This document shows positions 1 through 28,423 of a stretch of 28,423 nt of DNA, piece after piece. The position numbers and the translations under genes were made by a program. Source of the DNA: Thermoproteota archaeon (lineage in GTDB: Archaea > Korarchaeota > Korarchaeia > Korarchaeales > Korarchaeaceae); the NCBI GenBank assembly GCA_037917625.1, contig JAVCBY010000010.1, positions 1 through 28,423 on the forward strand, given 5' to 3'. Under the pieces are notes generated by a model that made no database searches, was not told the origin of the DNA, and saw nothing but the letters and a program-made list of their open reading frames with translations. How positions within the stretch are numbered: the first letter of the stretch is position 1; each line of letters starts with the position of its first letter.

Positions 1-1
1 C

Positions 2-688
2 TTCAGCATAAGGGTTTTGGGCTCACCTCCCACTATAAGCTTGAGTGTACCTGATGAGAAGAGGAAGGGGGATAGCTTCACAGTTACTGTAGAGGAGGAG
101 GATGGAGATAGCGTAACCGTTAGCTTAACAATAGGAGATAGGAGCTTCAGTATAGCTAAGGGAAGTAATATCGTGAAGATCCCAGGGGATCTGAAAGCAG
201 GACAATATACGATCGAAGCCCTAGCGAGAGACGAGGATGGCGAAGCCACAGCTAGAGCTTCATTCACTTTAGTAAATGAGGAGCCTAGAGTCTCTGTGAG
301 CGTTGATAAAACGCAAGTAAAAGTGGGAGAGACGATTAAAATAAGGGTAGATGCTAGTGACGATTCTCCAGGTTTGAATGTGAGGACTATCGTTGGCAAT
401 GAGGAGTTCAGCGGTACAGGAACTTTTGAATATACGCCGAGGAGGGAGGGTACCTTAACGGTGAGAGTAGTAGCTACAGATATTGATGGCGCCACGGCAA
501 CGGATGAGGTAAGCGTGGAAGTAACAGCAAGTAGTAGCGGATCAGGAGGTGGATCATCGGGAGGTAGCTCTGGAGGTAGTGGATCTGGAGGAGGTTCAGC
601 AGGCTCTGGAGGTTCGGGTTCAGGCGGTAGCTCAGGAGGTAGCTATAATAACAGCACAGGAGGGAGTGGGAGCACAAATATGGCTTAG
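2..688 (+). pseudogene. Surface/secreted protein with tandem Ig/PKD-like beta-sandwich domains and Gly/Ser linker; starts upstream of the window, 3'-truncated
   Basis: Frame is open from the window edge. Two beta-rich repeats (GQYTIEALARDEDGEATA / GTLTVRVVATDIDGATAT) are followed by a GS linker, then the ORF stops abruptly where argF sequence begins. Confidence 0.6.
530..672 (+). repeat. Low-complexity Gly/Ser linker-coding tract
   Basis: Encodes SSSGSGGGSSGGSSGGSGSGGGSAGSGGSGSGGSSGGS. Confidence 0.9.
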
Positions 689-963
689 TACCTAAGGACT
701 CCCTCAAGGGGAAGTATGTGGCTGGGATATTCGAGAAGCCCTCTACTAGGACTAGGGTCTCCATAAGCGTCGCTACATTCGACTTAGGGGGCGTGTTCCT
801 CGAGCTTCCCATATCGAACCTTCAGATAGCTAGAGGGGAGAGCATAAGGGATACTGCTGAAGTGCTCAGCAGGTTCGTACATGCCATAGCTGCTAGAGTG
901 AAAAAACACTCTACTCTTGAGGAACTCGCCAGATGGGCTAGCGTCCCAGTTATAAATCTACTT
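676..963 (+). pseudogene. argF: Internal fragment of ornithine carbamoyltransferase (carbamoyl-phosphate-binding domain)
   Basis: KYGLVPKDSLKGKYVAGIFEKPSTRTRVS...GESIRDTAEVLSRFVHAIAARV...WASVPVINL carries the STRTR motif. The N-terminus and the whole ornithine domain (HPxQ, SMG, HCLP) are missing. Confidence 0.9.
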
Positions 964-1114
964 AGAGGCATTCATCCAATTGAGGTACGATGGGAACCCC
1001 CTAACATTATTCGAGAGGATACTATCCGCGCTCAACATAGCTACGCTTTACATCTCACTGCACAGGAAGCTGGAGAGGAGGATAAGGGAATGGTCCCATA
1101 ACTCACAATCTTAG
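956..1114 (+). pseudogene. 3' end of a third, unidentified gene
   Basis: The frame starting at 956 reads IYLEAFIQLRYDGNPLTLFERILSALNIATLYISLHRKLERRIREWSHNSQS* with host-like codons (AGG, ATA, GAG). It has no start and is preceded by in-frame TAA at 953. Confidence 0.55.
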
Positions 1115-1160
1115 GGGCTCAACATATAACTAATATTAAATTTGAGTCCCATAATATGAG

Positions 1161-1235
1161 GGGCCCGTAGCTCAGCATGGTCAGAGCGTCGGCCTCCGGA
1201 GCCGAAGGTCGCGGGTTCGAGTCCCGCCGGGCCCG
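1161..1235 (+). tRNA. tRNA-Arg(CCG)
   Basis: Acceptor GGGCCCG/CGGGCCC, anticodon arm TCGGC-CTCCGGA-GCCGA, T arm GCGGG-TTCGAGT-CCCGC; AT-rich TATA-like sequence at ~1131-1143. Confidence 0.96.
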
Positions 1236-1237
1236 CT

Positions 1238-2200
1238 TTGCTCTTGATTTTTTTAATTATGCCGTTAGCTCAAGTCGGAGCTCAGCAGAGCTTCGATGCT
1301 GTCGTCGTAAGGGGAGATATATACACGGATTGGATAATAGCTATGTCCTACGGCATGTCTCATGGCTCTTGGATAGTTCAACTCACTCCTACAAATGAGA
1401 ATGAAGTATTGAAGCTCATAACGGGATTAGCGGGCTTCAAGAGGAACATATCGATCTTGATAGTTGGGGCACCTAATGCAGTGCCGATAGATTTCGAGGG
1501 GAAGCTTCAGAGCCTAGGAATAATTGTCAAGAGAGTAGGCGGAGCTACTAGGCTGGATACATCCCTCTACCTCGCTATAAATTACTGGAGGGATTGTAAA
1601 TCCTTAGTACTAGTAGATGGATTCAATTCATCCTATTATTTAGCGGCTCTAAGCTTAGCTGTGGAGAGAAAAGCCCCGATAATATACACGAAAAACGGTA
1701 AGCCTCCAGATGGTTTTAGAGAATCCCTAGAGAATCATCTGAAGGACTTGAAATCGATAATAGTTGTAGGTGAGAGCTTGGATCCTAACGAAGCTAATTT
1801 CCTGAGATCGAAGGGGTATTCAGTGAGTTACATATCCAGTACGAATGTAACCCTGAGGTATCCGGAAGGCATTCAGCTCATATCTGGGGAGATAGCGGCT
1901 CCTCTTCTCGCTATATTCAGCTTCCCCTTGGGATCCCTTCTAACTTACGTCTTGATGAGGAGGAGTAAGAGGGAGGAGGGAAGCTTGATGGATTTCCTCA
2001 CTTTAGATGAGAGGAAGCTCGTAGAGATAATTAAGGAGAAGGGGGAAGTCTTGCAGGAGGAATTATCCGAACTGACAGGATTTTCTAAGCCTAAGATAAG
2101 CAGGATGATAGCTGAACTTTCGGATAGGAGGATATTGAGCAAGGAGAAGTACGGGAAGACCTATATAATAAGGCTCAATGAGAGGGCCAGGAACCTTTAA
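1238..2200 (+). CDS. Signal peptide + cell-wall-binding-2-like extracellular domain + TM helix + C-terminal winged helix-turn-helix protein
   Basis: Hydrophobic N-terminus; IVGAPNAVP...VKRVGGATRLDTS resembles CW_binding_2; TM segment IAAPLLAIFSFPLGSLLTYVLM; wHTH LTLDERKLVEII...LQEELSELTGFSKPKISRMIAELSDRRIL. Confidence 0.75.
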   Translation: MLLIFLIMPLAQVGAQQSFDAVVVRGDIYTDWIIAMSYGMSHGSWIVQLTPTNENEVLKLITGLAGFKRNISILIVGAPNAVPIDFEGKLQSLGIIVKRVGGATRLDTSLYLAINYWRDCKSLVLVDGFNSSYYLAALSLAVERKAPIIYTKNGKPPDGFRESLENHLKDLKSIIVVGESLDPNEANFLRSKGYSVSYISSTNVTLRYPEGIQLISGEIAAPLLAIFSFPLGSLLTYVLMRRSKREEGSLMDFLTLDERKLVEIIKEKGEVLQEELSELTGFSKPKISRMIAELSDRRILSKEKYGKTYIIRLNERARNL

Positions 2201-2212
2201 ATTACTCGAGCT

Positions 2213-2440
2213 ATGGGGATCCGAGGTGGTAATTTGTCAGAAGAGAGGTTGATATTCAAGCTACTACCGGTGGATCGCGAGATCTTCTGCACATCCTGCG
2301 GTAGGAAGGTGACTTACGAGAGGGGAGTAGTCGCTTTCAAGTGTCCCAACTGCGGGGGAGCTATAATAGTAAGATGCAGTGTCTGCAGGAAGCAAGCAAA
2401 TGAGTACATATGTCCTAACTGTGGTTTCACAGGCCCTTGA
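2213..2440 (+). CDS. Zn-ribbon RNA-binding protein (COG2888/DUF1610); true start may be TTG at 2234
   Basis: CTSCG...FKCPNCG...IVRCSVCRKQANEYICPNCGFTGP, in its usual position upstream of EF-1beta. Confidence 0.93.
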   Translation: MGIRGGNLSEERLIFKLLPVDREIFCTSCGRKVTYERGVVAFKCPNCGGAIIVRCSVCRKQANEYICPNCGFTGP

Positions 2441-2447
2441 GGTGGTT

Positions 2448-2720
2448 ATGATGGCTAGGATACTCGCTATATATAGGGTTCTGCTCGATGGGAGCATCAG
2501 CAGTGAGGAAGCTGTTCAGAGGATAAGGAAGGAGCTCGAAGGAAAAGGTTTTAGACTTGAGGGTTACGATGAGAGCCCAATAGGATTCGGGATAGTTGCT
2601 TTGAACTTAAAGATAACTGCGCCTGAGGAGGATGGTGTTACAGATGCCATATCTAGCGTCCTGGAGGGGTTAGAGGGAGTGAGCAGTGTGGAGCTGGATA
2701 TTGTGAGCAGGGTGGGTTGA
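2448..2720 (+). CDS. ef1b: Translation elongation factor aEF-1beta
   Basis: ESPIGFGIVALNL and EGVSSVE motifs; GAGGTGG RBS before ATG 2448/2451. Confidence 0.92.
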   Translation: MMARILAIYRVLLDGSISSEEAVQRIRKELEGKGFRLEGYDESPIGFGIVALNLKITAPEEDGVTDAISSVLEGLEGVSSVELDIVSRVG

Positions 2721-2968
2721 TGTCCAAGGGCTCCCCATTGATCCACATAATATATGAGATAGTGAGGGAGAGAGGTTCTATAGATGATTTAGAGCTCTTC
2801 GAAGTACTTTCCTCTAAGCTCCAGGGGGTCTCACTCTCGGAGATAGAGAAAGCTCTACTCAAGCTGGAGGTCATGGGGAAGATAGTTACCTCGAGCAAGG
2901 GGAAGAAAGGAGGGCTATTGATAGAGCTAGCCGAGGATAGGAAGTACATAATGCCTGATGAGGAGTGA
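2717..2968 (+). CDS. Small winged-helix-like conserved hypothetical protein
   Basis: 83 aa; SLSEIEKALLKLEVMGKIV pattern; coupled to ef1b by a 4-nt overlap. Confidence 0.7.
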   Translation: MMSKGSPLIHIIYEIVRERGSIDDLELFEVLSSKLQGVSLSEIEKALLKLEVMGKIVTSSKGKKGGLLIELAEDRKYIMPDEE

Positions 2969-3997
2969 TCAGAACCAAGACTCTAATCCACCTCCTGAGA
3001 GCAATCTATAAGATTCCTCTATCTCATTTATAACTTTCCTCACTCTTTCCTCAGAGAACTCGTGCTCCTCTACCATGAACTTCAGGAGCTCGTCGCTCAT
3101 AGGTCTCCTCAGAGATGTATCATAATCTTCAGTAGTTGGGGGGTTCAGGAAGAATTCGTAAATAGATATGGGATCCACATCAAACTCCCAAGGTACTCTA
3201 GAGAATAGATCCTCCGGCCTCTTATACTTCTTAACGAGCTCCAGAGCTCTCTTCACACCTATCCCTTTTACACCTCCTAAGTTGTAATCAGTCCCAACTA
3301 AGATCCCTATCATTATCAACTGCTCCCTGTTGATCCCGTTCCTCTTGAGGACGCTCTCAAGCTCTATCAACTCCGGATTTATATCGACGTAAACATCCTT
3401 ACCCGGGAGCTTCCTCTTACCAGTTATCGTGAGGTTCCTTATCAGCCTAGGAGCACCGAAGAGGAGGGAATCATAATCTTGAGATGCTGTAGCCCATACA
3501 TCGCCCTTCATAGCCATATAAGCTGCTTGAGCTTCTCCCTCACTCGGGGCTTGGACGATAGGTACGCCCATCAATTTTAGTATCGTCTTACAATCCTCCA
3601 CTATATCTCCCGTTATATTAAGAGCTGCTTGAGCGTACTTCCTGGCCTCATCAAGGTCTCCAAGCTCAAGGGCTTCCTTCCATTTCAATTCAGCCTCCTC
3701 TCTAGCTCTAACTCTCTCCTCTATAGCTCTAGACTTGAAAGACGGCTTCTCACCATCGAACACGTAGATGGGGATTATCCCCTCCTTCAGGAAGTTAGCG
3801 GTCCTGTAGAAGATACCCGAGTGAACGCTCGTTATCTCGCCCTTGCTAGTCATTAAGGGGGTACCGTCAGGCTGCCTAACTTTCGCTAAGAATTGATACA
3901 TCGCATTGAAAGCATCTAAAGCGATCCTCTTCCCAGCTATATCAGAGAGCTCCAACTCGACTTTATCCTCGATAAGCTCCCCGATCTTAACTCCCAT
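2969..3997 (-). CDS. fen: Flap endonuclease FEN-1
   Basis: MGV start, [34 protein letters not shown] and GTDYN motifs; C-terminal LESWF. Confidence 0.98.
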
Positions 3998-4049
3998 CTG
4001 GGGTCATTATATATGGTGGGAAGGCAATTAAAAGACATCAGGTAGGAAT

Positions 4050-5114
4050 ATGATAGCCCTAGTAGGTCCCTACTATCCAGCGGTAGGCGGAGTTCAGGTA
4101 TACATGACATACATGGCTAGGGAGCTCCTCTCTCTGGGCTTCGAAGTCACTGTAGTGAGCTATAAGGGTTCTAAAGCTAAGTGGGGTGAGAGGGTCATCG
4201 AGGCCCCCACACTGAAGCTCAAGGGGCTCAGGGGGGTGAGCTTCATCTTAGGGGCTACTAACATATTGAGGAGGGAGAAGCCGGATTTGATAATCTCACA
4301 TTACGCCTCGACATCAGGGATTTCAGGTCTCCTCTCCGGACTGAATTACTTCGTAGTATTCCACGGGAGCGAGCTGAGGCTCCCTAAGGCTCTATCTAAG
4401 ATAGCTGCATCTAGATCGAGGGCAGTGATATGCGTGAGCAACTGGCTCAGGGAGAGGCTGGAGTCCTATGGGATAGGAGTGGATGCTGTGATACCTGGTG
4501 GAGTTGAGAGCGATCTCTTCGCCTCCCTTCCCCCTAAGGAAGTAGCTAGAGAGAGATTGGGGATCGAAGGGAATATAGTGCTCTCAGTGGGCTCATTAGT
4601 TAGGGCTAAGGGGTTCGATCTGATCCCAGAAGTAGCTAAGATCGTGAACTCTAAGTTGAGAGCGAGCTTCCTCATAGTGGGAGGCGGCCCCGAGGAGGAA
4701 GTAGTAAGGAGGAGAGCTAGGGAGGAGGGTGTGGAGGATCGCGTCATCTTAGTGGGGAAGAGGAGTTATGAGGAGACTGCAATTTACTACAGGGCAGCGG
4801 ATCTGCTGCTCCATCCTGCTAGGTATGAGGGGTACGGCCTAACGGCTCTCGAATCTCTAGCTGCTGGGACTCCAGTGGTGGCCACTGACACGGGTGGGAT
4901 GAGGGATGTCGTGATAGATGGAGTGGATGGGTTCCTCTTGGATAGGGATGCGAGCATGATAGCTGAGAGGGTGATTCATCTACTCCAGAACGATAATTTG
5001 AGGGAGGAAATGGGGAGGAAGGGAAGGGAGAGAGCTTTGAAGAGGAGCTGGAGGGCAGTAACTCAGGAATATATCGATTTAATGAGGAAGAAGGTCCCCG
5101 AGATCTCTCAATGA
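4050..5114 (+). CDS. Glycosyltransferase family 4 (GT-B)
   Basis: YPAVGGVQ, KGFD and EGYGLTALESLAAGTPVVATDTGG motifs. Confidence 0.93.
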   Translation: MIALVGPYYPAVGGVQVYMTYMARELLSLGFEVTVVSYKGSKAKWGERVIEAPTLKLKGLRGVSFILGATNILRREKPDLIISHYASTSGISGLLSGLNYFVVFHGSELRLPKALSKIAASRSRAVICVSNWLRERLESYGIGVDAVIPGGVESDLFASLPPKEVARERLGIEGNIVLSVGSLVRAKGFDLIPEVAKIVNSKLRASFLIVGGGPEEEVVRRRAREEGVEDRVILVGKRSYEETAIYYRAADLLLHPARYEGYGLTALESLAAGTPVVATDTGGMRDVVIDGVDGFLLDRDASMIAERVIHLLQNDNLREEMGRKGRERALKRSWRAVTQEYIDLMRKKVPEISQ

Positions 5115-5179
5115 GATTAAAGGGGATCAAAGATTATAAAAAGCCACTTCAAGGCCAGCTCATTAGTAGGGGAGGAGAA

Positions 5180-5536
5180 TTGAAGTACAAGCAGGTGATA
5201 GTGGTGAGGAAGGACTTAGGGATGAGCTGCGGGAAGATAGCTGTTCAAGTAGCTCACGCCTCACTTGAAGCTGCTGAGATATCTAGAAGGGAAAATCCGG
5301 ATCTATATAAAGCTTGGAAGGGGGAAGGAGCTAAGAAAGTCGTACTTGAGGTTAGGAGTGAGGAGGAGCTCATTGAGATCTACAGAGAAGCTTCAGATGA
5401 GGGGCTAGTATCAGTCTTGATAAGGGACGCAGGGTTGACTGAGATCGAGCCTGGGACGGCGACAGCTGTTGGGATAGGACCTCATGAGGAGGAAAAGATA
5501 GATAAAATTACTGGGAAACTCCCATTGTTGAGGTAA
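5180..5536 (+). CDS. pth2: Peptidyl-tRNA hydrolase Pth2
   Basis: KQVIVVRKDLGMSCGKIAVQVAHA, KKVVL, DAGLTEIEPGTATAVGIGP; TTG at 5180 follows a GGAGG RBS. Confidence 0.96.
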   Translation: MKYKQVIVVRKDLGMSCGKIAVQVAHASLEAAEISRRENPDLYKAWKGEGAKKVVLEVRSEEELIEIYREASDEGLVSVLIRDAGLTEIEPGTATAVGIGPHEEEKIDKITGKLPLLR

Positions 5537-5646
5537 CTTCGTTAGAAACTCCTTAATATCGAAGCTTGCTTGAAAGCCCTTCAGAAGAGGGATTGAACCC
5601 GCAACTGTTACGATGAGTTTAAATATTCCCCTCGGAGGAAAGAGGG

Positions 5647-5817
5647 ATGGTCGAGTGCGCTATCGAGGGATGTCAGGAGGAGGCGAAGAAGGAGGTGGAC
5701 AGGTCTTACTTACCCGTCATACAGAGCCTGAAGCTGAAGCTCAAGGCTGGTGATTGGAAGAAGATTCCCCTATGTAAGAAGCATTATAAGATCGTTAAGG
5801 AAGCTAAGGAGCTCTAA
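5647..5817 (+). CDS. 56-aa Zn-finger-like small protein (not in the ORF track)
   Basis: MVECAIEGCQEEAKKEVDRSYLPVIQSLKLKLKAGDWKKIPLCKKHYKIVKEAKEL*: CxxxxC...CxxH ligands, host-like codons, TTTAAATA upstream at ~5618. Confidence 0.82.
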   Translation: MVECAIEGCQEEAKKEVDRSYLPVIQSLKLKLKAGDWKKIPLCKKHYKIVKEAKEL

Positions 5818-6047
5818 TGAACTCTCGATTATCATAAGCTCCCCCGAATTCCCATCATGAGAGTTGGAGCATAAGCACTGAGCTCAGAATTTTGAGGGGC
5901 TTCATGGAGCAAGGACATTCTTTGCAGGGAAGTTCAGGAGAATTGATCCGACATTTCAGCAGCATAGCCCTAATTTGGGCTTTCATAGAGGCGAGAAGCA
6001 TTATCAAAGCTTGACCTCTACTCCCTTCTCAATTCCCCTTGATTTAT

Positions 6048-6306
6048 CAAAGTTTTCGCCAGAAAACTCACACCATTCGGGTGGGATGGATGCGAAAATT
6101 TAAAAACTAAAGAGCCCAATTAGTTTGAGGATGTTCCAATGACCTATGAAGCATCTGCTGAGGTGGATAAAAGAGAATAGCCCATGGGGTAACGAGCTCT
6201 ATGGGATGGAGGAGATGTGAGCCCCTCGAACCAGCAGATGAGGAGGTAGGCGCAAAGCCTACTCTAAACGCTGGAAGCCCATACCCTTCAGGGGTGGGTA
6301 GCTCAC
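6048..6306 (+). mobile_element. Non-autonomous IS200/IS605-family derivative (PATE/MITE-like) with no intact tnpA or tnpB
   Basis: TTTAT target motif at 6043-6047. Left subterminal hairpin CTCAC-A-CC-ATTC-GG-GTGGG (6067-6085) and right hairpin CCCAT-A-CCC-TTCA-GGG-GTGGG (6278-6298) share one architecture. The element ends in TCAC, with no TSD. Confidence 0.8.
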
Positions 6307-6869
6307 CTACTTATCCTCACTATCATCAGTTCATGGAAAGCTAGCTTCCTCCTCAAGCATACCTCAGCTTTGAACCCCATTTTCTCAGCTTTTCTCAAAG
6401 TCAGCTCCGGGAGATTGAAGTCAGCATGCAGTATTAGGGCCTTCCCTCTCATCAACCTGGGTAGATCATCGATGAGAGCATCTATGAGCTCTCTCCCCCT
6501 CCTCCCCCCAGCCCATCTCGAGTCCCCCCTTCCCGGCAAGTAAGGTGGGTTGAAAGCTATCAAGTCGAATGAAAGATCTCTGAAGTGCCTCGTCATGTTC
6601 CCTTGGACTACATGCACTTCGAGACCATTCAGCTCAGCGTTCCTAGAGGCTATTAAGCATGACCTAAGGGATATATCGCTAGCCACTGTGCAGCATCCCC
6701 TCTTAGCCATCTCTATCGCGACTATCCCGCTCCCAGTCCCGAGGTCGAGGCATACCTTACTCGATAGATCCTGATCTAAAGCATCTAGCATCAGTAAGCT
6801 GTCCTCAGCCGGCCAGTAGACTTGATCGTCCTTAAGGAGCTTCAATCCCCTAACTTGCCAGATAGCCAA
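6303..6869 (-). CDS. HemK2/PrmC-like release factor glutamine methyltransferase
   Basis: VYWPAEDSLL, LDLGTGSG, FNPPY, WAGGRRGR. Confidence 0.92.
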   Translation of the reverse strand: MAIWQVRGLKLLKDDQVYWPAEDSLLMLDALDQDLSSKVCLDLGTGSGIVAIEMAKRGCCTVASDISLRSCLIASRNAELNGLEVHVVQGNMTRHFRDLSFDLIAFNPPYLPGRGDSRWAGGRRGRELIDALIDDLPRLMRGKALILHADFNLPELTLRKAEKMGFKAEVCLRRKLAFHELMIVRISR

Positions 6870-7573
6870 GCTATCACTTCCCTCACTTCCTCAGGGCTCA
6901 TGTGATAGGGCCTCCTCTCAGCATGAGGCAGCCCATCGATATCCTTCAAGAGGGGCTTGAGTGAGTTCTTGAGCTCTCTCTTCCTCCTCGAGAATACGAG
7001 CTTACAGTACTTCAATATCTGATCCCTCAATTCATCCTGCTTCGGCTCTATTACCAATATAGCTGAATCCACCTTAGGAACGGGGCTGAAGGACCTCCTA
7101 TCCACTATGGAGACGAGGGATACCTTTAGGAGGAGGGATGCTATCACTGAGAGGCTCCCATACCTCTCAGTTCCCGGTTTTGCAACTAACCTCTCAGCGA
7201 ACTCCTTCTGAAGAGTTAAGACGGCTCTCTTGAATTCACTCCTAGCCAATCCTATTATGAGTTGAGATGAGAGGTAATAAGGTGGATTGGATGCTATTTT
7301 CTCCACTCTCAGGGGGAGGAGGTCCCTGATATCAGCCTTAACTATCTCGACCCTCTCATCCCCCTCGAACCTCTCCCTCAAGACTTCGACGAGCCTCTCA
7401 TCTTTCTCGACTAATATAAGCTTCTTAGGATCCCTAGATAGGATCTCCTCACTCAAATTTCCAGTCCCAGCACCTAGCTCAATTACCTCATCCCCTCTCA
7501 CATCTAGCAAGTCAGCTATGAGCTTTATCCACTTCTCGGACACCATCATGTGTTGCCCTAGCTTAGCTCTCAT
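6842..7573 (-). CDS. ksgA: 16S rRNA adenine dimethyltransferase KsgA/Dim1
   Basis: KLGQHMM, ELGAGTGNLS, SNPPYYLSS, QKEFAERL, YGSLSV, FSPVPKVDSA; start placed at ATG 7573. Confidence 0.95.
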   Translation of the reverse strand: MRAKLGQHMMVSEKWIKLIADLLDVRGDEVIELGAGTGNLSEEILSRDPKKLILVEKDERLVEVLRERFEGDERVEIVKADIRDLLPLRVEKIASNPPYYLSSQLIIGLARSEFKRAVLTLQKEFAERLVAKPGTERYGSLSVIASLLLKVSLVSIVDRRSFSPVPKVDSAILVIEPKQDELRDQILKYCKLVFSRRKRELKNSLKPLLKDIDGLPHAERRPYHMSPEEVREVIAWLSGKLGD

Positions 7574-7613
7574 CGTGACATGCTGGATCAAGGTTAAATA
7601 ATGCTAATTCAAG

Positions 7614-9071
7614 ATGAGCTGGGTCGAAATGGTCGAGCTGAGGAAGATAGATGAGGTTAGATGGGAACTTCCTAAGGGATATAAGCCCGGAATGAGGGTT
7701 CCAGGCCTTGTATTCGCTACTGAGAAGCTCGTTAAGGGAATAGAAGCGAGAGCATTGGATCAACTGGCTAACGTAGCGATGCTCCCGGGCATATATAAGT
7801 ACTCCATAGCCATGCCAGATATACACGAGGGTTACGGCTTCCCGATAGGGGGAGTTGCTGCTTTCGATGCTTACGAGGGTATAGTCAGCCCTGGAGGCGT
7901 GGGTTACGACATAAACTGCGGGGTCAGGTTGATAAGGACGGACTTGAGCGAGAAGGAAGTGAGACCAAAGCTAAAACAACTAGTTGATGCGTTATTCGAG
8001 AACGTCCCCTCAGGGCTGGGGAGCAGTGGGAAGGTTAGGCTGAGCCCTGGGCAGCTCGACGATGTCATAGTTATGGGAGCTAGGTGGGCTGTGGAGCAGG
8101 GCTATGGATGGGAGAGGGATCTAGAGCATTGCGAGGAAGGGGGGATGATGGAGGGAGCGGACCCAGGGGTAATAAGCAGGAAGGCTAAGGAGAGGGGATT
8201 GCCTCAATTAGGCTCTTTGGGGAGCGGAAATCACTTCCTGGAGGTCCAAGTAGTGGATAAGATATACGATGAAGGTGCTGCGAGAGTCATGGGGATAGAG
8301 CGTGAGGGCCAAGTCGTAGCTATGGTGCACACTGGGAGCAGGGGGTTCGGCCACCAAGTAGCGGACGATTTCCTCAACATAATGATGTCAAAGATAAGCT
8401 CGCTTAACTTCAAACTCCCGGATAAGGAGCTGATATTCGCTTATGCTAACTCGGATATAGCTGAGAAGTACTTCAAAGCTATGAAAGGAGCGGCTAATTA
8501 TGCGTGGGCTAATAGGCAGATGATAACGCATTGGGTGAGGGAGTCTTTCGAGAGGGTGTTCGGAAGGAACGCTGAGGACTTAGGGATGAACCTAGTTTAT
8601 GATGTGGCTCACAACATAGCGAAGTTGGAGGAGCATGTGGTCGATGGGAAGAGGGTCAAAGTATATGTGCATAGGAAGGGAGCTACGAGATCCTTCCCTC
8701 CCGGGCATCCAGCTATACCTGAGGACTACAGGGAGGTGGGTCAACCCGTGATAATACCTGGATCCCAGGGTACTGCATCTTACTTGATGGCCGGGACGGA
8801 GAGGGCGATGAGTGAGTCCTTCGGTACCACTGCTCATGGAGCTGGGAGGGTGATGAGCAGGGAGCAAGCTAAGAGAGTCTATAGAGGGAGCCAGATAGTG
8901 CAGATGCTAGCTGAGAGGGGCATAATAGTGAAACCCGCCTCACTAGCTGTAGCAGCTGAGGAAGCGCCTGGAGCTTATAAGGACGTCGATGAAGTCGTTA
9001 ACGCAACCCATAAAGCTGGAATAGCTAGATTAGTTGCGAGACTCGTCCCCATAGGAGTAGTTAAAGGGTGA
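7614..9071 (+). CDS. rtcB: tRNA-splicing ligase RtcB
   Basis: [60 protein letters not shown]. Confidence 0.98.
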
Positions 9072-9075
9072 TAGC

Positions 9076-9762
9076 TTGTTCTATTTAGTTAACCTCACGA
9101 TAAGGGATGAGAGCTCTCTCTATCAAACTACAGTGGAGGAAGTAGCGAAGAGAGCGGGCATATACTCGGAGAAGGTCAGTTACAATCCGATACTCGTCAT
9201 ACCGGGGGAGACGGGGCTATTCCCAAAACTGATGGAGAGGATACTCAGCTCAGAGGAGGGTGAGAAGTTTGAGCTCACTCTGGAGCCTGAAGAAGCATAT
9301 GGGAATTACGATAGGAGTAAAGTGAAGGTCTTCTCCGTTAAGAGGTTAGAGAGAGAGGGCATACATCCCCATGTAGGTGAGGTCATCTACTTAGATAACC
9401 AGAGGGGGATCATACAATCGGTGAATGGGGGAAGGGTTACAGTGGACTTCAACCACCCCTTAGCGGGGAAGAGGCTGATAGTTGAGTGCGAAGTCGTCAA
9501 GAAGATAGAAGATGACCTAGAGAAGCTCAGGGCTATAGTAGCTGATATGTTCGATGTGAGCATCGATGATATAACTGCGAGGTGGATAGAGGATGGGAAA
9601 GCCGAGGTGCAACTACCACCTAAAGCCTACGTCCTCAGGGATTCATACTCCAGGAAAATAAGTTCCCTCTCACTGATAATGAGGCATCTGAAGGGAGTTA
9701 AGGCCGTTAGATTCATAGAGGAATTCGATATACCGAAATCAGATCAGAAGCTCACCTCGTAG
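9076..9762 (+). CDS. Long-type FKBP peptidyl-prolyl isomerase (SlyD-like)
   Basis: [24 protein letters not shown], plus an archaeal C-terminal extension. Confidence 0.92.
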
Positions 9763-10172
9763 ATCCTCAACTCCCCCATTCTCTTGCAATTTATCTTCCC
9801 AATTTCCCTGATCACCCTAAGCTTATCCCCCTCTTTAACTCCCTCCGGCCTGCAGTAATTCTGATACTCACATTCCTCATTGCAGCTAGCTCTGTATATG
9901 AAGCTAGCCCCCTCCACCATCCTAGCCCCTGAAGCTATCTCTATGTTAGCTCTCGCTATCGATGCTAGGACTAGCTCCCCATGTATAGGGCATTGGAACC
10001 TCTTCCTCTCATTGACTCCCCTCACGACATATAGTCTACCTACCTCCATCCCATCCACGCAAACGCTCCTGTACTTACACCCTCTGCAAGCTTCAGCCTC
10101 CCCCATGAAGATGAACTTGAACCCTTCCTTAGCTAGGTTGCTCGGGACTAGCCCCATCCTTTCCTCTTGCAT
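9744..10172 (-). CDS. UPF0179 family protein
   Basis: [24 protein letters not shown] and further Cys motifs typical of archaeal UPF0179. Confidence 0.85.
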
Positions 10173-10229
10173 ATGTTGATGCGAGGGAATCCTTTTTAAT
10201 CGGTTCCCTCAGTCAAGCTCGGTGCCCTT

Positions 10230-10850
10230 ATGTTGATGAAAGGTACTACTACAGTAGGCGTTAAATTCAAGAACGGGGTTGTCGTGGCTTCAGACAAAAG
10301 GGCGACAAGCGGGACGTTCGTAGCGAGCAAGAGCGCAGTTAAAACTCTCAAGATAACTGATTACGCTGTTGCAACTATCTCAGGGCTCGTGGCAGACGGC
10401 CAGTATCTAGTGAACAGTATAAGGACGATAGCTGACCTCTACAGCCTGGATACGGAGAGGCCTTTGAGCGTGAGGGGTATGGCTAGGATACTGGCCTTCC
10501 TACTGAGGAGGTACAGGCCCTACTTCCTCTTAGCTCAACTCATAGTGGGGGGGATCGATAGAGAGGGGCCCCACTTATTCAACGTGGACCCCTTCGGCAC
10601 ACTGACGGAGGAGGATTATTTAGCAACTGGCTCGGGCTCTCCAGTGGCTATATCTGTGATAGAGAGCGGGTACTCCCCTGATATGGATCGCGAATCGGCC
10701 TTAAGGTTAGTGATATCCAGCATGGTTGCAGCGCTCACTAGGGACGCTGCTACTGGCGACGGGATAGATGTAGTGGTGATAGATGATAAGGGGGTCAGCT
10801 TCCTGAGCAGGGAGGAGATATCCAATTTAGTGAGAGAGGTACTAAGATGA
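10230..10850 (+). CDS. psmB: Proteasome subunit beta
   Basis: KG|TTTVG, ASDKRAT, GLVADGQ, ATGSGS, RDAATGDG. Confidence 0.97.
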   Translation: MLMKGTTTVGVKFKNGVVVASDKRATSGTFVASKSAVKTLKITDYAVATISGLVADGQYLVNSIRTIADLYSLDTERPLSVRGMARILAFLLRRYRPYFLLAQLIVGGIDREGPHLFNVDPFGTLTEEDYLATGSGSPVAISVIESGYSPDMDRESALRLVISSMVAALTRDAATGDGIDVVVIDDKGVSFLSREEISNLVREVLR

Positions 10851-12721
10851 GCGAGGACCTCAAGACTAAGGTGAAGAGATATTTCTCGCAATACGCTAAG
10901 GTCGAGAAAGTAGAACTGGAGGGTCCCTTCGTAACTCTCCTCGTTGAGAACCCGAAGGACATATTGGATAAGCCAGATCTCATAGTAAATGCTGCTAAGA
11001 CGCTGAAGAAGAAGATAATAGTGCTAGCTAGCAAGCCCCTAATGGATGAAGCAGCTGCAGCAGAATTCATAAGGAAGACAATACCTGAGAACGCTGAGAT
11101 AGAGGATCTCAAGTTCGTCCCAGAGACTGGAGAGGTCTACATAATAGCTAAGAGGACAGGCTACGTCGTAGGGAAAGGAGGAGCTAACATAGTCGAGATA
11201 TTGAAGGAGACCGGATGGAGGCCCGTGGTGGTGAGGGCTCCGACGATAAGATCGACTTTCCTAGACATATTCTACAACGTAATAATATCCGGAGCTCTCG
11301 AGAGGAAGAAGGTAATGAAGAAACTCTCCGAGAGGATATTCAGAGAACCCTTGAATCTCAGCAGGGGACTCTATGCTACCTTCCTCGGCGCGGCTAGGGA
11401 AGTCGGGAGGAGCTCCATCTTAATAACGACGGATGAGAGCAATGTACTCTTAGACTGCGGGATAAGTCTATCTAGCAGGAGCGTCTTCCCCAGGTTGGAT
11501 CTGATAGATCTAGATGAACTTGATGCTGTAATAATAACTCACGCGCATTTAGATCACTCCGGAGCTCTTCCCCTCCTCTTCAAATACGGCTATAAGGGGC
11601 CCGTCTATTTGACGAGGCCAACGAGGGATTTGATGATGCTCCTCCTCTACGATTACATGAATCTCTCCCAGAGGGTGGGATCGATCCCCTTCTTCTCATG
11701 GAGGGATGTGGTCAACATGATGAATCATACGATAACGCTGGATTATGCGGAAACTGTCGATATATCCCCAGATATAAAGCTGACGCTTTACAACGCCGGC
11801 CACATACTCGGCTCAGCACTAGCCCATCTGAACATAGAGAGCGCGAGGCATAACGTCCTTTATACAGGTGACTTCAGGTTCAGGGACACTAAATTACTTG
11901 ATAAGGCCATGAGGAAGTTCCCAAGGGTAGAAACTCTCATAATGGAGTGCACTTACTGCGGGGAATCCGATGTACTTCCCAGCCTCCCTGAGGCTGAGGA
12001 GACTCTCTTCTCGATAATAAAGAGGACAGCTGAGGGAGGGGGGAAGGTCCTCATACCAGCATTAGCCGTGGGAAGGGCTCAGGAGATAATGCTCTCCTTA
12101 GTCGATGGTTTTGAGAGAGGAGCCCTTCCGGATATACCAGTCTATCTAGACGGCATGATATACGATTCGACTGCCATACACTCCGCATACCCTGATTACC
12201 TATCAAATTACGTCAGGGAGAGCGTCTTCAAGAGGGATAGGGATTCCTTCACGGAGCCCCATTTCAACTTCGTGAGCTCCGATGAGAGGCCTGATGTGAC
12301 TAAAGGGGGGCCAGCTGTCATAATAGCTCCATCAGGTATGCTCACAGGCGGGCCCAGCGTGGATTATCTGAAATTACTGGCTCCGAGCGAGGAGAACTCT
12401 ATAGTGCTCGTCAGCTATCAAGCTGAGGGTACCCTCGGCAGGAAGCTCAGGGATGGTGTGAGGGAGCTGAGGCTCCAGGATGAGGAGGGTTATATCACGG
12501 TAAAAGTTAAGGCGGATGTGAGGGTAGTCGAGGGCTTCAGCGCTCACGCTGACAAAGTCCAGCTCCTCAGTTACCTAAGCACGATGGAGCCGAGGCCCCA
12601 CAGGATCTTCTTAGTTCACGGTGAGGAGGAGAAGATGAGGCAATTCGGACCCCTCGCCTCTAGATCTGTCCCCATCAGGACGGTATCTCCTCAAATAGGT
12701 GAGACATTTAAGTTAGCTTAA
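10847..12721 (+). CDS. aCPSF1/FttA beta-CASP ribonuclease with KH domains
   Basis: KH GKGG, EVGRS, THAHLDHSG, AGHILGS, GFSAHAD, VHGE; follows psmB as commonly seen in archaea. Confidence 0.96.
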   Translation: MSEDLKTKVKRYFSQYAKVEKVELEGPFVTLLVENPKDILDKPDLIVNAAKTLKKKIIVLASKPLMDEAAAAEFIRKTIPENAEIEDLKFVPETGEVYIIAKRTGYVVGKGGANIVEILKETGWRPVVVRAPTIRSTFLDIFYNVIISGALERKKVMKKLSERIFREPLNLSRGLYATFLGAAREVGRSSILITTDESNVLLDCGISLSSRSVFPRLDLIDLDELDAVIITHAHLDHSGALPLLFKYGYKGPVYLTRPTRDLMMLLLYDYMNLSQRVGSIPFFSWRDVVNMMNHTITLDYAETVDISPDIKLTLYNAGHILGSALAHLNIESARHNVLYTGDFRFRDTKLLDKAMRKFPRVETLIMECTYCGESDVLPSLPEAEETLFSIIKRTAEGGGKVLIPALAVGRAQEIMLSLVDGFERGALPDIPVYLDGMIYDSTAIHSAYPDYLSNYVRESVFKRDRDSFTEPHFNFVSSDERPDVTKGGPAVIIAPSGMLTGGPSVDYLKLLAPSEENSIVLVSYQAEGTLGRKLRDGVRELRLQDEEGYITVKVKADVRVVEGFSAHADKVQLLSYLSTMEPRPHRIFLVHGEEEKMRQFGPLASRSVPIRTVSPQIGETFKLA

Positions 12722-13107
12722 TCCGGGCTGCGCCATATCTCGATGAACCTGGGCACTATGAGTATCGGGGGATAGCCTCTATCCCTTATCATGACTAGAT
12801 CTCCGCCCATCTCCAGTATCCTCTCCTTCAGCTTCTGTACCATGAACTTGAGCTTCTCCTCCCCCTCCGAAGCTAGGTCATCGTACCTCAGGAGCACTAT
12901 GTTCCCCTCATTTATCTCGTTCAATATCTGCTCCACATCCTCAGCGCTCCTCAAGTTCATCGGCTTGACCGTTATAGCTTTCTCAGATAGGAACCTAGGT
13001 CTAGCTGGCTCAACCTCGATGGGCTCCTCCTCGAACTCCTCCTCTTCCTCATAATATTCTTCCTCCTCCTCACGCTTGCCCCCGAATATCTTCCTGAAGA
13101 AACCCAT
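12718..13107 (-). CDS. sepF: Cell division protein SepF (archaeal type)
   Basis: Amphipathic N-terminus MGFFRKIFGG, acidic linker, core EDVEQILNEINEGNIVLL...MGGDLV...ILIVP. Confidence 0.85.
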   Translation of the reverse strand: MGFFRKIFGGKREEEEEYYEEEEEFEEEPIEVEPARPRFLSEKAITVKPMNLRSAEDVEQILNEINEGNIVLLRYDDLASEGEEKLKFMVQKLKERILEMGGDLVMIRDRGYPPILIVPRFIEIWRSPD

Positions 13108-13173
13108 GATCGCACCCAACATAGGGGGAGGGCGCGGTATTTAAATTATGAAGGGCTTAAGGCTGGGGTCGAG

Positions 13174-13416
13174 ATGTCGAGCGCCATGAGGTACCTCGCT
13201 AAGAGCATGAACGGAAGCGTGCTAGTGATACTGAAGAACGGGGTTTACGTTAGGGGAATACTGAAGTCATACGATAATCACCTCAACTTAATACTTGATA
13301 ATGCAGAGGAGATAATGGAAGGGAATGCGAAGAAGCTGGGGAAGAGGGTATTGATAAGGGGGGATAACGTTATAGCTATATCGACTCAGAAGATAGAGAT
13401 AGGTGAGGGAGAATGA
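13174..13416 (+). CDS. Sm-like archaeal protein (LSm/SmAP)
   Basis: [19 protein letters not shown] and LIRGDNV; upstream of rpl37e. Confidence 0.96.
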
Positions 13417-13574
13417 AGGGAACACCATCTATGGGAAGAAGAAGTAGAGGACAAACTCATGTCAGGTGCAGGAGGTGCGGAAGACACTCTTTCAACATCA
13501 GAAAGGGGTACTGCGCTTCATGTGGCTTCGGAAGGAGCAAGAGATTGCGGAGTTATGCATGGGCGAAAGGTTAA
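13413..13574 (+). CDS. rpl37e: 50S ribosomal protein L37e (not in the ORF track)
   Basis: [53 protein letters not shown]. Confidence 0.97.
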
Positions 13575-13578
13575 AAAA
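13565..13578 (+). promoter_or_regulatory. BRE/TATA promoter for the tRNA pair, overlapping the rpl37e stop
   Basis: GAAAGG-TTAAAAA lies about 25 nt upstream of the tRNA-Ala start. Confidence 0.55.
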
Positions 13579-13598
13579 GGGCCCTGTAGAATAGATGG

Positions 13599-13671
13599 GG
13601 GCCGGTGGCGCAGTTGGTAGCGCGCCCGCTTGGCATGCGGGAGGTCGGGGGTTCGAATCCCCCCCGGTCCA
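13599..13671 (+). tRNA. tRNA-Ala(GGC)
   Basis: GGGCCGG/CCGGTCC acceptor with G3:U70; anticodon arm CCCGC-TTGGCAT-GCGGG. Confidence 0.97.
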
Positions 13672-13675
13672 CTTG

Positions 13676-13747
13676 GCCGGGGTAGCTCAGAGGGAGAGCG
13701 TCCGGCTGAAGACCGGAAGGTCGAGGGTTCAAATCCCTCCCCCGGCA
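13676..13747 (+). tRNA. tRNA-Phe(GAA)
   Basis: GCCGGGG/CCCCGGC acceptor; TCCGG-CTGAAGA-CCGGA; 4-nt spacer after tRNA-Ala. Confidence 0.97.
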
Positions 13748-13775
13748 CTTTCTTAGTTTCAAGGTCGATTTTACG

Positions 13776-14480
13776 TTGAGGGCGCACGCTTCCGTACTTG
13801 ATATGAATATCCGGAATTATACTTTACAGTCAAAGCAGCAATCAAACTTCTCCTTTAGCGGGTCGGCAAGTGCAACTTATGCTTACAGACCACTTCAACC
13901 ACCTCCACAAACAACCACATCCATTTGCTCATGTAGCGATTGCAAATACTACTCTTCCGAATTGTAATAGCCTGTGAAGAATGAAAAGTGTGTGCGCGAG
14001 TTACTTTCCAGTCTTCAGGTTGCTCAGCAAACACAAATTATTACGCTTGTAAGTATAGAAGTTACTCTCAAACACGACCTAAGGTCTACATCCTAACACC
14101 TTATACAGCGCTTAGTAGAGGATTAAAGGTTTCGGTAGAGTTTGCTTGTGAAGAATGGAAAATACTGTTAAAAATTTGATTTTAGAGTTAAGTATTGATG
14201 GAAGGAAGTGGGGCAAGTGCTTTTTAAATAAAAAGGGTTTAATCAACGACTTTGAGTGGAATGCTTCTAATAATAAAATGTCAGGAATGTGTGGATGAAA
14301 AAACAAGTGGAACTATAATTCAACGATGTGTAAGCATAAAGATTACAACTTATGGGCAAATCTAAGTTTAGCGAAAGATGTGTGGATGTGACATTCGCAT
14401 GTAAACTACCAACACTTTCTCCCGGAGCTCACACATTAAATGTAATAGCGAAAGTCCATGGAAGTGAATTGTTGTTCTGC
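13776..14480 (+). pseudogene. Decayed 3' part of a Cys/Thr-rich surface protein
   Basis: Broken frames give NYT..FTVKAA..SGSASATY (end of an Ig-like NEW3-type domain), TTSTTST/TTTSICSCSDC, further Cys-rich pieces and TLSPGAHTLNV, with many stops and frameshifts. Confidence 0.55.
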
Positions 14481-14519
14481 TTGTTGCTATCAATATTCTT
14501 ATCAATAAGCATAGACACC

Positions 14520-14676
14520 AAAATTGAAAAAATAAGAGAAGATAGCCTGATAAATGCAAGATTATTTCGCTTGATATTGGAGGAAAGATTGTTTCTATTA
14601 GGACAGCGAGGAAAATTCCAAGGAAAATATTTTGATAAATTGTTGCTGTTAAAAAGCTTATTATTTCTTGTAACAT
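14520..14676 (-). pseudogene. N-terminal fragment of a DedA family membrane protein
   Basis: LGIFLAVLIETIFPPISSEIILHLSGYL matches the DedA ExxFPPIPSE motif; similarity is lost after about 50 aa. Confidence 0.7.
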
Positions 14677-14785
14677 TCTATTGATTTTGATGTTTAGGAT
14701 TAAAAAGGATGAAAATTTAAAATAAATAGCAAGAAATCAAGGCCGTTTAAAAGTTTGCAAGGGCTGTTTTAAGATCTATCAAAAA

Positions 14786-14870
14786 TAGCCCCGGGCGGGT
14801 TCGAACCGCCGTCTCAGGCTCCAGAGGCTTGCGCTAAATTCTGCGTCCTTGACCGCTAGACGACGGGGCT
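14786..14870 (-). tRNA. tRNA-Gln(CTG) with a 12-nt intron at position 29/30
   Basis: Reverse complement: AGCCCCG TC GTCT AGCGGTCAA GGAC G CAG[AATTTAGCGCAA]GC CTCTGGA GCCTG AGAC GGCGG TTCGAAC CCGCC CGGGGCT A; A1-U72 pair; TATA (TTTATAA) at 14895-14889. Confidence 0.9.
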
Positions 14871-15229
14871 TTAATTTAAAATTTTTTCTTATAAACTTTT
14901 AACAATAAAATAGTTCATATACTATTTTGTAACTTTTTTCCTTGGACTGAAGGATTTATAATAAGAGATTCGCATTTTCGGAGTACGTACTATTTAAATA
15001 TGAGATAAAGACTGCTTTATTTTCAAGATAACTAAGTTGGAAGTAATAGATATTTGCAATAGAGCGATGTGGTAAGATTAATGAAAAATTTGCTATTTTA
15101 GGGTTGGTTGTTTGTAGTTTTAAAAATTACAAATCGAACCAGAGGTTTTATACAGATGGGGAGTTTCTGAAACTTAGTAGAGAATTAGAATGTTTAAAAG
15201 TATTTATATAAACAAATTTAATAATACCT

Positions 15230-15691
15230 ATGAAAAATAGGAGAAAAATCCTACTTTTAATTCTTGCTGTTGTATTATTATCTACTTTTCTCTCAATTTT
15301 CTTAATAAAGAAAGTTAAATTTAACGGAGATAAGGTATTATCAGAAATAGCAAAGCTTAATCCTGATGAAGCAACAATTCGAATTTTAAAATACGCTGAG
15401 TGTAAAACTTTGGAGAAAAAAGAGAATGTATGGATTGTTAAAGATTGTAAGGGTGACTATTACTTTAAGCTTTTTCTCGCAGAAGATGGATATATGCTTG
15501 GAAAATGTACGGAATGGAAAACTCCAAGGGAAGCTTTTATAAAGCTTAGAGACTTTTTGCCTATAAAAGGATGCGCTGATGTAAATGCTGAAGATAGACT
15601 TCTTCGCGAATCAAATTTTGCAAGAGTATATGAGATTTGTGGTTTAAAAATAGCTTTTGTTGAAGAATGTATAGTTGGGGTGAGGTCATGA
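15230..15691 (+). CDS. Membrane-anchored hypothetical protein
   Basis: Basic N-terminus plus TM helix and several Cys; TTTATATA upstream; 4-nt overlap with the next gene. Confidence 0.8.
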   Translation: MKNRRKILLLILAVVLLSTFLSIFLIKKVKFNGDKVLSEIAKLNPDEATIRILKYAECKTLEKKENVWIVKDCKGDYYFKLFLAEDGYMLGKCTEWKTPREAFIKLRDFLPIKGCADVNAEDRLLRESNFARVYEICGLKIAFVEECIVGVRS

Positions 15692-16605
15692 ATAGAATTA
15701 TCCTATCTGCAATTTTCTTTTCTTTGATCTTTTTTAGTTTAATTCATTTTGTTATGGCCGCATGTTGTACCGATACTGGTAACTGTGCTCATGCTTTTTG
15801 TACAGATGGAAGGAGTTGCCCAAAAGGTTGGAAGTCTTGCACTTGTGCTACATACTGTTGTCCTGGTTGTAACTGTTGTCCGACCACATCCACCATAAGA
15901 ACAACAACCACCACCATTTCTTGCCCATCCGGCACTGACTGTATGACTGCTACTGAATGCTTTGGTGCCGGAGGTTCTTGTATCTCCAGTGATTGTGGTT
16001 ATGGGTGTTGTTGTAGTTTCTCTAAAACCACCACATCCACCACTCAACCCACCACATCCACCACCGTATGCCATAATAAGAGTAATCCATGGACTAGAGC
16101 AACAGCTTGTTGTGGTAGTGCAACAGATTGCGTGGATCGTAACGGAAATTGTGTAAGTAGCGGTAATTGGGCAAAGGCCGATAATATCAATAATGTGTTG
16201 GATTATTGTGATGGAGGGAGCTGGATAACTGGTTGGTGCGTAGGAGCTAGTAGAAAATGCTTAAGTGGGTGCATATACACTACCAACACTCGTGGATGCA
16301 ATAAGTATAGTGCCGAGTGTCCTCCTTATGACTATAAAGTTGTTCTTGCTAAATGTCCAACAACCGCTACTCTTCTAGAATGTACTAAGGATGAAGACTG
16401 TCCCAATGGACAATGTTGCAATACATTTTCTACCCCACCCCAATGTAAGGAAAAAGGTACCATAATTTCTTACGAAGGAAAATCTTATCTGTGCGACCCT
16501 CCGGAGGGATTTGTCGAAGTTAAAGACGAAGTTAAAAACCCAACAAAAAGCTTAAGCTTCTTTGATATGATAATAAGCTTTTTCTCTCACTTCTTCAAAA
16601 AATAA
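15688..16605 (+). CDS. Secreted Cys-rich modular protein with Thr-rich linkers
   Basis: Signal peptide; 38 Cys in 305 aa; TTST linkers; amphipathic C-terminus FFDMIISFFSHFFKK; GGGGTGAGG RBS. Confidence 0.85.
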   Translation: MNRIILSAIFFSLIFFSLIHFVMAACCTDTGNCAHAFCTDGRSCPKGWKSCTCATYCCPGCNCCPTTSTIRTTTTTISCPSGTDCMTATECFGAGGSCISSDCGYGCCCSFSKTTTSTTQPTTSTTVCHNKSNPWTRATACCGSATDCVDRNGNCVSSGNWAKADNINNVLDYCDGGSWITGWCVGASRKCLSGCIYTTNTRGCNKYSAECPPYDYKVVLAKCPTTATLLECTKDEDCPNGQCCNTFSTPPQCKEKGTIISYEGKSYLCDPPEGFVEVKDEVKNPTKSLSFFDMIISFFSHFFKK

Positions 16606-18617
16606 AATTCAAAATTCGGTCTCAAAAACCAATCTACATCTATTGTTCCATCTTCCTTTTTATAAACATAAGAACCGCCAATAAATCCGAAGATTTCTCT
16701 TACCCTATCTTTTAATAAACCATCTTTACAAAGATACAATCCAAACCCGTTGGCAGGCCCTATTATTATTTTATCTCCGGATTCGCTATTAAGTTTCTCA
16801 GCGACATGATCAGGTAAAGATATTACCCATTCATAGACCGATACACCACGAGGAATTGGGCTTATATAAACGAAGTAAGTTGGAAAACCAAAAGCTCTTA
16901 ATGTTTGAGGTATTGTATAGTTAATTGTATATATTTCCCTCACAGGAGGATTCCATCTCTCATATCCCATCACAAACTTCATAAGATGCCAGTAATCCCA
17001 ATTTTTTGTGACGAATTGATCTACTCCATTCAAATCTTTTATTTTATTCCACAAATTATCAGGATTCTCTGTCATAATTTTCCGAAGTTCATAAGGTTTA
17101 AGATCAACATATTGTAGGTGAGTATTTTCAAGCCTCTCGGCGCCTCCTCTGTCTAAAACCCACTGGTAATAATACAACCAGGCCGGAACATCACCCAATA
17201 ACTCGGTTCTCACCTTTCCATCAGGATACAAGCTACTTATTATATTATACTCTTCTTCAGCCTGAATTAGAGCTCTCTTTGCTCCTTCTAATCCTGCAAC
17301 TACTTTCTTTTGTTTTATGTCAAAAGTTGCATTATCTAAGAACCAGAAGAAAAACAACGCTTGCCTTCTATTGTTGGCATCTTGATATAGTAAATCCAAT
17401 TTATCGGAATCGTACCAAGGAAAATCTCTATTGTAAAGCTTATCTCCTCCGCCAAGTTGAGGAGCTTTATTTGAATATAAATTCCATTGAAGCATTATCA
17501 AATCCCAAACATCATTATCTGTTGGTTTAAGAGTTCTTCCATTAATAAACAGCTCAGCATATTTTATTCCATATAGAGCATCAAAAATTGAATAGTCATT
17601 TGCAATTATTTTTCCGTTTAAACCTTCAAACATCTCTGGATGTTTTAAAATATCAAAACCAGAATCCTCTATCAATTTCAAATGCTTTGCTAGCATCCAT
17701 GTCTCTCTTCCAACATCAGGAAATAAAGAATAATGCCTCCTATATACCGAATGAAAGATTATTGGAGAAAAATCAACTAGCTTATTACCATATCCATCAA
17801 TTTGAGTAGCTCTAGTTAACAAAGAGATTTCATCAAAATTTTCTGGTAATTTCCTATCAGTAACACCAATTCCATAATAGGCTATGGCATTTATTGTGGC
17901 ATTTTTAGCCAATTCCTTATCAAAACCAAGTCTTAATCCTAAATCAGAGGAATAATCAATAGTTTTCATAGGATCTAATATTTTAAAACTTTGTATGTTC
18001 TCATAGAGTGATTTTATTTTATAAACCTCGTCATACAACCCTTCAACTAAATGAGAAAAATTCCTCGAATATGCTAGCTCTTCGTCAGTTATTTTGCTAT
18101 CAGAAGCCTTATCTCTCAAATAATTAATAAATATTGGTATATCAAGAATTTCTTTGTTGTTTGCCATCAATTCAACAAATTCCCTTTCATTTCTATCTTG
18201 AATTCCATCTTTATCTAATGGCTTAATAATATCAATATATTTTTCCAACCCTGAATCCAAAGCTTGCTTAAAATTAAGATTTGGTTTTAAAGGATCTGTA
18301 TTATAAACAAAAATTTCCTCAGGATCCGACAATCCATCATTGTCGGTATCTTTCTTGTTAGGATCTGTATGATATTTCTCTATTTCATCGACGTCTTTAA
18401 TTCCATCACCATCGCTATCTCTATTTCTTCTCCAGTTTTCATAAGCAAAATAAGCACCTATCAAACTAGCGGTTCCAATACCGCCTATAATGATAGCTCT
18501 ACCTAGAGCATTCTTTCCGACAGAATCCTTAGCATGTACTAAAGTGCTGCTCTCCTCATAAAATTGTCTTACATCATCTTGATAAAGTCCCTCCTTCAGT
18601 TTCTTGAGGACATTCAC
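16587..18617 (-). CDS. 676-aa membrane-anchored protein with Ca-binding DxDxDG (TSP3-like) repeats and an unknown C-terminal domain
   Basis: TM segment AIIIGGIGTASLIGAYFAY, then DSDGDGIKDVDE...TDPNKKDTDNDGLSDPEE...TDPL. Confidence 0.8.
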   Translation of the reverse strand: MNVLKKLKEGLYQDDVRQFYEESSTLVHAKDSVGKNALGRAIIIGGIGTASLIGAYFAYENWRRNRDSDGDGIKDVDEIEKYHTDPNKKDTDNDGLSDPEEIFVYNTDPLKPNLNFKQALDSGLEKYIDIIKPLDKDGIQDRNEREFVELMANNKEILDIPIFINYLRDKASDSKITDEELAYSRNFSHLVEGLYDEVYKIKSLYENIQSFKILDPMKTIDYSSDLGLRLGFDKELAKNATINAIAYYGIGVTDRKLPENFDEISLLTRATQIDGYGNKLVDFSPIIFHSVYRRHYSLFPDVGRETWMLAKHLKLIEDSGFDILKHPEMFEGLNGKIIANDYSIFDALYGIKYAELFINGRTLKPTDNDVWDLIMLQWNLYSNKAPQLGGGDKLYNRDFPWYDSDKLDLLYQDANNRRQALFFFWFLDNATFDIKQKKVVAGLEGAKRALIQAEEEYNIISSLYPDGKVRTELLGDVPAWLYYYQWVLDRGGAERLENTHLQYVDLKPYELRKIMTENPDNLWNKIKDLNGVDQFVTKNWDYWHLMKFVMGYERWNPPVREIYTINYTIPQTLRAFGFPTYFVYISPIPRGVSVYEWVISLPDHVAEKLNSESGDKIIIGPANGFGLYLCKDGLLKDRVREIFGFIGGSYVYKKEDGTIDVDWFLRPNFEFYFLKK

Positions 18618-18630
18618 AAGCGATTTAGGT

Positions 18631-18654
18631 GCGAAAAATATTTAAAATTTTCGC
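18631..18654. promoter_or_regulatory. Bidirectional BRE-TATA-BRE promoter / inverted repeat
   Basis: GCGAAAA-ATATTTAAAA-TTTTCGC, centred between the divergent starts at 18617 (-) and 18669 (+). Confidence 0.65.
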
Positions 18655-18668
18655 TTATAGTTAATAGT

Positions 18669-20069
18669 ATGAGAGTAGATGAAAAACTTTTACATTATTC
18701 AAGTAAAGATGGAGTTGAATATAAAAAGACTCTAGAGGAAGTCACAGCTTTTATTTCTTATAAATCCCTAGAGGATGAAGAAAGAAAAGAATATGCTAAG
18801 TATCTCGATGAATTGGGGCCAGCCCTATTCCATCTTTCACCCTCTGAAGTCTCAATGATTGAACTATCCCTGCCCCCTTACAGTGAAATAGAGATGGAAG
18901 TTTATAAAAGGATAGGAATAAGCGAAGATGAGATAAAAAAGTTAAAAAGATATAGGGAAAGAACGAGAAAATATGTGTTCAGAGTTCCTGGCATAAATGT
19001 GCTGGCAATCTATTTACTAAAATTTCTCTCAATTTTCGATAAGGAGCTTAAAGAGGAAATTAATGTTAAAAGGCAGATTAACGAGAGGCTTTTTACGAAA
19101 GAATATAAAGATATCCTGGAGGAAAGATCAAAAGAAATTCTCAGATCTTCGAGATTAGCAACCATACCAATCTATGTCTCTTCTGGAGTTCTTCATTACC
19201 TAAGGAGCTCGGACATCACAGTAGAAATAGCCTATCTTTCCTCCATATTAATATTAAATATTTTAACTTATTTACCCTATATTTCAGAAAATTTTAAAAG
19301 CAAAAAATACAGAAAGATAGTTCCTTACATTCAAATGTTAACGCTCTCCTCGTTTGGAGCTTATATTTACTACAAAAGCTTCGACCCGATGCTGATGGGA
19401 GCCTATTTACTAACGGTGACACTGCCTTATTGGATCCTCAGGCTTTTCGAGATTGGTTTAAGTCGAACTATCTCTAATTTTATAGAAAAAGGATGGCCTT
19501 ACTTTCCAAAAATAATCAGAAAAGCTATAGATAAGTTGAGAAGATTTTTAGCAAACATAAAAGTAAACCCCTTTAATGAAAAAGAAATTTATGAAGAACT
19601 TTACAACGCATCAGTGAGGCTGGAGGGGGTCTCTTCCTTACCATCCTCTGTCTTTGAAGAATTTAGGGAAAAATTAAGCAAAAAGATTATAAAATTAGAA
19701 AATCCGGAAGAAAAGCTCGCCTTGCCTTATGTTTTAGGCTACTACAGAAAGGAAATTGTTCTAATAGAAGATGATAGAAAAATGAAAATTGTGAATAGAA
19801 GAGCCCTGGAGGAATTGGCGAAATCATACGGAATGTCCACGGAAGATTTCGAAAGAGAAGTCTCGAAATTTCCCTGGAAATATTTAGAGGCTGATCTAGT
19901 TGACGGAAAATTAGTTTATGGAAGAAGCGTTATAGGCATGTATAACTTTAAGAATGAGGCAATAAGAAAAGGAGTTGCCGCAAAAGAGGTGGAGGCTTGT
20001 TTGATAAATCTCTACGCTAAAGATCTCATAATGACTAAATATCTTCAAATCACTGAGGGTAATTCTTAA
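18669..20069 (+). CDS. Hypothetical polytopic membrane protein (466 aa)
   Basis: Long ORF with a central cluster of 3-4 hydrophobic helices; ATG 18669 preferred over TTG 18564 because the latter overlaps the divergent gene. Confidence 0.8.
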   Translation: MRVDEKLLHYSSKDGVEYKKTLEEVTAFISYKSLEDEERKEYAKYLDELGPALFHLSPSEVSMIELSLPPYSEIEMEVYKRIGISEDEIKKLKRYRERTRKYVFRVPGINVLAIYLLKFLSIFDKELKEEINVKRQINERLFTKEYKDILEERSKEILRSSRLATIPIYVSSGVLHYLRSSDITVEIAYLSSILILNILTYLPYISENFKSKKYRKIVPYIQMLTLSSFGAYIYYKSFDPMLMGAYLLTVTLPYWILRLFEIGLSRTISNFIEKGWPYFPKIIRKAIDKLRRFLANIKVNPFNEKEIYEELYNASVRLEGVSSLPSSVFEEFREKLSKKIIKLENPEEKLALPYVLGYYRKEIVLIEDDRKMKIVNRRALEELAKSYGMSTEDFEREVSKFPWKYLEADLVDGKLVYGRSVIGMYNFKNEAIRKGVAAKEVEACLINLYAKDLIMTKYLQITEGNS

Positions 20070-20116
20070 TTTTCATTCCTAAAAACATTTAAAAATCGTG
20101 GGAATTAAAATAGTAT

Positions 20117-20600
20117 ATGAACATAATGACAGAAGCATTAATGATATCATTTTTTCGTTTTCCGATTTTTCTCAATCAAGTTTTACTGATTAAGCGATGT
20201 TTGGGTGAGTTGCGAACCCGTGAACATATCGGTCAGAGATTTGTAGTTAGTGGTACAGCATATTAGTTGTTCATGGATGACAATCTTCTTGCTTTACAAC
20301 CACTCAACCCACAACCACCTCCACTGCTGTTCCGCTATGTACTAGAAAACCCAACAATATCACCCTCTTCCAAAACAGACTCTCCCGGCCAAACACTAAC
20401 TTATTACATAAGAGCAGCGATAACTCGGCTTGACTCACCAACGTTTAACTTAACATTTCCATCTCGCCCAGGCTTCACTGCAAATTTATCCGCTGTATAG
20501 AGGGTGAAGTATGCTTTCCTTCTGATAGTTTTTCTAAAATTAGTCCTGGCATCTTCGGTTCAATTTAACTCCCCCTCAACAACATTGACCGGAAATCTCA
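20117..20600 (+). pseudogene. Decayed 5' part of a Cys/Thr-rich surface protein with an Ig-like (NEW3-type) domain
   Basis: TTTAAAAA promoter and ATG 20117 with a broken signal-like peptide; SSCFTTTQPTTTSTAVPLCTR, then a frameshift to NPTISPSSKTDSPGQTLTYYI...TFNLTFPSRPGFTANLS. Confidence 0.6.
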
Positions 20601-20783
20601 TGTATCCGGACATCGGTGGGTCTAGTATGGGGAGAGCGTTCACTCGATCAGCTACTTTTTCATAAAATTTTTACTTTCCCTCATAGTTAATTATATTATT
20701 TAATTTGGCTGATAACTTAAGTTGGGGCTAGTGTCACCATGGGAAAAGATAACATAATATTGAGAATCCTCGACATAACTTAG

Positions 20784-22142
<1,359 letters not shown>

Positions 22143-22159
22143 ACATTTTTTATTCCTAG

Positions 22160-22621
22160 ATGATACCCGGGAGGCCCGAGATATTCAGAGTTGGCCCTAA
22201 GTACCTGATGTTAGTTGGGTTAAGGGGCAAGCCGAGGAATAGAGCTGAAATCGCTCTGATTCCTGCCTCTCTGATAGCCTCGAAGAGGCACCTCCTGATG
22301 GCAGCGATAAGGGCGATTAGGAGCTTCTACTACGGTGTCAACATATCCGATAAGTTCGCTTATGAGGTGTGCATATGCCTCCTCGGCATCAGGGAGGTAT
22401 CGAGGATCATAAAGCTCCTTTCCGATCATGATGAATATGCTTTAATTCTGCATTGTGATGAGATAAAAGATTGTTTAAGGTCTCTTATAAGTATAACGAT
22501 GGAAGATGTGGCTCTATCCGATATTGAAGCAACTTATGAGCCTCAGAAGATGGTCAGTTGTACTGGTAACGTTGAATGCCTCGCGATGGAGCAGGGCATT
22601 TCCATTGAGCTCGAGAGGTAG
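22160..22621 (+). CDS. cgi121: KEOPS complex subunit Cgi121
   Basis: IASKRHLLMAAIRAIRSF..GVNISDKFAYEV....GIREVSRII follows the Cgi121 pattern. Confidence 0.75.
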   Translation: MIPGRPEIFRVGPKYLMLVGLRGKPRNRAEIALIPASLIASKRHLLMAAIRAIRSFYYGVNISDKFAYEVCICLLGIREVSRIIKLLSDHDEYALILHCDEIKDCLRSLISITMEDVALSDIEATYEPQKMVSCTGNVECLAMEQGISIELER

Positions 22622-22655
22622 CAATATTAAATAGTACGGGGGGACTCAAGAGAGT

Positions 22656-22976
22656 ATGTCATCCGATGAGTACCTTCAGGCTAAAGCTGAGGAGATACTA
22701 GCTGAGTTGAATCAGGTTTTAGTTCAATTAGCGACACTTAGGGCTGAATACAACTCGGTGAGTGAGGCAATAAGGAGGCTCGAGGGACTTCCGGAGGTGG
22801 ATGAGATATTCGAGAGGGTCGGGGTGCTCTACATAAGGAGGGACAGGGAATCCGTGCTTTTAGACCTGAAGGCAACTAAGGAGACCCTAGAGGCTACGAT
22901 AAAATCCCTTGAGAAGAAGGAAAGAGACCTCAGGGAGACCTTGAGCAGAGTGGCTAGCTCTACTCGAAGTAGCTGA
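22656..22976 (+). CDS. pfdB: Prefoldin beta subunit
   Basis: Coiled coil - beta hairpin (IFERVGVLYIRRD) - coiled coil; 106 aa. Confidence 0.85.
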   Translation: MSSDEYLQAKAEEILAELNQVLVQLATLRAEYNSVSEAIRRLEGLPEVDEIFERVGVLYIRRDRESVLLDLKATKETLEATIKSLEKKERDLRETLSRVASSTRSS

Positions 22977-24297
22977 GTAAGTTCTCCTCGAAGTCTTCCT
23001 TCATCTTTCTCGGTATTTGAGCTCCTGCTGCATGCTTATGCCCCCCTCCCCTTCCTCCAACTGTAGTAGAAGCTTCCCTCAATATTTCATTCAGATCTAA
23101 ACCACTCGCCCTATTCGTGAGCCTGGCAGATACCTTCAGCATATCTCCCTCAGTCTCAGCGTATCCTATTATCAGGTCCACGTTCCTGATGCTCTTACTC
23201 ATTATGGATGTCACGGTGCTTATGATCGTATCCTCCGCTATACCTTCATCTATGAATGCGACCTTCCCGATAACCCTGGGCTTGAGATCCCTGAGCAAGC
23301 TTGAGAGGTGCCTTTTATAATCCTGCAGGACCGATAGTGCTGAGGAGAGTATATCGCCCCTCATCCCAGATGCTAAGAGAGCTCCCAAGTAGCCCCTGCC
23401 CATCCTACCGCAAGCGTTGAGTATTGTTGAGAAGCTAGATAGATCCCTCAGGGGGGAGCCTTTCGGCTCCATCAAGTTCACATAAGTGTTCCCTAGGAGA
23501 GACTTAGCTTTATCCAGGCTCTCAACTCTCTTAACTAACTCGTTCATCAGGTCCCTCTTCTGCTCCTCGCTCAGATCGGATAGCGTGACCCACTTATCCC
23601 CTATCTTTATTGGGATCCCTAAGGATTCTATCAAGCTCAAAGCACCAGCTGAATCATCCGAAACCCCCCTTATGAATGGTTCCACAGTCCTCTCTAGGGA
23701 GGAGACTAGAGGGTAATCAGGGCCACCGAAAAGCCTTATCTCCTTTTTGACCTCTATTATGCCTCTCTCCATCCCCCAATTCAGTATAGCTTCGTTCAGC
23801 CCACTGAAGCCCCCGTTCTCCTGGAGGTCGCCTAGAGCTCCAACTAAGGCCACTGGTACCATCGAGTGATCCTTGAAGAACTCCCTGTAAAGGAGGAAGC
23901 ACAAGCCTGAGGAACTAACATCCCTATCCCCATCTATCCCCTCAGTGAATGGATTCAACATCGGGATCTCGTAGCTGGATGGCCTATGATGGTCTATAAC
24001 GAAGACCCTCTTGCCCATCGATTTCAAGAGCTCGGCTTCCCCTGACCCCAGATCCAGGAATATGTAAAGATCGTAAGGCTCCTTCTTGAGCCTCTCTATC
24101 AGAGAATCGCTTATGTATTTGACTGAACTTAAGTGGAAAGGTACCCCAAATCTCTTGAGGATGGAGATAAATATACCAGCTGAACTGAGCCCATCAGCAT
24201 CTATATGCGAGATCACCCTGACGTGGGAGCTCTTAAAGCTCCCATAAAGCTCGTCCGCGAACTCCTTGACCCTATCAAAGAACTTGCTTAATGCCAT
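22960..24297 (-). CDS. RecJ/Cdc45-like DHH phosphoesterase (GAN-type)
   Basis: SHIDADG, DLGSG, IDHH, GALGD, LNACGR, GGGHKHAAG; directly downstream of rps15. Confidence 0.92.
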   Translation of the reverse strand: MALSKFFDRVKEFADELYGSFKSSHVRVISHIDADGLSSAGIFISILKRFGVPFHLSSVKYISDSLIERLKKEPYDLYIFLDLGSGEAELLKSMGKRVFVIDHHRPSSYEIPMLNPFTEGIDGDRDVSSSGLCFLLYREFFKDHSMVPVALVGALGDLQENGGFSGLNEAILNWGMERGIIEVKKEIRLFGGPDYPLVSSLERTVEPFIRGVSDDSAGALSLIESLGIPIKIGDKWVTLSDLSEEQKRDLMNELVKRVESLDKAKSLLGNTYVNLMEPKGSPLRDLSSFSTILNACGRMGRGYLGALLASGMRGDILSSALSVLQDYKRHLSSLLRDLKPRVIGKVAFIDEGIAEDTIISTVTSIMSKSIRNVDLIIGYAETEGDMLKVSARLTNRASGLDLNEILREASTTVGGRGGGHKHAAGAQIPRKMKEDFEENLLSYFE

Positions 24298-24298
24298 T

Positions 24299-24754
24299 TT
24301 AGGCAGCGTAGAGCTCAGCTAACTCCGGAGTATAGCGCCAATCGGGCGGGAGCTTACCGACCCTCTTATAATATTTCACGAGCCTTCCTATCTTTGATTC
24401 AGTCAGTATTAGCCCTCTCTTTGCATGAAGGTCCTTCTTATGTTCCTCTAAATGCTTCCTTATCTTATAGGCTTTATTTATAAGGGCCATTAGGTCCTCA
24501 GGTATCTTCTGAGCAACTCCTCCCTCCTCCAGTATCTCAGTTATCTTCTTCCCAGTGATCCTCTTGACCAATGGGACCCCGTACTCATCCCTCAGGATCA
24601 TCCCTATCTGACTAGGCGGGATCCCCCTCTTACCCAGCTTTATCACGAGCTCCTCTATCTCTTCCTTCTTCATCTGGACCCAATCCAGTGAGAAACTCCT
24701 GGGTGGTCTCTTCGACTCTGATTTACCTCTCTTTCTACTGTGAAGCCTCGCCAT
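24299..24754 (-). CDS. rps15: 30S ribosomal protein S15 (uS15, S13e type)
   Basis: [50 protein letters not shown]. Confidence 0.97.
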
Positions 24755-24805
24755 ACTTTCACCTCTTGGGTTCTCCCGCCCCTCCCTTACACTCACTCCT
24801 ATTTA

Positions 24806-24885
24806 TGTTTATCCTCAGTCAGAGGCTCATGCGGGTCGCGATCATCAGACCCGCGAGGACAGGGTTGGGGGTGCCGAGCCTCATT
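24806..24885 (-). ncRNA. Candidate structured RNA (hairpin/K-loop plus pseudoknot) upstream of rps15
   Basis: Three 7-bp helices in a GC-rich intergenic patch; a G:U pair favours the minus strand. Confidence 0.5.
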
Positions 24886-24919
24886 GCACTAAAAATAACT
24901 GATGAGATTCTTTCATACC

Positions 24920-25474
24920 TTACGTAAATCTATCTATTCCAAACCTAACTAAGAACTCCCTCAACTTTCGGCAGGATGCTCCCCTATGGGAGAACTTATC
25001 TTTCTCATCCCCGAGCTCCCCATAGGTCTTATTAGAGCCGTTAGGGATGAATATGGGGTCGAACCCCCATCCTTCTCCCCTGATCTCCTTCGCTATGGTC
25101 CCTTGGACTCTCCCCTCGAAGACCTCTATCCTCCTATCGTAGCTCAAGGCTATGACTGAGACGAAGAAGGCTCTCCTATCCTCTATGCCATCCATCAACT
25201 TTAGGACTCCCTCATTCCCGATCTTCTTGAATACATAAGAGGAATAAGGTCCTGGAAAGCCTTTGAGAGCTTCTATGAAGAGACCGGAGTCCTCTATGAA
25301 GAAAGGCTCCCTGACGTAATTCGACAACCATTTCGCAGAAGCTACTACTATCTCCCTCGTGTCCTCCCCCTGAGGCTCCAGATAATCCACTTCGAGGAAC
25401 TTGAGATCGATCAGGTCAGATAGCATCCTCTTGAACTCCTCATACTTATGCCTGTTGGAGGAAGCGAATATCAC
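24920..25474 (-). CDS. rdgB: Non-canonical purine NTP pyrophosphatase (RdgB/Ham1)
   Basis: SSNRHKYEE, EDSGLFIEALKGFPGPYS, GFDPIF, SHRG. Confidence 0.96.
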   Translation of the reverse strand: MIFASSNRHKYEEFKRMLSDLIDLKFLEVDYLEPQGEDTREIVVASAKWLSNYVREPFFIEDSGLFIEALKGFPGPYSSYVFKKIGNEGVLKLMDGIEDRRAFFVSVIALSYDRRIEVFEGRVQGTIAKEIRGEGWGFDPIFIPNGSNKTYGELGDEKDKFSHRGASCRKLREFLVRFGIDRFT

Positions 25475-26055
25475 TTATACCTACCCCTGGCCTCTACCTC
25501 CCCTAACCTCTTTATTACGCGTTCCGCTATGTCGCAATTCTCATACCCCCTGAGGAAAGAGCTCCATAGAGGCTCCCAATCATCTGTTATCGACTTCAAA
25601 GATCTCTTCAACACGTATAGGTCGACAGCATAACTCTCTATATCATGAGTGTATTCCGCTAGCCCGAAATCCAGTAAGCATATACCACTCTCACTCACGA
25701 TCGCATTATAAGGTGTGAGGTCATTATGCGCTATATTAGCTCTGTGAAGCTTACAAGAGGCTAGGCCAAAGGCGAACATACTCTCTTCATTTATAGAATC
25801 GGCCATCCTAATACCATGGACATACTCCATCATTATGGAATCCTCCCAGACATCTAGAATCGCTGGGACAGGGACTCCAGCTATTCTAGCTCTCCTCATG
25901 AGCCTAGCTTCTTTTCTCGTCCTCATTATCCTGATCATCCTATCTAGCTCACTGATCCTATATCCCTTGCTTACCCTCCTCTTTATCACGATGGGGAGGC
26001 CCAAGAAGTCCGCTTTATATAGCTCAGCCTCGGCCCCTCTGTAGATCAGCTCCAT
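25471..26055 (-). CDS. bud32: KEOPS complex kinase/ATPase Bud32
   Basis: RGAEA, KRRVSKGYR, RTRKEAR, HNDLTPYN, DFGL, AVDLYVL, RGRY C-terminus. Confidence 0.94.
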   Translation of the reverse strand: MELIYRGAEAELYKADFLGLPIVIKRRVSKGYRISELDRMIRIMRTRKEARLMRRARIAGVPVPAILDVWEDSIMMEYVHGIRMADSINEESMFAFGLASCKLHRANIAHNDLTPYNAIVSESGICLLDFGLAEYTHDIESYAVDLYVLKRSLKSITDDWEPLWSSFLRGYENCDIAERVIKRLGEVEARGRYK

Positions 26056-26711
26056 CCGTATCTACCCCTCAGGGGGACGAAAGCTACTTCAGTTATATGC
26101 TTCTTGATCAAATTATCGCCTCTCTTCTCAACTAGCAGGAGGTCCTGGCCCCAGAAACCCGGGCTTCCGACAGGTATGACGAGCTTCCCACCATCAGCTA
26201 ACATCTCGATGAGGGGAGGTGGTATCTGCGGCGCTGCTGCCGTGACAACTATCCTATCGACTTTCCTCTTGAGAGGCAACCCTGAGCTACCGTCAGCATT
26301 TATCACATGGACCCTCGAGGAATAGCCAGCTTTACTGAGGTTCTCGAAGGCTAGTGAGGCTAGCTTAGGATTTATCTCGACGGTTATCACGGTCCCCCAT
26401 CTAGATGGTGGTGAGTCGCTGGGAGCGACTATCTCAGCTATAGTAGCTGCATGATAACCGCTACCGGATCCCACTTCGAGGACTAACTGCCCCTCCTCGA
26501 GATCGAGTAACTCGTTCATAATGAAGACCATGTGGGGGGCGCTTATCGTCTGACCCTCACCTATAGGTAGAGGTATGTCCTCATAGGCAGCTCCTCTATA
26601 CCTCTCAGGGACGAATAGCTCCCTCTTAACCCTCTCAGCCGCTCTCCTCACCTTCTCCGTTTTTATTATACCCCTCCTGATCAAGCTCTCGATGAGTCTA
26701 ACGTGATCCAT
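26046..26711 (-). CDS. pcm: Protein-L-isoaspartate O-methyltransferase
   Basis: GQTISAPHMV, LEVGSGSGY, VTAAA, GGKLVIPVG, FVPL. Confidence 0.96.
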   Translation of the reverse strand: MDHVRLIESLIRRGIIKTEKVRRAAERVKRELFVPERYRGAAYEDIPLPIGEGQTISAPHMVFIMNELLDLEEGQLVLEVGSGSGYHAATIAEIVAPSDSPPSRWGTVITVEINPKLASLAFENLSKAGYSSRVHVINADGSSGLPLKRKVDRIVVTAAAPQIPPPLIEMLADGGKLVIPVGSPGFWGQDLLLVEKRGDNLIKKHITEVAFVPLRGRYGWS

Positions 26712-26725
26712 CCGGGTGCTTCGGC

Positions 26726-27133
26726 ATGGAGAGAATATTAGCTTACGGTCACCCTAACATAAGGGCTAGGCATAAGACTACGATGCAATTGACTAAGGAT
26801 GAGGAGATAAGCGTTAGAGCAGACTGCATAATAGGAGTGAGGGCAGATAAGTCTGTATACGGCTTGAGTGAGGGGCTCAAGAGGCACTTGCTCGAGGGAG
26901 GGGGGATAGAGATCGAGATAATCGTAGGTGAATTGAGGTTCGCTCTCAGGGCAGAGGGCCACCCTGAGCTGAAGTTAAGCGATCCCAGGGACTTGGTCAT
27001 AAGGAAATCGAGTTACATAGATGGGAGGACTCTAGCGATAAGGGCCACAGCTTCCTCAGCGGAGCTACCTAGGGAGATGGTGAGGGCCCTCAGGGACCCG
27101 GAGGCGGAACTAAACTTATTGATATACTTCTAG
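26726..27133 (+). CDS. DUF371 family protein
   Basis: GHPNIRARHKTT, DCIIGV, VIRKSSYIDGRT. Confidence 0.9.
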   Translation: MERILAYGHPNIRARHKTTMQLTKDEEISVRADCIIGVRADKSVYGLSEGLKRHLLEGGGIEIEIIVGELRFALRAEGHPELKLSDPRDLVIRKSSYIDGRTLAIRATASSAELPREMVRALRDPEAELNLLIYF

Positions 27134-28209
27134 ATGAATCCCTGGGCGATAGGATCCCTGGGCTTTATGATCTCCCTCAGATAAGATGTAGCATATGCCC
27201 CAGATTCTAGGAAGAAGGAGAGCACGATAAAGCCCTCTCTCTCGATGATCTTGGGCTCGACCTCGCAGAGAGCTTTCCTAAAGCCTCCGAGGGCGCTGAT
27301 CTCAGGCAGCTCCCTGAATATGAACATCTCCTTCTTCACGCCTTCCTCCCTCAGGATAGATTTGAGCTCTTCAGCTAGCCATCCTCTAGCTTCAGTCAGG
27401 CCTCCCACTAATGGTAGGAGCAAGCTTCCCCTCTCAGGATAGAGAGCTATCTCACCGTTGGGCTTCAACACGAAATCACCATACTTAGGCTCGATCCCCG
27501 ACTCAATCCTCCTTGATAAGATCAAGTTGAATATGTAGGATTGATATGAGTGCACGTAGAATCTGATCAATTCTGACCCGATCCTCTCGGAGAGTTGTTT
27601 CAAGCTCCTGACATCCCTTGCATCATGCCCTTGCTCTGATATCATGGAGGAGGCTCCCTCGATATCTCTCAGCAATATAGCCTTACCTATCTCATGATTA
27701 TACGGCCTCTCTACACCGAACCTCTGGTAAGAGAAGAAATTCGGGAATATCTTAGGGAGTTCAATCCCCTCAGCCCCTCTGATCACTATAGTAAAATGAT
27801 TCCCATCGTTCATACCTAGATATATCATCTCCCCTCTCCCAGCGTACCTTAAGCTCACTCCCTCTATCTCCGGTAGCTCCTTAAGGCTACCTTGGACTGA
27901 GATGAATTGAAAACTGATGGATCTAGCGTCCTTCATCCCAGCGTACCCAACGCGCCTCCCCAACTTCCTAGAGAGCCTAGATATCATCTCAAAGCTGTCC
28001 ATCTTGACTCTCTTCATCACGACTAGATAATTGGCCTCGCCCCCCTCGAACTTATCGATGCCCAAGAAGGCCCTAGAGGCTCTTCTACCTAGCAGAACTT
28101 CATCTACTATGAAATCGCTGAGCTTCTCCCTGAGCCTCCCATTTATAGGAGCTCCTCCGCTCATATAGGTCAACATACCTAAATGAGAGTCTATTGGGGG
28201 GACCTCCAT
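27130..28209 (-). CDS. truD: tRNA pseudouridine-13 synthase TruD
   Basis: DFIVDE, YAGMKDARS, GNHFTI, PNFFSYQRFG, SYQSYIFN, GAYATSYLRE. Confidence 0.95.
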   Translation of the reverse strand: MEVPPIDSHLGMLTYMSGGAPINGRLREKLSDFIVDEVLLGRRASRAFLGIDKFEGGEANYLVVMKRVKMDSFEMISRLSRKLGRRVGYAGMKDARSISFQFISVQGSLKELPEIEGVSLRYAGRGEMIYLGMNDGNHFTIVIRGAEGIELPKIFPNFFSYQRFGVERPYNHEIGKAILLRDIEGASSMISEQGHDARDVRSLKQLSERIGSELIRFYVHSYQSYIFNLILSRRIESGIEPKYGDFVLKPNGEIALYPERGSLLLPLVGGLTEARGWLAEELKSILREEGVKKEMFIFRELPEISALGGFRKALCEVEPKIIEREGFIVLSFFLESGAYATSYLREIIKPRDPIAQGFI

Positions 28210-28392
28210 TTCATCACCCCCCTAGTTCCCGGGAAGCACTTTTCACCCTTTTGATGGAAGCCACTCGGGATCTTTCGAACGCATAATAGAATCCCCTTTC
28301 TACGAAGCCAAGTGAGCGGGACCGAACTCCCCTCGAACTGATGCGGAATCTTTAAATAGGAGGGATCTACGATTATCGTGGCGGGGTTAGGC

Positions 28393-28423
28393 AGCGGGGT
28401 GGGGCAGTCTGGTAGCCCGCCGG
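28393..28423 (+). tRNA. 5' part of a tRNA, probably initiator tRNA-Met (cut by the window end)
   Basis: AGCGGGG TG GGGC AGTCTGGTA GCCC G CCGG matches the archaeal iMet 5' half (A1 start); anticodon not visible; TTTAAATA at 28351. Confidence 0.7.

Follow-up and report, generated by a model that had tools for sequence, protein, structure and literature searches.

A probable gene-less IS200/IS605 derivative on the stop codon of hemK2 in Korarchaeum

The contig analyzed here, a complete NCBI contig from a Korarchaeum MAG, raises the question of what separates two convergent genes whose ends meet in related archaea, and whether the separation changed either product. In the window, by which we mean the whole stretch of 28,423 nt analyzed, 485 bp lie between the stop codons of hemK2 and of a gene encoding a protein of 56 amino acids, whereas hemK and the same small gene overlap convergently by 10–29 bp, both stops included, in all nine Korarchaeia loci among those listed (for example, at 5402–5411 in locus L001). 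The loci of the relatives were obtained by a genome scan with a broad HemK alignment, the best locus among those listed being 60% identical, and the small gene was located beside hemK in each of the nine by tblastn. No Pfam or NCBIfam family matched the 56-amino-acid protein.

The larger of the two genes follows ksgA and is convergent with the small gene. Its product scored 126.7 bits against TIGR00537 (cut-off 87) in an NCBIfam profile search and contains the Pfam MTS domain together with an NPPY motif, the longer string FNPPYLP being invariant in the alignment. Based on a family model above its cut-off and the NPPY motif, we identify the ORF from its sequence as HemK2/MTQ2. The protein of Korarchaeum cryptofilum OPF8 falls in the same 90% cluster as the HemK2 of the window. 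The last codons of hemK2 in the window are ATA AGT AGG TGA. The features discussed below are collected in Table 1.

Table 1. Features of the hemK2 3′ region, in window coordinates
Feature	Position	Strand	Basis
Conserved 56-aa gene, convergent with hemK2	5647..5817	plus	ORF, tblastn; no family
Lineage-specific spacer; target motif in its last bases	5818..6047		comparison with relatives
Putative left cleavage/target tetranucleotide TTAT, within TTTAT (6043–6047); in the flank, outside the element	6044..6047	plus	19 nt 5′ of left hairpin foot
Probable gene-less IS200/IS605 derivative (palindrome-associated transposable element, PATE), 259 nt	6048..6306	plus (top strand)	tnpB homology, hairpins, guide/cleavage code
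Putative left guide tetranucleotide AAAA	6063..6066	plus	four bases 5′ of left hairpin foot
Left subterminal imperfect palindrome: 7 pairs, bulged A6072, 4-nt loop	6067..6085	plus	shared hairpin motif
Possible archaeal BRE/TATA-like sequence, a candidate promoter for rightward transcription	6092..6107	plus	read from sequence, inference only
RNA-like structured region where a TnpB guide-RNA (omega RNA) scaffold would be expected	6171..6306	plus	RNA fold
tnpB 3′ end remnant (tail after the RuvC-III/zinc-ribbon region)	6177..6305	plus	protein matches, tblastn
Putative right guide tetranucleotide GAAG	6274..6277	plus	four bases 5′ of right hairpin foot
Right subterminal imperfect palindrome: 8 pairs, bulged A6283, 4-nt loop	6278..6298	plus	shared hairpin motif
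Putative right cleavage tetranucleotide TCAC, last bases of the element	6303..6306	plus	pairing with GAAG, P0143 divergence
hemK2/MTQ2 family methyltransferase gene, 188 aa	6303..6869	minus	ORF call, family models
Right flank, antisense to hemK2 3′ end; candidate guide segment of any omega RNA transcribed out of the element	6307..6326	plus	inferred from TnpB mechanism

The part of the intergenic region nearest to hemK2 has homologs at the protein level. The plus-strand frame at 6171–6341 (57 residues), searched against 1.84 billion representative proteins, matched 28 of them at E ≤ 0.001, the best at E = 9.4e-22. Two of the matches (P0156 and P0167) were dropped as unrelated repetitive proteins, and the remaining 26 relatives are short ORFs or fragments, many of which carry the TnpB zinc ribbon and the third RuvC motif just ahead of the stretch matching the window; fragments among them bear the motif ..CPNCG..DRDLNACINIAH... 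A Pfam scan of eight relatives identified the Cas12f1-like_TNB domain at E ≤ 0.01 in seven, reaching the gathering score in five, and in these seven the domain ends where the window match starts; the eighth, P0143, has no Pfam domain. The NCBIfam guided_TnpB model, which has a cut-off of 100 bits, was tried on two relatives: P0149 scored 35.9 bits, and P0159 scored 98 bits, just below the cut-off, with model positions 253–389 of 389 aligned up to residue 139 and the window match beginning at residue 136. By tblastn, all TnpB-tail relatives map from window position 6177 onward. Because its frame matches the C-terminal tails of TnpB, we infer that the stretch from there to 6305 is a leftover of the 3′ end of tnpB.

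The contig has no tnpA or full tnpB within its 28 kb, and none of the 33 ORFs scanned encodes a transposase. A second copy of 6048–6306 was found neither in the window nor in the 80 archaeal loci listed, where blastn with the element and with 5818–6320 gave chance matches only and tblastn with the TnpB-tail relatives gave none. The phage and plasmid collections searched contained nothing matching, a protein search with the minus-strand frame at 6110–6310 found nothing, a near-length protein search for the element frame recovered P0143 alone, and none of the six small ORFs of the spacer and element has an exact entry in the protein collection. Rfam had no match for 6048–6306 at the gathering score or at E ≤ 10, and on the window as a whole at E ≤ 10 it reported just tRNAs elsewhere and two sub-threshold matches.

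Other parts of the contig hold several features of their own. An 85-nt tRNA-like gene on the minus strand (14786–14870), scoring 42 bits in Rfam, has an unreadable four-base anticodon according to ARAGORN and probably holds an intron. Beside the tRNA-Arg gene at 1161–1236 is a plus-strand ORF of 127 amino acids (718–1098) that looks truncated, containing a partial carbamoyl-phosphate-binding domain of aspartate/ornithine carbamoyltransferase (profile positions 43–137 of 148). Several ORFs in the region 14352–20069 lack a Pfam family and one encodes bacterial TSP3 repeats; the region also has two copies, at 14874 and 18640, of a 20-mer rich in A+T.

The ends of the element were sought in its subterminal structures. 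A hairpin motif, CAYACC-N3-7-GGGTGGG, which was derived post hoc from the two hairpins themselves, matches twice when both strands of the window are scanned, both times on the plus strand and near the two ends of the element. It also matches twice in 1.23 Mb of other archaeal loci; these matches (L003 and L005) were rejected as elements, both being one conserved coding motif of an orthologous gene. A local alignment of the first against the last 60 nt was not significant alone, an equal or higher score occurring in 43 of 2000 shuffles and in 75 of 748 window pairs. In IS608 of Helicobacter pylori, which serves as mechanistic model, the left cleavage site, TTAC, lies in the flank and is read by a guide AAAG, and the right site, TCAA, belongs to the element and is read by GAAT, each guide being located 5′ of a hairpin foot (PMC3201880, PMC5934647). 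The distance to the hairpin foot is 19 nt for the left site and 10 nt for the right one, and both hairpins have an extrahelical base (PMC3201880, PMC5934647). Read by analogy with this scheme, TTAT pairs with AAAA and TCAC with GAAG in the window, three positions as in IS608 and the fourth covarying at both ends; TTAT precedes the left foot by 19 nt, and the last base of TCAC is 8 nt past the right one. Across 56,846 window positions, IS608-type pairings at these fixed offsets number 11 for the left type and 9 for the right type. Where the right guide lies varies with the choice of hairpin foot: if a G-T pair is counted there, as it is by the RNA folding, the guide moves by one base and gives a poorer fit to the rule.

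The right end is also marked by the relatives. P0143, a protein of 59 amino acids encoded on another NCBI contig (26,228 bp), shares 86% identity with the window frame and agrees with it through ..GSPYPSGVGSS, diverging from the next codon, the first base of which is 6306. The first differing codon encodes His in one and Pro in the other, so the C at 6306 is kept. P0143 is known as a protein only, its codons being deduced, and could belong to a full-length parent; at this level it provides one close second copy, with a right flank that differs from that of the window. Of the 26 relatives, 8 have ORFs too short to span the hairpin and 18 read past it; 15 of these 18 have either SS and then a codon with C as its first base (10) or AH (5), and three have neither. 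With codons deduced from protein, the two endings would represent two frames of one terminal heptamer, beyond which the sequences of all relatives differ.

Since the IS608 guide/cleavage pairings and the left spacing fit, the ends of the element are set at 6048 and 6306 without reference to hemK. The first-pass annotation had drawn the same boundaries, which the guide/cleavage code, the 19-nt spacing and the divergence of P0143 at 6306 now bear out, and had assigned the segment to the IS200/IS605 family, as do the tnpB 3′ remnant, the similar subterminal hairpins and the IS608-type code. It had further noted that the family inserts without a target duplication, and our reading of the ends and flanks agrees: terminal inverted repeats and a target duplication are absent, and the repeat listing has none at the boundaries. 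The identity and boundaries of 6048–6306, deduced from the sequence itself and from protein-level relatives, may be regarded as well supported. More generally, the IS608 rule, where compensatory changes accompany it, can fix the ends of a lone copy.

With the ends in place, the consequence for hemK2 can be read directly. TTTAT at 6043–6047 precedes the element, and the stretch GGGTAGCTCAC terminates at 6306 and is followed by CTACTTATCC. The stop codon TGA of hemK2 is the reverse complement of 6303–6305, confirming the earlier proposal that the terminal TCAC of the element supplies it. When 6048–6306 was removed in silico and both states were translated, the product ended in ..MIVRISR followed by a stop with and without the element, so that both alleles encode Ile-Ser-Arg-stop as had been predicted; in the excised state the stop is supplied by the TTTAT motif. 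Elements of the IS200/IS605 family insert 3′ of a target tetranucleotide and neither gain nor lose bases (PMC3201880). Because insertion of this kind neither adds nor removes bases, the end of hemK2 before insertion would be given by the joined flanks and would be synonymous with the present one, and a silent swap from AGA TAA to AGG TGA follows. The supply of a stop codon to hemK2 is a tidy but ordinary outcome of how IS200/IS605 elements insert. By a textbook mechanism, the swap neatly illustrates that a seamless insertion may leave the end of a gene unharmed.

The element accounts for part of the distance between the two genes. As the nine listed relatives have no spacer, against 485 bp in the window, the 230 bp to the left of the element (5818–6047) are also lineage specific; none of these relatives showed an empty site. 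The initial picture was of a single harmless insertion: the swap did prove silent in silico, but the left 230 bp are absent from all nine listed distant relatives as well, which makes that picture incomplete. This part of the spacer has no tnpB similarity by tblastn and no Rfam match above threshold, its open frames lack a meaningful Pfam match, and its fold z-scores are −0.82 and −0.98. A duplicate of the hemK2 3′ end in the left part of the spacer was considered and rejected, 1403 of 3000 shuffles scoring as well. The C/D-box RNA family sR33 matches the minus strand directly after the 56-amino-acid gene (5816–5862) at 16 bits, below its gathering score of 37 (E = 0.96), most likely by chance. 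The simplest reading is that the spacer derives from an earlier, separate event.

Closer relatives are available as proteins. In the OPF8 lineage, the nearest named one, HemK2 ends in ..ISRA and the 56-amino-acid protein in ..KELQT, while in the window and in a third lineage (MCC6028810.1 and MCC6028809.1) the ends are ..ISR and ..KEL. Judged from these termini, OPF8 either is not the predicted empty allele or would be indistinguishable from one. Known at the protein level, ..ISRA fits several junctions, and OPF8 may lack the element, the spacer or both. At a different gene of these loci, the rtcB match is split in four of the nine listed Korarchaeia (L001, L002, L006 and L007), and in L001 (1245–4043, minus strand) rtcB is interrupted in frame by roughly 1.3 kb at ..DINC / ..HN / CG.., with boundary residues that we take to be typical of an intein. 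The rtcB gene of the window (7614–9071) is uninterrupted.

The right end of the element has the features of a structured RNA. On the plus strand, 6171–6306 folds at −54.7 kcal/mol with a z-score of −3.34, and none of 200 shuffles was as stable; the minus strand of the wider stretch 6030–6320 has a z-score of −0.44. The region overlaps the 3′ end of tnpB, where elements of this family have their guide-RNA scaffold, and stops at the right boundary, and we regard it as a candidate omega RNA scaffold. In the guide mechanism of TnpB, the flank serves as the guide portion (PMC10055086). If transcribed, the scaffold-like RNA would take the hemK2 flank as guide, allowing a TnpB made elsewhere to recut empty sites, an activity described for the IS200/IS605 family, and the retained guide-RNA scaffold would then be antisense to the 3′ end of hemK2.

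How much of the intergenic region arrived with the element bears on whether the swap was silent. An appreciable minority chance attaches to the reading in which the inserted unit was the whole 485-bp spacer (about 5818–6306), or in which two or more events contributed; the change would then not be silent relative to the ancestor, the proteins of hemK2 and its neighbor both having lost C-terminal residues. The uniform overlap without a spacer in the nine listed Korarchaeia loci favors this, as do the longer OPF8 termini compared with those of the window, the ..KELQT tail having the same length as in the outgroup L001. The left hairpin, guide and 19-nt spacing nevertheless put an element end at 6048, and 5818–6047 has no tnpB similarity, family match, significant fold or gene-end repeat, while an earlier separate spacer event fits both sets of facts and is compatible with a silent second step. 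A smaller displacement of the left boundary, to 6044, would make TTGAT (6039–6043) the target and would mean that the insertion shortened hemK2. TTGAT is the target motif of ISDra2 and lies directly upstream of that position, TTATCAAAG occurs twice in the window, at 6001 and at 6044, and the left end is known from a single copy. We consider this boundary very unlikely, given that AAAA pairs with TTAT in the IS608 pattern and more poorly with TGAT, that the spacing would be 23 nt in place of 19 nt, and that excising 6044–6306 produces a 14-codon extension of hemK2 shown by no relative.

The mobility of the segment and the meaning of the swap can each be read otherwise. A resident, nonmobile structured RNA gene downstream of hemK2 would explain the strong plus-strand fold and the single copy in 28 kb, but no Rfam family matches, the segment is absent downstream of hemK in all nine listed relatives, its frame shares homology with TnpB tails encoded on numerous unrelated contigs, and a close copy has another flank; this explanation strikes us as extremely improbable. 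As for the swap, the cleavage sites of both elements have the form T-Y-A (TTAT and TCAC in the window, TTAC and TCAA in IS608), or T-R-A on the other strand. It is conceivable that the exchange is a selected property of the family, with target and right end evolved for the stops of convergent genes: IS608 has the same register, the reverse complements of TTAC and TCAA holding TAA and TGA at the same offset, and the exchange is silent here. Against this, the case observed is a single one, the stop is in frame in just one of three registers, the T-Y-A core is explained by similar guides reading both sites in one active site, and the literature searched yielded no discussion of IS608 sites as stop codons. 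Selection for the swap is in our view improbable.

We put at about 80% the probability of the joint reading, namely, that 6048–6306 is a nonautonomous PATE derived by core deletion from a tnpB-carrying element and inserted by TnpA 3′ of TTAT with a silent exchange of the hemK2 stop. Deletion of the core would have produced an element that retained on the left a linker, the guide AAAA and a bulged hairpin and, on the right, the last ~130 nt of the parent, comprising the tnpB tail, the scaffold-like structure, the guide GAAG, the second bulged hairpin and TCAC at its end. A Y1 transposase (TnpA) supplied from elsewhere would have carried it in single-stranded form and inserted it 3′ of TTAT without duplication. 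On the other strand this target would have been part of the TAA stop of hemK2, and TCAC, which is GTGA on that strand, would have turned AGA into AGG, both Arg, and TAA into TGA at the same position. What makes the swap possible is the T-Y-A core common to both cleavage sites. We regard the swap as a by-product of the mechanism together with the survival of harmless insertions, rather than as a demonstrated adaptation.

The same core has an implication for where such elements may persist. Because it is shared, the target and the right end can both be read as stops, TAA and TGA, at the same offset, and insertion on a convergent TAA would always restore a stop and alter just the third base of the last sense codon. 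It is possible, albeit unlikely, that the stops of convergent genes are preferred surviving sites for IS200/IS605 elements in very compact genomes. A site bias, if confirmed, would inform how the family persists in dense archaeal genomes. Family-wide use of stop codons as safe sites is at present suggested by one case, the copy described here.

Compared with IS608 as described in PMC3201880 and PMC5934647, the window element is alike in having guide-read sites, a 19-nt left spacing, an extrahelical base and insertion 3′ of T-T-A-N. It differs in its tetranucleotides (TTAT/AAAA and TCAC/GAAG in place of TTAC/AAAG and TCAA/GAAT), in having A instead of T as the bulged base, in the distance between the right cut and the foot (8 nt against 10 nt), and in having no genes. 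SisTnpB1 of Sulfolobus islandicus uses a TTTAA flank motif (bioRxiv 10.1101/2023.03.06.531077), which resembles the TTTAT of the window in being a T-rich left-flank motif of five bases. The right end of the SisTnpB1 element encodes a guide RNA that overlaps tnpB at its 3′ end, as would the candidate RNA of the window; unlike the SisTnpB1 element as presented in that source, the window element keeps just the tnpB tail, and its RNA and flank motif are predicted.

The closest likeness is to the PATEs, known from Haloquadratum (HqIRS71; PMC3119063). In the 271-nt PATE-like element of Halanaerobium hydrogeniformans, a left end of 28 nt is joined to the final 58 nt of tnpB and the right end (PMC7290912); the PATE-like elements found in Geobacillus stearothermophilus frequently encode guide RNAs (PMC10055086). 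Like these, the window element is gene-less, without inverted ends or target duplication, has near-terminal palindromes, combines a left-end hairpin with the final portion of tnpB and a right end, and is about 260–270 nt long. In contrast to the PATEs described in these accounts, it occurs in Korarchaeum, as one DNA copy located exactly on a stop codon, and is seen on a 28-kb contig without a parent element or transposase. The literature searched held no report linking Korarchaeum with IS605 or TnpB. Gene-less IS200/IS605 derivatives with end hairpins and a 3′ part of tnpB are already known elsewhere, and the present locus adds a clearly delimited one to Korarchaeum.

Follow-up and report, generated by a model that had tools for sequence, protein, structure and literature searches.

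Within the window, that is, the whole 28,423-nucleotide stretch of DNA analysed here, positions 6048-6306 of the plus strand are occupied by a 259-nt non-autonomous element of the IS200/IS605 type, a palindrome-associated transposable element (PATE), recognized by its copies, its ends and a precise empty allele. Nine copies of this unit are present in the 1.22-Mb archaeal MAG (83.9% complete, 116 contigs), as found by BLAST and an nhmmer profile, and the profile search of this genome for more divergent scaffold copies returned none beyond the same nine. On the right, the element meets a minus-strand gene of the hemK2/MTQ2 methyltransferase family (6303-6869; TIGR00537 hemK_rel_arch, 126.7 bits with a cut-off of 87), and the insertion exchanged the stop codon of this gene. 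On its left (5') side the element is flanked immediately by the plus-strand target or TAM-like motif TTTAT (6043-6047), the complement of which corresponds to the ancestral hemK2 stop codon. Of 10 full copies, 9 have TTAT immediately before the first base of the left end, namely seven of eight from this genome and the two tnpB-bearing relatives L013 and L055; in the C35 copy it sits 2 nt further upstream of the left end. At the other terminus, the plus-strand cleavage motif TCAC (6303-6306) includes the complement (TCA, 6303-6305) of the present hemK2 stop TGA. As aligned, the TCAC end is shared by all nine copies of this genome and by 43 of 44 tnpB-linked relatives, the remaining row being cut one base short.

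The left end (6048-6098, plus strand) carries one or more subterminal imperfect hairpins, defined by its identity to L055 and L013 and by the single-stranded DNA fold. The hairpins are subterminal and imperfect at both ends and lie on one strand, with similar arms on the left (about 6068-6086) and on the right. Folding of the single-stranded DNA gives z = -2.4 for the left end of the window copy and only -0.6 for its right end, compared with -2.7 and -2.5 for the two ends of L055. Coding capacity of transposase size is absent from the 259 nt, which, together with the multiple copies and the occurrence of filled and empty alleles, agrees with a PATE. No terminal inverted repeats join the two termini of 6048-6306. 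The inverted repeats of this segment are all internal (6050-6059/6092-6101, 6152-6160/6232-6240 and the palindrome 6178-6191), and target duplication is absent, TTTAT being joined straight to 6307 in the empty allele. A classical MITE with terminal inverted repeats was thus ruled out, since both these repeats and a target-site duplication are missing.

The insertion is located exactly at the hemK2 stop, where TAA became TGA; the preceding Arg codon is synonymous and the protein is unchanged. A natural empty allele, with TTTAT followed directly by 6307, was found in two public hot-spring DNA runs, X1 and X3. The X3 contig is 884 nt long with 228 nt on its shorter side, the X1 contig has 30 nt on its shorter side, and no differences are listed for either at 6307-6357. 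In the congener G017, TTAT is followed by the same flank. These natural contigs without the element confirm both limits that the original prediction had drawn, the right-hand one at 6306 and TTTAT as the flank on the left, and the TTTAT-flanked empty hemK allele that it postulated does exist in nature. Its proposal that the RNA would be antisense to the 3' end of hemK likewise holds, by geometry only. Public hot-spring DNA runs contain both filled and empty alleles; their sequencing depth in X1 is similar (12.6 and 14.5, respectively), which gives no sign of active drive.

Inside the left end, a BRE/TATA-like box (6092-6106, plus strand, with TATA at 6099-6106) is predicted, from its conservation, to be the archaeal promoter that once served tnpB. 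It is followed by a conserved initiator-like motif of family consensus GGGATGTTCCC and by the vestigial tnpB start ATG 6139-6141 (together 6128-6141, plus strand), both recognized by alignment with tnpB-linked elements. A strict pattern, in which the initiator motif is preceded at 25-45 nt, mostly 27-31 nt, by a TATA-like hexamer, is matched by 37 of the 52 distinct tnpB-linked left ends, and most of the remaining ones show near-variants of TATA by eye. The spacing in the window is 29 nt. From this sequence pattern the box probably acts as a promoter and, given the usual archaeal distance between TATA and start, transcription is predicted to begin near 6128-6131. Two ATGs are present, at 6131 and 6139, the latter of which corresponds in the alignment to the start codon of tnpB in full-length relatives. 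It opens a 13-codon plus-strand stub ORF, a product of the internal deletion (6139-6180, ending at TAG 6178-6180), in which no homology was detected beyond the start region. The 36-nt linker between left end and scaffold (6142-6177, plus strand) gave no BLAST match among 80 tnpB loci that could reveal its source; a weak local alignment with L055 (score 27) was not trusted. Linkers differ from one PATE family to another.

The rest of the element, 6178-6306 on the plus strand, can be aligned over its full length with the terminal 129 nt of 44 tnpB-linked elements. According to its identity with L055 and L013 and to the consensus structure, it is the omegaRNA scaffold, comprising the C-terminal tail codons of tnpB and the right end. 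The consensus contains seven helices including a pseudoknot, and all seven are formed by the window copy. Helix 1 (6181-6205, 6181-6190 paired with 6196-6205) has 10 pairs, 6 of them compensatory, and 98.9% of its cells are paired. Helix 2 (6209-6227, 6209-6212 with 6224-6227) has 4 pairs, 2 of them compensatory, and its loop carries the 5' arm of the pseudoknot, GTGAGC (6217-6222). This arm pairs with GCTCAC at 6301-6306, the final six bases of the element (6 pairs, 2 compensatory, 98.5% paired). Helix 4 (6231-6235 with 6270-6274) encloses helix 5 (6242-6245 with 6262-6265) and helix 6 (6249-6251 with 6257-6259), so that 6231-6274 totals 12 pairs, 7 of them compensatory. The right-end hairpin (6277-6299) closes the series with 4 outer pairs counted, 2 of them compensatory, while its inner pairs vary with indels. 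It is the last helix of the scaffold in the RNA and presumably the hairpin recognized by TnpA in single-stranded DNA.

Covariation of this structure is far above that of the controls. With 24 sequences, double changes occur in 19 of 31 pairs, against 11.5 in shuffles and 3-11 in slid controls; with 45 sequences they occur in 19 of 36 pairs, against 11.2 and 4-8, respectively. In both cases, none of 500 shuffles scored as high. In the larger set 98.3% of the cells are paired, compared with 85.6% in shuffles, and RNAalifold predicts 29-32 pairs, 17-19 of them compensatory. Since G-U pairs are frequent on the plus strand (for instance GU:20 and UG:43 in helix 1), the scaffold RNA probably derives from this strand, to which the base pairs themselves point. 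Much of the covariation could predate the deletion and go back to the tnpB-linked stage. The copies of this genome are nearly identical and offer too few changes for a test of selection after the deletion. In Rfam, only tRNAs exceeded the gathering score in the whole window, and at permissive thresholds the best match for 5950-6400 was a chance lncRNA (E = 4.1).

The original prediction had already placed a BRE/TATA at 6092-6106, an ATG at 6131, hairpin arms at 6181-6189/6197-6205 and 6246-6251/6257-6262, a hairpin at 6278-6298 and the end at 6306; each of these features lies where it was reported. Its three hairpins prove to be helices of the strongly covarying structure described above. It also called for cognate tnpB elements with shared ends, and two full-length ones were found, L013 and L055, one in a related genome and one in a metagenome contig. 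In L055, the scaffold is 94.6% identical over 129 of 129 nt (L055:1806-1934) and lies directly behind a full tnpB, and the left end is 89% identical to 6048-6098. The corresponding values for L013 are 78% for the left end and 89% for the scaffold with the right end (L013:1502-1630). The L013 TnpB has 419 aa and scores 138.8 bits with NF040570 (cut-off 100) and 68 bits with PF07282. The tnpB of L055 is devoid of a start codon at the conserved position, and that of another relative, L017, is frameshifted. With both ends common to full-length tnpB elements and a covarying scaffold, the idea that promoter and RNA scaffold were kept and tnpB deleted stands. The segment 6048-6306 is a PATE that arose by internal deletion from a tnpB-only insertion sequence of the IS200/IS605 family (IS1341 type). 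It retains the left end with BRE/TATA, the region of the first tnpB codon and precisely the 129 nt at the 3' end of the parent, a piece that in full-length relatives overlaps the C-terminal tail of TnpB and the right end.

A similar arrangement is observed elsewhere. For the divergent copies of this genome (C27, C107 and C14), separate tnpB-linked relatives exist at 89-92%, and the genome carries two separate scaffold lineages, both with promoter and whole scaffold. Among the 16 orphan copies of related genomes that have upstream sequence, 10 show by eye the same succession of left end, promoter, short unrelated linker and whole scaffold. Their linkers differ, and each meets the scaffold only a few nt from its first helix. 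Of the 20 congeners searched, only 2 contain any match, one in each. Contigs of X1 and X2 match from 6177 onward, and the sequence preceding the match encodes the TnpB motif RDLNACIN (translated by eye); tnpB-linked scaffolds with at least 88% likeness occur in the same runs. Other genomes or metagenome contigs, and not this organism, are the source of the closest full-length relatives.

The proteins required by such an element were searched for in the same 83.9%-complete assembly. TnpB was not found: PF07282 gave two sub-threshold matches in unrelated frames and PF01385 gave none. A tblastn search of this genome with the L013 TnpB matched the scaffold tails of the nine copies and nothing else. 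The Y1 transposase TnpA (PF01797) had no match in the assembly, and no tnpB or tnpA fragments were detected in it, contig ends included. Among the 20 congeners searched, two have PF01797 above the cut-off. Given this level of completeness, absence of TnpB and TnpA from the organism is not proven; since neither was found, the omegaRNA of 6048-6306 may at present be partnerless here. The plus-strand flank 6307-6326, antisense to the last hemK2 codons, is by its position the candidate guide of a read-through omegaRNA, and its matches in this genome are limited to its own locus. The 20-nt flanks of all nine copies likewise match in the genome only their own loci, one flank being common to C35 and C69. 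Other flank matches are partial (14-17 nt), and TTAT is absent from the 6 nt printed before each of them.

Taken as one account, these data are probably best explained by a PATE with an orphan guide-RNA scaffold, inserted at hemK2 and potentially capable of homing guided in trans. In such a scheme, the left-end promoter would fire near 6128-6131 and the transcript would pass through the scaffold and over 6306 into the flank. The product would be a stand-alone omegaRNA, with the 16-20 nt from 6307 serving as the 3' guide. A compatible TnpB acting in trans would trim the leader of about 50 nt, and the complex could then cut TTAT-flanked empty copies of the hemK2 site, recombination restoring the element (a homing or retention model). 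Movement of the 259-nt element itself would require Y1 TnpA in trans.

It is possible, if rather doubtful, that 6048-6306 is instead an inert relic, a PATE moved by TnpA only, whose scaffold was kept by an accident of deletion or partly as a right end and whose RNA is partnerless and functionless here. The failure to detect TnpB and TnpA in the assembly, the lack of a second genomic target for every guide and the coexistence of filled and empty alleles at similar depth all suit this reading. Nevertheless, 129 nt were kept, although the right end needed by TnpA is usually far shorter, as known from work on IS608. Moreover, several PATE families with unrelated linkers all retain the scaffold from its first helix together with a correctly oriented promoter, both scaffold lineages of this genome share this layout, and the seven consensus helices are all satisfied by the window copy. 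A precedent for the relic is provided by haloarchaeal PATEs with a C-terminal coding remnant, which passages of PMC3119063 consider non-coding.

We regard as very unlikely an effect at the level of the host, in which the element would act as a mobile promoter or a cis-antisense RNA, its read-through pairing with the 3' end of hemK2 mRNA and modulating it independently of TnpB. The geometry fits, a plus-strand transcript being antisense to hemK2 from 6303 onward, and no nuclease partner was found in the assembly. On the other hand, the other copies lie in varied contexts and share no orientation to neighbouring frames, structurally, a tnpB-linked scaffold and not an antisense regulator is conserved, and the insertion is silent for HemK2. 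An immobile family of host structured-RNA genes is scarcely conceivable. It would account for the conserved, covarying structure and the promoter, but it is contradicted by 44 loci in which the same sequence makes up the 3' end of a tnpB gene, as well as by the precise boundaries, the conserved target motif and the presence/absence polymorphism; in addition, Rfam gave no match and only 2 of 20 congeners have any match.

A wider reading, which we consider unlikely, takes guide-only elements as the dominant and selected form in hot-spring archaea. They would be hyperparasites made of promoter and scaffold, with nine copies here and no TnpB or TnpA found resident, relying for nuclease and transposase on co-resident strains, viruses or plasmids; or else the host could have adopted their RNAs, for instance as antisense RNAs at gene 3' ends. 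Returning to the PATE with an orphan guide scaffold, the locus offers a tidy natural case for studying the role of stand-alone omegaRNAs, as several archaeal lineages contain the minimal layout with differing linkers. Further assets are the two scaffold lineages of a single small genome, a precisely silent insertion at a stop codon and filled and empty alleles in the field. Together with the recurring layout, they make the homing or retention model testable in a natural thermophilic population. The segment also represents a compact guide cassette with a predicted natural promoter for work on thermophilic TnpB. It leaves the current picture of TnpB biology unchanged.

The kind of element to which 6048-6306 belongs has been described before, and the present one is a clean further example of a stand-alone guide RNA. 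Stand-alone omegaRNAs of OMEGA systems were reportedly noted by Altae-Tran et al. in 2021. Like 6048-6306, these are mobilised loci with a guide scaffold and a transposon end and with no effector or transposase gene; according to passages of PMC10691335, they work in trans with compatible effectors and their biological role is unknown. The present case differs in that the part of the genome assembled (84%) yielded no effector, and in its archaeal TnpB-type scaffold and predicted BRE/TATA promoter of a former tnpB. PATEs often encode omegaRNAs that need TnpB in trans, as stated in parts of the preprint by Meers et al. (PMC10055086). In the same parts, the PATE-like ISGst elements of Geobacillus stearothermophilus are, similarly to ours, protein-less IS200/IS605 derivatives sharing their ends with tnpB or iscB elements. 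They number about 47 related elements in a bacterial host with resident TnpA and TnpB, and their omegaRNA expression is documented there by small-RNA-seq, whereas the nine copies here lie in an archaeal host in whose assembly TnpA and TnpB were not found, and are known from DNA alone.

Among archaea, the HqIRS71 PATEs of Haloquadratum walsbyi are also IS605-type derivatives formed by core deletion, and they retain an extended terminal segment that includes the C-terminal coding sequence of an IS1341-type gene. The account of them in passages of PMC3119063 predates the discovery of omegaRNA and treats them as non-coding debris; their likeness to 6048-6306 is one of description, not of sequence. 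The omegaRNA of ISDra2 TnpB (8bf8, 8exa, 8h1j) resembles the present scaffold in its origin from the tnpB 3' end and the right end, its several stem-loops, its pseudoknot and its guide directly 3'. The TnpB of the parent type is only distantly related by sequence, matching 8bf8 with E = 1.4e-6 and the Cas12f of 9nzq with E = 1.7e-12. The TAMs differ as well, being TTAT-like here and TTGAT in ISDra2. A pseudoknot and triplex architecture of TnpB omegaRNA is quoted in passages of PMC11579290, where activity of SisTnpB1, a TnpB of the thermophilic archaeon Sulfolobus islandicus, is documented by experiment; its 5' TAM, TTTAA, is T/A-rich, and its omegaRNA derives from the right end. By this description, and not by sequence, it is close to the system considered here, SisTnpB1 being a full tnpB element with a different TAM and 6048-6306 a guide-only derivative.

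The element (6048-6306, forward strand) lies between a small zinc-ribbon-like ORF on its left (5647-5817, forward strand) and a HemK2/MTQ2-family methyltransferase gene (6303-6869, reverse strand; TIGR00537, 126.7 bits against a cut-off of 87), on contig C25 of a 1.22-Mb archaeal MAG of 116 contigs with a completeness of 83.9%. BLAST of 5820-6340 against this genome revealed a unit of about 260 nt in nine copies, namely five full copies 93-100% identical to that of the window (contigs C25, C41, C29, C35 and C24), a 5'-truncated one (C69) and three divergent ones sharing about 71% identity with the window copy (C27, C107 and C14). An nhmmer profile search of the same genome recovered these nine copies and none beyond them. 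Aligned with their flanks, the copies start just after TTAT and terminate in TCAC; TTAT is immediately 5' of seven of the eight full copies and 2 nt further upstream in C35. The element has no terminal inverted repeats, no target duplication is seen at the insertion, and each end carries an imperfect subterminal hairpin, both on the same strand. Such features characterise the IS200/IS605 derivatives called palindrome-associated transposable elements (PATEs).

The truncated copy (C69:170-298) is missing the left-end hairpin and the TATA box. It shares a right flank of at least 20 nt (about 38 by eye) with the C35 copy (C35:152-411) before the two diverge, and both are near contig starts; a segmental duplication, strain variants or an assembly artefact could account for this. 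Elsewhere in the window, 14786-14870 (reverse strand) matches the Rfam tRNA model with 42 bits and is reported by ARAGORN as a tRNA of undetermined type with a four-base anticodon; it is probably an intron-containing archaeal tRNA.

A DNA search of 61 genomes, this one and its relatives, gave matches in 10, nearly all confined to the last 130 nt of the element. In the related genome G030, both element ends were matched 1.2 kb apart, at a locus (L013) preceded by TTTAT. Its left end shares 78% identity with that of the window element and is followed by a 419-aa ORF and a right end that shares 89% and terminates in the same TCAC. The ORF is an RNA-guided TnpB (NF040570, 138.8 bits against a cut-off of 100; PF07282, 68 bits), whose nearest solved relatives are Cas12f 9nzq (E = 1.7e-12) and ISDra2 TnpB (E = 1.4e-6). 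Searching metagenome contigs with three such TnpBs, aligned as the query, yielded 80 loci. In one of these, L055, a full-length tnpB is flanked by a left end and a last-129-nt segment that share 89% and 94.6% identity, respectively, with those of the window element. The divergent copies also have tnpB-linked relatives over the scaffold (L099 and L100 at 92%, L090 at 89-91%). Since L013 and L055 carry both ends, the element can be decomposed into a left end that includes the promoter region and the tnpB start position (6048 to about 6141), a 36-nt linker (6142-6177) and the last 129 nt of its parent (6178-6306). It is almost certainly an IS200/IS605-derived PATE of tnpB parentage. The original prediction of a stand-alone omegaRNA-like locus had identified a real feature and read its anatomy correctly, and everything it named is in place: a BRE/TATA-like string (6092-6106), an ATG at 6131, hairpins at 6181-6205 and 6246-6262, the right-end hairpin (6278-6298) and the end at 6306. 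Its stub ORF is also present but starts elsewhere: ATG 6131 lies inside a conserved motif, out of frame with the tnpB of the parents, and the vestigial tnpB start is ATG 6139, which opens a 13-codon stub.

Several of the "parent" elements may themselves be decaying: in L055, the closest full-length relative, the position at which tnpB conservedly starts (L055:690-710) holds no start codon, and a congeneric element (L017:393-1617) is frameshifted near codons 80-100. In L013, the tnpB ORF continues beyond the right end for 23 nt of flanking DNA before its stop (L013:1630-1653), so that the last residues of its TnpB are set by the insertion site. Among loci L134-L164, TnpBs 74-84% identical to the L013 protein occur in records titled Korarchaeia-related, Bathyarchaeia, Odinarchaeia, Baldrarchaeota, Terraquivivens, Culexmicrobium and other Thermoproteota, with weaker relatives (about 62-67%) in Methanomethylicales and Thermococci; nearly all these records are MAGs. 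This distribution suggests that the family has spread widely by horizontal transfer.

The insertion itself is documented by an empty allele. The hemK2 stop codon, TGA, is the complement of 6303-6305 and falls in the final bases of the element. Contigs from four public DNA runs were aligned to 5500-7000 at a likeness of at least 88%. An 884-nt contig of hot-spring run X3 (1+7 differences; 228 nt on its shorter side) has 5853 linked to 6307 through 11 letters, and a contig of run X1 shows the same join, with 30 nt on the shorter side. These letters correspond to window 5854 plus 6038-6047, so the junction ends in TTTAT, and the TTTAT-flanked empty hemK allele that had been postulated does exist. 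A second X1 contig begins in unique sequence and continues into the left end (5824-6067); both the filled and the empty allele are therefore present in X1 (depths 12.6 and 14.5). The sequence of the empty allele bears out both the boundaries of the element and the lack of target duplication. Since hemK2 ends ...Ser-Arg-stop in both alleles, with TAA (the complement of part of TTTAT) in the empty one and TGA from the element in the filled one, the insertion leaves the HemK2 protein unaltered. The element is absent from all three closest congeners: G017 has TTAT followed by the same flank, and G012 and G016 have different sequences at the insertion point.

The X1/X3 empty allele also lacks 5855-6037 (183 nt), which is unique in the window's genome. 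Since the spacer of G016, the closest congener, conserves parts of it, this segment is an ancestral spacer lying outside the element and separately deleted, a second, independent indel polymorphism adjoining it; no microhomology was seen at its edges.

The retained left end contains a promoter-like box. In tnpB-linked left ends, TTAT is followed by an A-rich segment with AGAAAAC, the hairpin, GATGAAT, a TATA-like box, the GGGATGTTCCC motif and the start codon, with 27-31 nt between box and motif. Among 52 distinct left ends (from the 56 of the 80 loci with the motif and at least 130 nt upstream), 37 have a strict TATA-like hexamer 25-45 nt upstream of the motif, and most of the remaining 15 have TATA-like one-letter variants (by eye). 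The window box (6099-6106) is 29 nt before the motif (6128-6137). At the spacing usual in archaea between TATA box and start site, transcription would begin near 6128-6131. The predicted RNA would then measure about 180 nt as far as 6306, with any extension into the flank added to that. The nucleotides of the GGGATGTTCCC motif, a family consensus just before the tnpB start, are far better conserved than their surroundings (left ends of L054-L133; window 6128-6137), and it may act as an initiator, a 5' hairpin, a processing site or a binding site.

The scaffold (6178-6306) shows a covarying structure. For 24 sequences, the copies of this genome and those of related genomes, RNAalifold proposed 29 pairs, 19 with compensatory changes; in a 31-pair structure, 94.9% of cells were paired against 80.4% in shuffles, and double changes occurred in 19 pairs, compared with 11.5 in shuffles (none of 500 reached 19; slid controls 3-11). 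A second set combined the window with 44 distinct tnpB-linked scaffolds, taken from the 80 metagenome loci as plus-strand BLAST matches end to end over the scaffold, with duplicates removed and 25 loci with partial or no match left out. Here RNAalifold added a long-range helix in which GTGAGC (6217-6222) pairs with the final six bases of the element, GCTCAC (6301-6306). With this helix as a pseudoknot with helix 2, 98.3% of cells in the 36-pair structure were paired against 85.6% in shuffles, and 19 pairs had double changes against 11.2 (0/500; slid controls 4-8). All seven helices contain one or more compensatory pairs, and all form in the window row. G-U pairs are frequent on the plus strand and would turn into C-A mismatches on the opposite one, so the structure is that of the tnpB-sense RNA. 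In full-length elements the same nucleotides encode the conserved TnpB C-terminal tail; tnpB commonly overlaps its omegaRNA. Both comparisons proposed with the original prediction, a search for full-length tnpB elements with the same ends and for scaffold covariation across them, bore out its account of the anatomy, L013 and L055 being outside the window's own assembly.

The linker segment 6152-6160 is perfectly complementary over 9 nt to 6232-6240, the 5' strand of helix 4, and could compete with scaffold folding. An estimated 0.2 such pairs are expected in 296 nt; since the C29 and C24 copies have one mismatch, this complementarity may be due to chance.

PF07282, PF01385 and tblastn detected no TnpB in the assembly (83.9% complete). 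PF07282 gave two sub-threshold matches in unrelated frames, PF01385 none, and tblastn with the L013 TnpB matched only the tails of the nine copies; no Y1 TnpA was found there. Among 20 genomes of the genus, 8 have strong PF07282 matches and 2 have PF01797 over cut-off (adjacent genes for both in G017), and only 2 have any element match, one each. In three X1 contigs and two from run X2, the scaffold match begins at 6177 and is preceded by the TnpB motif RDLNACIN (translated by eye), which places tnpB-linked relatives (likeness of at least 88%) in the same communities. Summed depth was 370-670 in scaffold bins against 13-23 in the flanks, these being sums over organisms and not copy number.

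The same layout recurs in relatives. Scaffold matches in related genomes comprise 24 loci, of which four have a full tnpB upstream (L013, L022, L020 and the frameshifted L017), three a partial C-terminal remnant of 56-91 aa (L016, L018 and L029) and 17 the scaffold tail alone. Upstream inspection covered 17 loci, one without upstream sequence; in 10 of the other 16, TTAT, the left-end hairpin, a TATA box, the initiator motif and a short linker precede the scaffold from its first helix (by eye). One ancient origin, followed by linker drift, may explain this recurrence. The linkers of different families are unrelated, each of them meets the scaffold no more than a few nt from its 5' edge, and the window's genome holds two scaffold lineages; the recurrent layout with unrelated linkers, together with these two lineages, suggests that derivatives keeping the promoter and the whole scaffold formed repeatedly or survive selectively. 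The divergent copies (C27:14519-14755, C107:338-575 and C14:389-632) have left ends 92-96% identical to that of L055 and scaffolds of the other lineage (89-92% to L090/L099/L100, about 71% to that of the window); the family thus appears to swap left ends and scaffolds in a modular way.

In the most likely mechanism, the left-end promoter would produce a plus-strand RNA, which a compatible TnpB would trim to the 129-nt scaffold and a guide that begins at 6307. This complex would cleave empty alleles flanked by TTAT, such as that of X1/X3, recombination would then restore the element, and a Y1 TnpA would move it in trans. That the element functions at present with a TnpB in this organism seems to us possible rather than probable. 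By geometry, this RNA would also be antisense to the 3' end of hemK2, and a regulatory role of this kind is unlikely.

The concept of effector-less guide-RNA elements has already been published. Stand-alone omegaRNAs without effector or transposase are described as acting in trans, with a biological role stated as unknown (PMC10691335); PATE-like elements of Geobacillus, and omegaRNAs requiring TnpB in trans that are often encoded by PATEs, are reported in the preprint of Meers et al. (PMC10055086); and archaeal PATEs that arose by core deletion of IS605-type elements, one retaining C-terminal coding sequence, have been described (PMC3119063). The stand-alone omegaRNAs described in PMC10691335 occur in genomes also holding effector loci, whereas no effector was found in the present assembly. 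What is new here is the lineage carrying the element, the archaeal promoter-plus-scaffold layout conserved across several families, the apparent absence of a resident effector and the documented empty allele.

Follow-up and report, generated by a model that had tools for sequence, protein, structure and literature searches.

Archaeal tRNA-associated islands and integrative elements carry tyrosine integrases and tRNA-derived att repeats, and strain-variable low-GC 'metagenomic islands', which encode cell-surface proteins, occur in both archaea and bacteria. The locus described here, a low-GC island within a Korarchaeum contig (the window, i.e., the whole stretch of DNA that was analysed, 28,423 nt), resembles both. 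Like a tRNA-associated island, it is a compositionally foreign block beside a tRNA gene that is missing from close relatives; however, it lacks an integrase, lies downstream of the tRNA gene (by 68 nt) and not inside it, shows only a 6-bp repeat, none being tRNA-derived, and its cargo includes chromosomal genes of the donor (tRNA, DedA). Like a metagenomic island, it has a low GC content, encodes secreted and membrane proteins and appears to have undergone allele replacement between strains of one species, but its module is common to several phyla (60-78% protein identity), and linked housekeeping-type genes allow a cross-phylum origin to be traced.

Several genes were apparently transferred from Nanoarchaeum equitans to Ignicoccus hospitalis (Podar et al. 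2008, PMC2614490); the cases described there are single, dispersed and old genes that were identified by tree inference (one pair shares about 40% identity) and often took the place of the host copy. The island would likewise have brought DPANN genes into a larger archaeon of another phylum, but, unlike those cases, it is a contiguous multi-gene block with the composition, gene order and a tRNA of its donor, its junctions are exact, sister genomes preserve the empty site, and no physical association of Korarchaeum with the donor is known. Recent horizontal gene transfer has also been used as a clue to the partners of 'Ca. Aenigmarchaeota' in hot springs (Li et al. 2021, PMC8407114), the flow reported in that study being mainly from TACK and Euryarchaeota to Aenigmarchaeota and involving stress and defence genes, with Pyrobaculum conjectured as a host. 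Donor-type phylum and habitat type are the same here, whereas transfer ran the other way, into a Korarchaeum, with a surface module as cargo.

The original prediction had placed an AT-rich island with a sharp compositional shift at 13750..20650. In 500-nt windows, GC was 0.48-0.53 at 13001-14000, then 0.28-0.40 over 13751-20500, rising once inside the island to 0.43-0.46 (15751-16500, the Thr/Cys-rich gene), and was back to 0.47-0.51 from 20751. The island as a whole has a GC of about 0.33 in a genome of 0.475; among 2,277 1-kb windows genome-wide (mean 0.475, sd 0.026), four stretches fell below 0.38, two of which, the longest, make up the island. Its tetranucleotide distance to the host was 0.049, compared with a mean of 0.011 (sd 0.003, maximum 0.036) for 261 island-sized host windows, and GC3 was 0.21-0.34 in four island genes vs 0.53-0.59 in four host genes, so that all three measures confirmed the shift. 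TATA-like strings, in AT-rich DNA, precede the 153-aa gene, the island tRNA gene and the divergent pair of genes for the 676-aa and 466-aa proteins.

The island itself held up but its exact limits did not, because the empty site in relatives delimits the inserted DNA to 13817..20588 (6,772 bp) and host-like sequence runs on beyond the host tRNA-Phe(GAA) (13676..13748, forward strand; ARAGORN; Rfam RF00005, 75 bits) to the insertion point. This tRNA gene, preceded by tRNA-Ala(GGC) (13599-13672), belongs to an LSm-L37e-tRNA-Ala-tRNA-Phe block conserved among relatives, and on the far side of the island lies a host class-III aminotransferase (20784..22142, forward strand; Pfam Aminotran_3, E 1.4e-117) whose closest named relative (85%) comes from a 'Candidatus Korarchaeum sp.' MAG. 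In the synteny check that had been proposed for these two genes, the aminotransferase of related Korarchaeum directly follows tRNA-Phe. In G016 (L013), window position 13816 is joined directly to 20589 (flank identity 96.8% and 93.5%), the junctions in G012 (L014) and G017 (L015) are equivalent, and the empty site of these three genomes recurs in one further assembly (run X6), in which an 8,027-nt contig links 13816 with 20598. Junction comparison with the three genomes revealed a 6-bp direct repeat, CCGGAA, with its left copy at the end of host sequence (13811..13816) and its right copy where host sequence restarts (20589..20594). The left copy is part of a target palindrome, TCCGGA-N11-TCCGGA, which, in the uninterrupted site, is predicted to fold into a hairpin (-8.6 kcal/mol).

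Genes for surface proteins are often AT-rich and strain-variable, and deletion via the 6-bp repeat is possible in principle; the region could accordingly be ancestral to Korarchaeum, AT-rich for functional reasons and precisely deleted in the relatives. We regard this as highly improbable: the same clean empty site is found in three relatives and one metagenome contig, the 676-aa protein was found in 1/43 genomes of the host phylum, i.e., the present genome only, a tRNA-Gln(CUG) and a DedA unrelated to those of the island already occur in the host, the GC3 values differ as given above, and the DedA tree (below) contradicts it.

The contig could also be an assembly chimera of Korarchaeum DNA and DNA of a low-GC organism, given that the window is an entire contig of a fragmented MAG (116 contigs) and that the same runs hold many relatives of the 676-aa gene at high summed depth. 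However, host sequence flanks the island on both sides, these sides are contiguous in relatives, and contigs from other assemblies and runs extend across the left junction (runs X1, 464 nt, and X3, 231 nt) and the right junction (runs X1, 2,694 nt, and X2, 3,430 nt; contigs L057, window 17990-22907, 97.9%, and L024, 17990-20907, 97.2%). Depth in run X1 was 10.8-16.6 over the island, compared with 14.8 and 14.1 on its two sides. Because both junctions are crossed by independent contigs of similar depth, a mis-join, as argued earlier, does not account for the locus, and a chimera is hardly credible; the island is a real insertion, found in several independent assemblies.

The left end of the island links it to a donor. 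A frameshifted gene remnant (14066..14380) gave tblastx matches in three different frames (E 1.8e-19 to L059, 3.3e-15 to L112), bearing out the pseudogenes suspected there; its intact relatives adjoin 466-like genes on the low-GC contigs L059 (7037-7921) and L112 (G048:C26). It is followed by a pseudogene (14368..14676, reverse strand; best conserved at 14467-14676) that retains an N-terminal part of a membrane protein of the DedA/VTT family and is 80% identical, over 70 aa, to the DedA of contig L028 (intact, 205 aa; Pfam VTT_dom, E 3e-25) and 56-61% identical to Aenigmatarchaeota DedAs on L109 and L110. The L028 DedA was matched in 169/301 genomes of the Aenigmatarchaeota phylum, with gradually declining identity (82, 79, 62, 54... 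%), whereas Korarchaeota DedAs reach only 26-41%. In the DedA tree, the remnant and L028 form a pair (support 100/97) inside a clade with G048 and G128 (98/96), among genomes of the same phylum, and a grouping of the remnant with 10 Korarchaeota DedAs was rejected (lnL difference 38.1, AU p = 0.014). Both the DedA fragment and the origin that its phylogeny had been expected to reveal were thereby corroborated.

The intron-containing tRNA of the original prediction is a tRNA-Gln(CUG) (14786..14870, reverse strand; Rfam 42.2 bits vs a gathering score of 29) with a non-canonical 12-nt intron between positions 29 and 30, anticodon and intron position being our reading where ARAGORN read otherwise. 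Removal of the 12 nt leaves a perfect 73-nt cloverleaf (MFE), and L045 shows covariation at the 28:42 pair (A-U to G-C). A separate tRNA-Gln(CUG) of the host lies on C51, and nothing in the host sequence resembles the island copy, which is a redundant, donor-type copy. A 51-nt pattern of tRNA plus intron found only two matches in about 185,000 species genomes, both in MAGs of Aenigmatarchaeota, where the contigs concerned (15 kb and 141 kb, GC 0.29-0.30) each have DedA beside the tRNA; the tRNA of L028 is 96.5% identical to that of the island.

L028 has the exact gene order of the island with DedA intact, and the island is collinear with low-GC Aenigmatarchaeota-type contigs across the genes for DedA, tRNA-Gln, and the 153-aa, Cys/Thr-rich, 676-aa and 466-aa proteins. 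An AlaX gene linked to the module in L045 and in two G048 contigs is 92-95% identical to the AlaX adjoining the tRNA on the 141-kb contig; the module thus has the gene order of low-GC contigs that DedA, the tRNA and AlaX tie physically to long contigs of Aenigmatarchaeota MAGs. Tetranucleotide usage, a similarity driven largely by GC content, correlates with Aenigmatarchaeota-type contigs at r 0.94-0.96 vs 0.285 with the host, and the remainder of the genome contains no paralogue of any of 10 island ORFs. We therefore consider it probable that the island is a 6.8-kb low-GC chromosomal fragment of Aenigmatarchaeota (DPANN) type, inserted in one Korarchaeum lineage. That the island is foreign, with a low-GC DPANN-type donor, as originally proposed, is well supported by the tRNA-Gln, the DedA remnant and the collinear surface-gene module. 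Since no sampled donor exceeds about 75-85% DNA identity (apart from the tRNA), the true donor is unsampled.

MAG binning of short low-GC contigs can err, and the donor might have been another low-GC thermophilic archaeon outside DPANN, the Aenigmatarchaeota label reflecting how such contigs were binned or labelled. Close copies of the module in the Aenigmatarchaeota phylum are restricted to G048, all on contigs of 6 kb or less (2.5-6 kb), G128, which has tRNA-DedA-AlaX on the 141-kb contig, is without the 676, 466 and 153 genes, and low-GC contigs labelled Thermoproteales (L083, GC 0.31) carry the 676 family too. Against this stand the tRNA-DedA-AlaX linkage on a 141-kb contig of a MAG placed in G048's phylum, the gradual decay of DedA similarity over 169 genomes of that phylum and the nesting of the island remnant inside its DedAs, and we rate a donor outside DPANN as quite unlikely.

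The preferred DPANN-type chromosomal fragment carries four genes whose ORFs are all intact (4/4), beside neighbouring genes that are broken. The first encodes a 153-aa protein (15230..15691, forward strand) with a single hydrophobic anchor at its N-terminus (residues 3-31) and 6 Cys; homologues occur at the same position in L028 (62%), L045/L047 (47%) and L068/L069 (59%), and no family was found in Pfam, PHROGs or NCBIfam. The second, a Cys/Thr-rich secreted protein with a signal-like N-terminus (15667..16605, forward strand), is 312 aa long if it starts at 15667 and 305 aa long if it starts at the ATG at 15688; the shorter form contains 38 Cys and 40 Thr. The YLCDPP motif and amphipathic helix noted at its C-terminus proved to be a conserved domain (YLCDPPEGF) followed by such a helix, with C48, Y62, C64, D65, P66 and E68 invariant in an alignment (A3) of 21 sequences; its profile matched 135 cluster representatives among 1.84 billion proteins (E<=1e-3), almost always at a C-terminal position, and at most loci the gene is convergent to a 676 homologue. 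The 676-aa membrane-anchored protein (16587..18617, reverse strand; Pfam TSP3_bac, E 1e-12; 223 homologues) comprises a TM helix (residues 41-59), TSP3 calcium-binding repeats and a large helical plus alpha/beta ectodomain. Foldseek matched its AF2 model (pLDDT 89.3, pTM 0.85) to nothing in PDB or BFVD at E<=1e-3, the best VIA Z was 5.8, and the ectodomain showed no recognised fold in these searches. Divergent from it is the gene for a 466-aa protein whose central region is a helical membrane hairpin (18669..20069, forward strand; 11 homologues), which co-occurs with 676 homologues at many loci; its model (pLDDT 83.5, pTM 0.80) had no Foldseek match in PDB at E<=1e-3, and the best VIA Z, 7.2, covers the helical hairpin only. 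The right-end region (20070..20588), non-coding or decayed and without a Pfam family, has a weak tblastx match (E 4e-4) to L113 (G048:C33), downstream of a 466-like gene, and contains a Thr-linker-like remnant (20299-20324) resembling 13889-13914 and the linkers of the Cys/Thr-rich gene (repeat family D1).

The 676 family is patchy in all groups searched (1/43 in the host phylum, 7/301 in the Aenigmatarchaeota phylum, 17/401 in G050's phylum, whose named members are of Thermoproteota type), stands out with its module as pockets of low GC within contigs of higher GC from several lineages (L033, L038, L044, L079, L081, L082, L077), and its tree scatters the copies from hosts with GC >=0.45 (8 changes for 13 rows). 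Rare and patchy in Aenigmatarchaeota and also present in G050's phylum, the module is a widely exchanged accessory cassette and not a DPANN marker; of the claim that Cys/Thr-rich YLCDPP proteins typify DPANN, therefore, the conserved domain stands, whereas DPANN specificity does not, given the counts for the linked 676 family. This distribution, the tRNA gene next to the island, a classic landing place, and the 6-bp direct repeat on the flanks would also suit a mobile element (integrative element, plasmid, virus or vesicle-borne DNA) shuttling the module between archaeal phyla, with Aenigmatarchaeota as one more recipient, where tRNA and DedA were gained by imprecise excision, and with mobility genes lost after the element reached Korarchaeum. 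However, the island has no integrase, replication or capsid gene, as originally noted, and no transposase or virus gene was found in it either: Pfam gave TSP3_bac alone among 8 ORFs and no family among 24 further ORFs of 40 aa or more, PHROGs matched 0/10 ORFs and NCBIfam produced just two sub-threshold matches. Neither did the 104 ORFs neighbouring 8 related loci include a recombinase or virus gene, IMG/VR held no match, and the island has no terminal inverted repeats and no tRNA-derived att repeat and lies outside the tRNA. Even with such an element the last donor would be Aenigmatarchaeota-like, and we consider a mobile element possible but unlikely.

A chromosomal fragment of the DPANN type may instead have entered without a dedicated recombinase. 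Free or circularised DNA would have been joined at the small hairpin-forming palindrome downstream of tRNA-Phe by illegitimate, microhomology-type recombination, leaving CCGGAA on both sides, although the repeat could also have arisen as a target-site duplication in an event akin to transposition, or be the core of a site-specific system that has since been lost. Useless parts (DedA, the left-end gene and the end regions) would later have decayed while the four-gene module was kept intact. Judged by the topology and domains predicted for them, the products of the module most likely form a complex anchored in the membrane at the cell surface. Two membrane proteins would be combined in it with a large ectodomain borne on a calcium-binding TSP3 stalk and with a disulfide-rich, glycoprotein-like partner, and the complex may serve cell-cell or cell-particle recognition.

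Sliding identity against same-species Korarchaeum strains (L024, L057) revealed a recombination breakpoint at 18300..18400, with 99-100% identity to its right and 70-90% to its left. The 466 gene and the aminotransferase are 99.6% and 99.1% identical between strains, compared with 89.6% in the N-terminal part of the 676 gene and 81-84% in its body, so that an ectodomain segment about 20% different adjoins DNA that is 99-100% identical. This pattern suggests that ectodomain genes are swapped between Korarchaeum strains, an exchange that fits a role in surface recognition, and, judged from these differences and from the intact ORFs beside broken neighbours, the module is probably in use.

The symbiont-to-host transfer and physical Korarchaeota-DPANN association that had been proposed found no support, the sole hint being a donor-type tRNA-locus variant in the same sequencing run as Korarchaeum, and transfer between community neighbours accounts for the data equally well. 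Since its genes and gene order match the chromosomes of tiny DPANN archaea, the island records DNA movement between two very different archaea of one hot spring.

The AT-rich island proposed in the original prediction at 13750..20650 was confirmed, and comparison with related genomes refined its limits to 13817-20588. The LSm-L37e-tRNA-Ala-tRNA-Phe block to its left was matched in 29 of 31 related genomes, and the DNA downstream of this block was compared in the three closest, the Korarchaeum genomes G016, G012 (assembled as one contig of 1,590,757 bp) and G017. In G016, window position 13816 directly abuts position 20589 (flank identity 96.8% and 93.5%), and the junction picture is equivalent in G012 and G017; the insert therefore comprises 13817-20588, or 6,772 bp. 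It starts 68 nt 3' of tRNA-Phe, and the aminotransferase gene beyond it is the usual neighbour of tRNA-Phe. The empty site holds the palindrome TCCGGA-N11-TCCGGA, for which a hairpin of -8.6 kcal/mol is predicted. The 11-nt spacer of this palindrome is inverted in G012 (around 770-800 of its locus, L014) relative to G016, G017 and the window (13800-13816 plus 20589-20615), as if the hairpin loop had flipped. The flanks carry ordinary archaeal housekeeping genes (FttA/aCPSF1-type beta-CASP, SepF, LSm, L37e and a class-III aminotransferase), and the best named relative of the aminotransferase beyond the nearest genome is from a 'Candidatus Korarchaeum sp.' MAG (85%). An ordinary tRNA-Arg(CCG) lies at 1161-1236.

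Reads across the junctions together with a comparison of coverage had been named beforehand as the check for a chimeric assembly. Logan contigs of four public runs were aligned to window 13000-21400: the left junction is bridged by contigs from runs X1 (464 nt) and X3 (231 nt), the right junction by contigs from X1 (2,694 nt) and X2 (3,430 nt), and depth in X1 is alike in the flanks (contigs of 14.8 and 14.1) and the island (10.8-16.6). An 8,027-nt contig from run X6 represents the empty form, with 13816 joined to 20598. Since X1 may be the source sample of the MAG, it does not count as independent evidence, unlike the remaining runs and loci. Metagenome contigs from two other strains of the same Korarchaeum species, found via the 676-aa protein of the island, run from the island into the host flank (L057, window 17990-22907, 97.9% identity; L024, window 17990-20907, 97.2%). 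In view of the empty sites in relatives, the bridging contigs and the similar depth, a chimera was rejected.

The window is the entire contig C25 (28,423 bp), one of 116 contigs in a MAG of 1.22 Mb, and outside the island the contig is host-like in composition throughout. In 500-nt windows, GC is 0.44-0.54 in the flanks on both sides and 0.28-0.40 across about 13750-20500, with a local peak of 0.43-0.46 at the Thr/Cys-rich gene. The island as a whole has a GC of 0.33, as against a genome mean of 0.475 (sd 0.026; 2,277 1-kb windows), and only four stretches of the genome fall below 0.38, the longest two being the island. Its tetranucleotide distance to the remaining genome is 0.049, compared with a mean of 0.011 and a maximum of 0.036 for host windows of equal size (n=261), and GC3 is 0.21-0.34 in four island genes versus 0.53-0.59 in four host genes. 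Since the distance lies beyond the host range and is accompanied by this gap in GC3, the compositional switch is real and far beyond chance. Tetranucleotide usage of the island correlates at 0.94-0.96 with contigs of two Aenigmatarchaeota MAGs (G048 and G128) and at 0.285 with the host, much of this being driven by GC content. The sole other sizeable low-GC stretch of the genome (C49:2501-4500, GC 0.32-0.38) is a 531-aa ORF (3037-4632, minus strand) adjoining two ORFs that by eye resemble RAMP-type CRISPR-associated proteins; the stretch resembles neither the island nor any of the retrieved loci.

The island opens with decayed sequence that includes a Thr-linker-like remnant (13817-14065), followed by a frameshifted gene remnant (14066-14380), intact relatives of which adjoin 466-like genes in the low-GC contigs L059 and L112. 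A DedA/VTT remnant of the N-terminal 70-85 codons (14368-14676, minus strand) and a tRNA (14786-14870, minus strand) come next. They are followed by four genes that we call the surface module: a 153-aa protein with an N-terminal anchor (15230-15691, plus strand); a Cys/Thr-rich secreted protein (38 Cys, 40 Thr; 15667/15688-16605, plus strand), which ends in a conserved domain (YLCDPPEGF) and then an amphipathic helix; a protein of 676 aa in which a single TM helix and TSP3 calcium-binding repeats (Pfam E 1e-12) precede a large ectodomain (16587-18617, minus strand); and a 466-aa protein with central membrane helices (18669-20069, plus strand). Decayed sequence (20070-20588) forms the right end. 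DedA and the end regions are decayed and the four module genes intact, and a search for paralogues of the 10 island ORFs in the rest of the genome found none. Pfam gave no match for the DedA remnant, the full VTT domain (PF09335) being missing; with only the N-terminal 70-85 aa left and no Pfam match, the island DedA is a pseudogene of the DedA/VTT family.

The tRNA scored 42.2 bits against Rfam RF00005 (gathering score 29) and holds 12 extra nt in its anticodon arm. We read it as tRNA-Gln(CUG) with a putative 12-nt non-canonical intron between positions 29 and 30. When the 12 nt are removed, the 73-nt form folds by MFE into a perfect cloverleaf whose anticodon stem has 5 bp and whose anticodon loop reads CUCUGGA, and one pair (28:42) is compensatory, A-U being replaced by G-C in the copy on L045, a low-GC contig with the module. 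ARAGORN offered a four-base anticodon or Leu(CAA) with a 5-nt intron; both were dropped because Gln(CUG) with the 29/30 intron gives the perfect 5-bp stem, the standard loop and the MFE cloverleaf. A separate tRNA-Gln(CUG) of the host lies on contig C51, and no resemblance to the island tRNA was found elsewhere in its genome. In a collection with one genome per species, a 51-nt tRNA pattern including the intron matched two records, both Aenigmatarchaeota MAGs (contigs of 15 kb in G048 and 141 kb in G128, GC 0.29-0.30). DedA adjoins the tRNA in both of them, as in the island, and AlaX lies on the other side of the tRNA in G128.

A metagenome contig of GC 0.34 (L028) displays the exact order of the island, i.e., DedA, tRNA (96.5% identical), 153, Cys-rich, 676 and 466, and its DedA is intact (205 aa, VTT_dom E 3e-25). 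A contig from X1 shares exactly the two intron differences of the L028 tRNA (window 14831 and 14836) at a depth of 33.6 versus about 14 for the Korarchaeum flanks, so a donor-type locus co-occurs with the recipient. On L045 the tRNA is followed by toxin-antitoxin genes, by AlaX and then by 153, Cys-rich, 676 and 466; this AlaX and that of G128 share 95% identity in protein and 92% in DNA, and AlaX occurs together with a 676 homologue on two G048 contigs. The toxin-antitoxin-type run of L045 (6916-11474; 4 kb with PIN, AbiEii, HEPN/nucleotidyltransferase and HepT) sits between tRNA-Gln and AlaX and is missing at the equivalent place in G128, which indicates that the tRNA-DedA-AlaX neighbourhood is itself variable in the donor lineage. 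The L028 DedA has matches in 169 of the 301 genomes from G048's phylum, their identity declining smoothly (82, 79, 62, 54, 54, 49 ... %), and in 37 of 43 genomes of the host phylum at only 26-41%.

The island DedA remnant is 80% identical to the L028 DedA over 70 aa. A phylogeny of the ORFs and of DedA had been proposed at the outset, and in a 22-sequence DedA tree the remnant nests inside the sequences of Aenigmatarchaeota: it pairs with L028 (100/97) within the G048/G128 clade (98/96), among other genomes of their phylum. The host DedA (C13) groups in the same tree with those of G016 and G012, and forcing the remnant into the ten Korarchaeota DedAs was 38.1 lnL units worse (AU p 0.014). Taken together, the DedA tree, the tRNA pattern, synteny and composition link the left half of the island to an Aenigmatarchaeota-type chromosome, and synteny extends this link to the whole block. 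It is thus well supported that the island is probably a piece of a DPANN-type (Aenigmatarchaeota-like) chromosome. The original prediction had suspected symbiont DNA; the tRNA, the DedA tree and synteny support a DPANN-type donor, and the symbiotic association remains a conjecture.

How the segment entered the chromosome was considered in terms of mobile elements. No integrase, recombinase, transposase, replication or capsid family was detected in the island with Pfam (8 + 24 ORFs), PHROGs (10) or NCBIfam (10), and PHROGs matched 0 of the 10 island ORFs. The island ends have no terminal inverted repeats, and their only direct repeat is the 6-bp CCGGAA present at both junctions (13811-16 and 20589-94). 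An imperfect Thr-linker-like repeat (13889-13914 and 20299-20324) was discarded as the ends of the island, since its copies are 72 nt and about 290 nt inward of them and are read as gene remnants. A tRNA-derived att repeat is likewise missing, the insertion being outside the tRNA gene, 68 nt downstream of tRNA-Phe. A transposon or IS is unlikely for want of a transposase family and of inverted repeats at the two ends; an integrase-mediated, tRNA-targeting element is unlikely because no integrase or remnant of one was found, tRNA-Phe is not interrupted and no att repeat was found; and a virus was rejected because the 676-aa protein has no relative in IMG/VR and no fold match in BFVD at E<=1e-3, and PHROGs gave no match. 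The main rival is a mobile carrier still unseen. The CCGGAA direct repeat fits a target-site duplication and a microhomology crossover equally, and neither an integrase nor a transposase domain was detected among 104 ORFs around eight copies of the 676 gene.

Among the candidates scored, 223 are homologous to the 676-aa protein at E<=1e-3, with identities of 60-78% in many cases. Almost all come from hot-spring metagenomes, and those with a name are distributed over Aenigmarchaeota, Thermosphaera, Thermofilum adornatum, Verstraetearchaeota and others. The family occurs in 1 of 43 genomes of the host phylum, in 7 of 301 in the phylum of G048 (only G048 close) and in 17 of 401 in that of G050, a phylum with Thermoproteota-type named members; G128 lacks the 676, 466 and 153 genes altogether. 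Named MAGs that carry it include Thaumarchaeota, Thermoproteota, Brockarchaeota, Bathyarchaeota/Bathyarchaeia, Thermoproteales and Culexmicrobium. Where the surrounding GC is at least 0.41, the 676 gene, usually with its Cys-rich neighbour, forms a low-GC pocket (pocket versus surroundings, for example, 0.36/0.49 in L033, 0.35/0.51 in L044, 0.37/0.49 in L079 and 0.34/0.42 in L082), and in low-GC contigs the GC of the gene is like that of its surroundings. The flanks of higher-GC module loci have no DNA similarity to the genome of the window, except L038 versus C33 (66-67%), so these flanks derive from other organisms. In a 69-row tree of the 676 family, unrooted and with the hosts of many rows unassigned, copies from hosts with a GC of at least 0.45 are scattered (8 changes for 13 rows), and the window copy falls in a well-supported clade whose successive neighbours in this unrooted tree include the Aenigmatarchaeota-linked L028, L111, L076/L018 and L047. 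These distributions mark the surface module as an accessory cassette that travels. The Cys-rich C-terminal domain constitutes a small family (135 cluster representatives among 1.84 billion proteins) and is nearly always at the C-terminal end of carrier proteins that differ widely in length. Three 676-family paralogues stand in tandem on a low-GC contig labelled Thermoproteales (L083; G050:C23, about 19256-23194). At the conserved core of the 676 gene (window 16653-17776), summed contig depth is 200-780 in X1 and X3, as against about 14-18 in the Korarchaeum flanks, so many different carriers of the family live in these two communities.

The two other strains (L024 and L057) reveal that the module varies within the species. 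They share with the window 99.1% identity in the aminotransferase, 99.6% in the 466 gene and 98.9-99.0% at the right end of the island; along the DNA, identity stays at 99-100% as far left as about 18400 and drops to 70-90% leftwards from about 18300, via the 676 ectodomain into the Cys-rich gene. The N-terminal anchor of the 676-aa protein is therefore shared, and the ectodomain and its Cys-rich neighbour represent a different allele (77-79% protein identity). The sharp boundary in identity points to recombination with a second allele, which may have come from inside or outside Korarchaeum: a single origin of the three Korarchaeum 676 copies was not rejected (AU p 0.38), within an 18-row clade lacking resolution.

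The TSP3 repeats (PF18884) of the 676-aa protein occur in two stretches (48.1 bits; cut-off 25), and the remainder falls in no described family by Pfam, NCBIfam or the fold searches. The predicted models of the 676-aa and 466-aa proteins are confident (pLDDT 89.3 and 83.5), and Foldseek found nothing in the PDB for either whole-protein model at E<=1e-3, nor did the 676 model match a viral fold in BFVD at that threshold. The best VIA-align Z scores of the whole-protein models (5.8 and 7.2, respectively) concern helical segments only, and an ESM Atlas search was uninformative, with best scores of 0.79. The folds need not be new ones, the searches having been made with whole proteins. A transglutaminase-like/papain-like fold with a Cys-His-Asp triad was considered for residues 368-676 of the 676-aa protein (weak VIA Z 4.7), but conserved catalytic residues do not back it: the 15 invariant columns of the protein alignment contain no Cys or His, H326 being nearly invariant. 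With no clear solved or viral relative, we infer a role of these proteins at the cell surface from topology, the TSP3 repeats, Cys/Thr richness, genes that keep their adjacency, and the swapping of alleles. It is conceivable, though improbable, that the four genes form a DPANN-host interface: a complex for attachment or recognition that would belong natively to Aenigmatarchaeota-like epibionts, would be captured time and again by larger archaea in contact with them (Korarchaeum, Thermoproteota, Bathyarchaeia and Brockarchaeota) and would be displayed by these to manage, mimic or block the epibiont. If this were true, low-GC module pockets would mark the host range of DPANN, and rapid allele swapping would represent an arms race at the contact surface.

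A plausible course of events is that a fragment of donor DNA, linear or circular, entered Korarchaeum, perhaps through contact, vesicles or free DNA, that it was joined at the hairpin by illegitimate, microhomology-type recombination, and that the module was kept since it might be useful at the cell surface. Classical tRNA-linked integrative elements have an integrase and a tRNA-derived att site, whereas the island has neither and lies outside the tRNA. To our knowledge, neither Korarchaeota nor Aenigmatarchaeota have been cultured in pure form.

Inter-archaeal transfer involving DPANN has usually been deduced from single-gene trees. For Nanoarchaeum and Ignicoccus, DPANN-host transfer of single, dispersed genes has been documented (PMC2614490), whereas the Korarchaeum island is an entire donor segment with its module intact. 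In hot-spring Aenigmarchaeota, HGT was inferred mostly into Aenigmarchaeota, and a Pyrobaculum host was conjectured (PMC8407114). A survey from 2026, based on 101 Korarchaeota genomes, takes up HGT of mcr genes, and in the text of it that was searched, DPANN and Aenigmarchaeota are confined to the reference list (PMC12787533). Among titles and abstract openings in the literature searched, we found no description of the module or of Korarchaeota-Aenigmatarchaeota transfer. Transfer between archaea with DPANN is already known; the island is unusually well preserved, and its cargo is an uncharacterised, cross-phylum and strain-variable surface module.

The donor segment was caught whole, with exact junctions, an empty site in sister genomes, the donor tRNA with its putative intron, and decaying housekeeping genes beside an intact module. 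It provides a concrete, datable case of Aenigmatarchaeota-type DNA entering Korarchaeum and a testable lead on contact partners among hot-spring archaea. It also brings to light an uncharacterised surface module that is common to archaeal phyla at 60-78% identity and swapped between strains and that, if it acts at cell-cell contacts, would offer a handle on DPANN-host recognition.
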